Source of the DNA: Dehalococcoidia bacterium
Lineage (GTDB): Bacteria > Chloroflexota > Dehalococcoidia > Lucifugimonadales > DAOUAM01
Assembly: GCA_034433305.1 (NCBI GenBank)
Contig: DAOUAM010000054.1
Location: forward strand, 3,366 to 67,365
Direction: 5' to 3'
DNA length: 64,000 nt
In this document: in pieces, positions 1-64,000 of the stretch
How positions within the stretch are numbered: the first letter of the stretch is position 1
Layout of the letters: the number at the start of each line of letters is the position of its first letter
Made by a program: the position numbers and the translations under genes
The notes under the pieces: generated by a model
What the model was told of the DNA's origin: nothing
Seen by the model: the letters and a program-made list of their open reading frames with translations, nothing else
The model's database searches: none

Positions 1-1
1 G

Positions 2-76
2 GCCAGGCTGAACTCCGCCTGGCTGGTGCTGGGCGGAGGCGTCCTGGGGATTGCTTACAAGCTGGCGGTCGCCTGA
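2..76 (+). CDS. 3' end of an upstream CDS truncated by the window edge, with a hydrophobic C-terminus (..AWLVLGGGVLGIAYKLAVA*)
   Basis: Open frame from the window start to TGA at 74-76. It is in the same frame as the following binding-protein ORF. Confidence 0.25.
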   Translation, partial: ARLNSAWLVLGGGVLGIAYKLAVA

Positions 77-121
77 GCCGGGCATCCTGGGCCATGGCAA
101 CCCATTGCGAGGGACGCGGCC

Positions 122-1282
122 GTGACTGCGCTGGCGGCCAAGGGCTATTTAACGCTGGGCATGACAGCTTCCCTGACCGGCAGGTACGCCGCACTGGGAG
201 CGCAGGCCCTGGCGGGAGTCCAGGCCTGGGCCAAGGACGCCAACAACGCCGGCGGCGTCCTGGTGCCTGAACTGGGCCGGCGGCTGCCGGTGCGGCTGCT
301 GCATCGCGACGACGAGAGCGACGCTGGCCGCTGCCGGGCGCTGTACGAGGAGCTGCTGAGAGAGGGCGTGGACATCCTGCTTGGCCCCTACTCCAGCGGG
401 CTGGCCCTGGCCGCGGCGGAGGTGGCGGCGAGGCAGAGGCGCGTCCTGTGGGACCACGGCGGGGCGCTGGACGCCATACGCGACGCTGGCACCGGGTGGG
501 CCATCGGCGTCCTGACGCCTGCCAGCAGGTACTTCCACGGCGTCATAGACATGCTGCTGGAGACCTCGGGCGAAGCGTCCCGTCTCAGCGTGGCCATCGT
601 GCATTCTACGGCGGGCGCCTTTCCCAGGGCCGTGGCTTCAGGTGCCGAGGCGCACTGCCGGGCGAGGGGGCTGAGCGCCATCCATGTCCACCGCTTCAGG
701 CAGGCCGACGCGGCGAGCCTGAGCACCGTCGTCGCCGAATTCGAGCGCACTCGGCCCGACGCAGTGCTGGCGGTCGGCCGGATGGAGGACGACATCGCGC
801 TGGCGCGGCAGGTGAGGACGGCGAGCGCCAGCATCATGGCCTTCGGGCTGGTGGCTGCCACGCTCCCGCTCTTCAGGGATGCGCTGGGCGACGCCGCCGA
901 CGGCTTCCTGGGGCCGAGCCAGTGGGAGCCTGGCGTCCCCATTACGCCCGACTATGGGCCTTCAACAGCCGAGGCCCTGGCCAGCATGCGGCGGCACTGG
1001 CCCGGCGAGCTGGGCTACCCCATGGCCCAGGCCTACGCCGCCTGCCTGGTGGCCCAGCGCTGCATGGAGGCGGCGGGCACGCTGGAGGACGCGGCGCTGC
1101 GGCGGACCGCGGGGACGCTGGACTTCACCACCTTCTATGGCCGCTTCAGGATGGACCCGGCCACGGGCGCGCAGGTTGGGCACCAGATGCCCGTTGTCCA
1201 GTGGCAGCGGGGCCAGAAGGTGGTGGTCTGGCCGCCGGAGGTGCGCCAGGGGACGTTCCGACCCGGCCTGCCTCACATCTGA
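122..1282 (+). CDS. ABC transporter substrate-binding protein, type I periplasmic binding fold (Leu/Ile/Val-binding-like)
   Basis: 386-aa ORF with a GTG start. LTGRYAALGAQALAGVQAWAKDANNAGGV and LGPYSSGLALAAAEVA are typical of LivJ-like binding proteins. No signal peptide is present in the called ORF. Confidence 0.7.
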   Translation: MTALAAKGYLTLGMTASLTGRYAALGAQALAGVQAWAKDANNAGGVLVPELGRRLPVRLLHRDDESDAGRCRALYEELLREGVDILLGPYSSGLALAAAEVAARQRRVLWDHGGALDAIRDAGTGWAIGVLTPASRYFHGVIDMLLETSGEASRLSVAIVHSTAGAFPRAVASGAEAHCRARGLSAIHVHRFRQADAASLSTVVAEFERTRPDAVLAVGRMEDDIALARQVRTASASIMAFGLVAATLPLFRDALGDAADGFLGPSQWEPGVPITPDYGPSTAEALASMRRHWPGELGYPMAQAYAACLVAQRCMEAAGTLEDAALRRTAGTLDFTTFYGRFRMDPATGAQVGHQMPVVQWQRGQKVVVWPPEVRQGTFRPGLPHI

Positions 1283-1316
1283 TATGCTAACGCTGACGTT
1301 CCAGAGGAGCTTGCCT

Positions 1317-2087
1317 ATGCGGTTGAAGGGTAAAGTAGCGCTGATAACAGGCGCAGGCTCGGGCATCGGGCGCGCCACGGCGGTGCTGTTCGCCAGGGAA
1401 GGCGCCAGGCTGGCCCTGGCCGACCTGAGCGAAGCGCCAGTCCTGGGGACAGCAGAGCAGGTCAAGGCCAGCGGCGGCGAAGCCGTCATAGCCACCGGCG
1501 ACGTCTCCAGCAGCGCCGACGCCCAGCGCATGGTCAGGGCAGCAGTAGATGCCTACGGGCGGCTGGACATCCTGGTCAACAGCGCCGGCGTGTCGGGGCG
1601 CAACGCCCTGCCCCCAGGCGCCTCGCCCGAGGAGGTCTGGGACAGGGTCATGGACGTCAACCTCAAGGGCACCTACCTGGTGTCCTGGTACGCGGTGCCG
1701 GAGATGGAGCGCTCGGGCGGCGGCTCCATCATCAACCTGGCGTCCATCATGGGGCTGGTGGGCTACCCGGTGGGCATGGGAGGCGGCTTCAACCCCTATG
1801 TGCCGTCCAAGGGCGGCGTGGTCCAGTTCACCAGGAACCTGGCCATAGACTGCGCCAGGAAGAACATCCGCGTGAACTGCATATGCCCGGGCTACGTGGA
1901 GACCAACCTCACCCGGGGCCTGACCAGCGACCCGCAGACCAGGGCGCGGCTGGAGGAGCGGCACCCCATGGGCAGGCTGGGCAGGCCCGAGGAGATAGCC
2001 TACGCCGCGCTATTCCTGGCCTCGGACGAGTCCTCCTTCGTCACCGGCGCGCCGCTCATCGTGGACGGGGGCTATACGGCCCAGTAG
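1317..2087 (+). CDS. SDR family oxidoreductase
   Basis: KGKVALITGAGSGIGRA Rossmann motif and a YxxxK-type region (YVPSKGGV). GGAG lies about 8 nt upstream of ATG 1317. The 879 start in the ORF track is a spurious overlap with the upstream gene. Confidence 0.85.
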   Translation: MRLKGKVALITGAGSGIGRATAVLFAREGARLALADLSEAPVLGTAEQVKASGGEAVIATGDVSSSADAQRMVRAAVDAYGRLDILVNSAGVSGRNALPPGASPEEVWDRVMDVNLKGTYLVSWYAVPEMERSGGGSIINLASIMGLVGYPVGMGGGFNPYVPSKGGVVQFTRNLAIDCARKNIRVNCICPGYVETNLTRGLTSDPQTRARLEERHPMGRLGRPEEIAYAALFLASDESSFVTGAPLIVDGGYTAQ

Positions 2088-2108
2088 GGGCGCTGCGTGC
2101 AACGCACG

Positions 2109-2876
2109 CTACTGGGCGGGAGCAGCAGGCGAGGCTGTCAGCACCAGCACCTGGCCCTTCCACACCTCGCGGGCTATGCCCTCCAGCTCCTCCCGCCCCG
2201 GACGGTCCACCTGGAGGACGCGGCCCAGCAGCCTGTCGCCGAAGCCCTGGACGTACTGGCACCGCTCCCTGAAGGCCCTCAGGGTGTGGCGCTCGCCGCC
2301 CAGCAGCAGGTAGTCCAGCTGCCGCTCGTAAGGCCCAAGGACGCGCCTGGTGACCCCGCAGGCGTCGTCGAACAGTTCGCGCACCTGGCCCTCCCGGATG
2401 CGCTCGAAGCGGCGCTGGGACTGCCCGCCGGCCTTATGGCGGCCCTTGACGAAGCGCGAGCCGGTCCTGGAGGCCAGCAGCACGTCGCCCCGCAGCACGC
2501 CCACGGCGTACCGGCCCAGCCGCAGCAGGACGACGCCCACCAGCAAGTCGCGGCCCAGCATCTCCACCAGCGGCGTCACGCTGGCCCCTTCGCTAGCCTG
2601 GTCCCGCGCCACCGGGAAGGGCGGCACGATGGCTATGGCGCTAGCGTCGCCCCAGAAGGCCACGAGTCCCGTGGCCGAGTCCCTGACATGCTCGGCGATG
2701 CTGGCAAGCTCGGCCCCGTGAGCGGGCGCAGGGGCAAGCCGGCTGCTGGCGGCCTCCTCCAGCGACGCGAGCGTAAGGTATGCCGTGTGCCGGTACTCCG
2801 CCGACGCGCCTATTTCCGATAGCAACCGCAGCAGCCGGGGCTTGCTGGCCCAGTAGCGCTGGCTGACCTGGAACAT
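2109..2876 (-). CDS. acVLRF1 / Vms1-Ankzf1-like peptidyl-tRNA hydrolase (eRF1-fold)
   Basis: 255 aa containing GRHKAGGQSQRRFERIRE, a GGQ-type loop as in the bacterial VLRF1 family, flanked by eRF1-like segments. Confidence 0.55.
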   Translation of the reverse strand: MFQVSQRYWASKPRLLRLLSEIGASAEYRHTAYLTLASLEEAASSRLAPAPAHGAELASIAEHVRDSATGLVAFWGDASAIAIVPPFPVARDQASEGASVTPLVEMLGRDLLVGVVLLRLGRYAVGVLRGDVLLASRTGSRFVKGRHKAGGQSQRRFERIREGQVRELFDDACGVTRRVLGPYERQLDYLLLGGERHTLRAFRERCQYVQGFGDRLLGRVLQVDRPGREELEGIAREVWKGQVLVLTASPAAPAQ

Positions 2877-2882
2877 GCTGAC

Positions 2883-4877
2883 TCAGCGGCCGTTGGAAAG
2901 GCCCATAAAGTAGTCGTAGCGCCGGCTGGACTGCTCCACGATGCGCTCCACGTCCTCCTCCAGCAGATAGCGCTGGCGCACCAGGGCCTCGGCGGCCTCC
3001 TGGACACGCCGCAGGTAGTCGTCCCTGGAGGTATAACGCTCCTCGATGGAAAGCCGCGGGTCGCCCGAGGCCAGCCTTGCGGCGCGGGTGGGCGGGAAGG
3101 GCAGCGTCCAGCCCGCCAGGCCGCCCGTTATGCCGATGAACAGGCCCGGGTTGCCGATGCTGGGGTGGCGCAGGTTCCAGCCTGTGTAGGTCGCCAGGGG
3201 CACGCTGACGTCCGGCAACCGTATGCCCGCCACCTCGTTGCAGTCCTCGCCCACGTCCGACACCAGGGCCGGGTACTCCTCCCCCTCCATGGCCGGCAGG
3301 CGCACCGTCCGGCCCAGGGGCAGCTCGGGGCCGTAGTCCAGCCGCATGGCCCGCGTCACCTGGGACGGCACGCGGACGCCTGGCAGCCTGGCGAAGCGCT
3401 CCAGCAGCGTCCTGGACTCCACCGCCGTGCCGTCGGACAGCCTGGGATGGCGGCTGGGAGGCGGTGGCTCGCCAGTGGTCACCCAGAGGTCCAGGTTCTC
3501 CAGCGCCGCCCGCAGCAAGGGAGTGTAGTCCACGCTGTTGAAGGGCAACTGGCCCCGGGCGCCGTCCAGGGGCCTGACCTCCAGCGGCGGGAAGACGCCG
3601 GCGCCGTGCTGCGTGCCAGCGAAGTGGTAGCGCCGGACGCCGGCCGACTCGGGCGCGTCGCCCATGGCCTCCAGGTCGGTGTGGATGAGGGCCGCATCGC
3701 CCCGCCAGTACTCGGCGGAGGTATTGGTGAACATGATCCTGGGGACCTTGCCCCTCTCCTCCAGGCGGGCCAGCAGCGAGCCTTTCTGCCCGGTGACCGG
3801 GTCGGTCTGCTCCACGTCGGTGAAGGGGAAAAGCTCGGGGATGATGTAGCACACGTCCTTGGACGGCTGGCCGAAGCGCAGGTTGAACTCGCCGCGCATG
3901 CCGCCGGCGACGTGGGGTATGATGCCGTCCAGGGCCATGCGCCCATCCTCGTCCTCGTTGAGGCCCAGGTGGATAAGCTGCCGCAGGAAGCGCCCGCTCT
4001 GGGAGGCGCCGAAGGCGTAGGCGTACTGAATGTCGCCGGCGCAGGGGTTGCCCACATCCGCTGGGGCGTACTTCAGGAAGGACACGATGTCCCTGACGGC
4101 GGCGAAGCCCAGGCCCACCACCTTGCTGCCCTTCGTCTCGTAGATAAGCTGGTAAATCTTACCTGGCTCGAACCCGGACTTCAGGTGGACGTGGCAGGGG
4201 TCAGGCTCCACCTGCTCGTCCTCGACGCGCACGAAGGCCCATTTGTCGCGGCTGATGGCCGTGGCCGGGCTGTTGGGATGGTCCCTGACCAGTAGCACGG
4301 CGCTGGGGTCGTTGGGGTCCGCCGGCGGGTGAGGCAGGTGCTGCCTGTCGGCCAGCAGGAAGACGCCGGTCGGCTCGTTGGCCTGGAATTGGCACAGGAT
4401 GCGGCCCCTCAGCGGGCTTCCATCGGGGGCCAGCGCCTCGGGCGCGTCCAGGCCCATCAGCCCCGGCGTGGGCGGCACGTCGGCCTGCCAGCCGCACCAG
4501 ACGACGGTGTAGCCCTGGCGCATGAGGAAGCCGTTCCCCGGCTCCAGCGGCGCCGCCGGGTCCAGGCCACGCTCGGCGCTGTTGAAGCTGTAGAGCACCG
4601 TCTTGCGGCCACGGTTCACCACGTCAAACAGGATGCGATGGCGCCCTGCCCCACGGTCGGCGGGCTGGAGCATGGCGAAGTGGGCGGAGAACCGGACCAG
4701 CCCGCGGGGGTCTCTCGGGGCAAGCCCTATGTCGGTGATGGCGACATTGCGCGAGTCCAGGGGGTCCACGGCGAAGTAGGCCCGGCCTTCCACCAGGTCG
4801 TAGGCGCCGACCTCGCCGAACCGCTGCCCTCCGACAAAGGGCCTCCGGCTGATCACTTCCAACCTTGCAACTGCCAT
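2883..4877 (-). CDS. Large conserved hypothetical protein, alpha/beta-hydrolase-domain-like
   Basis: 664-aa ORF. AGGAGG upstream of ATG 4877. The N-terminus (FVGGQRFGEVGAYDLVEGRAYFAVDP) resembles uncharacterised alpha/beta hydrolase domain proteins. Confidence 0.45.
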   Translation of the reverse strand: MAVARLEVISRRPFVGGQRFGEVGAYDLVEGRAYFAVDPLDSRNVAITDIGLAPRDPRGLVRFSAHFAMLQPADRGAGRHRILFDVVNRGRKTVLYSFNSAERGLDPAAPLEPGNGFLMRQGYTVVWCGWQADVPPTPGLMGLDAPEALAPDGSPLRGRILCQFQANEPTGVFLLADRQHLPHPPADPNDPSAVLLVRDHPNSPATAISRDKWAFVRVEDEQVEPDPCHVHLKSGFEPGKIYQLIYETKGSKVVGLGFAAVRDIVSFLKYAPADVGNPCAGDIQYAYAFGASQSGRFLRQLIHLGLNEDEDGRMALDGIIPHVAGGMRGEFNLRFGQPSKDVCYIIPELFPFTDVEQTDPVTGQKGSLLARLEERGKVPRIMFTNTSAEYWRGDAALIHTDLEAMGDAPESAGVRRYHFAGTQHGAGVFPPLEVRPLDGARGQLPFNSVDYTPLLRAALENLDLWVTTGEPPPPSRHPRLSDGTAVESRTLLERFARLPGVRVPSQVTRAMRLDYGPELPLGRTVRLPAMEGEEYPALVSDVGEDCNEVAGIRLPDVSVPLATYTGWNLRHPSIGNPGLFIGITGGLAGWTLPFPPTRAARLASGDPRLSIEERYTSRDDYLRRVQEAAEALVRQRYLLEEDVERIVEQSSRRYDYFMGLSNGR

Positions 4878-5022
4878 ACGCTACCTCCTGCTCCAGGCTC
4901 GCGGGTCGCCCTGCGGCAAAGAGATTCTACCACCACGGGGCAACCCCTGGCGGGCGCCAGGTCTGCATTGCCGTGTTGACGTGGCCTGCGCCAGCGCCTA
5001 CACTGCGATTACAGGAGGCCTC

Positions 5023-6552
5023 ATGAGCGTTACCGCGGTCAGGCTGCAGGATGCAGAGCCACCGCTGGTGCTGGCCCTGGACGCCGGCAGTTCCTCGGTG
5101 CGCGCCCTGCTCTACGACGCCGGCGCCCGCCGAGTAGAGGGTGTCGAGGCTCGCCTGGACCATTCCATCCACACCGATGCCCACGGCACCGCTGAAGAGT
5201 ACCCGCAGCACCTGCTGGACGCCTTTTCGCAGGTTATAGACGGTGCACTGGCCAGAGCTGGAGCGCTGGCCCAGCGCATCGCCGCCGTGGGGCTGGACAC
5301 CTACGCCAGCAGCGTGCTGGGCCTGGACCGGGAGGGCAACCCTGCAACGCCCATCTACACCTACGCCGATAGCCGCCCGGCATCGGACGTGGAGCGATTG
5401 CGCCGCGAGCTGGACGTGGCGGCGGTACACCAGCGGACGGGCTGCCCCCAGCATACCGCCTACCTGCCGGGGCGCTTCCTGTGGCTCCGGCGGACGCAGC
5501 CGGACGTGTACCGGCGGGTAAGCAGGTGGGTGGACATCGGGACGTTCCTTTACCAGCAGTGGTCCGGCAGGGATGACTTGCCCATGGGCCTGTCCATGGC
5601 GTCCTGGACCGGGCTGCTGGACAGGCACAGGCTTATGTGGGACGAGGAGCTTCTTGGGCACCTGGGCGTGTCCCGAGAGGTGCTGCCGCCGCTTGCGGAC
5701 TACAGCCAGCCGGTGGAGGGCCTGGCGGGGCCGTGGGCAAGCCGCTGGAAGGCGCTGAAGGACGTGCCCTTCTTCCTGTCCATCGGCGATGGCGCGTCGG
5801 CCAACGTGGGCAGCGGCTGCGTGGGGCCTGGCAGGGTGTCCCTCACCATGGGCACCACCTGCGCCATGCGAGCAGTCCTCCAGCGGGAGCCGGAAAGCCT
5901 GCCGGCGGCGCTGTGGAGCTACAAGGTCGACCGGGGCCACCCGCTGGTGGGCAGGGCGCTGAGCGAGGGGGGCAACGTCTTCGCCTGGTTGACGGGCCTG
6001 CTCAGGCTGGCGGAGCCTCCCGACCTGGACCAGCAGCTTGGCCGGCTGCCCCCCGACGGCCATGGGCTGACGGTCCTGCCCTTCCTCCTGGGGGAGCGCA
6101 GCCCCGGCTGGAGGTCCGACGCCAGGGCCGCCATCGTCGGGCTGCGGGCGTCCACGACCCCGCTGGAAGTCCTCCAGGCGGGCATGGAGGCGGTGGCGTA
6201 CCGCTGCGGGCTCGTGGCCAGGGCGCTGGGGCCGCTGGTCGCCAGCGATTACCAGCTCATCGCCAGCGGCGGCGCGCTGCTGAGGTCACCCTACTGGCTC
6301 CAGGTCTTCGCCGATGTGCTGGACCACCCCATTACCGCCTCCGCCGAGCCGGAAGGCACCAGCAGGGGCACGGCCATCCTGGCATTGAAGGCCCTGGGCA
6401 AGATAGACAGCCTGGACGCCATCCCATCGGCCCTTGGCGAGACCTGCTTCCCCGATGGGACGCGGGCGGAGATATACCGCGCCGCCCAGGAGCGCCAGGC
6501 CCAGCTTTACCAACTGCTGCTGGAGTCCAGCAGCGGCTCCAGGGCCTCATAG
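5023..6552 (+). CDS. FGGY family carbohydrate kinase (gluconokinase/xylulokinase-like)
   Basis: LALDAGSSSVRALLYD N-terminal motif and a C-terminal FGGY segment (GGALLRSPYWLQVFADVL). GGAGG upstream of ATG 5023. Confidence 0.8.
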   Translation: MSVTAVRLQDAEPPLVLALDAGSSSVRALLYDAGARRVEGVEARLDHSIHTDAHGTAEEYPQHLLDAFSQVIDGALARAGALAQRIAAVGLDTYASSVLGLDREGNPATPIYTYADSRPASDVERLRRELDVAAVHQRTGCPQHTAYLPGRFLWLRRTQPDVYRRVSRWVDIGTFLYQQWSGRDDLPMGLSMASWTGLLDRHRLMWDEELLGHLGVSREVLPPLADYSQPVEGLAGPWASRWKALKDVPFFLSIGDGASANVGSGCVGPGRVSLTMGTTCAMRAVLQREPESLPAALWSYKVDRGHPLVGRALSEGGNVFAWLTGLLRLAEPPDLDQQLGRLPPDGHGLTVLPFLLGERSPGWRSDARAAIVGLRASTTPLEVLQAGMEAVAYRCGLVARALGPLVASDYQLIASGGALLRSPYWLQVFADVLDHPITASAEPEGTSRGTAILALKALGKIDSLDAIPSALGETCFPDGTRAEIYRAAQERQAQLYQLLLESSSGSRAS

Positions 6553-6619
6553 GGTAATGGGAGTGCCGCGTGGTATTATACTTTCAACCAGGACACTACC
6601 AGACAGGAAGGGCAGGAAA

Positions 6620-7096
6620 ATGCGCATCGCTATCGGCGGCGACCACTGGGGCCTGGAGCTAAAGTCCAGGCTCATACAGCACCTGGAGAAGCTTGGTCAC
6701 GAGGTGCTGGACGCGGGGGCCTACACCCACGACCCGACAGACGACTACCCGGACTTCGCCAGGGCCGTTGCCGAGCGGCTGGTGGCCGGCCAGGCCGACC
6801 GCGGCATAGTGGTCTGCGGCAGCGGCGTCGGCGCCTGCATCGCCGCCAACAAGGTCCGGGGCGTGCGAGCGGGCATCTGCCACGACACCTACTCGGCCCA
6901 CCAGGGCGTCGAGCACGACGACATGAACGTGCTATGCATGGGCTCGCGCATCGTGGGCGAGGAGCTGGCCAAGGAGATTGTTAACGCCTTCGTCTCGGCC
7001 AGCTTCACCGGCGAGGCCCGCCACCTCCGGCGGCTGCAAAAGGTCAAGGCCATCGAGGACAGCGGCATAGGCGCGGCAAGCCGGGCGACGGGCTAG
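6620..7096 (+). CDS. rpiB: Ribose-5-phosphate isomerase B (RpiB/LacA/LacB family)
   Basis: MRIAIGGDHWG..VVCGSGVGACIAANKVRGVRAG..DMNVLCMGSRIVG are hallmark RpiB motifs. Confidence 0.85.
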   Translation: MRIAIGGDHWGLELKSRLIQHLEKLGHEVLDAGAYTHDPTDDYPDFARAVAERLVAGQADRGIVVCGSGVGACIAANKVRGVRAGICHDTYSAHQGVEHDDMNVLCMGSRIVGEELAKEIVNAFVSASFTGEARHLRRLQKVKAIEDSGIGAASRATG

Positions 7097-7115
7097 ACAG
7101 GGGACAGGCCCTGTT

Positions 7116-7342
7116 AGAGGGTGTGTGAGAAACCTTGTTCTGGCCCTTACCGGGAGACATGGGGACGTGATGCAATTGATGCTGGGCTGGTATGCGGGCA
7201 AGGCCAGCCCCCTCTCTGACTCTCCCCCATAGGGGGCGAGGACCCTCCCTTCCCCCTGTGGGGGAAGGCCAGGAAGGGGGCCAAAGCGCCTTGCCTTGAC
7301 AAAGTCTCAGCCCTGCGGGGAACGAGTTCCCACACACCCTCT
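7116..7342 (+). repeat. MITE-like intergenic repeat, copy A (double hairpin core, terminal inverted repeats)
   Basis: TIRs AGAGGGTGTGTGAGAAAC (7116-7133) and GTTCCCACACACCCTCT (7326-7342). The core CCAGCCCCCTCTCTGACTCTCCCCCATAGGGGGCGAGG..CCTTCCCCCTGTGGGGGAAGG is shared with copies at 15259-15450 (inverted) and 39806-39976. Confidence 0.6.
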
Positions 7343-7452
7343 TATACCGGGCCTGCGCCAGCCGTCGCCGGACAGGCTGGCCCTGCGAGGCGGCTTGGCA
7401 ACACCCCCCCACAGGTACTGGGCCGCTCCGGTCGGGGTAGCCACAAGTCAGC

Positions 7453-8031
7453 CTAGCGACTGAGCGCCTCCCTGACGTCCTTCATGGCCTCGGGTGTGCG
7501 TCTGGCCCTCCTGGGCCGCGCCCAGATGGGCGTGTTCTCGACTTCCGGCACCGTCTTGAGGGATACCAGCACCGGGCCTGCCGAGCTCATGATGGCGTCA
7601 ATGTTGCCGGCCAACTCCTCCAGGTCGTCGAACTCGAAGGCGGAGGCATAGCCACAGGCCTCGGCCATGGAGGCGAAGCTGTAGCCGCCGGCGTTGGGCA
7701 CGGGCTGGCCGCCGGTGACGGCGTACACGCCGTTGTCCAGGACGAAGTGGTACAGGTTGGCAGGCGCTTTGCCGGCGATGGTGACCAGGGCACCCAGGTT
7801 CATCAGCAGGCTGCCGTCGCCGTCCACGACGATGACCTTCCGCTCCGGGCGGGCGAGGCAGATTCCCAGCGCCACCGAGGACGCCTTGCCCATGGCGCCG
7901 CTGATGGGCAGGTCCAGGGACTCCTCGCGGCTAACGTCGCGCCAGCCGCGGCCGCCTGTCATGGTGGGCAGCACCACGGCCTCACCGCGGCGCTCCTCCA
8001 GCAATCGCAGCGCATCGGTCATGGTAATCAT
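7453..8031 (-). CDS. Thiamine-diphosphate decarboxylase beta subunit (sulfopyruvate/phosphonopyruvate decarboxylase-like)
   Basis: TPP-binding GDGS..LMNLG..N motif (VVDGDGSLLMNLGALVT..LDNGVY). ATG 8031 abuts the stop of the alpha subunit. Confidence 0.65.
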   Translation of the reverse strand: MITMTDALRLLEERRGEAVVLPTMTGGRGWRDVSREESLDLPISGAMGKASSVALGICLARPERKVIVVDGDGSLLMNLGALVTIAGKAPANLYHFVLDNGVYAVTGGQPVPNAGGYSFASMAEACGYASAFEFDDLEELAGNIDAIMSSAGPVLVSLKTVPEVENTPIWARPRRARRTPEAMKDVREALSR

Positions 8032-8033
8032 GG

Positions 8034-8531
8034 CTAGACATACTCCGCGCCCATCAGGCACACCACGGGACGCTGGGTGCGCTCGGCCTCCTCGAAGGCC
8101 GTGGAGATGCGCTCCACGTCCTCGTCCGTCTCCACCAGGTAGTAGTTGATGCCCCAGGCATGCAGGACTGGCTCGGTGAAGCGCGCCGCCGAGTCAGGGG
8201 TCAAGCCGTGGCGCGTCCAGCCCCTGTAGCCAATCATCATCACCACCGGCAGGTTGATATCCAGGGCCAGGCCGCGAATGGAGTCGCCCGACTCGAACAT
8301 GCCGGTGTTCTGGATGAGGATGACCGGCTTCTTGCCGCCGACCCACAGGCCCGCGGCAATGGCCATGCTCTCGCCCTCCCTGCACACAGGGACCAGGTCC
8401 AGACTCGGGTCTGCCACCATCTGCTGGTACATGAAGTTGGTCTCGCTGTCAGGAAGCCAGACCACGTGGGTGACGCCGTTTTTGCGAAGCTGGTCAAGAA
8501 TGGCCTTGGGTGTCAAAGACAGCTCCGGCAT
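8034..8531 (-). CDS. Thiamine-diphosphate decarboxylase alpha subunit (sulfopyruvate decarboxylase ComD-like)
   Basis: 165-aa pyrimidine-binding domain (VTHVVWLPDSETN..REGESMAIAAGLWVGGKKPVILIQNTG). Confidence 0.65.
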   Translation of the reverse strand: MPELSLTPKAILDQLRKNGVTHVVWLPDSETNFMYQQMVADPSLDLVPVCREGESMAIAAGLWVGGKKPVILIQNTGMFESGDSIRGLALDINLPVVMMIGYRGWTRHGLTPDSAARFTEPVLHAWGINYYLVETDEDVERISTAFEEAERTQRPVVCLMGAEYV

Positions 8532-8612
8532 GCCACGCCCTCCTCTAGCACCGGCTGGGTTTGGAATGGCGACATTATATGTCCTTGCAGTGGGGTGGTC
8601 AATCGAGGGAAG

Positions 8613-9377
8613 TCACCGCCACTGCTCGGCGCTGTCTTGGGGCTGGTAGCCAATGGCTTCCTGGGCGTCGCCGATGTCCCAGAACCGCCACCTGTTGTTG
8701 GAGACGCCGTAGAAAATGGCGAAGCGCAGGTCATCGGGTGCCTCGATGCAGCGCTCCACCAGGTGGGCCAGGTCCCGGTGGGTGAGCAGCGTGGCGAAGT
8801 GGCGCTGGACCAGCGGCCGGCTCTGCCGGTTCAGGGTGCCGATGCGCAGGCAGATGACAGATAGCCCGTGCTGGTCCGAGTAGAACCGGCCCGCGGCCTC
8901 GCCCAAGGCCTTGCCTATGCCGTAGGGGCCGTCGGGCCGTATGGGCATGCGCGTCGTGATGAGGGGGACCTTGCGGGGGTCAAGCCCCTGGTAGTTGCCA
9001 GCCACGATGGCCGAGTAGGGGTAGTCGTTCTCGTACATACCCGTGACGTGGTTGGAGCTGGCAAAGATTACGCGCTTCACTCCGGCCCTCCTGGCCGCCT
9101 CCAAGGCGTTATAGGTGCAGGCGATGTTGTTGCGGTATACCACCTCCCAGGGGCTGTTCTGGTCGGGGTTGGAGGCCAGGTCAATGACCACGTCCTTGCC
9201 TTGAAAGGCGGGCAGTAGCGCCTGGAGGTCCGTGGTGTCGGCCACCAGCGAATCGAAGCCCTGCACAGGCTTGATGTCCACGCCGCTCAGGGCGTACTTC
9301 TCGGCCAGCGCCGCGCGAAGCACACCGCCGACGAGGCCGGCCGCACCGGTTATCAACACATTCTTCATGGTTGGCAT
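8613..9377 (-). CDS. NAD-dependent epimerase/dehydratase family protein (extended SDR)
   Basis: NVLITGAAGLVGG Rossmann motif and a YGIGKALGE catalytic YxxxK. Confidence 0.75.
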   Translation of the reverse strand: MPTMKNVLITGAAGLVGGVLRAALAEKYALSGVDIKPVQGFDSLVADTTDLQALLPAFQGKDVVIDLASNPDQNSPWEVVYRNNIACTYNALEAARRAGVKRVIFASSNHVTGMYENDYPYSAIVAGNYQGLDPRKVPLITTRMPIRPDGPYGIGKALGEAAGRFYSDQHGLSVICLRIGTLNRQSRPLVQRHFATLLTHRDLAHLVERCIEAPDDLRFAIFYGVSNNRWRFWDIGDAQEAIGYQPQDSAEQWR

Positions 9378-9510
9378 AGCATCTGGACTCCCGAAGGTGT
9401 TTTCTGGCAGGTGGGATTATACCACCAGGCCCTCCCCTTCAGACTGGCATGACTGGCCGCCATCGCCTGCCCGCGCCCGTGCACCTGTGCCCAGGATATC
9501 CTCAAATACC

Positions 9511-9539
9511 TTGCTTAGAAAAGTGAAGCGCCGTATAAT
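9511..9539 (+). promoter_or_regulatory. Sigma-70-like promoter (TTGCTT, 17 nt, TATAAT)
   Basis: TTGCTT at 9511-9516 and a consensus TATAAT at 9534-9539. It sits about 180 nt upstream of the DUF5679 ORF. Confidence 0.5.
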
Positions 9540-9717
9540 TAGCGTTGCTCGCGGTGCCGCTGTCCCTTTTTCGCACCGGAGGCAGTCCATCCCCGGAACT
9601 ATCGGACGCTTCCGGCCGGCAGTCGCGGAGGGTGCCGCTCCTCCAGCTCGATCCAGCTCCCTTGATGAACGGGTCTTCGGTCTCATAACTCTTGACTTTG
9701 CCCCTGGAGGTTGTTTT

Positions 9718-9858
9718 ATGCAGGCTTATTGTCTCAAGTGTCGTGACCATCGCGAAATCCAGAACGCCCAGCCCATCACGCTGAAGAACGGCAGGCCGGC
9801 CACCCGTGGCACCTGCTCCAAGTGCGGCTCCCCGGTGTTCCGAATCGGCAAGGCCTGA
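9718..9858 (+). CDS. DUF5679-like small zinc-ribbon protein
   Basis: 46 aa: MQAYCLKCRDHREIQNAQPITLKNGRPATRGTCSKCGSPVFRIGKA, with two CxxC pairs. GGAGG upstream of ATG 9718. Confidence 0.65.
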   Translation: MQAYCLKCRDHREIQNAQPITLKNGRPATRGTCSKCGSPVFRIGKA

Positions 9859-10108
9859 TGCCTGGCCGGTTAGCACCTCGCCCGCCACGCGGCAGCGGGC
9901 ACCATGGCTTGCAGGGCCAGCGGCAGTGCGTGCATCCCTTCTCCCGCTTGAAGCCCCGGCATTGCCAGAGTCAAGCACCCTCAGGGCCTTGCCTACCCAC
10001 GCCGCGTACTTCCAGGGGCAGGGCCGGCTTATAAGTCTGTCAGCGCGACAGTCCGGGGTGTAGCGTCCAACGCTCCGGACTGTCGCAGGACAGCCTGCCC
10101 CAAGCGTC

Positions 10109-10645
10109 TCAGGCTGGCGTGCATGTGCCCCTGGCCAGGTCGAAGTAGTGTTCGCGCCTGCCATCGCCGCCCATGAGAATGACCACGCAGGAAGGCTCTC
10201 CCCCTTCGGCCCATTGCCGATGAATGTTCCTGGGCGAGTCATACCAGTACCCCAGGTCACCCTTCTCGATGTGATGGTCTGAGAAGACCGTTAGCCTGGC
10301 ACGCTGCGGGTCGCTGCCGTCGTCCTCCCGCGTCCAGACAGTGAACCTCTCCCGGCCTGAGATGCCACACTCCACACCCCAGCGGTGATGACTGTGGACC
10401 GGCGTCGGCTGGCCGGATGCAAACCGGGCCACTATCAGGCGAAAGCGGCCCGCCGGGTCAACGTGCAGGACGCGCCCCGGCAAGCCCTGGCTCCCGGACG
10501 ACGGCTCTCCCTGAAGCGTCAGGTCGCCACCCTCAGCGACAAGTCGTTGTAGAAAAGGCCCCATGGCCCAGACACCCTCTGGCGTCCCACCTTTCTCCTT
10601 CAGGACCCTGTCCACCTCGGCGACAAACTCTGCGACCCTGTACAT
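10109..10645 (-). CDS. Cupin-fold protein, cysteine dioxygenase type I-like
   Basis: PVHSHHRWGVECGISG metal-binding cupin motif. AAGGAGG upstream of ATG 10645. The longer 11038 start is unsupported. Confidence 0.6.
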   Translation of the reverse strand: MYRVAEFVAEVDRVLKEKGGTPEGVWAMGPFLQRLVAEGGDLTLQGEPSSGSQGLPGRVLHVDPAGRFRLIVARFASGQPTPVHSHHRWGVECGISGRERFTVWTREDDGSDPQRARLTVFSDHHIEKGDLGYWYDSPRNIHRQWAEGGEPSCVVILMGGDGRREHYFDLARGTCTPA

Positions 10646-10809
10646 GGGAGTCCTCCTTGCCCTGGTACATACCTTCCTGGCCTCTGTGGATAAACTACAT
10701 GCACGCACCCGGAAGGTCAACACGGGCACGCCAGAGTCCTGGCCAGGCGGCCAGAGCGTCGTGGCCACGGAGTGGCTTACGTCCACTGATAGGGCCGGCC
10801 CATCCAGCT

Positions 10810-11379
10810 TCAGGCAGGCGCTGGGCCGTCCGATGCCCTGGGAAGCCAGTGAAGAAGGCACCAGGCGCCGCCGGCCAGGGCAGGCACCAGGCCCCAGAAC
10901 ACGGCGAAGAGACCCAGCATCAGGCGGGATGCGTCCGGCCCAACAGTGCCGCTGACAGACCAGGCCATGATGCGGGCCAGCAGCGCCACGCCCAGGAGGT
11001 GCGCCAGGAATGCCCCCGCGCCCAGGCCGGCCAGCCACGCCAGCCGTTGCAGCGGCCCCAGGCCCACCCAGGCCAGCACCAGCACGGCCAGCAGCACAAG
11101 CCCGTAGTGCAGGGCCAGGCCATCGAAGGAGATGGGCACACTGCCAGGCGGCGACGCAATGAGGAACTTGGGGCCGACGGCCCTGAGAGAAACCTCCGCT
11201 GGCAGCAGCGGCCGGGCCAGCGTCACCAGCGCCCTGTTGTAAGGCCCCGCCACGCTGGGCCAGAGCACGGCCAGCAGCAGGAGCGCCACCAGGGCGCGAA
11301 GGCCGAAGTAGAGCAGCCTAGCGGTGCCAGGCAATTCCGACGCGCTCCGTCCACCACAGCCACAGGCCAATGGCCACAA
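10810..11379 (-). CDS. Polytopic membrane protein downstream of the exosortase-like gene (start uncertain)
   Basis: Several hydrophobic helices (LVALLLLAVLWPS, LVLLAVLVLAWVGL, FLAHLLGVALLA, LGLFAVFWGLVPALAGG). It overlaps the upstream gene. An alternative TTG start exists at 11334. Confidence 0.45.
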   Translation of the reverse strand: MWPLACGCGGRSASELPGTARLLYFGLRALVALLLLAVLWPSVAGPYNRALVTLARPLLPAEVSLRAVGPKFLIASPPGSVPISFDGLALHYGLVLLAVLVLAWVGLGPLQRLAWLAGLGAGAFLAHLLGVALLARIMAWSVSGTVGPDASRLMLGLFAVFWGLVPALAGGAWCLLHWLPRASDGPAPA

Positions 11380-11812
11380 CGACGATGGCCGTCTGCCACA
11401 CCAGCAGATGGGCCACCGAAAGGTACCTGGGGAAGGTGGAGCCTATCCAGAACAGGGTGGCAATGCGGACCAGGTTGACGAGGGTAAGCACAACGACGCC
11501 CAGCAGTACGCCGCCGGCCCTGGCCTTCAGCGACGCGGGACAGGCCAGCACCGCGCCGGCGAACAGCACCATGGGGCCGATGGCCGTACACTCGGCCACG
11601 ATGCTGACCGCGAAGCCCGGCGAGTACACCACCACCCCATCGGCGCTGGTGGACGCGCCCAGCAGGTCCAGGAGGCGGCTCGCCCACGCGGCGTTCCAGC
11701 GCTGCAGGGCCAGCAGCCAGGACTGGCCCACCGCACCATAGTACAGCCCCACGGCCAGCGCGAGGCTGCCCGCCAGCGCCAGCGTCATCCTGGCCACGAT
11801 GGTCCTGCTCAT
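11318..11812 (-). CDS. Exosortase/archaeosortase family protein (short form)
   Basis: Candidate Cys/Arg/His catalytic elements in the expected order within TM helices: VAECTAIGPM, LVNLVRIATLFW, SVAHLLVW. Confidence 0.6.
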   Translation of the reverse strand: MSRTIVARMTLALAGSLALAVGLYYGAVGQSWLLALQRWNAAWASRLLDLLGASTSADGVVVYSPGFAVSIVAECTAIGPMVLFAGAVLACPASLKARAGGVLLGVVVLTLVNLVRIATLFWIGSTFPRYLSVAHLLVWQTAIVVVAIGLWLWWTERVGIAWHR

Positions 11813-12066
11813 GGGAGTTGGCCCTGATTGACACTCTTCACGAAGGTCATTACAATCTGGCTTCCGGGCACCGCCGACGCCGTCCAAGCTGAGTGTCCTC
11901 ACGAGGCTCATGCGCGCCCCTCTCCTCGTACGGGACTTGCCCGGGGCGCGTACCCACACTACCGCCTCTCGGACATCTGCCCCTGTGCAGGGGCTTTCAC
12001 AAGGTAAGCTAAACAGCTAAACTCAGAGTGACACCAGTGTAATCCCACGCACGCAAGAGACCTGCC

Positions 12067-14718
12067 ATGAAAAGCTATGAGATCAGAGAGTCCTTCCTGC
12101 GCTTCTTCGAAAGCAAGGGCCACCTGAGGGTGCCCAGCTCCTCGCTGATTCCCGTGGGCGACCCCACGCTGCTCCTGACCAACGCGGGCATGGTGCAGTT
12201 CAAGCCCTACTTCGCTGGAGAGGCGAAGCCTCCCAGGCGTCGCCTCACCTCGGTCCAGAAGTCCTTCAGGACGGTGGACATTGACGAGGTGGGAGACTCC
12301 ACTCACCTGACACTCTTCGAGATGCTGGGCAACTTCAGCATTGGCGACTACTTCAAGAAGGACGCCATAGCCTTCGCCCTGGAGTACGTGACCCGCGTGC
12401 TGGGGCTGCCCAGAGAGCGCTTCTCCATGACCGTCCACCACAGCGACGACGAAGCGTTCAACCTCTGGCGCCAGCAGGGCATTCCGGCGGAGCGCATCTA
12501 CCGGTTCGGGGACAAGGACAACTGGTGGGGGCCTGCCGGCCTGGAAGGCCCCACCGGCCCGTGCAGCGAGCTACACTACGACTTCGGTGCTGGCAGGGGA
12601 TGCCGCCAGCCCAACTGCGGCCCCAACTGCGCTAATCCCATGGACGAGGAGGGCCACCGCTGCAACAGGTTCGTGGAGCTGTGGAACCTGGTGTTCATGC
12701 AGTTCTACCACCACCTGGACGGCCACCGCACACCACTGCCGGCGCCCAGCGTGGACACAGGCATGGGCCTGGAGCGCGCCTCCGTGGTCATGCAGGACGT
12801 GGACACCATTTACAAGACGGACCTCTTCACTCCGCTCATCGGCAAGGTGGAGCAGCTCACGGGCCGGCGCTACGGCGACAACCTGGAGTCCGACTATGCC
12901 ATGCACGTGGTGTCGGAGCATGGGCGCAGCGCTTCTTTCCTGATAGCTGATGGCGTCGTGCCGGGCAACGAGGGGCGCGGCTACGTCCTGCGCCGGGTAG
13001 TCCGCCGGGCCATCCGCTTCGGCAGGCGCCTGGGGCTGGAAAGGGCCTTCCTGGGCGACATCGCCAGCGTCGTCATTGACAACATGGGCGAGTACTACCC
13101 GGAGCTACGCAACCACCGGGACTTCATCCTCACCGTGCTGAAGCTGGAGGAGGACAGGTTCCAGCAGGCCTTCCAGCACGGCTACTCCATCCTCCTGGAC
13201 GAGCTGGAGGGCAAGGCGACGCTGCCCGGCGAGGTGGTGTTCCGCCTGTGGGACACCTACGGCTTCCCGGTGGAGATGACCCAGGAGATAGCCCGCGAGA
13301 AGGGCGTGGAAGTGGACGTGGCCGGCTTCCAGCGGGAGATGGAGGCGCAGCGGGAGCGCGCCAGGGCCACGGCCCAGTTTGGCGGCGACAGGGCCAGGGT
13401 GCGCGTGTACGAGGGCCTTGGCATCGGCGCCACCAGGTTCCTGGGCTACGAGCGCCTCAGCGGCTCCTCGGTGGTCGTTGGCCTCATTTCCGGCAACCAG
13501 GCCGTCAGCCAGGTCTCCCAGGGGCAGGAGGTGGAGGTCGTGCTGGTGGAGACGCCCTTCTACCCCGAGGGCGGCGGCCAGGTGGGCGACGCCGGCGAGA
13601 TCGCAGGCCCACGTGGCAAGGTAGCCGTCCGCGATACGCAGATGGTGCTGCCCGACCTCATCGTCCACTTCGGCACGGTAGCCCAGGGCACTCTTTCCCT
13701 GGGCGACACGGTGGACGCCTACGTGGACCCGGTGCGGCGAGAGGACACGGCCCGCAACCATACGGCGACGCACCTCATCCACGCCGCGCTGCGGCAGGTG
13801 CTGGGGCCTCACGTGCGCCAGGCAGGCTCGCTAGTGGCCCCGGACAGGCTGCGCTTCGACTTCACCCACGTCAAGCCCATGACGGAGCAGGAAATCTGGG
13901 ACGTAGAGTGGCTGGTCAACGAGAAGATACGGCAGAACGCCAGGGTCACCAAGAGCGAGGATACCTACAGCGAGGCCATTCGACGGGGCGCGCTGGCCTT
14001 CTTCGGCGACAAGTACGGCGACAAGGTGCGGCTGGTGGAGATAGCCAACGGCGCCACCTTCAGCTTCGAGGTGTGCGGCGGCACCCACGTGGACCGCACC
14101 GGCGAGCTTGGCGCGGTGTACATCCTGGGCGAGTCCAGCATAGGCGCCGGCGTGCGCAGGCTGGAGGCCGTCAGTGGCAGGGCCGCTGAAAGGCTCGTCT
14201 GGGAGCGGCTCCGCCGGGAGGAGAGGCTGGCCCGCAGGCTACAGGCCACACCCTCGGAGCTGGAGAGCAAGCTGGATGCCCTGCTCACAGAGCTTGAGAC
14301 CTTGCGGCACGAAAAGGAGGGGCTGGAGCGCAAGGCCTCGCTCCAGGCCGCCGAGGGCCTGCTGGCATCGCGGCGCGAGGTCAACGGCGTGAACGTCCTG
14401 GCGGCCCGCGCCTCCGCGCCCAGCGCCGACGCCCTGCGGGAGATAAGCGACTGGCTCAGGGACAAGCTGGGCAGCGGTGTGGTCGTCCTCGGCCTGGAAC
14501 TGGATGGCAGGGCCACCATCAATGTCAGCGTGACACCAGACCTGGTGGCCCGAGGGATTGACGCCCGCGAGATAGCCCGCGAGCTGGGCAAGGTCATCCA
14601 GGGCGGCGGTGGCGGAAGGCCAGAGATGGCCCAGGCCGGCGGGCGCCGCCCGGACCGACTGCAGGAGGCCCTGGACATGGCGCCCGGGCTTGTCAAGGAG
14701 AAGGGCCTGGCACCTTGA
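12067..14718 (+). CDS. alaS: Alanine--tRNA ligase
   Basis: 883 aa. FFESKGH..PTLLLTNAGMVQFKPYF, the HxxxH/CGGTH editing-domain motifs and a C-terminal DHHA1-like domain. Confidence 0.97.
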   Translation: MKSYEIRESFLRFFESKGHLRVPSSSLIPVGDPTLLLTNAGMVQFKPYFAGEAKPPRRRLTSVQKSFRTVDIDEVGDSTHLTLFEMLGNFSIGDYFKKDAIAFALEYVTRVLGLPRERFSMTVHHSDDEAFNLWRQQGIPAERIYRFGDKDNWWGPAGLEGPTGPCSELHYDFGAGRGCRQPNCGPNCANPMDEEGHRCNRFVELWNLVFMQFYHHLDGHRTPLPAPSVDTGMGLERASVVMQDVDTIYKTDLFTPLIGKVEQLTGRRYGDNLESDYAMHVVSEHGRSASFLIADGVVPGNEGRGYVLRRVVRRAIRFGRRLGLERAFLGDIASVVIDNMGEYYPELRNHRDFILTVLKLEEDRFQQAFQHGYSILLDELEGKATLPGEVVFRLWDTYGFPVEMTQEIAREKGVEVDVAGFQREMEAQRERARATAQFGGDRARVRVYEGLGIGATRFLGYERLSGSSVVVGLISGNQAVSQVSQGQEVEVVLVETPFYPEGGGQVGDAGEIAGPRGKVAVRDTQMVLPDLIVHFGTVAQGTLSLGDTVDAYVDPVRREDTARNHTATHLIHAALRQVLGPHVRQAGSLVAPDRLRFDFTHVKPMTEQEIWDVEWLVNEKIRQNARVTKSEDTYSEAIRRGALAFFGDKYGDKVRLVEIANGATFSFEVCGGTHVDRTGELGAVYILGESSIGAGVRRLEAVSGRAAERLVWERLRREERLARRLQATPSELESKLDALLTELETLRHEKEGLERKASLQAAEGLLASRREVNGVNVLAARASAPSADALREISDWLRDKLGSGVVVLGLELDGRATINVSVTPDLVARGIDAREIARELGKVIQGGGGGRPEMAQAGGRRPDRLQEALDMAPGLVKEKGLAP

Positions 14719-15140
14719 GAGTCCTGGCGCTGGACGTGGGCGAGCGGCGTATCGGGGTCGCCCTCAGCGACCCGCTGGGCCTCCTTGCCAGGCCGCTCAC
14801 CACCATAACCCGCACCAACGAGCAGGACGACATCGAGGCCGTGTTGCGCCTGGCCCAGGAGCACGGCGCAGAGGAAATCCTGGTGGGCCTGCCCATCTCG
14901 CTGTCTGGCCGGCGAGGCCCCCAGGCCAGGCTGACCGCCCAGTTCATCAGGGCCCTCTCAGCCAGGACTGACTTGCCGGTGAAGTCCAGGGACGAGCGGC
15001 TTTCCTCGGTGGAAGCCGAGCGCCTGCTGAGGGAGTCGGGCATCGAGCCTTCCAGGCAGAAGGCGCTGCTGGACGCCGCAGCCGCTGCCGTCGTCCTCCA
15101 GTCCTACCTGGACTCCCGGCGGCGCGAAGAGGCGCGCTAG
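14715..15140 (+). CDS. ruvX: Holliday junction resolvase-like nuclease RuvX/YqgF
   Basis: RVLALDVGERRIGVALSD motif. The TTG start overlaps the alaS stop codon. Confidence 0.9.
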   Translation: MRVLALDVGERRIGVALSDPLGLLARPLTTITRTNEQDDIEAVLRLAQEHGAEEILVGLPISLSGRRGPQARLTAQFIRALSARTDLPVKSRDERLSSVEAERLLRESGIEPSRQKALLDAAAAAVVLQSYLDSRRREEAR

Positions 15141-15258
15141 CTAGCAGGCACATTGCATGCAACGCCACTGCCAATTGCCCTTGCCTGGCAGGACCTGCAG
15201 CGCTTTTGAGACGCGCCCACAAGAGGGTATGCAGGGGCGGATTTATAAGGACTAACAA

Positions 15259-15450
15259 CCTGGGAGGGTAATTCAGGGCGGCACCATGCCCCCATTCCCT
15301 CGACAGGCTCGGGCCTGTCCTGAGCGTGCCGAAGGAGAGGGGGCTGGCGACTGGCCCCCTTCCTGACCTTCCCCCACAGGGGGCAGGGACTGTTCTCGCC
15401 CCCTCTGGGGGAGAGTCAGAGAGGGGCTGGTCATGCCGTTACCCTGCCTG
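15259..15450 (-). repeat. MITE-like intergenic repeat, copy B (inverted orientation)
   Basis: The reverse complement aligns by eye with copy C over essentially its whole length, and with the first ~80 nt of the copy A core. Confidence 0.6.
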
Positions 15451-15705
15451 CACTCGGCCTGAAAACGCTCAAAGCCAGAGCTGAAGGTGCAGGCACAGGA
15501 CCTTCGCCTGCAAGATGGCCTGCCGGTCCTCCGTTAATAGTTTCGCAAGGGCCGTTCTCCCTTATCGGACGATGTACAGACCTGGGGGGCACGCTTAGAC
15601 TGGGAGCGGCCTTCGCTCCAGACATCCTGGCCGTTGAGCGGCCGGGTACCTGTCGGCGCAGCAGGGCATTGGAAGAGTGGATGCAGGGATGAGTGGGAGG
15701 ACATC

Positions 15706-16155
15706 ATGTCAATGCACGGCAACCAGGCGGAAATCCTGGACCTGATAAAGCAGGACCACGACCAGGTCAAGGAGTTGTTCCAGCGTTTCGAGGAGACCTA
15801 CGAGTCCGACAGGCAACAGGCCAGCGAGATAGCCCAGCAGATCATCTCCGACCTGACCACCCACAGCGAACTGGAAGAGGAACTGGTGTACCCGAGCCTC
15901 AAGCAGCAGGACGAGCGACTCTTCTACGAGGCCCGCGAGGAACACCACGTGGCCGAAGTGCTCCTGGAAGAGCTTGAGGAAATGAGCATCGAAGACCCCT
16001 CTTTCACAGCCAAGATGATGGTGCTGCGAGAGAACGTCACCACTCACATCGAGGAAGAGGAGTCCCAGGTCTTCCAGAAGCTGAGCGAGCTACCAGAGGA
16101 TACCTTGAGAGACATGTCGCAGGCGTGGCGCTCGCGGAAGGCCGCGGTCACGTAG
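15706..16155 (+). CDS. Hemerythrin (HHE cation-binding) domain protein
   Basis: DLIKQDHDQVKELF..HSELEEELVYP..EEHHVAE pattern. GGGAGG upstream of ATG 15706. Confidence 0.8.
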   Translation: MSMHGNQAEILDLIKQDHDQVKELFQRFEETYESDRQQASEIAQQIISDLTTHSELEEELVYPSLKQQDERLFYEAREEHHVAEVLLEELEEMSIEDPSFTAKMMVLRENVTTHIEEEESQVFQKLSELPEDTLRDMSQAWRSRKAAVT

Positions 16156-16210
16156 CGTACCGCCAGCTAAGGCCCCGGCTACTCCTCAAGGCGGCACAGT
16201 GCTTCTCAGC

Positions 16211-16256
16211 CAGCGGGCAGGACGCGCCTGCGTCCTGCCCGCTGCGTTTCTGTTGT
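16211..16256 (+). terminator. Rho-independent terminator
   Basis: Perfect 15-bp stem CAGCGGGCAGGACGC / GCGTCCTGCCCGCTG (16211-16225 / 16230-16244) with a 4-nt loop, followed by the T-rich tract CGTTTCTGTTGT. Confidence 0.6.
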
Positions 16257-16308
16257 GGCAGCCCTGAAGGCTTGCTATACTATCGGCAGGCTCAGCAAAG
16301 GGCAGGCT

Positions 16309-17172
16309 ATGACGCTACTTGCAGGCATCCTGGGCTACCCACTGGCCCACTCTATCTCGCCGGTCTTTCAGCAAGCCGCTTTCGACTACTGCTCCCTGCC
16401 AGTCCGCTACTGCGCCTGGCCTGTGCCGCCGGAGGGCCTGGCCGGGGAAGTACAGAAGCTGCGGGGTGAACAGTACCTGGGCGCCAATGTGACGGTCCCC
16501 CACAAAGAAGCGGTGCGCGCGTGGCTCGATGCCATGGACCCCTGGGCACAGATCATAGGTGCCGTCAATACCATCGTGCGAGAGGACGGCAAGCTGGTGG
16601 GCTACAATACCGATGCCTATGGGTTCATCCGGGCGCTGAAGGAGCGGGCCGAGTTCAGTCCCGGGGGCCAGCGTGTCCTGCTACTGGGCGCCGGCGGGGC
16701 CGCGCGCGCTGCGGCCTTCGGACTGGCGGAGGAAGGCATCGCATCCCTGGCCATCGCCAACCGGACGCTGGCCAGGGCGCAGGCGCTGGCGGCTGAGGTC
16801 AGCGCCCGCCTTGCCAGCGTGACGGCTATCACGCTGGACGGCCCTGCGCTGCAAGAAGCGGCGTCCAGGGCTGGCCTTATTGTCAACTCCACCACCATGG
16901 GTATGGCCCATGGGAGCGCCGAGGGGCAAAGTCCCCTGCGGGCTGCTGAGATTCCGCCTGGTGCCCTGGTCTATGACATGGTGTACAATCCTGTGGAGAC
17001 GCCCCTGCTGAGGCAGGCGCGGCAGGCGAAGGCCCGGACTCTCGGCGGCCTTCCCATGCTCATCTACCAGGGCGCGGCGGCCTTCGAGCGCTGGACAGGC
17101 CGAAAGGCGCCCGTGGAAGTGATGTTCCGTGCTGGCGAGGCGGCGCTGGCGAAGCTGGCCGCCTCCGGCTGA
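16309..17172 (+). CDS. aroE: Shikimate dehydrogenase
   Basis: LLAGILGYPLAHSISPVFQQAAF, GANVTVPHK, LLLGAGGAARA and NSTTMGM motifs. Confidence 0.9.
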   Translation: MTLLAGILGYPLAHSISPVFQQAAFDYCSLPVRYCAWPVPPEGLAGEVQKLRGEQYLGANVTVPHKEAVRAWLDAMDPWAQIIGAVNTIVREDGKLVGYNTDAYGFIRALKERAEFSPGGQRVLLLGAGGAARAAAFGLAEEGIASLAIANRTLARAQALAAEVSARLASVTAITLDGPALQEAASRAGLIVNSTTMGMAHGSAEGQSPLRAAEIPPGALVYDMVYNPVETPLLRQARQAKARTLGGLPMLIYQGAAAFERWTGRKAPVEVMFRAGEAALAKLAASG

Positions 17173-17200
17173 CGGCGCGCTGGCACCTCCATACCTGGAC

Positions 17201-18892
17201 TTGAGGCAGCAGAGTTTGAAGTCCAACATCTTCATAACGGGTTTCTCCGGCTCCGGCAAGACCACCGTGGGCAAGGAAGTGTCCAGGCGGCTGGGTTGGC
17301 GCTTCGTGGACATAGACGAGGAGATAGTCAGCGCCGCCGGCAAGTCCATCGAGGCCATCTTCGCCGAGGATGGCGAGGCGCGCTTCCGCGACCTGGAGCA
17401 CCAGTGCCTGGCCCGAATCGCCCAGGGCGAGCGGCAGGTGGTATCCACCGGCGGTGGCATCATCGCCCAGGAGCGCAACCGCCGGGTTATGGAGGACAGC
17501 GGCGTTATAGTCTGCCTGGAGGCCCGGCCAGAGACCGTCCATCAGCGCCTGACCGAGGAGCAGGCCAGGGCCAGCGGCCCCGTCGTCCGGCCCATGCTGG
17601 TGTCGCCTGACCCGTTGGCCCGCATCCAGTCGCTGAAGGCCCAGCGGCAGGCCAGCTACGCCCTGGCCCACTGGACTGTCCACACCGACCATCTTTCACC
17701 GGCTGAGGCCGCCGAGGAGGTCATCAGGGGCTTCAGGCTCATCAGCGCCCGCGCCAGGGACGGCGGTGGCAGCGAGGACGCTGACCTGGCGGCTACCGTG
17801 CGCACCTCCTCCGGCGACTACCCCGTCTGGGTAGGCTGGGGCATCCTGGACGAGTTGGGTGAGCGCACGAAGCGCGTGCTTTCGCCCCGGATGGCCTACG
17901 TCATAACGGACGAGGGCGTGTACCGACATGCCCGCGCAGCCCAGGTGTCCCTGGAGGCAGCGGGCATTCCCGCCCACCTGTTCATCATCCCGCCGGGCGA
18001 GCAAAGCAAGACGCTGGAGACGGCGCAGCTTATCTACAAGTGGCTGGCCGAGCGCCGCGCCGAGCGCGGCCACCTGGTGCTGGCCGTGGGCGGCGGTGTG
18101 GTGGGCGACCTGGCCGGATTCGTGGCCGCCACCTTCGTCCGGGGCATGCCCTTCGCCCAGGTGCCCACCAGTCTGCTGGCCATGATGGACGCCGCCATCG
18201 GCGGCAAGGTGGCCGTGGACCTGCCAGCGGGCAAGAACCTGGTGGGGGCCTTCTACCAGCCCCGCTTTGTCCTGGCCGACGTCAAGACGCTCCTGACCCT
18301 GCCCCAGCGAGAGCTGCGCTCCGGCTGGGCCGAAGCCATCAAGCACAGTCTCATCCTGGATAGAGAGTTGCTGTCCCTCTTCGAGGGCCAACTGGAGTCC
18401 ATCCTCAACCTGGAGCCAGAGACGGCCACGCGCATCATCCAGCGCAGCGTCGCCATCAAGGCCAACGTGGTCTCCCAGGACGAGAAGGAGACGCTGGGCA
18501 TAAGGGTGCTGCTGAACTACGGCCACACGGTGGGCCATGCGCTGGAGGCCGCCACGGGCTACCGTGCCTTTCTGCACGGCGAGGCCGTCAGCGTGGGCAT
18601 GATGGCGGCGGCCCACATCAGCCGGGAAATGGGCATGCTCAGCGACGCCGAGGTCCAGCGCCAGCGGCGGCTGCTGGAGGCCTTCGGGTTGCCCGTGTCC
18701 TGCCGAGGCGTGGACATGGACGCGGTCAGCAGGGCCATGCTCATGGACAAGAAGACGTCTGGACGGGCCATCCAGTGGGTGCTGCTGGACGGGATCGGCA
18801 GGGCGGTCACCAGAAGGGATGTGCCTCCTGAGGCCGTCCAGCACGCCCTGCGCTGTATAAGCGAGTCAGACTGTTGTTGTAGCAGCAGGTAA
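17201..18892 (+). CDS. aroK/aroB: Bifunctional shikimate kinase / 3-dehydroquinate synthase
   Basis: N-terminal P-loop ITGFSGSGKTTVGKEVSRRLGW..FVDID (AroK). C-terminal LAVGGGVVGDLAGFVAATF..GKN..HTVGHALE (AroB). Start is uncertain: TTG 17201, TTG 17216, or 17129 overlapping aroE. Confidence 0.9.
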   Translation: MRQQSLKSNIFITGFSGSGKTTVGKEVSRRLGWRFVDIDEEIVSAAGKSIEAIFAEDGEARFRDLEHQCLARIAQGERQVVSTGGGIIAQERNRRVMEDSGVIVCLEARPETVHQRLTEEQARASGPVVRPMLVSPDPLARIQSLKAQRQASYALAHWTVHTDHLSPAEAAEEVIRGFRLISARARDGGGSEDADLAATVRTSSGDYPVWVGWGILDELGERTKRVLSPRMAYVITDEGVYRHARAAQVSLEAAGIPAHLFIIPPGEQSKTLETAQLIYKWLAERRAERGHLVLAVGGGVVGDLAGFVAATFVRGMPFAQVPTSLLAMMDAAIGGKVAVDLPAGKNLVGAFYQPRFVLADVKTLLTLPQRELRSGWAEAIKHSLILDRELLSLFEGQLESILNLEPETATRIIQRSVAIKANVVSQDEKETLGIRVLLNYGHTVGHALEAATGYRAFLHGEAVSVGMMAAAHISREMGMLSDAEVQRQRRLLEAFGLPVSCRGVDMDAVSRAMLMDKKTSGRAIQWVLLDGIGRAVTRRDVPPEAVQHALRCISESDCCCSSR

Positions 18893-18898
18893 AGCGTC

Positions 18899-19747
18899 GT
18901 GGAGTGGCTATGGCTCATTCTCCTCGGCTTAGGCACTGGCACCTTCGGAGTGCTTGTCGGAGCGGGGGGTGGGTTCATACTCGCTCCACTGCTGCTCATC
19001 CTCTTTCACATGGAGCCTCACGTGGTGGCGGGGACCACCCTGGCTCTGGTGGCGGTCAATAGCGCCTCCGGCTCGGTGGCTTACTGGCGCATGAGGCTGA
19101 CAGACCTGCGCAGCGGCCTGCTCTTCGCCATCGCTGGCTTGCCTGGCGCCATAACCGCGCCCTTTGTGGTCCGGGAAGTCGCCGGCGGCACCTTCCAGGT
19201 GCTCTTCGGGGTGCTGCTGCTGGGCCTGGTGCTGTACATGGTGCTGCCCCGGCCAAAAGCGGCGGCCTCGGCCAACTCCGCGCCGCCCGAGGCCAGGCTG
19301 ACCTCAAGGAGGGGCTGGCTGCCGGCGGTAAACTCCAGCCGCCACATTACCACGACGCGGGGCCAGAGCTACCAGTATGAATTCAACGAGGCCGTGGGCA
19401 TGGGCTTCAACTTCGTCCTGGGATTTATCGCCAGCTTCTTCGGCATAGGCGCGGGGTTCCTGCAGACGCCGGTGCTGGTGTACGCCTTCGGGTTCCCCGT
19501 CCAGGTAGCCGCGGCCACCTCGGTCTTCGTGATATCCCTGTTGTCCATCGTGGGCACGGGCACCAACATCTTCCTGGCGCACATTGACTGGCAAGCCTTC
19601 CTGTGGGCCGGCATTGGCCTGGTGGCCGGAGGACAGGTGGGCGCCCGCCTGGCGACCCGTTTCAGAGGCGTCTGGATTTTGAGGCTGCTGGCTATCGTGG
19701 TGCTGGTGCTGGGCATACGACTCATCTGGCAGGGGCTTCAGGGATGA
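18899..19747 (+). CDS. TauE/SafE (TSUP) family anion exporter
   Basis: 282-aa polytopic membrane protein with a duplicated 4-TM architecture and GxGGG motifs. Confidence 0.75.
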   Translation: MEWLWLILLGLGTGTFGVLVGAGGGFILAPLLLILFHMEPHVVAGTTLALVAVNSASGSVAYWRMRLTDLRSGLLFAIAGLPGAITAPFVVREVAGGTFQVLFGVLLLGLVLYMVLPRPKAAASANSAPPEARLTSRRGWLPAVNSSRHITTTRGQSYQYEFNEAVGMGFNFVLGFIASFFGIGAGFLQTPVLVYAFGFPVQVAAATSVFVISLLSIVGTGTNIFLAHIDWQAFLWAGIGLVAGGQVGARLATRFRGVWILRLLAIVVLVLGIRLIWQGLQG

Positions 19748-20922
19748 CAGCCTTCACCCTTCAGGCCACCGACGGCCCCGCCAGGGCGGGCGTCCTGCAC
19801 ACACCTCACGGCGACGTGCCAACGCCGGCCTTCATGCCTGTGGCCACCCAGGGCTCTGTCAAGGCGCTAGGCCCCGATGACCTCAGCGCGGTGGGCGCGC
19901 GGATTGTCCTGGCCAATACTTATCACCTGTACCTTCGGCCTGGGGTTGAGGTCGTCCAGCGACTGGGAGGCCTGCACGGCTTCATGGGCTGGAGCCGGCC
20001 AGTCCTGACGGACAGCGGCGGGTTCCAGGGCTTCAGCCTGGAGCACCTGCGGGAGATCACAGAGGACGCCATCATATTCAAATCTCACATAGACGGCAGC
20101 CTGCACCGCTTCAGCCCGGAAGCGGCTGTGCGCTACCAGGAGGGCCTGGGCGCGGACATCATCATGCCCCTGGACGTGTGCGCGCCGGCCGGCGACGCCC
20201 GGCGGTCCATCGAGCTGGCGGTGGAGCGTACCAGCCGCTGGGCCGTCCGCTGTCGGGAGGCCCACTCCCGGCCCGGCCAGTTGCTCTTTGGCATCGTCCA
20301 GGGCGGCGTATACCGCGACCTGCGGGAGCGCTCCGTCCAGTCCATCACCGCCCTGGGGTTCCCGGGCTACGCCATCGGCGGCCTCAGCGTGGGCGAGTCC
20401 AAGGCGGAGATGTACGAGACGGCGGCCTTCACAGCGGGGCTGCTGCCCACCGGGGCGCCGCGCTACCTCATGGGGGTAGGCTCGCCCGAAGACCTGGTGG
20501 AGTGCGTCGGCCTGGGCATTGACATGTTCGACTGCGTGTTGCCCACCCGCCTGGCCCGCAACAGCGCCCTCTTTGTGCGCGAGGGTCGTACCAACATTGA
20601 CACGGCACCATTCAGGGACAGGCAAGGCCCCATCGAGGAAGGCTGCGACTGCTTCACCTGCCGCCACTTCTCCGCCGCCTACGTCCACCACCTGTTCCGG
20701 GCCAGAGAGTTGCTGGCCTACCGCCTGGCGACCATCCACAACCTCAGGTTCGTGCTGCGGCTCATGGAGGAGATGCGGGCCGCCATACTGGAGGGAAGGT
20801 TCGCCCAGTACCGCGCCGGGTTCCTCAGCCGCTTCGTCCCGCCAGACGAGGAGACGCGGCGCGTCCAGAAGGAGAAGTGGCTGGCGTCACGTTCCAGGAC
20901 ACCTGGTACCAGTCCCGCGTGA
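19744..20922 (+). CDS. tgt: tRNA-guanosine(34) transglycosylase
   Basis: TPHGDVPTPAFMPV..GTVK, LTDSGGFQ, GYAIGGLSVGE, and the CxCxxC zinc site (CDCFTC). ATG overlaps the upstream stop. Confidence 0.95.
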   Translation: MTAFTLQATDGPARAGVLHTPHGDVPTPAFMPVATQGSVKALGPDDLSAVGARIVLANTYHLYLRPGVEVVQRLGGLHGFMGWSRPVLTDSGGFQGFSLEHLREITEDAIIFKSHIDGSLHRFSPEAAVRYQEGLGADIIMPLDVCAPAGDARRSIELAVERTSRWAVRCREAHSRPGQLLFGIVQGGVYRDLRERSVQSITALGFPGYAIGGLSVGESKAEMYETAAFTAGLLPTGAPRYLMGVGSPEDLVECVGLGIDMFDCVLPTRLARNSALFVREGRTNIDTAPFRDRQGPIEEGCDCFTCRHFSAAYVHHLFRARELLAYRLATIHNLRFVLRLMEEMRAAILEGRFAQYRAGFLSRFVPPDEETRRVQKEKWLASRSRTPGTSPA

Positions 20923-21185
20923 AGGCAGCGGCGCAGTCCGCTCCCCCTGGCGGGCTGGCACTTGCTACACGACAGTTTTTTGAAAGTGGAGTGGACAGTG
21001 GTGCAGGCGCTGGCGGACCTCACCCCCTGTGTTTAGGGGCACAGCGTCGGCTGAGCTACGGCCCCTCTCCACGCGTGTACCGGCTAGACACCTCTGTAAC
21101 ATGCCCTGGTACACAGACCTGTGTAACAGCGGACTGGCAAGGCTGGAGGGAGATGAGCCAACTTCTTCCAGGCCAAAACGGTCGA

Positions 21186-21218
21186 ACATACAAAAGGGGC
21201 AGGTCTGTCACCTGCCCC
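21186..21218 (-). terminator. Rho-independent terminator downstream of the ThiS-like gene
   Basis: 9-bp GC stem GGGGCAGGT/ACCTGCCCC (21196-21204 / 21210-21218) with a 5-nt loop. On the minus strand it is followed by TTTTGTATGTT. Confidence 0.6.
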
Positions 21219-21247
21219 TGCATGTCCTGGCTTCGGGCTACGGGCCG

Positions 21248-21526
21248 TCAGCAGCCGCCGGCGACGGCCGGCACAATGCTGATCTCGTCTCCGGACCTGG
21301 TAGCTGTGCCGAGGCCCTTCAGGAATCTCACGTCCTCGCCGTTGATGTAGATGTTGACAAAGTTCCTTAGCTGGCCCTGCTCGTCGCAGATGCGGCCCTT
21401 GATGCCGGGGAACTTGCTGTCCAGGGAGTTGATAACCTCGGCCAGGTTGTTGCCCTCCACCGAGACCTTGTCCTGGCCGTTGGTGACACGGCGAAGAGGC
21501 GTGGGTATCCTCACCGTTACGCTCAT
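21248..21526 (-). CDS. ThiS/MoaD-family ubiquitin-like sulfur-carrier protein ending ..AGG-C
   Basis: 92 aa with a MoaD-like pattern (VNIYINGEDV..GDEISIVPAVAGGC). GGAGG upstream of ATG 21526. One Cys follows the GG. Confidence 0.75.
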   Translation of the reverse strand: MSVTVRIPTPLRRVTNGQDKVSVEGNNLAEVINSLDSKFPGIKGRICDEQGQLRNFVNIYINGEDVRFLKGLGTATRSGDEISIVPAVAGGC

Positions 21527-21599
21527 GTAACGAGAACCTCCGCAATTGTGCTCTAGAGTCCCAGATGCGGCCTGCCGTCGGGCGACCTGGCGTGGGGCC

Positions 21600-21842
21600 T
21601 TACCCCTCGACCACATCCCCGCTCACCGGGTCAACCCGGACGCCAGTGGCGGTGACCCACTCGAGGCCGTTGGCTATCTCTTCTTCGTCGCCTTCCAGCT
21701 CCAGGACGACCCAGCCCATGTCATCGCGCACGTCGGCGCGGCGGATGTTGGTCACAATTCTGAACTTGTGTCCCAACTCATAGATGATGGGTTCGGTGAT
21801 AAGTTCCTGGGGGAAGGTGAACTTGACACGCTTCCTGGCCAT
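21600..21842 (-). CDS. NIL-domain protein
   Basis: FPQELITEPIIYELGHKFRIVTNIRRADV..GWVVLELEGDEEEI resembles the MetN C-terminal NIL domain. Start is 21842 or 21863. Confidence 0.6.
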   Translation of the reverse strand: MARKRVKFTFPQELITEPIIYELGHKFRIVTNIRRADVRDDMGWVVLELEGDEEEIANGLEWVTATGVRVDPVSGDVVEG

Positions 21843-21859
21843 GGCCCTAGCCCTGCTGG

Positions 21860-23098
<1,239 letters not shown>

Positions 23099-23228
23099 CG
23101 CCTCACTCCTCCAGGACTGTGAACCAGGGTTGCCAGTGGCCGCAAATAGGCCAGAGTAAAGCCTTTTATAGCATAGGCATGGTAGCAGCAGCCCGCCAGC
23201 TTGTCAAGGAAACCGGACGAAGGCGGGC

Positions 23229-24152
23229 CTAACCGCCAGAAGGCATCGCCGACTGTTCATTGGCAAGCATGCTAGCGATGAGCCTGGCATTGACTATACC
23301 CTGGTCACCCCGGTTGGTGTTCACCAGCAGGTGGACTTCCGCGGCCCTCTCCTGGAGGTAAGCTATGCGGGGCAGCCACTGGCGCACGTCCTCTTCCTGG
23401 TAATAGTAGTCGAAGCGCTCGGATACGGTCAGGCCAGGCTTCTCCCACGTCTCGGCGTTCCTGCCGTGGAACCTGACCAGGGCGATGCTGCTGGTGACCT
23501 CGGCCACGGGCGGCACCGACGAGCGGAAGCCCTGGGGCGCGTCCACGCAGACGAAGGCCAGGCCGCGCTGCCTCAGGAAATCGAAGGTGGCGTCGTGGGT
23601 GCCCTCGGACAGCCAGCCAGCGTTGCGGAACTCCACGGCCAGGCGGTACTCGGGCAGCTTCTCCTGACACATCAGGATGTGGTCCAGGCTCTCCCTGCCG
23701 GGATGGAACCAGGGCGGGAACTGGAATACCACCACGCCCAGCTTGCCGGCCTCGTGCATGGGCCTTATCGCCTCGCGGTAGCGCAGCCACAGGTCGTCGC
23801 GCAGCTCTTCGGGGACATGGCGGTAGTACAGCCTGCCCTTCTCCCGCGCCTCGTCGGGAAGCTCCTCCCTGATGTCCCTGGGCAGGGCGCTGAGAGGCAC
23901 CGGGTGATTGGTGAACAGGCCGAAAGCTTTGATGTCGAACACGAAGTCCTGGGGCGTCCGGGACACCCACAGGGCCGCCGTGCGCTGGGAAGGAAGCGCG
24001 TAGTAGGAGCTGTCAACCTCGACAATAGAGAAGTGAGAGGAGTAGAAGCGCAGCCGTGCCTCGGCTGTCTTTGCGGAAGGCGGATAGAAGCGCCCCGACT
24101 CGATGAGGGTCCTGTCCGTCCAGGAGCAAGTGCCTATGAGAGTGCGGGCCAT
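23229..24152 (-). CDS. DUF72 (YecE-like) family protein
   Basis: IGTCSWTD..FYP..RLRFYSSHFSIVEVDSSYYALP and the FRNAGW motif. Confidence 0.85.
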   Translation of the reverse strand: MARTLIGTCSWTDRTLIESGRFYPPSAKTAEARLRFYSSHFSIVEVDSSYYALPSQRTAALWVSRTPQDFVFDIKAFGLFTNHPVPLSALPRDIREELPDEAREKGRLYYRHVPEELRDDLWLRYREAIRPMHEAGKLGVVVFQFPPWFHPGRESLDHILMCQEKLPEYRLAVEFRNAGWLSEGTHDATFDFLRQRGLAFVCVDAPQGFRSSVPPVAEVTSSIALVRFHGRNAETWEKPGLTVSERFDYYYQEEDVRQWLPRIAYLQERAAEVHLLVNTNRGDQGIVNARLIASMLANEQSAMPSGG

Positions 24153-24332
24153 TGCTGATCGCTCCTGGCCTGTCCCGCCGCCGGCTGGCGGCGGACGCGT
24201 GGCCGCTGTCCCGATTGAAACACCTGTACCACTGCCAATATTTTAGCACAGGACATGCGCTGGCGGGCTTTTGCTTGCCCAGGCAGGCCAGGCGGGATAT
24301 ACTGCTGGAAAAACGCCCCAGAAGGCTGGCCC

Positions 24333-24986
24333 ATGGCCCCCGAAGAACGCTGGCTTCCCCTCTTTCCACTGAGCACGGTGCTGTTCCCCAACGCCCCGCT
24401 GCCCATCCAGATATTCGAGGACCGCTACAAGCTCATGCTCCGCCACTGCCTGGACAGCGACTCCAGGTTCGGCGTGGTGCTGATCAAGTCCGGCTCCGAG
24501 GTGGGCGAGCCGGCGACGACCTACTCCACGGGCACCGTGGCCCAGATTGCCCAGGTGAACCCCATCCAGGGCGAGCGTTTCTTCGTCCTGGTGACCGGCG
24601 AACAGCGCTTTCGCATCAAGGAGGTGACGCAGCTACGTCCCTACATGGCCGCCAGAGTGGAAGTGCTGGAGGACGCCGGGGAGACGTGGCTGCCTCCCAC
24701 GGAGCTACAGGCCGTCAGGGACGAGGCCACACGTTACGCCAGGCTGCTTCTGGGGCTGCGCGGCGCCTGGACGCGCGAGGTCGCCATGCCCTCCGACCCC
24801 ACAAGGCTATCCTACTTCATAGGGACCTTGCTCCAGGTTGGAGTCGCGGAGAAGCAGGTGCTGCTGGAGGAAGCATCCGCCGCCAGACGGCTAGAGGCGG
24901 AGCTGGACATGCTGCGGCGAGAGAGCGAGGCCCTCAGGAAGCGTGTAGTACAGGAACTTGCCTACCGCCGCTTCAGTCGGCAGTGA
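24333..24986 (+). CDS. Stand-alone LON N-terminal substrate-binding domain protein
   Basis: LPLFPLSTVLFPNAPLPIQIFEDRYKLM is the canonical LON N-domain opening. No ATPase or protease domain is present. Confidence 0.8.
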   Translation: MAPEERWLPLFPLSTVLFPNAPLPIQIFEDRYKLMLRHCLDSDSRFGVVLIKSGSEVGEPATTYSTGTVAQIAQVNPIQGERFFVLVTGEQRFRIKEVTQLRPYMAARVEVLEDAGETWLPPTELQAVRDEATRYARLLLGLRGAWTREVAMPSDPTRLSYFIGTLLQVGVAEKQVLLEEASAARRLEAELDMLRRESEALRKRVVQELAYRRFSRQ

Positions 24987-25922
24987 TCACACCTGGGCCA
25001 CCAGCTTTTCCAGCCGCCTCGCCGAGCCAGGCGGCAGCGGGCCTGGGAACACCTCCGGGTGGATGATCTGCCCAAGAAGCTCCAGGCCGTCCACCAGCCT
25101 GGGGCCACTGCGGCTGAACAGGCCGCAGGCGTCCAGCGCATAGACCTCGCCGCGCCTCACGGCGGGGATGGCCCGCCAGCCGGCCAGGTCCCCCAGGGCC
25201 AGGAACTCCTGCTCTGCCCTGTCCACGTCCATGCCGCAGGGCATCAGCAGGAGAATGTCCGGGGAGCTACCCACCAGCTCCTTCAGGGTGATGCGCCTGG
25301 AAGGCTCGCCAGGAGGCGTCAGGACGTCCACGCCGCCTGCCAGGTGGACCATCTCCGGCACCCAGTGGCCGCCCACGATGAGGGGGTCGAGCCACTCCAC
25401 GGACGCCACCCTCGGCCTGGCGGTGGCCCTAGCCGCCCTGGCACGCACCGCCTCCATGCGCTCCCGCAGGGCCGCCACCAGGCGCCTTGCCTCCGCTGCC
25501 CTGCCTGTATGTTCCCCGACCCGCTGGATGTCATCCAGGACATCGCCAAGGCCCCTGGGGTCCAGGGTAAGCACCCTGGGGGGCATGTCCAGCACCACAA
25601 CGGCGCGGTCCACGTCCTCGCTGGACACCGCGCACACGTCGCAGAGCGCCTGAGTGATGAGCAGGTCTGGCCTGATGTCCCGCAGGGCCTCCAGGTCAAT
25701 CTCGTAGATGCGCTCGCCGCTGGAGACGATTTCACCCACCAGGCGGTCTATCTCCTGGCTGGTAAGCCTGGCCGGGTCGAACTTGCTCCTGACCACCCGC
25801 CGCTTGGCCCTGGCCTCGGCGGGGTAGTCGCACTCGTGGCTCACGCCGAGCAGAGAGTCGCCCAGCCCCAGGGCAAATACGATTTCCGTGGCGCTGGGCA
25901 GCAACGAACATATACGCACCAC
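24987..25922 (-). CDS. Cobalamin/siderophore-type (BtuF-like, class III) binding protein, no signal peptide
   Basis: RICSLLPSATEIVFALGLGDSLLGVSHECDYP and DLLITQ motifs. GTG start. Confidence 0.7.
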   Translation of the reverse strand: MVRICSLLPSATEIVFALGLGDSLLGVSHECDYPAEARAKRRVVRSKFDPARLTSQEIDRLVGEIVSSGERIYEIDLEALRDIRPDLLITQALCDVCAVSSEDVDRAVVVLDMPPRVLTLDPRGLGDVLDDIQRVGEHTGRAAEARRLVAALRERMEAVRARAARATARPRVASVEWLDPLIVGGHWVPEMVHLAGGVDVLTPPGEPSRRITLKELVGSSPDILLLMPCGMDVDRAEQEFLALGDLAGWRAIPAVRRGEVYALDACGLFSRSGPRLVDGLELLGQIIHPEVFPGPLPPGSARRLEKLVAQV

Positions 25923-25995
25923 TCTACCCCTCCTCTCGGGCCAGCTTGCTCCACGACGCTACCGGACAGGGCAGACCTCACCGACTGCGTCCCTT

Positions 25996-27204
25996 CTAGG
26001 GATGCAGCACGCCAGCCTTTTCGAAGACGTCCGCCAGCCGGGCGATGCCCTCGCGTATCTCCTCCGGAGTGTTGTAGCCGAAGCACAGGCGGGCGTAGTT
26101 CCTGCCGGATACGCCGTCGGGCGCGAACATGTTGCCGGGGATGTAGCCGACGTCGGCTGTGTCCAGTGCCACGTCGCGCAGCTTGACCAGGTCGGCCCCC
26201 TCTGGCATCTTGAGCCAGATGAACAGGCCACCGGAGGGCCGGCTCCAGGTGGCGCCCGAGCCGAAGTTCTCGCCCAGGGCCGCCAGCATGGCGTCCCGCT
26301 TGGCCCGCTGGATCTCGTTGATGTCCTCGATGTGCTGGGCAAGCTGGCCCGTTGAGTAACGATGTATCGCAAAGGCGGCAAACAGGTTGACCGCGCCACC
26401 GCTCTTGGCGGCCAGCGCCCGCTCCAGCACCTCGCGCGGCGCCGTCAGGTAGCCCAGCCGCATGCCCGGCGCGATGATCTTGGAGAACGAGGCCACGTAC
26501 ATCACATGGCCTGTGTCGTCCAGGGAGTATATTGATGTCACGTCCTGGCCGTCGTAGCGCAGGTCAACGTAGCAATCGTCCTCCATGATAGGCACATCGT
26601 ACTTCTGGGCCAGGCGCACCATGGCCTTGCGCCGCTCCAGGGTCATGGTCCAGCCCTGGGGGTTCTGGAACGTGGGGATGGTGTAGATAAGCTTGGGGTG
26701 CTTGCCCTCGGACAGCGCCTTCTTTATGGCACGCTCCAGGGCGTCGGGCAGCATGCCCTCCTGGTCGCAGGGGATGCCGCGAATATCGGCGCGGAAGCGC
26801 CTCATCTGGGCAAGGGTGCCGGTATATACGAAGTCCTCGGTGAACACCACATCGCCGGGGTCAACGAGGACTTCCAGGAGCATATGTATCGGCTGGCTGG
26901 AGCCATCGCCGAGGATGATATCGTCGGCCGAGACGTGGATATTGCGTTCCCTGGCGAGCTTCTGGGCGACGAATTCCCGCAGGGGCGGATAGCCCTGGGG
27001 GTGATGGTAGATTGCCAGGTCCCTGCCTTCCTCTCTCAGCGCCTGCTTCAGGGATTCCACCAGACCGTCGAAGGGAATAGACTCCGGGTCTGGATAGGCC
27101 ACCGCGAAGTCGTACTTGCCGCGCCGGGCCACTCCACGGGGCCTGGGGTCGGGCGCTGACTTCGCGAAAAGCCCCTGATAGCTGAACTGTCTGGTCTCGG
27201 CCAT
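25996..27204 (-). CDS. PLP-dependent aminotransferase, class I/II (2-aminoadipate/aromatic aminotransferase-like)
   Basis: 402 aa. YxxPxG (YHHPQGYPPLR), NPQG (FQNPQGWTM) and a SFSKIIAPGMRLGY PLP-lysine motif. Confidence 0.85.
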   Translation of the reverse strand: MAETRQFSYQGLFAKSAPDPRPRGVARRGKYDFAVAYPDPESIPFDGLVESLKQALREEGRDLAIYHHPQGYPPLREFVAQKLARERNIHVSADDIILGDGSSQPIHMLLEVLVDPGDVVFTEDFVYTGTLAQMRRFRADIRGIPCDQEGMLPDALERAIKKALSEGKHPKLIYTIPTFQNPQGWTMTLERRKAMVRLAQKYDVPIMEDDCYVDLRYDGQDVTSIYSLDDTGHVMYVASFSKIIAPGMRLGYLTAPREVLERALAAKSGGAVNLFAAFAIHRYSTGQLAQHIEDINEIQRAKRDAMLAALGENFGSGATWSRPSGGLFIWLKMPEGADLVKLRDVALDTADVGYIPGNMFAPDGVSGRNYARLCFGYNTPEEIREGIARLADVFEKAGVLHP

Positions 27205-27482
27205 TCAATGTCCTCCTTGTGAGTTCACTCTCATGACAGGTTGAAGTTAAGTGTATTATTTCCTGGCGTGCATGGCAACCTTGCGTCCCTCCAGCCGCCT
27301 GGGCATGAGGGCAAGCCATTTATGTGCATACCCGGGCCGTTACCTCAAGGCAGAGGCGACACCTCCCTTTCCTCCCCCAGGGACGCTTCTACCGCCCAGC
27401 GCCGGCGTCTGGCGGGGCGTACGTAGCGAGCGTGGGCGAGTCCGACAGGCCATGCTTGCAGTGCCCGCGGCCAGATGGCGGC

Positions 27483-29924
27483 CTAAGGGGTCTGGGATAG
27501 GGTGCCTGCCATCTCGGGGACGGGCGTCTCCTCCAGCGCCGCCTCCAGCACCTGGTCGGCGGTGTCCACGAAGATGAACCGCATCTCCTGGCGCAACGCA
27601 GAGGGGACATCTTCCACGTCACCCTCGTTTCGTCTGGGCAGCAGCACGGTCTTGATGCCCGCCCGGTGGGCCGCCAGCACCTTCTCCTTGATGCCGCCTA
27701 CGGGCAGCACGCGGCCACGCAGCGTGATCTCGCCCGTCATGGCCACCTGGCTGCGCACTCGCCGGCCGCTGGCCACGGAGGCAATGGCCGTCGCCATGGT
27801 CACACCGGCGGAGGGGCCGTCCTTGGGCACCGCGCCGGCGGGCACGTGGACGTGTACCGTCCTGCCATCGAAGACACCCGGGGCTATGCCCAGCCGGCCG
27901 GCGTTGGAGCGGACGTAGGACAGCGCCGCCTGGGCGCTCTCGCGCATCACGTCGCCCAGCATGCCCGTGAGGATAAGGCGCTCCTCCCGGCTGGGCATCA
28001 GCGTAGCCTCGACGAACAGGACCTCGCCGCCGGTGGGCGTCCAGGCCAGGCCGATGGCCACGCCGGGCCGCTCGGTGCGCTCCGCCACGTCCTCGAAGAA
28101 CCTGGGACGGCCAAGGTATGCCGGGACAACCTCAGCCGTCACGCGCACCGGCCCATGGCGCCCCTCGGCGATCTCCCGGGCCGCCTTGCGGCAGATGGCG
28201 GCTATCTCTCGGTCCAGGTTACGCACGCCTGCCTCCCTGGTATAGCCACGTATGACGGCCCTAATGGCGTCAGGCTCCAGGGAAAGCTCCTCGGGCTTCA
28301 GCGCGTGGTAGGCCAGTTGCTTGGGGATGAGGTAGCCCTGGGCTATGGACAGCTTCTCCTCGTCGGTGTAGCCAGAAAGCTGCAGCACTTCCATGCGGTC
28401 GCGCAGCGGCGGGGGAATGGTGTCCAGGGTGTTGGCCGTGGTAATAAAGAGCACCTGGGACAGGTCGAAGGCCACGCCCAGGTAGTTGTCCACAAAGCTG
28501 TGGTTCTGGGCCGGGTCCAGCACCTCCAGCAGTGCGGAAGACGGGTCGCCGCGCCAGTCCGCGCCGACCTTGTCAATCTCGTCCAGCATGAAGACCGGGT
28601 CCCTGGCCTCGGCGCGGCGGATGCCCTGGATGATGCGCCCCGGCAGGGCGCCGATGTAGGTGCGCCGGTGGCCGCGTACCTCCGCCTCGTCGTGAATCCC
28701 ACCCAGGGACATGCGGACAAATTTGCGCCCCAGCGCCCGGGCGATGGACTGGCCCAGGCTGGTCTTGCCGACTCCCGGCGGCCCCACGAAGCACAGGATA
28801 GGCTCGCGGGCCGCGTCCTCGCCGGCCGGCGTCTGCGGCGCCAGGGTTTCTTCCGCCCCGGCAGGCGCCGCCACTGGCCTGCGCTCCTGGCGCAGCTTGC
28901 GGACAGCCAGGTACTCCAGGATACGGTCCTTGATCTTCTCCAGGTCGTAGTGGTCCTCGTCCAGCACTCTACGTGCCCGCGCCACGTCTATGGTGCCGCC
29001 CGTGAGCTTGTTCCAGGGCAGGCTGGCCATCCAGTCCAGGTAGGTTGTGATGATTCCATGCTCAGGCGAGGCCGTGGAGATGGCGCTCAGGCGGTCCAGC
29101 TCGCGCTCGGCCTCCCGGCGGGCCTCGGGTGGCAGGCCGGCCTCCTCGATGCGGCGGCGCAGTTCCACCACGCCGGTGCGGTCGCCGGCCTCGCCCAGCT
29201 CCTGCTGTATGGTCCGGAGCTGCTCGCGCAGGAAGTACTCCCGCTGCGCCCTGGTCATCTGGCGCTGGGTCTCCGCCGTGATCTGCCTGCCAAGCTGGCG
29301 CACCTGTATCTCATGCTGCAGTAGCTCGGCCAGTCGCCGCATCTTGGCCGCGACCGAGTCCATCTCCAGCAGTTCCTGGCGCACGTCCAGGGATAGCGGG
29401 GCCGTGGACGCCACCAGGTAGGCCACCTGACGAGGGTCGCTCAGCGCCTCCACGGCGCCCACAAGCTCCTTGGGTAGCTCGTCCACCAGTCCCACAAGCT
29501 GCTTGAAGAGGTCTATCAGCGCCTGGCGCAGCGCCTCGGCCTCGATGCCGGCGACAGGCCCCTCTGGGTCAGGCTGAACGCGGGCCACCATGTATGGTTC
29601 CACACTGGTGTATTCAAGTATGCGCACCCGCTCTATGCCCTGAATGACCAGGCGCAGCGTCCCTTCCGGACCACGGGCAAGCTGGTGAATGACTGCCGCC
29701 GTGCCGACCCGAGGCACGTCGCCGGGGCCGGGCTGCTCCGGGCCATCCGGCCTGGCCGCCACCACAGCCACCAGGCGCTCGCCGCGCATGACATCATCCA
29801 CCAGGTGGACGGACCGCGACTGGCCCACCACCAGGGGGACCACCGCCATGGGGAAAAGCACCATTCCACGGACAGGAAGCACAGGCAGGAGTTCGGGAAT
29901 CCTGGGGCCTTCCTGGTCTGTCAT
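27483..29924 (-). CDS. lon: ATP-dependent endopeptidase La (Lon protease)
   Basis: 813 aa. LON N-domain, Walker [10 protein letters not shown], and a protease PKDGPSAG serine motif. Confidence 0.97.
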
Positions 29925-29929
29925 GCCAT

Positions 29930-30340
29930 CTACCTCCCCTGAAGCCTGGGGAGAGCTATGTGTAGCAGGCCCCTGTCGTAGCGCGCCTCCACACGCTCGT
30001 GGTCCACGGACGATGGTACGCCGATCTCCACCCGGAACGGCCCCTGGCGGATCTCCGCCGCATGGAAGACGCCCCCAGGCTCCATGGGCGGGAGCCTGCG
30101 ATGCCCTTCAATGACCAGGGCATTCTCGTACAGCACCACATCTATGCTCTCCTCGTTGACTCCCGCCACCTCCACGGTGACGAAGAGGCCGCTGGGAGTC
30201 TCATACACGTCGGTGGGCGGCGACCAGCGTGTCTGGAACAGGACGAAGCCCATCGCTCGGGAGCGCAGGGCCTCGGTGAGAGCGCGAGTGCCCTCGCTGC
30301 TCACTACCACGTACTGGTAGCCAAGCCTTCTGTACCTCAT
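29930..30340 (-). CDS. Hsp20/alpha-crystallin family small heat-shock protein
   Basis: PPTDVYETPSGLFVTVEVAGV..DRGLLHIALPR alpha-crystallin domain. GGAGG upstream of ATG 30340. It lies 5 nt upstream of lon. Confidence 0.85.
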   Translation of the reverse strand: MRYRRLGYQYVVVSSEGTRALTEALRSRAMGFVLFQTRWSPPTDVYETPSGLFVTVEVAGVNEESIDVVLYENALVIEGHRRLPPMEPGGVFHAAEIRQGPFRVEIGVPSSVDHERVEARYDRGLLHIALPRLQGR

Positions 30341-30412
30341 GACGCCAGCCTCCTGCCAGGTAGACCTGCGCCCTTGCCCAGCCGCCCCGGACACGGACTA
30401 CCTCTCAAGGCG

Positions 30413-30442
30413 ACTATAATGACAGGCTTCGGGCGGTGTCAA
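30413..30442 (-). promoter_or_regulatory. Sigma-70-like promoter for hsp20-lon (TTGACA, 18 nt, TATAGT)
   Basis: Minus-strand TTGACA at 30442-30437 and TATAGT at 30418-30413. Confidence 0.4.
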
Positions 30443-30728
30443 GCCACAGCGCCCAGGCACCCCAGGGAGACACGCCAGCCCTCCAACTGGTCATGGCGGT
30501 GGCAACCGGCGCCACGTGGCACGAAAATGCACTTGCCCTTGCTGTTGTTCCTCGCTCCGCTAGATATGACTTTCTCAGAGGAATTGTTCACCCAGTGATG
30601 AAAAGTATGTACAATTACGCGCACAGGACTGGAAGCATTGAGATGGACAATGGCCAGGGAGCACTGGAGGAAAGGGTCGCCTGACAGGGCCAGTCTCCCG
30701 GCGGCGGCCGGCGCCGCGAGGAGGTCCA

Positions 30729-31880
30729 ATGAAGGCTTCAATACGCCTTGGGAAGATCGCGGGCATCGAAATCGGCATTCACTACTCGTGGTTTGTGGTC
30801 CTGGCCCTCTTCACCTGGAGCCTCGCCGCCGGGTTCTTCCCAGACAGGTACGAGGGCTGGAGCCAGGTGACGTACTGGGGTACAGCCATCGTCGCGGCGC
30901 TGCTGCTGTTCGCGTCAGTGCTGGTGCACGAGCTAGCGCACTCCCTGGTAGCGCGAGGCCGTGGCTTCCCAGTAGAGGGCATCACCCTGTTCATACTGGG
31001 AGGAGTCAGCAACCTGAGGGCCGAGGCCAGAGGCCCCAAGGACGAGTTTGTAATCTCGGCGGCCGGGCCTCTGACGAGCGTGGTGCTGGCGGTCATATTC
31101 CGGCTTGCCCTTGTACCCCTGGGGGACAGGGATACGCCCGTTGCCGCCGTGCTTACATACCTGGCGCTGGTCAACGTGCTGCTGGCCCTGTTCAACCTGC
31201 TGCCCGCCTTCCCCCTGGACGGAGGCCGCGTGCTGCGCTCCATCATCTGGGGCGCGACGCACAGCCTGAGCAAGGCCACCAGCGTCGCCGCGCGCGTGGG
31301 GCAGGTGGCGGGCTACCTGTTCATTGCCGCTGGAGTGTTCGAAGTCCTGCGCGGCAACTTCCTGGGCGGTCTGTGGATAGCCTTCGTGGGATGGTTCCTT
31401 CAGAGCGCGGCCAGCACCAGCCTGCGAGAGATGGAGGCCGAGGCCAGCCTGAAGGGCATCCTGGTGGAGGACGTGATGGAGCGGCACCCCCTGACCATCG
31501 GCCCCGATGTGTCCATCCAGGAGGCCGTCTTTGACTACTTCCTGCGCCATGGCAAGCGAGCGCTGCCGGTGGTCGAGGGCGACAGGCTAATGGGCATTCT
31601 GACTCTCACCGACGTCAAGAGCGTGCCACAGCAGCACTGGGGCAGCAGGAAGGTCCGGGACGAGATGACGCCCGTACCCCTCAAGTCCCTGTCGCCTCAC
31701 GACGAGCTAGCCCAGGCACTGGTGCTGCTGGGCCAGGACTCGCTCAACCAGGCGCCAGTGGTGGAGGGCGGCCAGCTTGTGGGGCTGCTGAGCCGCGCTA
31801 ACATCATTCAGTACCTGCACTCGCGCCGCGAGCTTGGCCTGCTGCCCGACGGGAAGCAGCCCCGGGACTTGCAGGGCTAG
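30729..31880 (+). CDS. Site-2 protease family (M50) zinc metalloprotease with tandem CBS domains
   Basis: HELAHSLVAR HExxH motif, NLLPAFPLDGG motif, and a C-terminal CBS pair. Confidence 0.85.
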   Translation: MKASIRLGKIAGIEIGIHYSWFVVLALFTWSLAAGFFPDRYEGWSQVTYWGTAIVAALLLFASVLVHELAHSLVARGRGFPVEGITLFILGGVSNLRAEARGPKDEFVISAAGPLTSVVLAVIFRLALVPLGDRDTPVAAVLTYLALVNVLLALFNLLPAFPLDGGRVLRSIIWGATHSLSKATSVAARVGQVAGYLFIAAGVFEVLRGNFLGGLWIAFVGWFLQSAASTSLREMEAEASLKGILVEDVMERHPLTIGPDVSIQEAVFDYFLRHGKRALPVVEGDRLMGILTLTDVKSVPQQHWGSRKVRDEMTPVPLKSLSPHDELAQALVLLGQDSLNQAPVVEGGQLVGLLSRANIIQYLHSRRELGLLPDGKQPRDLQG

Positions 31881-31895
31881 CCCTGGCCCTCGCGG

Positions 31896-32135
31896 CTACC
31901 GAAGGGCCTTGACCAGTTCCTCGTACTCCTCCCTGGTGATCTCGCCACGGGCCAGGCGCCTCCTGACGATTTCCAGCGGCGTTTCCTCCTCGCGCCGTGG
32001 CTGGCCTCCGCCCCGACTCGCCGTGAGCCGGTTGACCACCCATACCACGAGCCAGACGACCAGCGCCCAGAAGGCAAGCGTCCATAGCCCGCCGAGGACC
32101 ATCCACCATCCCATGCCGTCATGAAAGCCCCACAT
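31896..32135 (-). CDS. SHOCT-domain small membrane protein
   Basis: One Trp-rich TM helix followed by LEIVRRRLARGEITREEYEELVKAL (SHOCT). Start is uncertain (32135 or 32177). Confidence 0.6.
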   Translation of the reverse strand: MWGFHDGMGWWMVLGGLWTLAFWALVVWLVVWVVNRLTASRGGGQPRREEETPLEIVRRRLARGEITREEYEELVKALR

Positions 32136-32299
32136 TCCAGCCCCCTTTACCTGGAGCCTCGGGCCAGGGAGGGACATGCCCGCCCCGACCCACGCTTCTA
32201 ATGTAGCGCAACCAGCGTGAGGAAGTCATGACATACCGCCTTCCCACTGGAAAGGCTGGCCGGCCTTCCAGGAACGGAAACAAGACGCGAAAAGTCTGC

Positions 32300-32328
32300 T
32301 ATCAATGGGTGAAAAGCGGTGATAGAAT
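32300..32328 (+). promoter_or_regulatory. Candidate extended -10 promoter (TGaTAGAAT) for the RiPP-like operon
   Basis: TG at 32320-32321 and TAGAAT at 32323-32328, with a weak -35 (TATCAA/ATCAAT). About 80 nt upstream of the precursor ATG. Confidence 0.35.
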
Positions 32329-32409
32329 GTTCACTGTGCCTGAACAGGCATGCCTTTTCTCTATGCACGCGGGCATAGACGCCCGCGCGACCAGTCCAGG
32401 GAGGTCTCC

Positions 32410-32595
32410 ATGGCAGAGGGCAGAGAGGACCGCAAGGGACTTGAGGGCGAGGGGAACTCCTCCAGGCAACATGCAGGCCCGCGCACGCGTCAGCCCTTCG
32501 TTGAGCCACGGCTGAGGTTCGTCGAGCCAAAGCTGGTCAAGCACGGGGACGTTACCAGGGTGACGGCGGGCTTCTTCGGCTCCTTCTCTCCGTAG
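32410..32595 (+). CDS. Candidate RiPP precursor peptide (61 aa) with a lasso-type leader motif and GFFGSFSP core
   Basis: GGGAGG lies 5 nt upstream of ATG 32410. Sequence: MAEGREDRKGLEGEGNSSRQHAGPRTRQPFVEPRLRFVEPKLVKHGDVTRVTA-GFFGSFSP. The stop is 13 nt before the kinase gene. Confidence 0.6.
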   Translation: MAEGREDRKGLEGEGNSSRQHAGPRTRQPFVEPRLRFVEPKLVKHGDVTRVTAGFFGSFSP

Positions 32596-32608
32596 TCCTG
32601 GCCGGGCA

Positions 32609-33616
32609 ATGCGTGCCACGTTGGTAAAGGAACTGTACTTCCTGTGCGGGCAACCTGTGCAGGTCGTCTGCTCCGACCAGGCGCAGGCGGCAAGGCTGCG
32701 TGGCCTGTGGCGTGACCTCTTCGTGGTGACTCCCGCCGCCGGTGAGGGCGGCACGCCCGCTGTACGCCTGCACTTCGACGGCATGGGCCAGGATGAACAG
32801 AGGCCCCAGACTGGCGAGCGAGTCTTCTCGTCTCCCCCCCTGGTGGTGACCAGGACCGCTGGCGGCTTCCACATCCGCTGCCGCTCCTCCGCCATGCGCC
32901 TGGACCTGGCCGGCGGCTACGGCAACGCGTCGCTGGACGAGGACTTCTGGGACTATCCCCTGGAAGACCGGCGAGAGTTCTTCCTGCTGACATTCCTCAT
33001 GCTACTCCGCAGGCGAGGCCTGTTCGGCCTGCACGCCAACGCGGTGGAAAGCGACGGCGCTGGGCTGTTGGCGGTTGGCAGGTCGGGCTGCGGCAAGACG
33101 ACCCTCACGCTAGCCCTTGTACTGGAGGGCTGGCGCTATCTATCGGACGACGCACTGGTGCTGCGGCGAGGCCCCTCTGGCGTGGCCGCGCTGGCCTTCC
33201 GAAGGGGCATGTCCCTGACAGCGGACACCGCCGGGCGCTTCCTGGCACCTGAGGTCTGGCATGGCGGGGCAAGGCTGCGAGAGGAAAAGGTGCTGGTACA
33301 CCTGGACTCCATCTTCCCACGCAGCGCCCTGGCCAGGTGCAGGCCACGGGCCATCGTGTTCCCCAGAGTAGTGGGGGCGCGGCGCAGCCAGCTTGTGCCC
33401 GCCAGCGAAACGTCCGCCTTCGTCCGCTTGCTGGAGCAGAGCCCGGGCATCATGACCGACAGGGCCTCGGTCAAGGCCCAGGCGGAAGTCCTCAAGCTCC
33501 TCCTGGAGCAATGCAAGGCCTACGACCTGGCACTGGGCATGGACGTCTTTGAGGCCCCTGGCTCGCTCTCCAGCATACTGCGGCAGGTCCTGGAGGCTGG
33601 CCCATGCGGCGAATAG
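32609..33616 (+). CDS. HPr kinase-related (HprK C-terminal-like) kinase
   Basis: LHANAV..LLAVGRSGCGKTTLTLAL..YLSDDALVL matches the P-loop and downstream HprK-like motifs. Confidence 0.75.
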   Translation: MRATLVKELYFLCGQPVQVVCSDQAQAARLRGLWRDLFVVTPAAGEGGTPAVRLHFDGMGQDEQRPQTGERVFSSPPLVVTRTAGGFHIRCRSSAMRLDLAGGYGNASLDEDFWDYPLEDRREFFLLTFLMLLRRRGLFGLHANAVESDGAGLLAVGRSGCGKTTLTLALVLEGWRYLSDDALVLRRGPSGVAALAFRRGMSLTADTAGRFLAPEVWHGGARLREEKVLVHLDSIFPRSALARCRPRAIVFPRVVGARRSQLVPASETSAFVRLLEQSPGIMTDRASVKAQAEVLKLLLEQCKAYDLALGMDVFEAPGSLSSILRQVLEAGPCGE

Positions 33617-34641
33617 TCGTGGAGCTTACCGACCGCTGCAACTTGAGCTGCATGCACTGCTTCGCCGGAAGGCATGGCGGCAGCCATGACCTGCCCATGC
33701 ATGTCCTCCAGCGCGTGCTGGCCGAGGCCAGGGAATATGACTTCGGGCACGTGAGCTTCACCGGCGGCGACCCGACAGTCCATCCCCAGTTCCCCGAGGC
33801 GCTGCGCCTGTCCCGCGAGGCCGGCTACCAGTACAGCTTCGTCACTAACGGCTGGAACTTCACGTCCATCTATGACCGGCTGCTGCCCTACCGCGACAGG
33901 CTCACCGTGGTCACCTTCAGCCTCGATGGCGCCACGGAGGCTGTCCACGACCAGCTCCGGGGGCAAGGCTCCTTTCGCCGCGCCTTGAGAGGCATGAGCA
34001 TCTGCGTCATCGAGGACATTCCCTTCACCATCAACATGGTGGTCACGGCCCGCAACCAGCACCAGCTCGGGGAGATGGCGGCACTGGCGGCGCGCCTGGG
34101 CAGCCGTGGCCTGCGCCTGTGCCACCTGATGCCATCGCCCCGGACGGCGGCCCTGGGGCTGGACCTCTCACCCGCTGACCGCAAGGCAGTAGAGGCCCAG
34201 GTGGCCCGTTTAAGACAAGAGGCCCCTGTCCCCGTGGTCATGGCCCCGGGATACCACACTCGCGAGCTGTTCCCCTGCGCGCCCCTGAACCTGGAGGAGG
34301 TCAACGTGGACTGCCAGGGCAACCTCACCAGGTGTTGTCATCTTTCGGGCCACAGCCCGGGCACAGGGCGGGAGGACGTGGTGGGCAGCCTGCTGGCGAT
34401 GAGCTTCGGGGAAGCGTACCTGAAGCTGAAGGAGGAGGACCAGCGGTTCAGAGCGTACAAGGCTGAGCGGCTGCGGCAGGGCCGGCTGGCCGACTCGGAC
34501 CTGTTTGCTTGCTGGTACTGCTCGGTGTACTACGGTAAGGTGTGGTGGCTGAAGCGCGTCGCGGGCCACCCCTGGGGGCCGCTGGTCTGGCAGCGCGGGC
34601 CTGCGGCCTCCGCCACTGTGCCGGCTGAGGAAGGGGAGTAG
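33604..34641 (+). CDS. Radical SAM enzyme with a C-terminal SPASM/twitch-like Cys cluster
   Basis: CNLSCMHC (CxxxCxxC) at residues 12-19, FTGGDP, and C-terminal cysteines C..CQGNLTRCCHLSG..CWYC. It overlaps the kinase gene by 13 nt. Confidence 0.85.
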   Translation: MRRIVVELTDRCNLSCMHCFAGRHGGSHDLPMHVLQRVLAEAREYDFGHVSFTGGDPTVHPQFPEALRLSREAGYQYSFVTNGWNFTSIYDRLLPYRDRLTVVTFSLDGATEAVHDQLRGQGSFRRALRGMSICVIEDIPFTINMVVTARNQHQLGEMAALAARLGSRGLRLCHLMPSPRTAALGLDLSPADRKAVEAQVARLRQEAPVPVVMAPGYHTRELFPCAPLNLEEVNVDCQGNLTRCCHLSGHSPGTGREDVVGSLLAMSFGEAYLKLKEEDQRFRAYKAERLRQGRLADSDLFACWYCSVYYGKVWWLKRVAGHPWGPLVWQRGPAASATVPAEEGE

Positions 34642-34642
34642 G

Positions 34643-34927
34643 ATGGTAACTCTGAGCACCAAGGCCAGGCCCGACCCGGATGTGCTGTTCACCGGCCTCA
34701 GGAACGGGGAGTCTGTGCTGCTGCACCTGGGCACAAAGACCTACTACAGCCTCAACGAGACGGGGACGCGTATCTGGAGGCTCCTGGCGGAGGGCCTGGA
34801 GGTAGGCGAGATTGGCAGGCGGCTGGAGGCAGAGTACGATGTGACGCTGGAGCATGCCCAGTCCAGTGTCATTCGGCTGGTGGAGGCGCTGGTAAGCGAG
34901 AAGCTTGTCCTGGCCGGCGAGGGATAG
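34643..34927 (+). CDS. PqqD-family peptide chaperone (RiPP recognition element)
   Basis: 94 aa. LLHLGTKTYYSLNETGTRIWRLLAEG..EIGRRLEAEYDV is a typical PqqD/RRE pattern. It starts 1 nt after the rSAM stop. Confidence 0.8.
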   Translation: MVTLSTKARPDPDVLFTGLRNGESVLLHLGTKTYYSLNETGTRIWRLLAEGLEVGEIGRRLEAEYDVTLEHAQSSVIRLVEALVSEKLVLAGEG

Positions 34928-34950
34928 CCTGGACAGCGAGGGCATGGAAG

Positions 34951-35481
34951 ATGACCGCCATACGCCTGGCCACAGCGGCAGACGTCCCTGAACTGGCGAC
35001 GCTGTACTCCCAGGAGGCAGGCCGGCAGCAGGCCATGGACCCGGTCGTGCAGGTCCTGCCGGGCGTCAACTGGGCTGCCTACGTGGCCGCCAGGCTCCGT
35101 CGCAGGAACGCCGCCATCTTCGTGGCCGAGGACGAAAGTGGGCTGGTCGGCTACATAGACCTCCGCATAGCCCATCGCGGCGCGACGGGCGGCCTGTTGG
35201 CGGCGGTGCGAAGGCTGGCCGGCCGCTGGCGGGGACAGGTGCCCTCAGTCCTGGCACCCAGACGCTACGGCTTCATCGAGGACCTGTATGTCCACCCTCG
35301 CCTGGCAGGCCGCGCTGTATGGGTCGGCATACGGCTGCTGAACGCTGGCCTGCGGTGGTGCCGCCAGCACCGTCTGTCCCACGTGGAGGGCGCCATAGCT
35401 ATCTCCAACGAGAGCGCCCGCGCCCTGGCGGACAGGCTGGGGTTCTCCGCCGCCTGGGTCCTCGTTCGGCGAGAGCTATGA
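34951..35481 (+). CDS. GNAT family N-acetyltransferase
   Basis: IRLATAADVPELATLY..FVAEDESGLVGYIDL..GIRLLNAGLRWC is an acetyl-CoA-binding-type pattern. Confidence 0.8.
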   Translation: MTAIRLATAADVPELATLYSQEAGRQQAMDPVVQVLPGVNWAAYVAARLRRRNAAIFVAEDESGLVGYIDLRIAHRGATGGLLAAVRRLAGRWRGQVPSVLAPRRYGFIEDLYVHPRLAGRAVWVGIRLLNAGLRWCRQHRLSHVEGAIAISNESARALADRLGFSAAWVLVRREL

Positions 35482-35491
35482 CGCCCGGAGG

Positions 35492-36967
35492 CTAGCTCTC
35501 AGGGATGCCGTAAACATCCACGAAGAAGTCGAAACGCTCGCGCCTGACCAGGCCAATCTCATAGGCCAGGGAGAAGGTCTCGCCCGGCTGGAGGATGCCA
35601 TCGCCCAGTGCTTCCGGTGGCACCGAGAGTATGGAGCCTACCCCACCCGACCCACCGTCCGCGTTGAGCACCACGTGGCCGCCAGATAGCACCATCACCA
35701 CCGTGTGCATGTCTGTGATGTCCACCGAGGAGATGTTCTTCCACGTGGCGGTTATGGTGTAAACGCCAGCGGGGGCGCGGTTATCGGCGGGATTGTAGGA
35801 GGTGGTGAGGTTTTGAAGGCTGAGCAGGTCATTGACCAGCACCGGCTCCGGTGCGCTGGCCGGCGTTACCTCCACCGTGACCAGGGCTATGTCAGTGCCG
35901 CCCTGGCCGTCGCTGACCGTGTAGGTGAAGGTGTCGGTGCCCTGAAAGCCGGAGGCGGGCTGGTAGGTCACTGTGCCGTCGGGGTTCACCTGCACTGTGC
36001 CGTTGGAGGCCTGGGTCACGGCGATCACTTCCAGGTCTGCGTTCTCGGGGTCCGAGTCGTTGTCCAGGACATCAACGTCCACCGGTGTCCCTGCTGGCGT
36101 GGACGCAGCGTCGTCCACCGCCACGGGCGGGCGCGTGTCCACGAAGCTCCCCGCCTTGATGAACACTGCCGAGTCCAGCAAGTCGTCACCGGCGTCGCCG
36201 ATGGCCAGCTTGATGTGGTTGGTCTCGTCGGCTATTACCTCGGCCTCGACCATCAGCACGACAGTGAGGCCGTCCAGCTCTGTGTTGACGGTGCCTCCGC
36301 CGTCGTCCAGGTCGTTGTTGATGTACAGGTCAGGGTGGCTGGCGTTTATGCCAAAGGGGTTGCCACCATTGACGTTGTTGATGGCTACGGGCGTGGCGTT
36401 GCCAGGAATGAGCGCAACGTTGTCCCCATTGAGAAAGAAGGCAAAGACGTCGTTGAAGGGGCTGTTGACAAACTCGTTATACTCTTCTGATGCGAAGACA
36501 TACTCAAAGGTAATGATGTCGTGGCTGGGAACGAAATCAAACTCCAGCACAGCCGCGTCGAAGGTCTGCACCTCCTGCTCCGCCACCAGCGCATCCAGGT
36601 CGTCGTCGCCCGGGGCGCCGTTGCTGCCTGACATGAAGTCGCTGAGGTTGGGCCCTGCCACGTCGGCTGCGGAGCCTGTGCTCAGGACAATGCCACTGTC
36701 GAACCCGATAATTCCATTCCCGCCGGTAAACGTGCCCGCGGCGGCTTCCACGCCGTGGTACTGGACGTTGCTCACGGTCACGTCGCCCCCACCCAAAAGA
36801 GCCGCCACCAGGTCTTCGGGAGTCTGGCCGGACAGATCAGAAACCACAAGGTCGCTATCGGCGTGTGCCTGGGTCACCCAGGAGAGCCAGAGGGCCACGG
36901 CCAGCAGCAGCGTCAGCTTCACCAGGATGCGACCGATGCCATCGGGGGCTACACCTGTCCTGTACAT
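35492..36967 (-). CDS. Secreted choice-of-anchor L domain protein with a cadherin-like/Ig repeat
   Basis: Signal peptide (LLLAVALWLSWVTQAHA). NVQYHGVEAAAGTFTGG..GIVLSTG..LEFDFVP..FEYVFASEEYNEF..NDVFAFFLNG..IGDAGDDLLDSAVFI. Then VAVDDAASTPAGTPVDVDVLDNDSDPE. GGAGG upstream of ATG 36967. Confidence 0.75.
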   Translation of the reverse strand: MYRTGVAPDGIGRILVKLTLLLAVALWLSWVTQAHADSDLVVSDLSGQTPEDLVAALLGGGDVTVSNVQYHGVEAAAGTFTGGNGIIGFDSGIVLSTGSAADVAGPNLSDFMSGSNGAPGDDDLDALVAEQEVQTFDAAVLEFDFVPSHDIITFEYVFASEEYNEFVNSPFNDVFAFFLNGDNVALIPGNATPVAINNVNGGNPFGINASHPDLYINNDLDDGGGTVNTELDGLTVVLMVEAEVIADETNHIKLAIGDAGDDLLDSAVFIKAGSFVDTRPPVAVDDAASTPAGTPVDVDVLDNDSDPENADLEVIAVTQASNGTVQVNPDGTVTYQPASGFQGTDTFTYTVSDGQGGTDIALVTVEVTPASAPEPVLVNDLLSLQNLTTSYNPADNRAPAGVYTITATWKNISSVDITDMHTVVMVLSGGHVVLNADGGSGGVGSILSVPPEALGDGILQPGETFSLAYEIGLVRRERFDFFVDVYGIPES

Positions 36968-37177
36968 AGGTCCTCCGCAAGGGCTTCCCGGCCCCTGGCC
37001 GCGGCCGGCGACGGCTGTATGCCTCCTGGCACGGCAGAGGCCGGGCAACACTGTTCCGACTTCGCTTTCCAGTACTGGAATGGACTCCCACGCCCCACTG
37101 GAAACATGCGGATGGACGCACACGAAGCGGGCGCTGAGTAACGCTGATGGCGCGGCCCTTGGGGTGGTCTGGCTGCC

Positions 37178-38266
37178 ATGAAGGTCCTCGCCGAAGCCGA
37201 GTTCCTGACCTGCTGCTGCCGCGAGGAGGCATCGCGGGACGCGGAGGCGCCGCGCACCAGTGCGGCGGCGGTACGGCGCTGGGAGCAGGTAGTCCTGCTG
37301 GCCGCCAGGCATGGGGTAGCTGGCCTGGTGCTACCCACCGTGGAGTCGTTAGCGCGGGAAGGAAGTGCCCCCCTGGAGGCCGAGGCAGGACTCCGGCGCA
37401 TCGCCGCGCTCCACGTCGCCAGGACGGCGCGCCTGCGGCTGGCCCTGACTGAGGTACTGGCCGCGGCGCGACAGCGCGGTGTGAAGGTCATGGTACTGAA
37501 AGGCGCGGCGCTGGGGACCATGCTCTACCAGGACCCACTGCTACGGCCCTCCCAGGACATAGACTTGCTCTGCCAGGAGACCGAATACGAAGGCGTGCGC
37601 GACACACTGCTGCGCCTGGGCTACACCACGCAGGACGGGCTTGCCACAGTCCGCCGGCGTGCTTCCCTGGAGACCCTTTTCGAGCGCCACTTTCAGCACC
37701 CCGACGGCCTCGTAGAGGTAGAGCTTCACACAGACTGCATCAAGCTGGGAGTAAGGCCCCGGCACTCCGAGGCCATCTGGGGCAGGGCGATGGCCGTGGA
37801 GATAGACGGCGAGCCAGCCCTGACGCTGGCCCCGGACGACCAGGTGCTGGTGCTGAGCATCCACCTGCACCGGCACGGCTTCAACAGGCTCATCTGGTTC
37901 AAGGACATGGACCTGCTGCTGCGCCTGTACGGGCCCTCGCTGGACTGGGAGAGGATATGCGCCGAGGCTGGCAGCGAAGGGGCGACGCCATCCCTCTGGT
38001 ACACCCTGAGCTTGCTGGCTGCCATCCTCCACCCACCCATTCCGCCGGAGGTGCTGCGCGTGACAAGGCCGCCGGCTATCATCAGATGGGCGCTGGCGCG
38101 TATCTGGCCGGAAGCGGAGGTCGTGAACCTGCGGAGCAAGACCAGGAGGCGGGCCGTCCAGTTCAGCGTGCATGAGTCCTGGCGCGGGACGCTGCCCAGC
38201 CTGGTGCTGATGGGCCGCAGGCGCGAGAAGGTCGGCATACTGCTGCGCCGCCTGCTGCCAGGCTAG
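37178..38266 (+). CDS. Uncharacterised nucleotidyltransferase family protein (PF14907-like)
   Basis: 362 aa. SQDIDLLC, VELHTD and FKDMDLL motifs, plus the N-terminal 'rescue' helix region typical of the family seen next to PqqD/HprK-like genes. Confidence 0.6.
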   Translation: MKVLAEAEFLTCCCREEASRDAEAPRTSAAAVRRWEQVVLLAARHGVAGLVLPTVESLAREGSAPLEAEAGLRRIAALHVARTARLRLALTEVLAAARQRGVKVMVLKGAALGTMLYQDPLLRPSQDIDLLCQETEYEGVRDTLLRLGYTTQDGLATVRRRASLETLFERHFQHPDGLVEVELHTDCIKLGVRPRHSEAIWGRAMAVEIDGEPALTLAPDDQVLVLSIHLHRHGFNRLIWFKDMDLLLRLYGPSLDWERICAEAGSEGATPSLWYTLSLLAAILHPPIPPEVLRVTRPPAIIRWALARIWPEAEVVNLRSKTRRRAVQFSVHESWRGTLPSLVLMGRRREKVGILLRRLLPG

Positions 38267-38381
38267 CGCTCCTTGACCTGATTTTTCCTGCAGGCGTGAG
38301 ACCACTGGCACGGGCCGGGCCGAACGCCAGGCGGCCGGCAGGCCATGACGACCAGCTATAGCACCTGCCGTCCAGAAGTAG

Positions 38382-38410
38382 TTGACTAGCGCTGTTCATA
38401 CTGCTACACT
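38382..38410 (+). promoter_or_regulatory. Sigma-70-like promoter (TTGACT, 17 nt, TACACT)
   Basis: TTGACT at 38382-38387 and TACACT at 38405-38410, upstream of the 38486 ORF, which has a GAAGGAGAG SD. Confidence 0.5.
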
Positions 38411-38485
38411 TGTGCAATCACTATCGGTCACTGTTTAGTAAGCGTAGGTGTGCTGAGGGTCCCGGAGTGAAGGAGAGTCGAAAGC

Positions 38486-38968
38486 ATGGCTAAGCTCAAA
38501 GCCATCAAGCGGTGGCCTTTGTGGGCCCTGGGGACCGCGCTGGCGTTGGTGCTGCTCGTGGTCACGGGAGCCGGCCTGGCGACGCGCATGGTGGCCGCAC
38601 AGTCCACCAACAATGAGCGCTTCGGCGGGGTGGGTAACGTGGTCAACCTGTCGCTTACAGCAGAACGCCTCGACCCCTGCACCAGTGAGATCCCCGTCGG
38701 CGCCAACTACTATGAGGTGCCGGAAGACCAGGTCCTGCTGATAACCGACATCGTAACCGTGGGCGGAGGTAAGACCATCCGCATCCTGACTGACGTCAGG
38801 AAGGTGCCGATATTCCGCCTGCCCAGCAACGCCACCGTTAAGCTCGATACGCCGCTGGTAATCTACGGTGGAGAGAAGCTTTGCGTCGGGCATGGCCCTG
38901 ATGAAAGCACCGCGAACTACTCCGTTTCCCTCTCCGGTACCCTCCTGGACGATCGGCGCGGCCGCTAG
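38486..38968 (+). CDS. Hypothetical N-terminally anchored or secreted protein
   Basis: 160 aa. TM/signal segment WPLWALGTALALVLLVVTGAGL. No recognisable domain. Confidence 0.5.
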   Translation: MAKLKAIKRWPLWALGTALALVLLVVTGAGLATRMVAAQSTNNERFGGVGNVVNLSLTAERLDPCTSEIPVGANYYEVPEDQVLLITDIVTVGGGKTIRILTDVRKVPIFRLPSNATVKLDTPLVIYGGEKLCVGHGPDESTANYSVSLSGTLLDDRRGR

Positions 38969-38997
38969 GCTACCCACTCAAAGCAAGCAGCCCCTCA

Positions 38998-39027
38998 CAC
39001 AGGCCCTCGGTGTACCGAGGGCCTGTG
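38998..39027 (+). terminator. Terminator-like GC hairpin (no clear U-tract)
   Basis: 13-bp stem CACAGGCCCTCGG / CCGAGGGCCTGTG with a TGTA loop, immediately after the 38968 stop. Confidence 0.4.
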
Positions 39028-39154
39028 GTGTCCTGGCGCCGTGCAAGGCCGGCGCTGCCACCCCTGAATACATGGTTGCACTCTGCACCCGAAGTTGCCA
39101 CAATGGGGAGAGGGGCCGCCAGCCCGTCGCGCTTGAGGGGGCTGTCCCTGGGGC

Positions 39155-39748
39155 ATGACCAAGAGAGCACTCACCTTTGCCGCGCTGCTATTCCTTGTGC
39201 TGGGCTTTGTCGGCCTGCTGGGACTGGGTCTCATGGACAGGTCGCCAGTGACAGGCCGGAGCGGGGCCACCCGGGTCGGCAAGCCAGCGCCAGACTTCGT
39301 GCTGCCACTTTTCAGCGGCGGGGAGTTCAAGCTCTCAGCCTACCGTGGTCAGCCTCTCGTCATCAACTTCTGGGCGTCCTGGTGCCCGCCGTGCGTGGAG
39401 GAGGCGCCGGCCCTGGAGCGGGTCTGGCAGAGCTACAGGGACCAGGGAATTGTGGTGTTGGGTGTCAACATGCAGGACGCCGAGGGTGATGCCAGGGCTT
39501 TTCTGGCCCAGTTCAACATTACCTATCCCAACGGCCCGGACACAACAGGGAGCGTAACAGTGGACTACGGCGTCATTGGCCTGCCAGTCACCTTCTTCGT
39601 TGACCGGCAGGGCGTGGTGCAGCGCCGCTGGGTGGGCGCTATATCTGAGTCCCAGCTTACGACCTGGGCCGAGGCCCTGCTCTCCGGTGCGCCTGCCTCT
39701 GGCCCCACTGAGGGCGAGAACCCCCAGGAGTTCTACAAATTTAACTAG
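39155..39748 (+). CDS. TlpA/ResA-family thiol:disulfide oxidoreductase
   Basis: N-terminal TM anchor and a FWASWCPPCVEEAP thioredoxin CxxC motif. Confidence 0.85.
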   Translation: MTKRALTFAALLFLVLGFVGLLGLGLMDRSPVTGRSGATRVGKPAPDFVLPLFSGGEFKLSAYRGQPLVINFWASWCPPCVEEAPALERVWQSYRDQGIVVLGVNMQDAEGDARAFLAQFNITYPNGPDTTGSVTVDYGVIGLPVTFFVDRQGVVQRRWVGAISESQLTTWAEALLSGAPASGPTEGENPQEFYKFN

Positions 39749-39805
39749 CCGTCACCTCTTCCCTGCTGGCTACGGACGCCGGCCCCACCATGTGGACTTT
39801 AACAA

Positions 39806-39976
39806 CAGGACAGGGTAATGACGTGACCAGCCCCCTCTCTGGCTCTCCCCCACAGGGGGCGAGGATGTCCCTTCCCCCCTGTGGGGAAGGCCAGGGCCTT
39901 CCCCTTCGGCACGCTCAGGACAGGCCCGAGCCTGTCGAGGGGAAGGGGACATGGTGCCGCCCTGAAATCGCCCTCT
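39806..39976 (+). repeat. MITE-like intergenic repeat, copy C
   Basis: CAGGACAGGGTAATGACGTGACCAGCCCCCTCTCTGGCTCTCCCCCACAGGGGGCGAGG..CCCTGTGGGGAAGG..CGGCACGCTCAGGACAGGCCCGAGCCTGTCGAGGGGAAGGGGACATGGTGCCGCCCTGAA matches copy B in reverse complement. Confidence 0.6.
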
Positions 39977-41017
39977 CTACAATGGCAGGTACACCTTCTT
40001 GCCTGACTGGCCGCTGCGGATGACAGCCTCGGTGAACTCCATGTACTTCACGCCGTCCTCGAAGGATGTGTGAGTGACAGGCTCCAGGCCACGGATGGCA
40101 TTGATGAACTCCTCCTCCACGCGCCAACGCCCCTGCTTCTCCGGCGGCACGGGTATCTCGGCCAGCTTGTCGTCGCCACGCCGGCCGCCGAAGAGCTTGA
40201 GCGTGGGCGCGTCCAGGTGCAGCGTGCCGTCGGTGCCGAACATCCAGACGCCGTCGGAGGGCGCCAGGCCGGTGACGGTACTGAAGCGCATGTGGACCAC
40301 CGGGCCAGAGGCCATCTCGCACAGTACCTCCACGTGGTCGGGGATGGTGATGTAGCGAAGACCGCCAGCCTCGTCCTTGCGGGACGTCACGTTGACCCTG
40401 GTAAGGGCCATGACGCTGCCCGCCGGGCCCAGCCAGCGCATCATGGCCTCGTACCAGATGCCCATCTGCATAGTGTTGTAGCCGCTCAGGTCGCGGTTAT
40501 GGCGCCAGTGGAAGGGAGCGTCGTAGTCTATGAAGCTGCCCTGGTGGACCGCCATGTCCACCGAGAGGATTTTGCCCAGGTAGCCATCAGCGATAAGCTC
40601 CTTGATGACCTTGTCCACCTTGAGCGTATGGGGAGCAGGGACGATCTGGGTCACCAGCTTTGGCTTCTTGCGGGCGGCGGCCAGCATGGTGTGGGCCTCG
40701 GCGGCGTTCATGGCCATGCGGGCCTCGGTCAGGACGTGCTTGTTGGCGTCCAGGGCGGCCAGCACCAGGGTGCAGTGCATGTAGGGCCAGGTGCCGATGC
40801 AGATGGCGTCGGTGTCCGGCGCGGCGATGAGGTCTTGCCAGTTATCGTACACCCTGGGGATTTCGTACTCGTCGGCGATCTTCTGGCCGGACTCGCGGCT
40901 GCGGTTGGCAACACTGATAATGTCCACGCCCTGGATGGCCTTGAAGCCCGGGATGTGCCGGAGCCGGGTGTTGGCCCCGGCGCCGACCAGGCCGATGCGA
41001 ATGATGTCGTTGGTCAT
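39977..41017 (-). CDS. Gfo/Idh/MocA family oxidoreductase
   Basis: IRIGLVGAGANTRLRHIPGF Rossmann N-terminus and the C-terminal alpha/beta domain. Confidence 0.85.
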   Translation of the reverse strand: MTNDIIRIGLVGAGANTRLRHIPGFKAIQGVDIISVANRSRESGQKIADEYEIPRVYDNWQDLIAAPDTDAICIGTWPYMHCTLVLAALDANKHVLTEARMAMNAAEAHTMLAAARKKPKLVTQIVPAPHTLKVDKVIKELIADGYLGKILSVDMAVHQGSFIDYDAPFHWRHNRDLSGYNTMQMGIWYEAMMRWLGPAGSVMALTRVNVTSRKDEAGGLRYITIPDHVEVLCEMASGPVVHMRFSTVTGLAPSDGVWMFGTDGTLHLDAPTLKLFGGRRGDDKLAEIPVPPEKQGRWRVEEEFINAIRGLEPVTHTSFEDGVKYMEFTEAVIRSGQSGKKVYLPL

Positions 41018-41167
41018 GTCCCGTCCTCTCTCGAAGGAGTGTTGAGCATCGGGTCAGATTATAGGCGAGCGGCTGGGCATAGTCCAGCCACCCGCCCCGG
41101 AGGCCATTGCCTGGTCTGGCCGCTCGCTGCTACGGGCAGGCGCGCCAATGCCTGGACATCCGCCTGG

Positions 41168-41863
41168 TCACAGGAACCTGTCAAGCTCGGTCAAACTAGC
41201 GACCCAGGGCATGGTGCCGCTGGCAGGCCGTCCGTAGCGGGCCATCAGCACGGCGGCGAGGCCCAGCTTGCTGGCAGCCTCCACATTCTCTGGCGCATCG
41301 TCCACGAACAGGATGTTTTCAGGCGGCAAGCCCAGGGCCTCGATGGCGGCCCGGAATATCCTGGTATCAGGCTTGGAGCAGCCCACGTGGCAGGACAGGA
41401 CGAAGGCCCTGAAATACTCGCGCAGCCCCAGGAGACGGTACTTCCGGTCCAGCGAGGGCCAGGTGTTGGACAGGATGCCCAGCTCCACGCCGGCCTCTTG
41501 CAACGCATTGAGGGCCGGGTGAGTGTCCGGAAAGACCTCGAAATTGGGTACGCTTACCAGCACGTCGGCCAGCGTCCAGGAGAGGTCGTGGGGAGGCGAG
41601 GCCAGCCCCATGCGCTTCAGCAGGATGTCATAGAACACCTGGAACTGGGCACGCTCCTCGTCCTCCGTGCTGAGGCGGTGATTGTCAGTGAGGTACCTGA
41701 GGCCCTCCTGAATGCCTGCCTCCAGCTGTCCCCAGTCAAGCTCCCGGACTCCCCTGGCGGCCAGCACCTCACGGAAGTGATGGCCCGGAAGCCACGTGCC
41801 TCCTAGCGGGCGCACCAGCGTGTCGCCGGAGTCCAGCAGAATACCCTTGATGTCGCCTGACAT
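41168..41863 (-). CDS. HAD-superfamily hydrolase
   Basis: ILLDSGDTLV (DxD motif I), SNT (motif II) and FVDDAPENV (motif IV). ATG at 41863. Confidence 0.75.
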   Translation of the reverse strand: MSGDIKGILLDSGDTLVRPLGGTWLPGHHFREVLAARGVRELDWGQLEAGIQEGLRYLTDNHRLSTEDEERAQFQVFYDILLKRMGLASPPHDLSWTLADVLVSVPNFEVFPDTHPALNALQEAGVELGILSNTWPSLDRKYRLLGLREYFRAFVLSCHVGCSKPDTRIFRAAIEALGLPPENILFVDDAPENVEAASKLGLAAVLMARYGRPASGTMPWVASLTELDRFL

Positions 41864-41865
41864 GG

Positions 41866-42771
41866 CTATCTGGCAGGTGGGTAAAGCAGCCTGCCCTGCC
41901 GCCTGGTGATGGCCTGGAAGACGTAGCCCTCCCCGGTTGTGACGTACAGGACGTTGAGGCCGGGGCCGCCGAAGGTGCAGTTGGTGGGCCGGTCCACGGG
42001 CACCGGGTGCCGCTCCAGCACCTCGCCCGTGGGCGAGAAGACGTAGATGGACGGGCCAGGGCCACCCTGCCGGTAGCCCGCCGTGGCGATGATGTTGCCC
42101 TCGACGTCCAGGCACATGCCGTCAATGCCCCGGTGGGGGCCGAAGTCGTGCAGCACCTTGCATGGCCCCAGGCTGCCATCCTCATTGACGGGGTATGCCC
42201 GGAGCTGGCGCTTCTCGTCCGGGTTGCGCCCGCTCTGGGCCACGTAGAGGGTCTTATAGTCCAGGGAGAACAGGATGCCGTTGGGGCGCGTCGTGTCGAA
42301 GGTGACGCGCGTCACGGACCAGGTGCCGTCGGGCTGCGGGTCCAGGCGGTAGACCGAGTCGTGGTCAAGCTCCTTGTTGGCGCGGTCCAGGCTCCAGGGG
42401 CCGCCAGCGCCCTCGTAGTAAGGGTCTGTGAACCACACCCGGCCCTGAAGGTCTATGGCCAGGTCGTTGGGAATGTTGAAGCGTTTGCCCTGGAACCTGT
42501 CGGCCAGGACGGTGACGCCGCCGTCCCGCTCGTAGCGCACCACCCGCCGGGCGCCGCCTTCGCAGGCGTACAGCGCGCCGTCCTTGTCGAACATGAGGCC
42601 GTTGGCGCAGTTGGTGTCGGACCGGAACACCGATGTAGTCTTTGTCGCGGGGTCATAGCGCATGATGCGACTGGCCGGGATGTGGGTGAACAGCAGGCCG
42701 GCGCCGTCCCAGGCCGGCCCTTCCGTGGTCCCGCCGTAGGGACCGCTGATGAGAACAAAGTCCCAGGGCAT
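41866..42771 (-). CDS. SMP-30/gluconolactonase/LRE family protein
   Basis: EGPAWD.., NGLMFDKDGALYACE, PNDLAIDLQGRVWFTDP, PNGILFS and GIDGMCLDVEGNI are beta-propeller lactonase motifs. Confidence 0.85.
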   Translation of the reverse strand: MPWDFVLISGPYGGTTEGPAWDGAGLLFTHIPASRIMRYDPATKTTSVFRSDTNCANGLMFDKDGALYACEGGARRVVRYERDGGVTVLADRFQGKRFNIPNDLAIDLQGRVWFTDPYYEGAGGPWSLDRANKELDHDSVYRLDPQPDGTWSVTRVTFDTTRPNGILFSLDYKTLYVAQSGRNPDEKRQLRAYPVNEDGSLGPCKVLHDFGPHRGIDGMCLDVEGNIIATAGYRQGGPGPSIYVFSPTGEVLERHPVPVDRPTNCTFGGPGLNVLYVTTGEGYVFQAITRRQGRLLYPPAR

Positions 42772-42817
42772 GTCGGCCTCCTCTCCGCCTGATTATGCCC
42801 GCCTCAGCAGGGGCTAG

Positions 42818-43645
42818 CTAGATGACCTCTTTGGACTCGCCCACGTCGCCGGCGCCGGCGACGCCTAGCTCCTCGCCAGCCTTTCTGATGGCGCCGAACT
42901 CCTGCCGGAAGCCGTTGTGCATGGTGCGGGCGTCGGTGCTGTACAGGACGAAGCGGGCGCCCTCGCGCAGCCACTTGATGGTAAGCTCCACCGACTGGTG
43001 GTGAATCATGCAGGGCACGTTGCGGGCCTTGCAGGCCTTGATAATCCGGCGGAGCGCTGCCTCGTAGTCCGGGTGCTCGTACTGGTTGGGGATGCCCAGG
43101 GAGATGCTCAGGTCATTAGGCCCCACGAATATGGCGTCTATACCATTGACCTTGAGGATATTCTCCAGGTTCTCGATAGCTGGCACGCTCTCGATGCCGA
43201 TGATGCAGACGTTGTTGCGGTTGAGGTCCTCCAGGTACTTCCTGGAAGCCTCGCTGGGGAACTGGCCGGACTCGACGGCCTTGCGCACCAGCGCCCCCTT
43301 GAGCGGGCGCCACCTGGCCGCGCCCACGACCTCCTTGACCTCCTCCACGGTCTCGCAGTAGGGCGCCAGGACACCCTGGGCGCCGGCGTCCAGGGCCATG
43401 GTGACGTAGTGGGAGTCTGGTATCGGCACCCTGATGATGGGCACGACGCCGGTAAAGTTGAAGGCGGCGAGGAAGTCGGCCACCTCGTCGCGGCCACGGG
43501 GCGAGTGCTCCGTGTCTATGATGACGTAGTCCAGGCCAAAGCGGGACATGGGCGTGGACCAGCGCGGGTTGCGGCTCATGGAAAGCATGGTGCCGTACAC
43601 GACGCCGCCAGCCTTCAGCTTCTTCTTCAGTTCCTCCCCGTTCAT
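42818..43645 (-). CDS. HpcH/HpaI family 2-keto-3-deoxy-sugar-acid aldolase
   Basis: LDYVIIDTEHSP.., IIRVP, IIGIES.. and FVGPNDLS motifs. AGGAGG upstream of ATG 43645. Confidence 0.85.
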   Translation of the reverse strand: MNGEELKKKLKAGGVVYGTMLSMSRNPRWSTPMSRFGLDYVIIDTEHSPRGRDEVADFLAAFNFTGVVPIIRVPIPDSHYVTMALDAGAQGVLAPYCETVEEVKEVVGAARWRPLKGALVRKAVESGQFPSEASRKYLEDLNRNNVCIIGIESVPAIENLENILKVNGIDAIFVGPNDLSISLGIPNQYEHPDYEAALRRIIKACKARNVPCMIHHQSVELTIKWLREGARFVLYSTDARTMHNGFRQEFGAIRKAGEELGVAGAGDVGESKEVI

Positions 43646-43906
43646 ATATCCTCCTGTCGGCTTGGTATCTGCCAGGGTCACGGCCTGAAGTGATGTTCCA
43701 GGGCCTTGTACCGCTTGATTGTAGCTTCCAGGCTGAAGGTGTCAAGTCTCCACCGCAGGTTGCCGGCGGCAGGTCCACCAGGCCTGTGACCGGTCGCACG
43801 CTGTTGACTGCCGGCAGGCCTGGTGCTACTCTGGCGCGGCGGCCTGCCGCGCCGTCCCCTGCCGACGGCCCGCGCAGGACGAATTGCGCTGACCTGGGGC
43901 TGGGAC

Positions 43907-45130
43907 ATGCGCCGGCTGGACTACGGCTGGGTGATACTGGCGACAGGCTTCATTGTCCTGTTCTTTGGCGGGGGCTCCAGGTTCACCTTCGGGCTGATGC
44001 TCAAGCCCATGACTGATGAGCTGCACTGGACCCGCTCGTCCCTGTCACTGGCGGTGACCGCCTACATGGTGGTGTCGGCCCTGGCAATGCCCCTGGTGGG
44101 CCGCCTCATGGACAGGTACGAGGCGCGCTGGGTCATGGCTGGCGCCGTGCTGCTGGGCGCCGCCGGCATCGGACTGATGGGCCTGGTCACGCAGCCGTGG
44201 CACGTCTTCGCCCTGTACGGCCTGGTGTACGCCGTGGGCAGCGCGGGGACTTCGGTCTCGCCTGTGGGGGTCGTCATAAGCCGCTGGTTCTCCCGGCGCC
44301 GTGGCATCGCCAATAGCGCCGCCATTGCTGGCAACGCCGTGGGGCAGTTGCTCATCATCGCCGTGCTGACCTCGGTGCTGACGGCCGCGGGGTGGCGCCT
44401 GTCCTACAGGCTGCTGGGCGCCGTCTACGCGGCGGTCGCGCTGCCGCTGGTGCTGGCCGCCCTGCGGCCCAGGCCACAGGACGCGCCCGGTAGCGCCGCC
44501 ACTCCCGCAGGCGGCACAGCAGGCAACGCGTCCGGGGGCGCTCCCCACACAGGCGGCGTACTTACCTCGCGGCAGTTCTGGCTCCTCCTGGTGGTGTACT
44601 CCATCTGCGGCTTCCAGGACTTCTTCGTTGCCACCCACGTGGTGGCCTTCGCCACCGATGAAGGAGTCAGCCAGGTGCTGGCGGGCAACCTCCTGGCGCT
44701 TATGGGCCTGATGGGCGTGGCCGGCGTGATGACGTCGGGCCTGCTGGCCGACGCCTGGGGCGCGACGCGGCCGGCCGGGCTATGTTTCCTGCTGCGCATC
44801 GCCATCTTTGGCCTGGTGCTGCTGGACCAGGGTACGGCCAGCATAGTCGCCTTCGCCTTGCTGTACGGCCTCACCTTCCTCATCACGGCGCCCCTCACGG
44901 TCATCTTCGCCGGCAACATTTTTGGCATGGCGCGGCTGGGCACGGTGAGCGGCGCCATCTCCATGGTCCATCAGATCACCGGAGGGCTGGGCGCCTACGC
45001 TGGCGCCTTCTCCTACGACCGCTGGGCCAGCTACGACGGGGCCTTCGCGCTGATGCTGGCGCTGTCCCTCATAGCCACGCTGGCGACGGCGCTGGTGAGA
45101 GACAGGCGAGCGCTCCACACGGCGTGCTAG
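43907..45130 (+). CDS. MFS transporter
   Basis: About 12 predicted TM helices and an MFS loop motif (GRLMDRYEARW). Confidence 0.8.
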   Translation: MRRLDYGWVILATGFIVLFFGGGSRFTFGLMLKPMTDELHWTRSSLSLAVTAYMVVSALAMPLVGRLMDRYEARWVMAGAVLLGAAGIGLMGLVTQPWHVFALYGLVYAVGSAGTSVSPVGVVISRWFSRRRGIANSAAIAGNAVGQLLIIAVLTSVLTAAGWRLSYRLLGAVYAAVALPLVLAALRPRPQDAPGSAATPAGGTAGNASGGAPHTGGVLTSRQFWLLLVVYSICGFQDFFVATHVVAFATDEGVSQVLAGNLLALMGLMGVAGVMTSGLLADAWGATRPAGLCFLLRIAIFGLVLLDQGTASIVAFALLYGLTFLITAPLTVIFAGNIFGMARLGTVSGAISMVHQITGGLGAYAGAFSYDRWASYDGAFALMLALSLIATLATALVRDRRALHTAC

Positions 45131-45136
45131 CAGGCG

Positions 45137-46039
45137 TCACAGGGCGCGAGCGGGCGCCAGGTCCAGGACTTCCACCAGGCGCCGGACTTCCCTGTAGGCC
45201 GTGCCATCGGGTGGCGCCGCCGGGTGCCGGACGTAGGCCGTCTTGAATATGCCCCGCAGCCTCAGCACCTCTTTGGTCAGGTAGTAGGCGATGCCAAGGC
45301 CCTGGCCCAGCAGCTTCAGGAGCGGCTCGTACTTGTCGAAAAGCTCGGTGGCCTGGTCTTCCTGGCCACTCTGGAACAGGTCCCAGACCCGGCGAAAGAC
45401 CTCGGGGATGGCGCAACCCGGCATGGTCCCCACCGAGCCGCGTCGCAGCTCCTCAAGGAAGAAGTTGCCGCCGGCGCCGCCGAAGACAATCAGCGTATCG
45501 CCGCCAAGCTCCCTGGCCTCTGCCACCCGTGGCGCAGTGGGTGGCGTTTCCACCTTGGCGTAGCAGGCCTTCTCACTCTCCCGCGCAATCTGGACGGCCA
45601 GCGCTGGCGGGACCGGCGCCGTGGCGACGTCCTGGATAAAGATGGGGACGCTAATGGCGTCGGAGATACGGCGGTAGTACTCCCTCACCTGCCCTGAGGT
45701 CGTGGGGACGGCCGTGGGTGGCAGGACCATGACGGCGTCCGCTCCCAACTCCTCCGCACGGCGGCTGTACTGCACGGCCAGGTCCGTGCCCTGAGCACCG
45801 GTGTTCACCACTATCTTGACCCTGCCTCGGGCCTGCTCCACCACGGCTTTTACAGCCTGGTCGCGCTCGGCCTCCGACAGCTTGAAGACCTCGCTGGCCA
45901 GGGCCACGCCCAGGCCATGCACGCCGGCCTGGACGGCGTACTCCACTTCCCGCTGCAGGTCTTCCACATCAATTCGCCCTTTCTCGTCGAAGGGCATGGC
46001 CAGGATGGGGTACACCCCTTTCATAGTCCTGTCAACCAT
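45137..46039 (-). CDS. Dihydrodipicolinate synthase/N-acetylneuraminate lyase family aldolase
   Basis: GVYPILAMPFDEKGRID.., GVHGLGV and a Schiff-base Lys context (CYAKVE). Confidence 0.8.
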   Translation of the reverse strand: MVDRTMKGVYPILAMPFDEKGRIDVEDLQREVEYAVQAGVHGLGVALASEVFKLSEAERDQAVKAVVEQARGRVKIVVNTGAQGTDLAVQYSRRAEELGADAVMVLPPTAVPTTSGQVREYYRRISDAISVPIFIQDVATAPVPPALAVQIARESEKACYAKVETPPTAPRVAEARELGGDTLIVFGGAGGNFFLEELRRGSVGTMPGCAIPEVFRRVWDLFQSGQEDQATELFDKYEPLLKLLGQGLGIAYYLTKEVLRLRGIFKTAYVRHPAAPPDGTAYREVRRLVEVLDLAPARAL

Positions 46040-46165
46040 TGAATCCTCCTGCTAGTACTGGTACATACCGGATACAGCTACACCCACGGCCTGGGGCGAC
46101 GTCGCCCCGACACGGAAGGTGGCACCACTGGCACGCGGGCGGCCAGCGTTGCGCGGCGCGCAAAT

Positions 46166-46876
46166 TCAGGCCTTCCCCATATAGCCGCACACACCAGACC
46201 TGGGGGAGTTGACCACTGGCATGAGTTCGTCTAGCATGCTCTCGTGGTCGGCGGCGCAAGCATCGCAAAACAGGCCCTTGCCTTCCCAGTTACACTCAGG
46301 GCAAATCTGGGTGGCCGGCGCTCCGCAGTTGGAGCAGCGCTGGTCGGGGGGGTCGTTCCGGGCCAGAAGCCTGATCTTCTTCCCTGGGGCATCGGCGGGG
46401 CGTTCCAACTCTACCTTAAGGACAAGCTCTGTGGTCGTGCCGAAGTCGTACTCATGGTAGAACTTCATGCCAGGCTTGAGGACATTCCCGAGAGGATGGC
46501 CCAGGTCCTCCTCATCATCCTCGTCAATCCAGAAAGATGACCGCTCTGGCATGGCAGTGTACCGCTTGCCCTCGATGGTGAAGGCGCTCATGTGGCCGCA
46601 GCACTCCAGCCAGATGTCCCTGAGGAACTCGTCCAGGTCCTCCAGGGTAGCGGTCGCGGGCGCCTCGAGGTGAAGCCAGTACACCTTGGATGCCGCTCGT
46701 GGCTCCACGATCAGGTGGAAACTCGTGCTTTGCCTGGCCTTCTTACGCGGGGGCCTCAAAGGGAACCGCGCCTGACACGTCTCCAGGTGCCTGACCATCG
46801 CCCGCTTGCCGAAGCTGGCGTTGCAGAACACGCACCTGCCCTTGGTGCCCCTGGGCCTCTCTGCCTTCTCTGCCAT
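46166..46876 (-). CDS. Hypothetical zinc-ribbon protein, possibly pRiA4b ORF-3-like
   Basis: N-terminal CVFC..H..C and C-terminal CSNCG..CPEC..CDAC zinc ribbons. The central LEDLDEFLRDIWLECCGHMSAFTI..YEYDFG resembles the pRiA4b ORF-3 fold pattern. Confidence 0.35.
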   Translation of the reverse strand: MAEKAERPRGTKGRCVFCNASFGKRAMVRHLETCQARFPLRPPRKKARQSTSFHLIVEPRAASKVYWLHLEAPATATLEDLDEFLRDIWLECCGHMSAFTIEGKRYTAMPERSSFWIDEDDEEDLGHPLGNVLKPGMKFYHEYDFGTTTELVLKVELERPADAPGKKIRLLARNDPPDQRCSNCGAPATQICPECNWEGKGLFCDACAADHESMLDELMPVVNSPRSGVCGYMGKA

Positions 46877-46924
46877 GGTGAAGACTCCCTGGACTGTCGC
46901 ACCCGGTGGACCTAGCCGGCACGG

Positions 46925-47674
46925 CTAGTAAGTTGCCCGGCCTCCACTGATATCAAAGACCGCGCCGGTGCTGAAGGAGCACTCGGCGGAGCACAGCCAC
47001 GCCACCAGCGCGGCAATTTCGTCTATCTCGCCCGTGCGGCCCATGGGTATGCGCTCCACCATGTACCTGACCTGGTCCGGCGTGAACTCGTCCAGTATCC
47101 TGGTCTGGACTACGGCGGGCGTGACGCAGTTGACCCTTATGCCTGTACGGGCCAGCTCCTTGCCCACGGACTTGGTAAGGGCAATCACGGCACCCTTGGT
47201 GGCCGAGTACGGGACCATGCGCGGGTTCCCCTCTTTGCCGGCGATGGAGGCGATGTTGACTATGCGCCCATAGTCGCGCTGGAGCATGTAGGGGACGACC
47301 TTGTTGCAGAAGATGAAGACGCCGCGCAGGTTGGTCCGATAGACGCGGTCCATCTCTTCGACGGGCAGCTCCCAGATGTTGCCGTTCTTGCCGCCAATGC
47401 CCGCGTTATTGACCAGGATATCTATGCGGCCCCAGGTATCCATCGCCCGCCGCGCGGCCCGCTCCGCCGTTGCCGCCTCGGCCACGTCGCCGACCTCCAG
47501 CAGGGCGTCCACGCCCCTGGCCCTGAGTTCGCTGGCGGACTGTTCGCCCAGGCGAGGGTCCAGGTCCACTATGACCACCCGCGCGCCTTCGCTGCCCAGC
47601 CGCCTGGCGATACCGTAGCCGATGCCCGTGGCGGCCCCTGTGACAATGGCTACCTGTCCATCGAAACGTGCCAT
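46925..47674 (-). CDS. SDR family oxidoreductase (FabG-like)
   Basis: VAIVTGAATGIGYG, NNAG, and YSATKGAV catalytic motifs. Confidence 0.9.
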   Translation of the reverse strand: MARFDGQVAIVTGAATGIGYGIARRLGSEGARVVIVDLDPRLGEQSASELRARGVDALLEVGDVAEAATAERAARRAMDTWGRIDILVNNAGIGGKNGNIWELPVEEMDRVYRTNLRGVFIFCNKVVPYMLQRDYGRIVNIASIAGKEGNPRMVPYSATKGAVIALTKSVGKELARTGIRVNCVTPAVVQTRILDEFTPDQVRYMVERIPMGRTGEIDEIAALVAWLCSAECSFSTGAVFDISGGRATY

Positions 47675-47871
47675 GTGTTCTCCTCAAGCTTGTGGCGACC
47701 TGCTGCCGAAGTCGGAGGCGCTGCCAGCACCTGGATAGCCACCGTGCAGCTTCCGACCTGGCCCACCAGCCAACATACTGGTCGGCTGTATTATAGACTG
47801 TCAGCGTTGCTGGTCAAGGACAGTGGTATAATCGGGCCACATGGAGAGGATTCCCATCCAAGGAGGCCGCC

Positions 47872-49026
47872 GTGAAGTTTGGCTTCTTCATGATGCCGTC
47901 GCACTCACACCGCGATAATCCCACCCTGGCCTTTGAGCGAGACTTACAGCTCATCGAGTACGCCGAGGGCCTGGGCTTCGACGAGTTCTGGGTCGGAGAG
48001 CACCATTCCGGCGGCTGGGAGACCATCCCAGCACCTGACATCTTCCTGGCGGCCGCCGCCACCCGCACCAGGAGGATTCGCCTGGGCACGGCAGTCATAA
48101 ACCTGCCATACCATCACCCCTTCCACGTGGCCGAGCGCATGGCCTTTCTGGACCACCTGGCCTACGGGCGCATCATGCTGGGCTGCGGGCCGGGCGTGCT
48201 TTCGCCTGACATCAAGCTCTTCGGCCTGGACCCAACAGAGCTGCGGCCCATGATGAACGAGTCCCTGGAAATCATCCTGAAGCTCTACCGTGAGGACGGG
48301 CCTGTCAGCTACGAGGGCAAGTACTGGCAGATAAGGGATATGGAGATTCAGGTGAAGCCCTACCAGCAGCCCCATCTGCCCGTGTTCCTGGTCAGCTCGG
48401 GCAGCGGCAACAGCGTCCGGGAAGCAGCAAGGCACGGCTTGCCGGTCATATCGGGCGTCTTCACCCTGCCCACCGCCCTTGGCCTGCGCCAGCAGTGGGA
48501 CCTCTACGAGCAGGAGGCCAGGACGCGAGGCCACAGCGTGAGCCGCGACGAGTGGCGGCTGTCCACCAACATCTACCTGGCCGACTCCACGGAGGAGGCT
48601 ATACGCGACATAGCCTCCGGCGCCATGGCCGAGATGCGCCAGTACTTCTTCAACAACGGCGGCAAGCCCACCTATGAGGCCTACCCCGGCCAGCCCGCCG
48701 ATGAGATAACCATCGAGCAGGTGATAGCCCAGCGCCGCTGGATTATCGGCGACCCGGACTACTGCATCAGGCGGATAAGGGAACTGCAGGAGGAGACAGG
48801 CGGCTTCGGCGCCCTGCTCATGGTGGCAGTGGAGTGGACCTCCACGGAGAAGTGGCGCCGCTCCCTGGAGCTATTCGCCCGGTACGTGATGCCCCAGTTC
48901 AGGGGCACGCTGCGCGGCATCCAGCGTGCCTGGGAGCGCATGGTGGAGGACAACCGCGCCGGCCGGCTGCCCAACGCCCGCTCCGGCGTCGTACGGGTGG
49001 ATGGCGGCCAGCAGCGGACGGGGTAG
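47872..49026 (+). CDS. LLM-class (luciferase-like) flavin-dependent oxidoreductase
   Basis: FDEFWVGEHHS.. and RIRLGTAVINLPYHHP motifs. GTG start preceded by AGGAGG. Confidence 0.85.
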   Translation: MKFGFFMMPSHSHRDNPTLAFERDLQLIEYAEGLGFDEFWVGEHHSGGWETIPAPDIFLAAAATRTRRIRLGTAVINLPYHHPFHVAERMAFLDHLAYGRIMLGCGPGVLSPDIKLFGLDPTELRPMMNESLEIILKLYREDGPVSYEGKYWQIRDMEIQVKPYQQPHLPVFLVSSGSGNSVREAARHGLPVISGVFTLPTALGLRQQWDLYEQEARTRGHSVSRDEWRLSTNIYLADSTEEAIRDIASGAMAEMRQYFFNNGGKPTYEAYPGQPADEITIEQVIAQRRWIIGDPDYCIRRIRELQEETGGFGALLMVAVEWTSTEKWRRSLELFARYVMPQFRGTLRGIQRAWERMVEDNRAGRLPNARSGVVRVDGGQQRTG

Positions 49027-49084
49027 GACTACCAGGCGGGATGCCCACCAGGCTGCCACTGGCACCATGATCTCTGGAGCCCGC

Positions 49085-50686
49085 CTACTGCGCCGAGGAA
49101 GAAGCCTGGCTTACCAGAAAGGGGACTTCATAGATTATATCCCCGTTCTGCGCCTCCACCTTGAAGGTGTAGTCTCCAGGGGTTACGGTGCTGTCAATAG
49201 TGACCACCAGCAACGAATTGGAGACCAGCGTGGCGGGCAGGTGGACCCCCTCGATGGTGCCCTGCACCGGCCTGAGGAAGACCACGGAGACCCGGTCCAG
49301 GTTCGAGCCTATCACCCGTACCTGCTGGCCAACGCTAGTCGAGGTCGGGGTGACGTCCACGACCTCAGGCACAGGTCCGGGCCGGGTGAGAACATAGGTG
49401 GTGACCGCCGCCGCGGCACCCACCACGCCCAGGGCGACGATAATCAGGAGCAACGCCGGCGACCGGGGGAAAGAGGCCTGCCGCGCCACCGGCGCTGGAG
49501 GGGCAGCACTCTGGGATGCTGGAGTCACACTCTGGGTCAAGCGGAGCATCTCGTCGGCCCTTTTGATCTCGCGCTCGTAGCGATTGGCTATGTCGGCATT
49601 CTCGCGTTTAAGGGCCTCGACTTCCCGCTGGTACCTCTCGTTCTGGGCGCGCAGCTCCTGGACCTCGGCGGCCTGCCTGGCTCGCTCCTGCTCCTCCTGC
49701 CTCAGCTTTTCGTTGCTGGCCTCGATGGCCCTGTTGATTTCATCCACCAGCTTGTTCCAGCCGTCCACCTGCTCCCTTTTCCATTTTCGCGTCACTACCC
49801 GCAGAATATCGGCGAAGGCCGTGATGAGCGCATAGGAAAAATGGGAGGCAGGTGCGTGGAGGAAGGGGATCTTCTGGGTCTTGTATGCCTTGAGGGCCTC
49901 CACATCCAGGGGTACGGGATGAGTGTCCTCATAGCGCACCGGGAACTCTTTGGTAAGCTCCAGCCGGAACCCCGCTTCCATCTTGCTCAGGTCCAGATGG
50001 TTGGAACCCTGGCCGGTCTCGGTTGCCTTGTTGACGATAATGGCCCGTAGCAGCGGCTTCCTCTGGAGTTCGTTGGCCGCGGCGCTGACACGCTGGACCA
50101 GGTTCCTGTCCTGGTAGAACGAGGTGTAGTCGGCCTCGGTGACGACAATGAAGCTATCGGCCAGGGCGCAGACGTCGGTGCTCTCGAAGTTGAACCCTCC
50201 CCGCGTGTCCACCAGCACGTAGTCAAAGGTGGCCTGCGACCTCAACGTGTCGAAGAGGGCCTGGACGGCCTGGCGGAAGGTGGCACGGTCGAGAGGCGGC
50301 ACGGGTGGCCTCACGCCGTCCTCCGGCAGGTCTCCATAAAGCTCCTTACTGCTGATGAGGGCCTCGTAGATTACTCCGTGGTCCGCCGTCCCGCTGCGGT
50401 TGATGGGTTGGGGGCTGAAGGCGAGGTTGCCGCCTGCCAGGAAGCCCCTCAAGACGCCGCTGAAGGTGCTCTCCTGAGGGAGTTCGTTTATGTGCCTCAT
50501 TCCCTGAGGGCCGAGGAGGAACAGGGACAGGCCATCGGTGGCGGTGTCGGCATCAATCATCAGCACGCGGTGGCCGGTGCGGGTGAGGGCATAGCCCAGG
50601 CTGGCGGCTATCACCGTCTTGCCAGTCCCGCCCTTGCCGCTGCTGAACGCGATGATCTCGAGGTGCCCTGACTCCTGAATTGCCAT
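49085..50686 (-). CDS. Membrane-anchored ParA/MinD-like P-loop ATPase with coiled coil, TM helix and IPT/TIG-like C-terminal domain
   Basis: Deviant Walker A SSGKGGTGKT and DADTATDG. A long heptad-rich segment (EKLRQEEQERARQAAEVQELRAQNERYQREVEALKRENADI). TM helix LLLIIVALGVVGAAAAVTTYVL. The C-terminal beta-rich segment VTPTSTSVGQQVRVIGSNL..GDYTFKV. Confidence 0.7.
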   Translation of the reverse strand: MAIQESGHLEIIAFSSGKGGTGKTVIAASLGYALTRTGHRVLMIDADTATDGLSLFLLGPQGMRHINELPQESTFSGVLRGFLAGGNLAFSPQPINRSGTADHGVIYEALISSKELYGDLPEDGVRPPVPPLDRATFRQAVQALFDTLRSQATFDYVLVDTRGGFNFESTDVCALADSFIVVTEADYTSFYQDRNLVQRVSAAANELQRKPLLRAIIVNKATETGQGSNHLDLSKMEAGFRLELTKEFPVRYEDTHPVPLDVEALKAYKTQKIPFLHAPASHFSYALITAFADILRVVTRKWKREQVDGWNKLVDEINRAIEASNEKLRQEEQERARQAAEVQELRAQNERYQREVEALKRENADIANRYEREIKRADEMLRLTQSVTPASQSAAPPAPVARQASFPRSPALLLIIVALGVVGAAAAVTTYVLTRPGPVPEVVDVTPTSTSVGQQVRVIGSNLDRVSVVFLRPVQGTIEGVHLPATLVSNSLLVVTIDSTVTPGDYTFKVEAQNGDIIYEVPFLVSQASSSAQ

Positions 50687-50711
50687 GGGCTAGGGGGCGC
50701 TCCTTGACCCC

Positions 50712-50921
50712 TCACATATGCGTGATTACTGAGACTCGTGGGAAACCCGGCGGGCGGTCTGGCGTCCTGATGTCAGGGTCGTTGGCCGTGTACTTTCCCT
50801 CCTCAGGTGCCGTGGAGATGCGGCCCAGGCTGCCATAGCCAGGCCCGCTCACTCGGCCTCCCGCCAGCCCAGAGTAGTCGGTAGGTGGGGGCACAGGCCC
50901 GGACCCTGGGAACTGGTTCAT
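50712..50921 (-). CDS. Small Pro/Gly-rich ORF, apparently translationally coupled (ATGA overlap) to the upstream gene
   Basis: 69 aa. Its ATG overlaps the stop of the 50918-51250 ORF. It ends 25 nt before the ParA-like start. No recognisable domain. Confidence 0.35.
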   Translation of the reverse strand: MNQFPGSGPVPPPTDYSGLAGGRVSGPGYGSLGRISTAPEEGKYTANDPDIRTPDRPPGFPRVSVITHM

Positions 50922-51587
50922 TGCTGACCACCCTTGGGGCTGACCTTCTCCATAAACCTCGCTCTAAGCTCACTGTCCTTGATGTTGAGTTGGCGGTGCA
51001 GGGCCACAGCGTTCACACAGGCGTCCGGCCCGGGGTAAAACGGGTCCACGTGGGTTGTCCACAGCAACTGGAACTGGCGGGCGGCGTCCAGGAACGCCTC
51101 CCGCGACTCAAGGTATGCCTGGGCGCGCTCCTGGGAGTTGCTGAAGTTCTCCAGGTTGGCCAGGATGGCGAGAATAGCCGCACCCACGGCGGCGATGAGA
51201 GAGATTCTCCAGGAGGCCCATCCAGAAGCTCCTCGTCGGCTCCACCGCATTGACGTAGGCGGCCAGGAGGTTCAGGATGGCGACAACGCCCGTGCTGATT
51301 ATTATGGTCCAGCGCCATCTCCTGTGGGACCTGGTGTACTCCTTATACCGCTCCACGCACAGGTTGGAGGAATTGTAGAACTCCATCAAGATGTTGGTAT
51401 AGGTCTCGTGGACCCGGCTTATAAACTCTTTGCGTTGCTCCTCGGTCCGATTAGGCTCAGCCCAGGCTTCTCTGCGGGCCTCGACCAGGGCACCATCGAG
51501 GAGCGGCTCAGGCCGTTCCGGGGCAGTCGCCGGCCCTGGGGCCACAGGCCCGACTGGCCCAACGCGGTGTCCTCTGTCATCGTCCAT
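50918..51587 (-). pseudogene. Two-TM SLATT-like protein split by an apparent +1/-1 frameshift near 51205-51245
   Basis: ORF 51108-51587 carries TM1 (WRWTIIISTGVVAILNLLAAYV). ORF 50918-51250 carries TM2 (WRISLIAAVGAAILAILANL) plus a C-terminal helix. The two frames overlap by 143 nt. Confidence 0.35.
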
Positions 51588-51714
51588 CCTGAGCTCCTAA
51601 TGCCCCAGGGACGCTAGGACTACGCTGGCCGCTCCTCTCTACATTCAGCCCGCCAACATGAGGGACTGCCCATCCAGGCCGCCAGGAACGCAGCTTTGCC
51701 CTTCCTGGATGGAC

Positions 51715-51743
51715 TAGTTACTCCGACATAATTCTTATGTCAA
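51715..51743 (-). promoter_or_regulatory. Sigma-70-like promoter (TTGACA, 17 nt, TAACTA) overlapped by a 7-bp palindrome
   Basis: Minus-strand TTGACA at 51743-51738 and TAACTA at 51720-51715. The palindrome GACATAA-nnn-TTATGTC at 51725-51741 spans the -35/spacer. Confidence 0.4.
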
Positions 51744-51875
51744 GTGCCACTGCAACCCTCTTATTCGTCCGTCGCCTGGCATCGTGCGCCGGCCGACCCG
51801 CCGCCATGACTGGCCCATTTCCCCCGCGCAGTCAGACAGCGCGGCCAGCAAATCGCTCGGGAGGAGGGGTAGTGG

Positions 51876-52211
51876 CTACTTTTTCTTCCAGTCCCTGGCC
51901 CAGTTGGCGTCGGTGGGCCAGATGTTGTGGGCGCCCCGGCCCGCCCCCTTGGGGCCTTCGACGCGCCAGTCCTTCGTGGCATCACGCCACTTGATGAAGT
52001 GGGGCTGCTTCAGGTGTTCCTGGAAGGCGGCCTCGTCCCTGTACACCTCGTACAGCCAGATGCGATTGGGGTCCTCCCCGTCCTGGACGACGTCGAAGCG
52101 CAGGCAGCCTGGCTCGTTCTTCACCGACCCCTCGGCATCGGCGATCATTTCCTTGATGAACTGCTCCTTGAAGCCCGGCTTTATCTGGATAGGCGCCACG
52201 ATAACGTACAT
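51876..52211 (-). CDS. Antibiotic biosynthesis monooxygenase (ABM) domain protein
   Basis: 111 aa with a ferredoxin-like ABM pattern (EPGCLRFDVVQD..IWLYEVYRDEAAFQEHLKQPHF). Confidence 0.8.
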   Translation of the reverse strand: MYVIVAPIQIKPGFKEQFIKEMIADAEGSVKNEPGCLRFDVVQDGEDPNRIWLYEVYRDEAAFQEHLKQPHFIKWRDATKDWRVEGPKGAGRGAHNIWPTDANWARDWKKK

Positions 52212-52285
52212 TGCTCCTCCTCACTTGTAAAGTGCAGCGCGGCCCTGGTATGACCTGCCGCTCCTGGACCTGAGGGCGCCGGCCC

Positions 52286-53491
52286 TCATGAGTCCTGGTG
52301 CTCGGCCAGCGTGCGGCTGGCGGCGGCGACGCCGGCCCCGCGAGGCACCTCGTAGCCGCACCGAGGCAGGACTTCCTCCAGCGCGGCCAGCAGCGCCAGG
52401 ACGAACTCCCCCTTGCTGGACTCGCCCATCAGGCCGATGCGCCAGACCTTGCCGGCAAGCTCGCCCAGGCCGCGGCCAATCTCGATGCTGTACTGGCGCA
52501 GCAGGGCCTGCCGTACCCTGGCCTCGTCGGTGCCATCCGGTACCCAGACCAGGGTTATCTGGTCCAGGGCGTACTCCTCGGGCACCACGGGCCTCAGGCC
52601 CAGGGCCTGGAGGCCAGCGCGCAGCGCCGAGGCGTTGCGGCGGTGCCGCTGGAAGCGTCGCTCCAGCCCCTCCTCCAGCACCATGCGCAGTGCCTCCCTC
52701 AGCGCCAGCAGCATGCTCACCGGCGCGGTGTGGTGGTAAACGCGCTCGCTGCCCCAGTACTTCATCAGCAGGCCCAGGTCCAGGTACCACGAGACGGGCC
52801 TGGTCTTGCGAGTAGCCACGACGTCCCGCGCCCTGGGGCTAAGCGCCACCGGCGCCAGCCCGGGAGGGCAGCCCAGGCACTTCTGGGTGGCCGAGTAGGC
52901 ATAGTCAATGCCCCAGCGGTCCACCGCCACGTCGCTGCCGCCCAGCGAGGTCACGGCGTCCACTACCAAAAGCGCTCCGTGCTCGCTGGCGAGCCTGGAG
53001 ATGTCCTCCAGAGGCTGCCTGACGCCCGTGGAGGTCTCGGCATGCACCGCCATCACCAGCTTCACCCGCGAGTGCTTCTGTAGCTCGGCCTCCAGGACAT
53101 CGGGCGGGAACGGCCGGCCCCACTGGGCGCGGAGCGGCACAACCCTGGCGCCCACGCGGCCAGCCATGTCCACCATACGCTCGCCGAAGTAGCCGCATAC
53201 GCACATGACCGCCACATCGCCAGGCTCCAGGAGGCTGGTCAGGCCCGCCTCCATGCCTGCGGAGCCGGTGCCCGGCACAGCCAGGGTTATCCCTTCGCTG
53301 GTCTGATAGACCTCCCTGAGTAGCGCGGAGATTTCGTCAAGAATGAGGACGAAGTCTGGGTCGAGGTAGCCCAGCATGGGGGCCATCATGGCCTGGAGCA
53401 CCCTGGGACTCACATTGCTTGGCCCTGGGCCAAGGAGAATCCGAGGTGGCACGACAGGCACCCTGGAAGCGGGCAACCGCGCAGGGGTCAT
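52286..53491 (-). CDS. Class V aminotransferase (serine-pyruvate/alanine-glyoxylate aminotransferase-like)
   Basis: LLGPGPSNVSPRVLQAM.., ETSTGV, and a SATQKCLGCPPG PLP-lysine motif. Confidence 0.85.
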   Translation of the reverse strand: MTPARLPASRVPVVPPRILLGPGPSNVSPRVLQAMMAPMLGYLDPDFVLILDEISALLREVYQTSEGITLAVPGTGSAGMEAGLTSLLEPGDVAVMCVCGYFGERMVDMAGRVGARVVPLRAQWGRPFPPDVLEAELQKHSRVKLVMAVHAETSTGVRQPLEDISRLASEHGALLVVDAVTSLGGSDVAVDRWGIDYAYSATQKCLGCPPGLAPVALSPRARDVVATRKTRPVSWYLDLGLLMKYWGSERVYHHTAPVSMLLALREALRMVLEEGLERRFQRHRRNASALRAGLQALGLRPVVPEEYALDQITLVWVPDGTDEARVRQALLRQYSIEIGRGLGELAGKVWRIGLMGESSKGEFVLALLAALEEVLPRCGYEVPRGAGVAAASRTLAEHQDS

Positions 53492-53533
53492 GAGTCCCTC
53501 CTTTGGGGCGGCAAAGGCTTTCGCCCGGAGGCG

Positions 53534-53935
53534 CTAGCGGATGGCCGCGACGCCTGCCTGGGCAGCCAGCTCGTCCTGGTCGGCGGTGCCGCCGCTTCCG
53601 CCTATGGCGCCGACGCACACACCGTTGCGGACTATGGGCACGGCGCCGGTGCCGGGTATGAGGTCGCCGCCCTCCATCATGACCAGGGAGCGCATTACGG
53701 GCGTATCCGCCCGCGCCTGAAGGTCGCGGCTGGGCACGCCGAACGCCGCCGACGCCCTGGCCTTGCCCCGAGAGACCGGCGCGGTGCGCCATGGGGCGCC
53801 ATCCATTCGCACCATGCAGACCAGGTCACCCCGGGCGTCCACCACCGAAAGGCTCAGTGCCACGCCCATCTCGACAGCCTTCGCCTCCGCCGCTTCCAGC
53901 GCCTTCCTGGCTTCAGCCAACGTCAGCCCTGCCAT
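53534..53935 (-). CDS. GlcG/HbpS-like heme-binding (DUF336) protein
   Basis: VVDARGDLVCMVRMDGA.., S..KA.. and GAIGGSGGT motifs. Confidence 0.8.
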   Translation of the reverse strand: MAGLTLAEARKALEAAEAKAVEMGVALSLSVVDARGDLVCMVRMDGAPWRTAPVSRGKARASAAFGVPSRDLQARADTPVMRSLVMMEGGDLIPGTGAVPIVRNGVCVGAIGGSGGTADQDELAAQAGVAAIR

Positions 53936-53962
53936 AGCTTCCCTCCTTGACGCGAGACTCTC

Positions 53963-55492
53963 CTAGCTGTGATGATGCCGGTTGTAGCGGTCCTCGTACC
54001 GCACTATGTCATCCTCGCCCAGATAGCTGCCGGACTGGACCTCGATGATCTCCAGGGGGATAATGCCCGGGTTCTCCAGGCGGTGCTTCACCCCCACAGG
54101 CACGTAGGCCGACTGGTTCTCCGTGAGCAGAAAGACCTCGTCCCCGCGCGTGACCCTGGCCGTGCCCCGGACGACCACCCAGTGCTCCGCCCTGTGGTGG
54201 TGCATCTGGAGCGACAGCGCGGCAGAGGGGTTGATGGTGAGCCGCTTCACCTGGAAGCCAGGGCCGGAGTCCACGGTCTCGTAGTGGCCCCAGGGGCGAT
54301 GCACCTTGCGGTGGTTCTCCTGCTCGGCCCGGCCCTCGGCCTTGAGGCGGCTTACGATCTCCTTCACTTCCTGCACCCGGTCCTTGTGGGCCACCAGCAC
54401 GGCGTCGGCGGTCTCCACCACTATGACGTCTTTGAGCCCCACCGCGGCCAACATACGGTGCTTGGCGATGAGGAGAGCGTCCTGCATGGAGCGGGCGTAC
54501 ACATCGCCCTGGATGAGGTTGCCCTCCACGTCCCGGCTGGCCTCTTCCCACAGGGCCGACCAGGAACCCACATCGGACCAGCCCACGTCCAGCGGCAGGA
54601 CCACGCAGCCCGAGGTCGCTGAGGGGCCTTGGCCGTTCGACAGGGCCGGGCTGGCCAGCCTCTCCATGACTGCGTAGTCTATCGAGTCGCTGGGACAGGC
54701 GGTGAACAGCTCCGCCTTGGGGCGATAGAAGTCGCCGTCCCAGTGGCCCTGGGCGTAGGCAGCCCTGCACGCCTCGGCGATGTCAGGCCGGTGGCGCTGG
54801 ACCTGCTCCAGCCAGACTGAGGCCTTCATCATGAAGATGCCGCTGTTCCACAGGTAGTCGCCAGACTCCAGGTAGGCCCTGGCCGTGGCGCGGTCCGGCT
54901 TCTCCACAAAGGCATCCAGGACGCGGGCCGAGGAGGCGACTGCCTGTGCCAGCGCTCCGCCTTGATTCGTCGCCATAACGCTGGCCAGGGCCTTGCCCTT
55001 CTTGATGTAACCATAGCCCGTGCTGGGCGCCGTGGGGACGATGCCAAAGGTAACTATATAGCCACACTGGGCCAGGGCCGCTCCCTCCTGCACCGTCCTG
55101 CGGAACCCCTCCACATCCTTGATGACGTGGTCGGCGGGCATGGCCAGCATCACCGGGTCCAGCTCCTGGCCCTGGTGGTTGTCCGACAGCGCCAGCGCCG
55201 CCAGGGTCAGGGCTGGCGCCGTGTTGCGGCCCACAGGCTCCAGAATAATGCGAGACGGCGCCTTGCCCAGGCCGCGCACCTGCTCCGCCGCCAGGAAGCG
55301 ATGGACTTCGTTGCAGACGATTATGGGGGATGCCACGCCTTCCAGGCCATCCAGCCGGGCCAGCGTGTCCTGGAGCATGGTGCGTTTGCTTACCAGGGGA
55401 AGGAACTGCTTGGGGTAGTATTCCCTGGAGAGGGGCCACAGGCGGGTGCCGGAGCCGCCAGCTAGTACCACAGGGTGCAGGGCCATGGTCAC
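53963..55492 (-). CDS. manC: Mannose-1-phosphate guanylyltransferase / mannose-6-phosphate isomerase
   Basis: VVLAGGSGTRLWPLSREYYPKQF N-terminus and a C-terminal cupin (RPWGHYE..HHHRAEHWVVV). Confidence 0.9.
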   Translation of the reverse strand: MTMALHPVVLAGGSGTRLWPLSREYYPKQFLPLVSKRTMLQDTLARLDGLEGVASPIIVCNEVHRFLAAEQVRGLGKAPSRIILEPVGRNTAPALTLAALALSDNHQGQELDPVMLAMPADHVIKDVEGFRRTVQEGAALAQCGYIVTFGIVPTAPSTGYGYIKKGKALASVMATNQGGALAQAVASSARVLDAFVEKPDRATARAYLESGDYLWNSGIFMMKASVWLEQVQRHRPDIAEACRAAYAQGHWDGDFYRPKAELFTACPSDSIDYAVMERLASPALSNGQGPSATSGCVVLPLDVGWSDVGSWSALWEEASRDVEGNLIQGDVYARSMQDALLIAKHRMLAAVGLKDVIVVETADAVLVAHKDRVQEVKEIVSRLKAEGRAEQENHRKVHRPWGHYETVDSGPGFQVKRLTINPSAALSLQMHHHRAEHWVVVRGTARVTRGDEVFLLTENQSAYVPVGVKHRLENPGIIPLEIIEVQSGSYLGEDDIVRYEDRYNRHHHS

Positions 55493-55807
55493 CTCCGTTC
55501 AGCCCGATAGCTCCGAGTCGGCAAGAGGGGCTTCTCCGGTAGCTTCTGGCCTGACATGCAAGAATTATATGTAGCCATATAATCCCCGGTCAACTTGCGA
55601 AAACGTCCGCTTACGTGCCGATGACTCGTGGGCGCCCGGCCCACTGAGAGGCAAGCCATGTATCATGCCGCCCCTGCTGGAAGGTGGCGGCTGAGTCTCT
55701 TCTCCTGTCAGCCCATCGGGGGAGAGGGCTGGCCGCCTCTTTTCAGCAAGAATGGTACGAGTCCCCCGCTGCCCTCTCTGCCAGTAGCGGTCTGCTAGAA
55801 TCGGTGT

Positions 55808-57073
55808 ATGGAATACGTGGCAGACCTTCACCTGCACTCGGCCTACGCCCGGGCCACCAGCAAGGAGCTGAGCTTCGAGAACCTGGCCCACTGGGCGAAG
55901 CTGAAGGGCATTGACCTGCTGGCCAGCGCGGACTTCACCCACCCGGTCTGGTCCGAGGAGACACGGCGCAAGCTGACTGACCTGGGCAACGGGCTGTACG
56001 AGCACGGGGGCGTCAGGTTCGTCCTGGGCACGGAGGTCAACTGCGCCACACGCCACGGCGGCAAGGGCCGGCGCGTCCACATGCTGCTATTCGCCCCAGG
56101 CCTGGACACGGTGGCCCGGATCAACGCCGCCCTTGCCGGCAAGAGCGACGACCTGGAGCAGGACGGCAGGCCGACCCTCCAGATGTCCCCCAGGGACCTG
56201 CTCACCACCGCCCTGGATCTGGACAGCCGGTGCCTGGTCATACCCGCCCACGTCTGGACGCCCTGGTACGGCGTGTTTGGCTCCTTCTCCGGCTTCGACT
56301 CCCTGGAGGAGTGCTTCGGGGACATGGCGGAACACATCCACGCCGTGGAGACTGGGCTTTCCAGCGACCCGGCCATGTGCTGGCGTGTCCCGGAGCTGGA
56401 CAGCCGGGCCATCGTCTCCTTCTCCGATGCCCACTCGCTGCCCAGGCTGGGACGCGAGGCCACGGTGTTCGAGGGCGAGCTTTCCTATGACGGCCTGGTA
56501 CAGGCCATCAAGGCCCAGCGCATCGCCTACACCGTGGAGTTCTTTCCCGAGGAGGGCAGGTACCACTACTCGGGCCACCGTGAACACGGTGTGCGCTACT
56601 CCCCCGAAGAGGTCCAGCGGCACGGCCAGCGCTGCCCTGTCTGCGGGCGCAGGCTTACCCTGGGGGTGACCTATAGGGTCGAACAGCTTGCCCGGAGGCA
56701 GGTCCAGTCCTGGGTGGACGAGCACTCCTTCACCAGGGCCGACAATGGCCGTCCGCCTTACATAATGCTGGTGGGCCTTCAGCAGGTCATAGCCGAGAGC
56801 CTGGGTGTGAGCACCAGCTCAAAGAAGGTCCAGGCTGAGTACACGCGATTGCTGAGCGAGCTGGGTGCCGAGCTTGTGGTGCTGAAAGACGTCCCGGTGG
56901 CGGAGGTCCAGCGCGTAGCCGGCCCACGAGTGGCCGAGGGCATCGCAAGGGTCCGCCGAGGCGACATCTCCATAGAGCCGGGCTACGACGGCCTGTACGG
57001 CATCGTGAAGGTGTGGCCCGACTCGGCGGACACGCAGGACGAGGCTTCCCAGGGCCGCCTGCCATTGCAGTAG
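55808..57073 (+). CDS. Endonuclease Q family protein (PHP-like fold with zinc finger)
   Basis: YVADLHLHSAYARATS opening and a CPVCGRRLTLGV zinc ribbon followed by YRV. Confidence 0.65.
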   Translation: MEYVADLHLHSAYARATSKELSFENLAHWAKLKGIDLLASADFTHPVWSEETRRKLTDLGNGLYEHGGVRFVLGTEVNCATRHGGKGRRVHMLLFAPGLDTVARINAALAGKSDDLEQDGRPTLQMSPRDLLTTALDLDSRCLVIPAHVWTPWYGVFGSFSGFDSLEECFGDMAEHIHAVETGLSSDPAMCWRVPELDSRAIVSFSDAHSLPRLGREATVFEGELSYDGLVQAIKAQRIAYTVEFFPEEGRYHYSGHREHGVRYSPEEVQRHGQRCPVCGRRLTLGVTYRVEQLARRQVQSWVDEHSFTRADNGRPPYIMLVGLQQVIAESLGVSTSSKKVQAEYTRLLSELGAELVVLKDVPVAEVQRVAGPRVAEGIARVRRGDISIEPGYDGLYGIVKVWPDSADTQDEASQGRLPLQ

Positions 57074-57146
57074 GCGATGCGCGCTGACACCACAGGTCTG
57101 CCGCAAAAGGTTATACTATCGCCAGCATTTTACGCTGGAGGCACTC

Positions 57147-57566
57147 ATGATACATATAACCGAGGAGATGCGGGAGTTGGTCAACAACGCCCTGGCCGAC
57201 AGGGTGCCCTGTATCCTGGGGACTGCCTCCAGTGATGGCAAGCCACAGATCAGCCTCAAGGGCAGCCTCATGGTCTATGATCACGAGACGCTGGCCTACT
57301 GGGAGCGCGCGCTGCGGACGGCCCTGGAGAACATCTCCGAAAACCCTCAGGTTGTAGTCCTGTACCGCAACCCGGACAGGCGCATCAACTGGCGCTTCCA
57401 CGGCACCGCTAAGGTATACGATTCGGGGCCTGTGCGCGACGATGTGATGGCCCGCACGGTAAAGGCGGAACTGGACAGGGACCCCGACCGCAAGGGCGTG
57501 GCCGTGCTGATCACCGTGGACCGGATAACAGACCTGTCTGGCAGGGTGCTGCAGCAGCGGGACTGA
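57147..57566 (+). CDS. Pyridoxamine 5'-phosphate oxidase family (FMN/F420-binding split barrel) protein
   Basis: 139 aa. PCILGTASSDGKPQISLKGS..LAYWER is a typical PPOX-class pattern. Confidence 0.7.
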   Translation: MIHITEEMRELVNNALADRVPCILGTASSDGKPQISLKGSLMVYDHETLAYWERALRTALENISENPQVVVLYRNPDRRINWRFHGTAKVYDSGPVRDDVMARTVKAELDRDPDRKGVAVLITVDRITDLSGRVLQQRD

Positions 57567-57576
57567 GCGCGAGGGG

Positions 57577-58896
57577 CTAGGCGCCGCCATCCCCCGCCGG
57601 CGTGGCGGCGGGCTGAGGCCGGTACTTGATGGAGAACTTGCTCTCCCGGATGCTGAAGCTGGCCAGGCTGGCGCCGGCCAGCAGCGAGCCAGCGATGGCA
57701 AAGGGGACGGTGTAGGAGCCGAAGGCGTCGTACAGGGCGCCTCCCATGTACACGCTGAGCGCCCCACCGGTCTGGTGGGCAAGCGTCACCATTCCGGCCA
57801 GCGTGCCCATATGCTTGAGGCCGTACACCTCGGCGGTCAGGGAGGAGGTAAGTGGCGCCGTGGCAATCCAGGAGAAGCCCGCCACAATGGCAAAGCCCCA
57901 CAGGGCGATGGGGCCAGGGGCCAGCAGAAGCATGGCGTAGGCCAGGCCGCGGACGGCGTAGGTGGCCCCCAGCAGGTTCTTGCGGCCCAGCCTGTCGGAC
58001 CAGGCGCCCACCATCAGGACGCCCAGCACGTTCAGGCCACTCATGACACCGAAAGCCAGCGCGGCAACCCCCGGCGACGCGCCACGCTCTATGGCGAAGG
58101 GCACATAGTGGGCCGAGATGATGGCCGTGGTCATGCCGCAGACGAAGTACCCGCCCGTGAGTTGCCACATGGGCAGGGACTTGTAGGAGTCCCGCCAGCG
58201 GTCAACCTCCAGCGGGCCGCGTGCCTCTTGGGAGGCCCGCGTGGACGGCGGGCCACTCGCCCCGGTAGGCCCGGAGTCGCCGTCCGGCTGGAGGCCCATC
58301 TGCGCGGGGCTGTCCCGCAGCAGGACAAAGGCCAGGGGCAACGCCAGTCCCAGCACCAGCGCGCCCAGCACTGTCCACGCCAGCCGCCAGTCCGCCGTCT
58401 GTATCAGCAACATGGCCAGGGGGACCAGCACCAGCGAGCCGGCGGACGCGCCGGCTGTGCTGATGCTCAGCGCCACGCCCCTGTTGCGCCGGAACCACCG
58501 GGCCAGCACGGCATGCACCGTCACCAGCGAGACCCCGCTGGCCGCGACGGACATGACCACGCCATATACCACTATAAAGAAGGCTATGTTGCTGGTGCGG
58601 GCCAGCAGCAGGGTGCCAGCGCCCAGGACAAACAGGCTGGTCAGGATAACCTTGCGCCCGCCCAGTCTGTCATAGAGCCGACCTATGAAGGGCTGGCTGA
58701 GGCCGTTGACCAGCCAGCCTATGGCAATGGCCAGGGAGATGGCGCCACGGCTCCACTCCAGGTCCCCGCTCATGGGGATTATGAAAACGCCGGTGCTATT
58801 CCTCGCGCCGGTGGAGACCAGCATGGCGAAGGCTGCGGCAGCTACGATAAGCCAGCCGTAGAATATGCGGCTGCCCACCCTGGATTTCGGCCACAT
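57577..58896 (-). CDS. MFS transporter
   Basis: About 12 TM helices and a GRLYDRLGGRK MFS motif. AGGAGG upstream of ATG 58896. Confidence 0.8.
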   Translation of the reverse strand: MWPKSRVGSRIFYGWLIVAAAAFAMLVSTGARNSTGVFIIPMSGDLEWSRGAISLAIAIGWLVNGLSQPFIGRLYDRLGGRKVILTSLFVLGAGTLLLARTSNIAFFIVVYGVVMSVAASGVSLVTVHAVLARWFRRNRGVALSISTAGASAGSLVLVPLAMLLIQTADWRLAWTVLGALVLGLALPLAFVLLRDSPAQMGLQPDGDSGPTGASGPPSTRASQEARGPLEVDRWRDSYKSLPMWQLTGGYFVCGMTTAIISAHYVPFAIERGASPGVAALAFGVMSGLNVLGVLMVGAWSDRLGRKNLLGATYAVRGLAYAMLLLAPGPIALWGFAIVAGFSWIATAPLTSSLTAEVYGLKHMGTLAGMVTLAHQTGGALSVYMGGALYDAFGSYTVPFAIAGSLLAGASLASFSIRESKFSIKYRPQPAATPAGDGGA

Positions 58897-59150
58897 GCTT
58901 GCCTCCTGGGATACCCTGCGTGGTAGCCTGTTGACTGGAAGTCTAGCACCGCGGACACAGATGGACAAGGCCCCGGGCCGCTGCCGCCGCCTTGCAGGCA
59001 GCACAGGCTGTCAGTGCATCCGATTATGCAGAATAATACTTAATTCGATTGCAAAATCAGACGTTTCCATACAATAATCACTAGGAACACCATGTGACCT
59101 GGGCGCACTCGTGCCACAACATGCTCCAGGGGCGCTAAGGAGAAGAAGCC

Positions 59151-59747
59151 ATGTCTGAGCAGCGGAGAGTCACACTGAAGCCGGTCACCAGGGAAGACGT
59201 CGCGCGGATAAAGAGGTGGCTTGGGGACGAGGAGGTGGCGGAAAGCTGGTTCGGCAGGTATTCCTACGGCGACCCGGCGCACCTGGGATACCACCCTTCG
59301 GAGATGGAGCACGCCTCGGAGTCCGAGTGGGAGCATGTGTTCAACAACCCTGAGCACCGCATCTACTCCATCTACAACGAGAGCGGCGAGCACATAGGCG
59401 AGGTCCACATAGCCATCGAAGAGTCCCTGGGCGACGGCCAGGTATCCATTCTCATAGGGCGCAAGGACCTGTGGCACCAGGGCTACGGCACAGCCGGCAT
59501 GAGGGCCGCCCTGGACCTGGCGTTTACCGAGCTGGGCCTGTACCGCGTGTGGGTGGACATCCCTGAGTACAACAAGGCCGCCAGGGCCATGTGCGAGCAC
59601 CTGGGCTTCATGCACGAAGGGACGCTACGCAAGAGCCGGCCCCACGAGGGCGCCAGGTTCGACTCCGTGGTAATGGGCATGCTGGCAACCGAGTACACCC
59701 AGCGGACTCCTCGCGAGGGCGCTGCTAGCGAAACTCCACGGGTCTGA
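59151..59747 (+). CDS. GNAT family N-acetyltransferase
   Basis: VTLKPVTREDVARIKRW.. and the WHQGYGTAGMRAALDLAF acetyl-CoA-binding segment. Confidence 0.8.
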   Translation: MSEQRRVTLKPVTREDVARIKRWLGDEEVAESWFGRYSYGDPAHLGYHPSEMEHASESEWEHVFNNPEHRIYSIYNESGEHIGEVHIAIEESLGDGQVSILIGRKDLWHQGYGTAGMRAALDLAFTELGLYRVWVDIPEYNKAARAMCEHLGFMHEGTLRKSRPHEGARFDSVVMGMLATEYTQRTPREGAASETPRV

Positions 59748-59828
59748 AAGCTGTCCGTGGGCTGTCACTCTTACCCTGGTCTGCCAGTAAGGGAAACGGG
59801 CTAACGTCAGGTCCGTGCAGGCGTGGTG

Positions 59829-60485
59829 CTACTCGTCTATGACCACCAGCCCCTCACGGGCCGCGTGAACAATCGCCTCCGCCCTGCTCTTCACGCCAAG
59901 CTTGCTATAGATGCTGGTCAGATGGAACTGGACGGTCGCCAGGGAAACGTGCAGGCGCTCGGCAATCTCAGGGTTGGAAGCGCCGTCCACCAGTAGCTGA
60001 AGTATCTCCGCCTCTTTGTCCGTTAGCCTGTCGGACAGGGCCGTGCGCCCGTTGGAAGACTGGCCCAGGTAGCCCTGCACCACCTTCCGGCTCACCTGAG
60101 TGGAGAAAACGGTGCGCCCGGACTTTACCATGCGAAGGGACTCTATGACCTCCCTGGGAGGCGTGTCTTTCAGCACGTAGCCCTCGACCCCCAGCTCCAT
60201 CATGGCCCGAATGTATGGTTCGTTGGAGTAGTTGGTCAGCACTACGACTCGGACATCCGGGTAGTGGACGCGGATGCGCCTGACCAGTTCCACTCCGTTG
60301 ATCTCGCCCTTGAGCCGGATGTCCGTCAGGACAACATCTGGCCTGGCCCTGTTCAGCACCTCCAGTGCCTCCAAGGCGCTCGCCACATCGCCCGCGATCT
60401 CGAAGTCAGGCTCCCCTGACAGGGTAGCTACAACCCCGGCCCGGAAGATCGGGTGGTCGTCAATTATCAGGACGCTGATCATCAA
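59829..60485 (-). CDS. NarL/LuxR-type response regulator (ComA-like position)
   Basis: REC domain (VLIIDDHP..DVVLTDIRL) and a C-terminal LuxR HTH (LTDKEAEILQLLVDGASNPEIAERLHVSLATVQFH). It overlaps the kinase stop by 4 nt. Confidence 0.9.
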   Translation of the reverse strand: MMISVLIIDDHPIFRAGVVATLSGEPDFEIAGDVASALEALEVLNRARPDVVLTDIRLKGEINGVELVRRIRVHYPDVRVVVLTNYSNEPYIRAMMELGVEGYVLKDTPPREVIESLRMVKSGRTVFSTQVSRKVVQGYLGQSSNGRTALSDRLTDKEAEILQLLVDGASNPEIAERLHVSLATVQFHLTSIYSKLGVKSRAEAIVHAAREGLVVIDE

Positions 60486-62794
60486 GAGTTACCTCTGCCA
60501 TTGACTCCTTGCAATCTGGACGGACCATCTATGGGAAGTGACGCCACCACCGTCGTCCCTGACGGACTGCGGGGCAAAATCAGCAGACGCCCCCCGAGCT
60601 GCTCCGCTCTTTCCCGCATCCCGATGACACCAAGCTTGGTGCCAGGGGAGAGGTCCCTGGTCTGCTGAAAGCCGACACCATCGTCCTCTATGGTCAGGGT
60701 CACCCGGTCTTCTTCCCAGGCCAGGTGGACCCAGACGGTGCTGGCGCTGGCATGCCGCCGGCAGTTGGTCAGCGCCTCCTGGGCTATCCTGTACAGGGCA
60801 AGCTGAATCTCCGGAGGGACGTAGCCATCGCGCTCCACAGGTTCGTAGCTAAAGACCACTTTGAAGCCGGAGGCGGCGCTGGCCTCTGTCCCCAGCCACT
60901 CCAGCGCCCGCACCAGCCCCAGGTCTTCCAGCAGGGCAGGATGCAGCCTGGCCGTGAAGTTACACAGGTCCTCCGCAATGCGCTGGAGCTTCTGCTGGAC
61001 CTCAGAGGAAAGCCCGGCGCCTGCGTGCTGCCAGATAACGTTGGTGATCTGCTGAAGCGGCTCATCGTGGATGTAGGAGGCGATGCGCGCTCGCTCGGTC
61101 TCCTGGGCCTGCACCAGCCGGCGGTTCAGCTCCCTCAGCTCCCCAGCCTTGGAGCGGAGTTCCTCCAGCAACTCCAGCTTCTCCACAATAGTAGCCATAT
61201 GCCCCGCAACGGACTCCGCCAGCTTCATGTCCTCTCGCTGAAAAGGCTCCTCGGTTACCTTGGGGCCGAAGCAGAGGACCCAGGTCTCGTGCGGCTGCCT
61301 CTTGAGCTTCACCATAAGCACGTGCTCGGCGTACAGGTCCGTGGAAAGCCGCAAGAGCGACAAGCCCTGCTCAGCCTTGCCTTCTTCCTTCGAGTCCAGC
61401 AGCGGTACCAGGCCATCCGGGACTGTGCCGACCGAGGCCTTCACCTTGGCCCCATCGTCCGAAAGCCCGATGAAGGATGCAAAAGACAGCCTCAGTTCCC
61501 GGACGATGGTGCCCAGCACCGTCGTGGCCAGGTCGTCGAAATGCTTGGCATAGGCGGCGTGGATGCTGACACGCCGGGCCAGGTCGGCATGGTCTATGTA
61601 CTCCCGGTAGAGCAGCCTGTCCACCGCCGCGAAGGCCAGCCGCCTCGTCCCGGACATGGACGGGACGGCCACGAACAGGGCCGCCAGCAAGAATAGCTCT
61701 GCCGCCACGTTCTCGCTCACCTCGGGGCCACCTACCTGTCCCAGTGTGGCAATGAGCGCGCCATACAGGACAAAGACGCAGAAGGAAATCAGGGCGTAGG
61801 CCGCGCCTCTGTGCACCAGGCGCCGAATGCCCATGAGATGGTGCCGCATTATGGCGTACCCGAAGGACAGGGGTATCAGAGTAAGGCCGAGCACCGTGAC
61901 CTCAGGGCGCAGGACGAAGGGCAGGCCAGCCGCCGCTGGCAGCACACTGAAGATGATTATTGGCCCTACCGCGGCCGCGGTACCGACGGCCATGATGCGG
62001 ACCTGCTCCCTGGTGACCGGTGAGCGCGCCCCCAGATAAGTCCATGCCAGCAGGACCACTCCGCCCAGGAACGCCGCGCCCACGTAGGCGAAGGTAAGCC
62101 GCCTTACCGTGTCAAAGACCTCGGGCACGGCCAGTACGCCCACCACCCAGAGGACGTCGAGCAGCAGGGCAATGGCCAACATCATGGCCGGCACCAGCCA
62201 GTGGCGCCTCCGCGCGAATATGTAGAAGAAGAACAGGAACAGCACTGACATCCAGTGGACAAGGGGCGCCTCTGCCAGTTGCGCCAGGATGTTGGACCGC
62301 GCGGTCGCCGGGGCCAGCACTATGACTATGGCGGCCACCAGAAGGAACAGCGCCAGCGTCAGGACCTGGAGCGAACGCCTGGAGCGGAAAAACACCAGGA
62401 AACCAGTTACCGCGAAGACCAAGCCAATGGCCCAGAGGCTGGCTATGAGCGAATTGGGCGGCTGCGGCGACCGGCCCGACAACTCCAGACTCTCTCCGCC
62501 CCGGACAGACAGCACCCTGAACTCCTTCCCCCGGTCACCACCCCTGACACTCCAGGTCCGCCGGGTGATGTCAGTCCCATCTATTGCGAGAAGCACATCC
62601 CCTACCCTGACTCCAGTGTCCCAGGCGGGCGTCCCGGGACGCACCCATGTGACTACCGCCTTGCCGTCCTGGGCAAAAGCCACGTCCACTCCAAGTCGGG
62701 GTTCGCCCAGCCATACCACCACCGCCAGCACAAGTCCTGCTGGAAATGAAATGGCAAGAAGCCACCATAAAGTTGTTGCTGCCCTGGTAAACAC
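60482..62794 (-). CDS. Polytopic sensor histidine kinase (TM1, PDZ-like loop, multi-TM, HisKA_3, HATPase_c); ComP-like architecture
   Basis: 770 aa. PDZ-like GVRVGDVLLAIDG after TM1. At least 7 further TM helices. H-box YIHDEPLQ. HATPase N/G boxes (EALTNCRRHA, DDGVGF, GMRERA). GTG start. Confidence 0.85.
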   Translation of the reverse strand: MFTRAATTLWWLLAISFPAGLVLAVVVWLGEPRLGVDVAFAQDGKAVVTWVRPGTPAWDTGVRVGDVLLAIDGTDITRRTWSVRGGDRGKEFRVLSVRGGESLELSGRSPQPPNSLIASLWAIGLVFAVTGFLVFFRSRRSLQVLTLALFLLVAAIVIVLAPATARSNILAQLAEAPLVHWMSVLFLFFFYIFARRRHWLVPAMMLAIALLLDVLWVVGVLAVPEVFDTVRRLTFAYVGAAFLGGVVLLAWTYLGARSPVTREQVRIMAVGTAAAVGPIIIFSVLPAAAGLPFVLRPEVTVLGLTLIPLSFGYAIMRHHLMGIRRLVHRGAAYALISFCVFVLYGALIATLGQVGGPEVSENVAAELFLLAALFVAVPSMSGTRRLAFAAVDRLLYREYIDHADLARRVSIHAAYAKHFDDLATTVLGTIVRELRLSFASFIGLSDDGAKVKASVGTVPDGLVPLLDSKEEGKAEQGLSLLRLSTDLYAEHVLMVKLKRQPHETWVLCFGPKVTEEPFQREDMKLAESVAGHMATIVEKLELLEELRSKAGELRELNRRLVQAQETERARIASYIHDEPLQQITNVIWQHAGAGLSSEVQQKLQRIAEDLCNFTARLHPALLEDLGLVRALEWLGTEASAASGFKVVFSYEPVERDGYVPPEIQLALYRIAQEALTNCRRHASASTVWVHLAWEEDRVTLTIEDDGVGFQQTRDLSPGTKLGVIGMRERAEQLGGRLLILPRSPSGTTVVASLPIDGPSRLQGVNGRGNS

Positions 62795-62803
62795 GGCAGC
62801 ATT

Positions 62804-63814
62804 TTATCTAATTTCCTCCTGAGCAAGCAATCTCGCCAGGGGCCAATCACCTGGTGCCTTCGCCGCCAGGGCCCTTCCCACGCGCTCCGCGTGGGCCTTC
62901 TCGATGGCGGCCCGCATCCACGAATAGTGGATGGCGCCACAGCGCCACAAGGCTTCCTTGACCTCGTCCTCAGAGGCCGGGGCGTCCGTCTCCCGGGCGT
63001 AGTAGCGCTGCACCAGCCGGGCGTGGGGGCTGGACTCCGGCGGCAGGTCCAGGGCAAAGACCACGGGGAGAGTCTTTTTCCGCAGTCTCAGGTCGGACTT
63101 GCCGACGCTTCCAGGCCATACGGCGGCAATATCGTTCATGAGCTGCATCAGCAGCCCCAGGTGCCAGCCAAACTGGGCATACAGGGCTACTTCCTCTTCA
63201 TTGCCGGTGCCGACGCAGGCCCCCACCTCGGCGGCACACCTTACCAGGGAGGCCGACTTTAGCCCCGACACCAGGACTGCCTCTTCCACCGTCACGGGAG
63301 ACAGGCCCTCCAGCTCCATGTCCCGGACCTGCCCTCTCATGGCGTCCATGGCCAGGGCATCAATGGCCCGCATGGCCCTGACCACTCTGTCTGAGGGCAC
63401 GCCTCTCTCGGCCAGCCTTCCAATGGCCGCGTGGCACAACATTAGCAGGCTATAGACGGTCTCCAGCGTCCGGCCACAAGTGCGGCGGTCGCCAGGCGGG
63501 GCGACCTCGCCATCCTCGATGTCGTCTATAAGCTCGCAGGCGGCCATCAGCAGTTCCATGGCCGCGACGGCTGGGACCGCCTCCAGGGACTCGCGGCGGC
63601 CGGCCGAGGCGAAGGCCAGGAACGTCAGGGCGGCACACAGGCTGGGCTTGCCTTCGGGGAGGACTCGTGACGGCCCTGAGAGGGCCGCCAGGACCACTCC
63701 CTCCAGCCCCGCGCCCAGGCGCGCGCCCTGGACCAGTCCCAGCAACTCGTCCCTGATCGCCTGTGTGACCTCCGCCGACAGCAGAGGCGGCCCCTTGCTC
63801 GTCGCTACAGGCAT
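62804..63814 (-). CDS. Polyprenyl synthetase-fold protein (ComQ-like isoprenyl transferase candidate)
   Basis: 336 aa. A FARM-like LIDDIEDGE and a degenerate SARM-like LMQLMNDIAAV. It lies 9 nt upstream of the kinase gene. Confidence 0.55.
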   Translation of the reverse strand: MPVATSKGPPLLSAEVTQAIRDELLGLVQGARLGAGLEGVVLAALSGPSRVLPEGKPSLCAALTFLAFASAGRRESLEAVPAVAAMELLMAACELIDDIEDGEVAPPGDRRTCGRTLETVYSLLMLCHAAIGRLAERGVPSDRVVRAMRAIDALAMDAMRGQVRDMELEGLSPVTVEEAVLVSGLKSASLVRCAAEVGACVGTGNEEEVALYAQFGWHLGLLMQLMNDIAAVWPGSVGKSDLRLRKKTLPVVFALDLPPESSPHARLVQRYYARETDAPASEDEVKEALWRCGAIHYSWMRAAIEKAHAERVGRALAAKAPGDWPLARLLAQEEIR

Positions 63815-63818
63815 AGGG

Positions 63819-63998
63819 CTAGATCCACCAGTCCATGCTCATGAGGTTCGGCGCGCTCCTGGGCAGGTCGGACGTATGCGCGGCCAGGTCGGGCAAGGCC
63901 TTGAGAGAGCTTGCAACCATGCTCTCCTCGTCCGACTCCAGGGACAGGGACTGCAGGAAGCGCTCCAGGGAGGCGCTTAGCTGGACGCTCTCCACCAT
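63819..63998 (-). CDS. Candidate ComX-like pheromone precursor (59 codons from ATG 63998; may extend beyond the window)
   Basis: Hand-translated: MVESVQLSASLERFLQSLSLESDEESMVASSLKALPDLAAHTSDLPRSAPNLMSMDWWI*. The stop is 4 nt before the ComQ-like ATG. The frame remains open to the window edge. Confidence 0.4.
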   Translation of the reverse strand: MVESVQLSASLERFLQSLSLESDEESMVASSLKALPDLAAHTSDLPRSAPNLMSMDWWI

Positions 63999-64000
63999 GC

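Follow-up and report, generated by a model that had tools for sequence, protein, structure and literature searches.

A conserved Trp-tailed peptide gene heads a candidate ComQXPA-type quorum-sensing cassette in Chloroflexota

Does the short open reading frame (ORF) at the very end of a Dehalococcoidia contig segment encode the precursor of a prenylated signaling peptide? The question arose from an earlier note on this DNA (a stretch of 64,000 nucleotides, here called the window), which had proposed that a small frame next to a ComQ-like gene encodes a pheromone precursor resembling ComX. Signaling by Trp-prenylated peptides of the ComX type was long thought to be limited to Firmicutes, and a 2014 census did not find ComQXPA outside that phylum (PMC4008528). 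From Chloroflexota, the enzyme-peptide pair is the only part of such a system described so far, in a preprint dated 31 August 2026 and now one month old, in which StheQ of Sphaerobacter thermophilus farnesylates in vitro the penultimate Trp (W68) of the 69-aa StheX; the preprint reports no kinase or regulator, surveys no wider family, and leaves open what the pair does in the cell (bioRxiv 10.64898/2026.08.29.745113).

The frame lies on the minus strand of the window and reads from an ATG at 63998 to 63996 through 59 sense codons, which end in ...APNLMSMDWWI, to a TAG at 63821 to 63819. Between this stop and the next gene, a transferase-like one of 336 codons that starts with an ATG at 63814, lie four nucleotides (CCCT). 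Rederiving the coordinates gave the same two ends, tail, and spacing as in the earlier note, which had also cautioned that the true start and ribosome binding site were out of sight. That caution was justified. Logan contig L001, which is 100% identical to the end of the window over a 301-nt overlap and reaches 890 nt beyond it, makes the ATG at 63998 an internal Met (Met17) of a longer frame, here called X. The suggested check of whether this frame runs on for hundreds of codons gave a negative answer, as an upstream in-frame stop in L001 closes it. Judging from the contig, the start of X is likely the ATG 46 nt past the window end (L001 position 662), with GGGAGG 7 nt before it. Counted from this ATG, the product has 75 aa; the N termini of homologues coincide with the same start (e.g., P0060, MPVSLADPKKLEEL...), and the gene was also called by independent annotation pipelines. 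The peptide is acidic, with 12 D/E versus 5 K/R counted in its sequence, and a low-confidence model (pLDDT of 61) contains three short helices in residues 8 to 49 and a coil tail.

A word-index search with the 75-aa peptide returned one near-identical protein and nothing else. An exhaustive phmmer search with the X peptide recovered 28 further full-length homologues, and a profile search added more, giving about 40 distinct sequences of 69 to 90 aa, most of them 69 to 76 aa, in Dehalococcoidia, SAR202, and Thermoflexus-type genomes. Conservation at the protein level reaches down to 29% identity, and the homologues agree in length, in start, and in position relative to the transferase gene. They have in common the leader pattern F-I-x-S-L-S-L-P-x-D-E-E ... 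L-P (conserved leader columns L, L, E, L-P, and P in alignment A4), and one Trp column, usually second from the C terminus, is invariant in 35/35 sequences of A4 and in all 40 distinct sequences. When we looked for Trp-containing small ORFs beside orthologous transferase genes, as the note had advised, each of the 11 related loci proved to have a Trp-tail ORF directly upstream of its transferase gene (11/11). Trp occurs within the last three residues of approximately 8 to 9% of random 45- to 100-aa ORFs in the same DNA, and the chance probability of 11 abutting Trp-tail ORFs in 11 loci is about 4e-12. These sequence comparisons show that X is a real, conserved 75-residue peptide gene and the first in a four-gene cassette. 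Two further candidate homologues, P0074 and P0070, were rejected as long repeat proteins; the P0074 match is probably compositional, because no transferase occurs in its neighborhood.

The precursor has no detectable similarity to Bacillus ComX, NHLP leaders, or any curated family. The Pfam ComX model (PF05952) matched none of 35 family members at an E value of ≤1, Pfam gave no match to the window ORF at an E value of ≤0.01, and neither NHLP nor any other NCBIfam leader model matched among the 35 members. In size and Trp placement, X corresponds to the ComX class, having 75 aa with Trp73 and Trp74 within its last three residues, compared with 52 to 73 aa and a Trp within the last 5 to 10 residues in Bacillus subtilis ComX precursors (PMC4008528).

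The note had called the tail strikingly similar to the Bacillus tails MLDWKY and MMDWHY. The M-D-W likeness is peculiar to the window sequence and not family-wide, and the Trp that had been aligned with the Bacillus tails is not the conserved one; the second Trp (Trp74) is. The two Bacillus tails themselves were left unconfirmed by a literature search, which found GIFWEQ and ADPITRQWGD. The residue before the invariant Trp is itself Trp in only 19 of 34 sequences; Ile follows the invariant Trp in the window peptide, and homologues ending in Trp are a minority. The most variable column of the alignment is the last residue. In pooled close pairs, identity was 79% in the leader versus 65% in the tail (Fisher P value = 0.008, with pairs that are not independent). 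One close pair had 92% identity in the leader versus 20% in the tail, and other pairs had identical tails. Overall, the excess variability of the tail over the leader is modest. Where close relatives combine like leaders with unlike tails, the aligned sequences display variation that resembles pherotypes.

Table 1. Features of the cassette and their positions in the window
Feature	Position	Strand	Basis
Precursor gene X, 3' part (codons 16 to 75 and stop)	63819..64000	-	Frame, tail, and stop; contig L001
Variable tail L-M-S-M-D-W-W-I, presumed core of mature peptide	63822..63845	-	Alignment A4 and entropy
Trp74 codon, predicted prenylation site	63825..63827	-	Family-invariant; StheX W68, also second from the C terminus, farnesylated in vitro
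ComQ/StheQ-like peptide prenyltransferase candidate Q, 336 aa	62804..63814	-	Pfam PF00348, E = 1.6e-16
First Asp-rich motif D97-D-I-E-D101, prenyl-diphosphate/Mg2+ site	63512..63526	-	Alignment A2
Pseudo-second Asp-rich motif Q224-L-M-N227-D228, then I-A-A-V-W-P	63131..63145	-	Alignment A2
ComP-like sensor histidine kinase P, 770 aa	60482..62794	-	Pfam; NCBIfam NarX/UhpB/LiaS-class matches; hydropathy
Extracytoplasmic PDZ, residues 32 to 105, proposed pheromone-binding module	62480..62701	-	PDZ_6, PDZ_2, profile
NarL/LuxR-type response regulator A, 218 aa	59829..60485	-	Response_reg, E = 7e-25; GerE, E = 2e-19

By sequence, the product of the gene after X, called Q, belongs to the polyprenyl_synt superfamily (PF00348), the all-alpha trans-isoprenyl diphosphate synthase fold family, within which it falls in a clade of 43 members. 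Alignment A2 (34 sequences) shows the catalytic motifs, with D97 and D101 invariant, D98 nearly so, and Q224, N227, and D228 invariant. Q-x-x-N-D replaces the second Asp-rich motif in all 43 clade members, whereas the nearest non-clade proteins (14/14 of the weaker matches having the motif) keep Q-x-x-D-D-x-L-G-x-W-G. Retention of the first Asp-rich motif with replacement of the second is the ComQ/StheQ signature (PMC10853753; bioRxiv 10.64898/2026.08.29.745113), and the pattern in Q fits this signature when compared by the published motif descriptions. The actinobacterial loci of the genome scan (L008 to L046), L007, and L031 were rejected as family loci and assigned to the out-group, because they have the canonical second motif and no upstream Trp-tail ORF. 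Throughout the out-group, polyprenyl synthases with the canonical second motif, actinobacterial and other, have no adjacent Trp-tail ORF.

Most clade members are publicly annotated as "polyprenyl synthetase family protein" or "geranylgeranyl pyrophosphate synthase," and two carry the name "competence protein ComQ" (JGI). Q had no match to an NCBIfam ComQ model and scored below every NCBIfam synthase equivalog cutoff (e.g., 84 bits versus 475). The solved structures that best match Q are geranylgeranyl diphosphate (GGPP) synthases. GGPP synthases and the Ord1 indole prenyltransferase (PDB 9V4G/9V4J, 3NF2, and 1WY0), which by sequence are of the same fold family, align with Q over 190 to 260 residues, with E values of 1e-9 to 3e-18 for the single sequence and 2.8e-15 to 9.8e-29 for the profile. 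Unlike Q, these enzymes act on small-molecule substrates or in chain elongation and have no adjacent peptide gene, and GGPP synthases keep the second Asp-rich motif that the Q clade has replaced.

Profile matches and hydropathy show the domain architecture of the kinase, P: TM1, a PDZ domain, and TM2, with approximately 9 to 10 hydrophobic segments within residues 1 to 385, and then a HisKA_3-type H-box with His576 and a HATPase_c domain. The GTG start at 62794 is backed by the conserved N terminus WWLLAISFP in two related loci (L003 and L047). Pfam matches comprise PDZ_6 (E = 5e-9, residues 47 to 78), PDZ_2 (E = 7e-7), and HATPase_c (E = 8e-13), together with a subthreshold HisKA_3 match (E = 0.0099); the best NCBIfam matches are MctS, UhpB, LiaS, and NarX, kinases that we take to be of the HisKA_3 type. 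The PDZ domain is detectable in six of seven related kinases, the sensor-loop profile matches 157 solved PDZ domains (best E = 5.7e-10), and no other part of the kinase is as divergent as this domain. A low-confidence single-sequence AlphaFold model of the kinase N terminus has helices flanking the PDZ domain at residues 2 to 30 and 116 to 136; apart from these helices it was discarded as unusable, the PDZ region having a pLDDT of <50. In the Bacillus ComP model, a PDZ domain lies between TM1 and TM2, and approximately ten TM segments are followed by HisKA_3 and HATPase_c domains (PMC9620489; PMC4008528). The kinase has this ComP-type layout and, as far as domain order and hydropathy can tell, is colinear with the published model, His576 corresponding to ComP His571 (PMC9620489). 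The start of the regulator, A, overlaps the kinase stop by 4 nt; A has NarL-class NCBIfam matches and, as in ComA, combines a receiver with a LuxR/GerE domain and comes after the kinase.

The four genes share a strand and are spaced by 4 nt (X to Q), 9 nt (Q to P), and -4 nt (P to A). The comparison of loci shows the synteny X-Q-P-A to be conserved in nine of them (L003 to L006, L039, L040, L047, L050, and L052). X is on the same strand as Q and adjacent to it, but it is upstream of Q in all related loci and not between comQ and comP positions; the order is X before Q and not Q before X. The conserved unit consists of the four ComQXPA roles alone, with no immunity, transporter, or further tailoring genes, and neither an exporter nor a processing protease was found within it. 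Flanking MFS transporter, GNAT, and PAS genes were considered as exporter or accessory genes and rejected, since they are not conserved across loci. A PAS gene recurs in L052. A promoter and terminator scan of the cassette gave nothing above shuffles, and an Rfam scan of the window gave no matches.

The cassette closely parallels the Bacillus system. In Bacillus ComQXPA, too, four neighboring genes on a single strand fill these roles. ComX, like X, is a small precursor whose near-C-terminal Trp is the only fixed tail residue, and here, as in Bacillus, tails can differ between close relatives, though some close pairs in our family have identical ones. ComQ and Q are both polyprenyl-synthase superfamily members that keep the first Asp-rich motif intact and have N-D where the second would be. 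ComP, like P, has approximately 765 aa, a TM1-PDZ-TM2 arrangement, some ten TM segments, and a core of the HisKA_3 type, and ComA, like A, is a NarL/LuxR-type regulator. The differences lie in the phylum, in the gene order (X-Q-P-A rather than Q-X-P-A), in the 75-aa precursor with its own leader family and no Pfam ComX match, and in the PDZ domain, which is recognizable here by sequence and in ComP by structure prediction only. In Bacillus pheromones, the Trp is usually third from the end, whereas here it is usually second.

The locus also resembles StheQ/StheX. StheX, from the same phylum, has 69 aa, compared with 69 to 76 aa for most members here; the second and third residues from its end are both Trp, as they are in MDWWI, and its modified Trp is the penultimate one, the residue that is invariant in our family. 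Its leader is predicted to be ordered and its last ten residues disordered, like those of X. By published description, StheQ has D-D-x-x-D plus Q-x-x-N-D at the same spacing (Q212/N215/D216) as Q. On the other hand, stheX is immediately downstream of stheQ, and StheQ D219, mutation of which cost 83% of activity, is Ala231 in Q. The PalQ/PalX/PalP cluster of Paenibacillus alvei (PMC10853753) resembles the present locus in having the precursor gene just before the prenyltransferase gene and a histidine kinase in the cluster. The C-terminal Trp of PalX is prenylated at C3 with pyrroloindoline formation, and its leader enhances modification (PMC10853753). In contrast to the present family, PalX has an NHLP-type leader, and PalQ requires Trp as the very last residue (an added Ala abolishes activity), whereas here one residue usually follows; PalQ also keeps both Asp-rich motifs and forms its own remote cluster, unlike the Q clade. 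X thus has neither the NHLP leader nor the strictly terminal Trp of the PalX/PalQ type. A divergent subgroup (L039 and L040) has tails ending in W-W or W-F and D-D-x-x-D as the second motif, and by these motifs it may be nearer to the PalQ/PalX type.

From these comparisons, we consider it probable that the product of X is a precursor from which a Trp-prenylated signaling peptide of ribosomal origin is made, and that X is the first gene of a Chloroflexota ComQXPA-type quorum-sensing cassette. The pheromone reading of the earlier note gains support in that the neighbors fit the ComQ, ComP, and ComA roles and StheQ offers a precedent in the phylum; the activity itself we infer. Three other explanations deserve consideration. 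Because 57 ORFs of at least 30 aa occur in 6 kb of this GC-rich DNA, and some 8% of random ORFs of this size are Trp-tailed, X might be a chance frame with a coincidental tail; in practice, this is refuted by the comparative data, namely, about 40 homologues conserved down to 29% identity in the same length, start, and position, a strong ribosome binding site, and the minute probability (about 4e-12) of the abutting ORFs. Q might instead be an ordinary chain-elongating polyprenyl diphosphate synthase, with the small ORF unrelated to it or encoding a noncatalytic subunit of the hexaprenyl or heptaprenyl type. Some prenyl synthases are heteromeric and have small partner subunits, most clade members are annotated as GGPP synthases or polyprenyl synthetase family proteins, and the best structure matches are GGPP synthases. 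We nonetheless regard this as very improbable, given that the second Asp-rich motif, which serves isopentenyl diphosphate (IPP) condensation, is replaced in every clade member and kept in the nearest non-clade matches, that Q scores far under all synthase equivalog cutoffs, and that a noncatalytic subunit leaves an invariant near-C-terminal Trp in a variable tail unexplained. In addition, a Chloroflexi enzyme with a like motif pattern prenylates its neighboring peptide (bioRxiv 10.64898/2026.08.29.745113).

The remaining explanation accepts prenylation but not signaling: the product would be a prenylated, lipidated RiPP acting as an antimicrobial, a surfactant, or a membrane-anchored factor in cis, and the kinase and regulator would serve only to control its production or to sense it. 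Such an arrangement is common in RiPP clusters, the PalQ/PalX cluster is classed among RiPP natural products despite its adjoining kinase (PMC10853753), and the present cassette is without a conserved export or processing gene. Yet what is conserved amounts to precisely the four ComQXPA roles, with none of the immunity, transport, and additional tailoring functions, the layout of the kinase is specifically that of ComP, down to the PDZ domain proposed to bind ComX, and the tails of some close relatives diverge in a way that resembles pherotypes. We therefore consider a nonsignaling RiPP unlikely and prefer the signaling peptide.

If X encodes such a signal, prenylation, processing and export, kinase binding, and density-dependent signaling at this locus may proceed as follows. 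The helical, acidic leader of the 75-aa peptide, with its conserved ...L-P-x-x-x-P, would dock on the adjacent transferase, which would use its one intact Asp-rich motif, together with Mg2+, to bind geranyl or farnesyl diphosphate. C3 of Trp74 would then receive the prenyl group, and the ring would probably close to form a pyrroloindoline, as it does in ComX. A protease would then remove the leader, and a short lipidated tail of approximately 5 to 8 residues, ending in W-W-I, would leave the cell. At high density, the peptide would bind the sensor half of the ComP-like kinase via the PDZ domain, the membrane bundle, or both; the kinase would autophosphorylate at His576 and pass the phosphate to the NarL-type regulator, changing transcription. 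More tentatively, and with some doubt on our part, Chloroflexota, including SAR202 and Dehalococcoidia types, might run a complete, pherotype-diversifying circuit in which the PDZ domain reads the free C terminus of the prenylated peptide (aromatic, prenyl-Trp, x, COOH), in the manner of tail recognition by DegS and C-terminal processing proteases. Reading of the free C terminus by the PDZ domain would explain why the modified Trp sits at a fixed distance from the C terminus.

Given StheQ/StheX, the system is not categorically new, and it is best read as a ComQXPA-type system in the order X-Q-P-A. The locus and its relatives add to the enzyme-peptide pair a full signal-enzyme-receptor-regulator cassette in Chloroflexota, spread over many uncultured lineages named SAR202, Dehalococcoidia, and Thermoflexus. 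Since no database model captures the precursor family, annotation misses the precursors and labels the enzyme a GGPP synthase; a simple annotation rule follows, namely, Q-x-x-N-D where the second Asp motif would stand, together with an ORF of about 75 aa that lies upstream and ends in aromatic-Trp-x. The approximately 40 natural tail variants are usable for work on enzyme specificity, and a PDZ sensor that is recognizable by sequence opens ComP-ComX recognition to testing. If true, the proposal that the PDZ domain reads the C terminus would offer a concrete model of how the receptor ComP engages its ligand ComX.

The minus-strand genes near the end of the window probably form a ComQXPA-type signalling cassette in the order X-Q-P-A (precursor peptide, transferase, kinase, and response regulator). 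An earlier note had proposed the first frame as a ComX-like pheromone precursor with an MDWWI tail, ending 4 nt before a ComQ-like start, and the frame, tail, and spacing are borne out on the sequence. Its caution that the frame was open at the window edge was also right. A look-up of the exact transferase protein retrieved a 7.3-kb Logan contig, L001, which overlaps the window by 301 nt at 100% identity, runs 890 nt further, and closes the frame with an upstream stop. The note's ATG is thus Met17 of a 75-aa product, MSVALADPKKLEELSSMVESVQLSASLERFLQSLSLESDEESMVASSLKALPDLAAHTSDLPRSAPNLMSMDWWI, and the concern that the ORF might run on for hundreds of codons can therefore be set aside. A low-confidence predicted structure places helices in residues 8 to 49, followed by a coil tail. 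The precursor gene is immediately preceded by a divergent gene for a small PAS-domain protein. L052 (the locus of the closest distinct relative) shares this arrangement, which was not found in more distant loci; the PAS protein might act as a further input on the shared promoter region. No Rfam family reached its gathering score on either strand of the 64-kb window, and the window holds no second copy of the cassette.

Locations of the cassette genes, kinase segments, and features of neighboring or related loci
Feature	Sequence	Position	Details
Precursor frame within window	Window (-)	63819-63998	ATG at 63998; 59 sense codons; end ...APNLMSMDWWI; TAG 63821-63819
Best precursor start	L001	46 nt past window end	ATG; GGGAGG 7 nt ahead
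Transferase	Window (-)	ATG at 63814	336 aa
Kinase start region	Window (-)	62731-62794	GTG at 62794 gives 770 aa; public gene call starts 21 codons downstream (749 aa)
First hydrophobic helix	Kinase	Residues 2-30	
PDZ domain	Kinase	Residues 32-105	PDZ_6, E = 5e-9
Second helix	Kinase	Residues 116-136	
Hydrophobic segments	Kinase	Residues 1-385	About 9 to 10 in all
H-box	Kinase	H576	A-S-Y-I-H576-D-E-P-L-Q
HATPase_c domain	Kinase		Present
GNAT and MFS genes	Window	57577-59747	Beside regulator gene; GNAT on opposite strand, MFS on cassette's strand
Divergent PAS gene	L001	34-414	Past window end
Divergent PAS gene	L052	5268-5822	
Split kinase	L004	5150-7506	277-aa ORF, rest in another frame
Divergent subgroup, with adjacent genes	L039	4661-4969	Dehalococcoidia MAG
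Divergent subgroup, with adjacent genes	L040	4771-4911	Dehalococcoidia MAG
Repeat protein P0074	L051	2229-4370	713 aa

The transferase matches Pfam polyprenyl_synt (E = 1.6e-16) and falls far below the curated cutoff of every NCBIfam model of chain-elongating synthases (e.g., 84 bits versus 475 for IdsB). Its 43 strong relatives (E <= 7e-49, 36 to 97% identity) are all metagenome or MAG sequences; where names are attached, these are Chloroflexi/Chloroflexota or SAR202, and Dehalococcoidia and Thermoflexus come in with the genome loci. All 43 keep the first Asp-rich motif (D97-D-I-E-D101 in the window protein) and carry Q-[LI]-x-N-D-x-x-[AG]-[VIL]-W-P at the position of the second (Q224, N227, and D228), while the canonical Q-x-x-D-D-x-L-G-x-W-G is kept in all 14 of the weaker hits (E >= 3e-23) that have the motif. 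The same pattern, an intact first motif with a pseudo-second motif N-D-x-x-x, is reported as the signature of ComQ (PMC10853753; bioRxiv 10.64898/2026.08.29.745113), and two clade members are named "competence protein ComQ" by JGI's pipeline.

From genome and metagenome collections, we fetched 49 loci around transferase relatives and listed, for each, the same-strand ORFs ending just before the transferase gene. A small ORF with a Trp-containing tail lies directly upstream in 11 of 11 clade loci (L002, ...KVKGFQWWA; L003, ...DLFRDGWWA; L004, ...LLRMGVWV; L005, ...TIVNDTW; L006, ...SIVKMGSWH; L039, ...SQDAVWW; L040, ...RPVQAGWF; L047, ...SVMEHSWWH; L048, ...SLIKETIWI; L049, ...DLITMVWWR; L050, ...PNIVDRWI). 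Since Trp occurs within the last three residues of about 8 to 9% of random similar-sized ORFs from this DNA, the probability of this by chance is about 4e-12. No such ORF was present beside the distant polyprenyl synthases of the same scan (Acidimicrobiia, Frankia, Streptomyces, Nonomuraea, L007, and L031). The actinobacterial loci (within L008 to L046), which the degenerate-pattern genome scan had also caught at 31 to 45% local identity, were therefore treated as ordinary synthases and used as an out-group. The prediction that orthologous transferases would have a Trp-containing ORF beside them thus holds throughout the clade loci.

With the 75-aa peptide as query, an exhaustive phmmer search across 1.84 billion representative proteins found 28 further proteins of 69 to 90 aa that align end to end, and a profile search added more homologues. 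In an alignment of 35 precursor sequences, one Trp column is invariant, the leader is conserved at F31, S34, L35, L37, E41, L52-P53, P65, and P69, and variability peaks at the residue that follows the invariant Trp (3.57 bits). The note's argument needs correcting here: the family-conserved residue is the second Trp of the tail, and the likeness of the MDW tail to MLDWKY and MMDWHY is incidental. No family member matched the Bacillus ComX model or any curated leader family. P0074 comprises about 11 tandem, precursor-like units of about 57 aa, each with a leader-like L-T-A-L-G-E-V-E-L-E-G-D-E ... L-P-D and then R-G-D-W-[SNW]-G, and it matches the precursor at E = 6e-6 over eight stretches; because its neighborhood contains neither a transferase nor recognizable domains, the likeness is probably compositional, and a multi-core precursor is conceivable.

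The replaced motif and the conserved precursor together effectively exclude two readings: that an ordinary synthase merely adjoins an unrelated small ORF, which we regard as very improbable, and that the ORF is spurious, for which we see hardly any chance at all. The peptide is very likely a substrate of the adjacent transferase. A close described parallel is StheQ and StheX of Sphaerobacter thermophilus (Chloroflexi), reported in a preprint of 31 August 2026 (bioRxiv 10.64898/2026.08.29.745113). The 69-aa StheX carries Trp in its second- and third-last positions, and the penultimate one is farnesylated in vitro; leader residues 1 to 59 are predicted to be ordered and 60 to 69 disordered, like the helices and coil tail of our low-confidence model. 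StheQ combines D-D-x-x-D with a pseudo-motif (Q212, N215, D216, and D219) and has a single Mg2+ site. The preprint is silent on any kinase or regulator and describes the biological role as unknown. Judged from these described features, from which we infer relatedness, the W-W-I tail, invariant penultimate Trp, and Q-x-x-N-D spacing of the window match closely. In contrast, stheX lies downstream of stheQ whereas the window's precursor gene lies upstream, and D219 corresponds to Ala231 in the window's transferase. A remote relative is PalQ/PalX/PalP of Paenibacillus, with an NHLP leader and a strictly required terminal Trp (PMC10853753).

We are less confident that the adjacent kinase reads the peptide as a density signal than that the peptide is a substrate of the transferase. 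The main rival reading, in which the product is a prenylated RiPP that serves some purpose other than signalling, seems unlikely. In the window, the 770-aa kinase frame opens 9 nt after the transferase stop, and the gene after it, whose start overlaps the kinase stop, encodes a 218-aa response regulator containing a receiver domain and a GerE domain. In a modelling study, the 763-aa ComP of Bacillus amyloliquefaciens has ten transmembrane segments within residues 1 to 387, a PDZ fold between the first two, and His571, and its authors proposed that the PDZ domain binds ComX (PMC9620489); given this shared layout, the window's kinase is colinear with ComP. Of seven related kinases, six have a detectable PDZ domain. 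A profile built from the seven sensor loops hits 157 PDZ domains of solved structure; the best hit is that of an RseP-family site-2 protease (5.7e-10), and those of DegP and of C-terminal processing proteases are also among them. The upstream GTG is the more likely kinase start, as judged from sequence, because the longer form includes an N-terminal helix (W-W-L-L-A-I-S-F-P) conserved in L003 and L047.

The order of precursor, transferase, kinase, and regulator recurs in every sufficiently long related locus (L003 to L006, L039, L040, L047 in part, L050, and L052). Neighboring MFS, GNAT, and PAS genes are not conserved, save the PAS gene recurring in L052, and a role of the MFS protein as dedicated exporter is therefore unsupported. 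In the Dehalococcoidia MAG locus L004, the kinase is split, reflecting either a frameshift, a pseudogene, or an assembly error. In the divergent subgroup L039/L040, the precursors have only 46 aa (ending ...DAVWW or ...QAGWF), and the transferases lack a recognizable first Asp-rich motif and read Q-L-I-D-D-A-[TS]-D-A-S where the second would lie; a kinase (PDZ undetectable in L040) and two downstream regulator genes are present. This subgroup may have a closer affinity to the PalQ type, in which a terminal Trp is required.

Among close homologues, leaders can be nearly the same while tails differ: TIVNDTW versus TMSNSPW (P0093 and P0094; leaders 92% identical), NIVDRWI versus SIVAWWTP (P0095 and P0097), and GFQWWA versus GFDFWL (P0089 and P0091). 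Eleven pooled close pairs, which are non-independent and include several identical tails, had 79% identity in leaders and 65% in tails (Fisher p = 0.008), suggesting a real but modest excess of tail variability. Between the window and L003, kinase identity rises from 29% in the PDZ domain to 43% in the membrane region and 53% in the kinase core, compared with 54% for the regulator, 52% for the transferase, and 43% for the precursor. Such a gradient is known for Bacillus pherotypes; at these distances, it would be weak evidence for them here.

We propose that the leader would dock the precursor on the transferase, that Trp74 would be geranylated or farnesylated, and that the leader would then be cut off and the lipidated tail released, to be sensed by the ComP-like kinase, which would phosphorylate the NarL-type regulator. 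Tentatively, the prenyl-peptide's free C-terminus might be what the ComP-type PDZ domain reads; if true, this would explain the fixed distance from Trp to terminus. Local peculiarities of this cassette are its gene order, a leader family without annotation, and a PDZ domain that can be recognized from sequence. A 2014 census found comQXPA-like loci in Firmicutes only (PMC4008528); what goes beyond the literature that we found is the full four-gene cassette in Chloroflexota, its spread over many uncultured lineages, and the precursor family itself.
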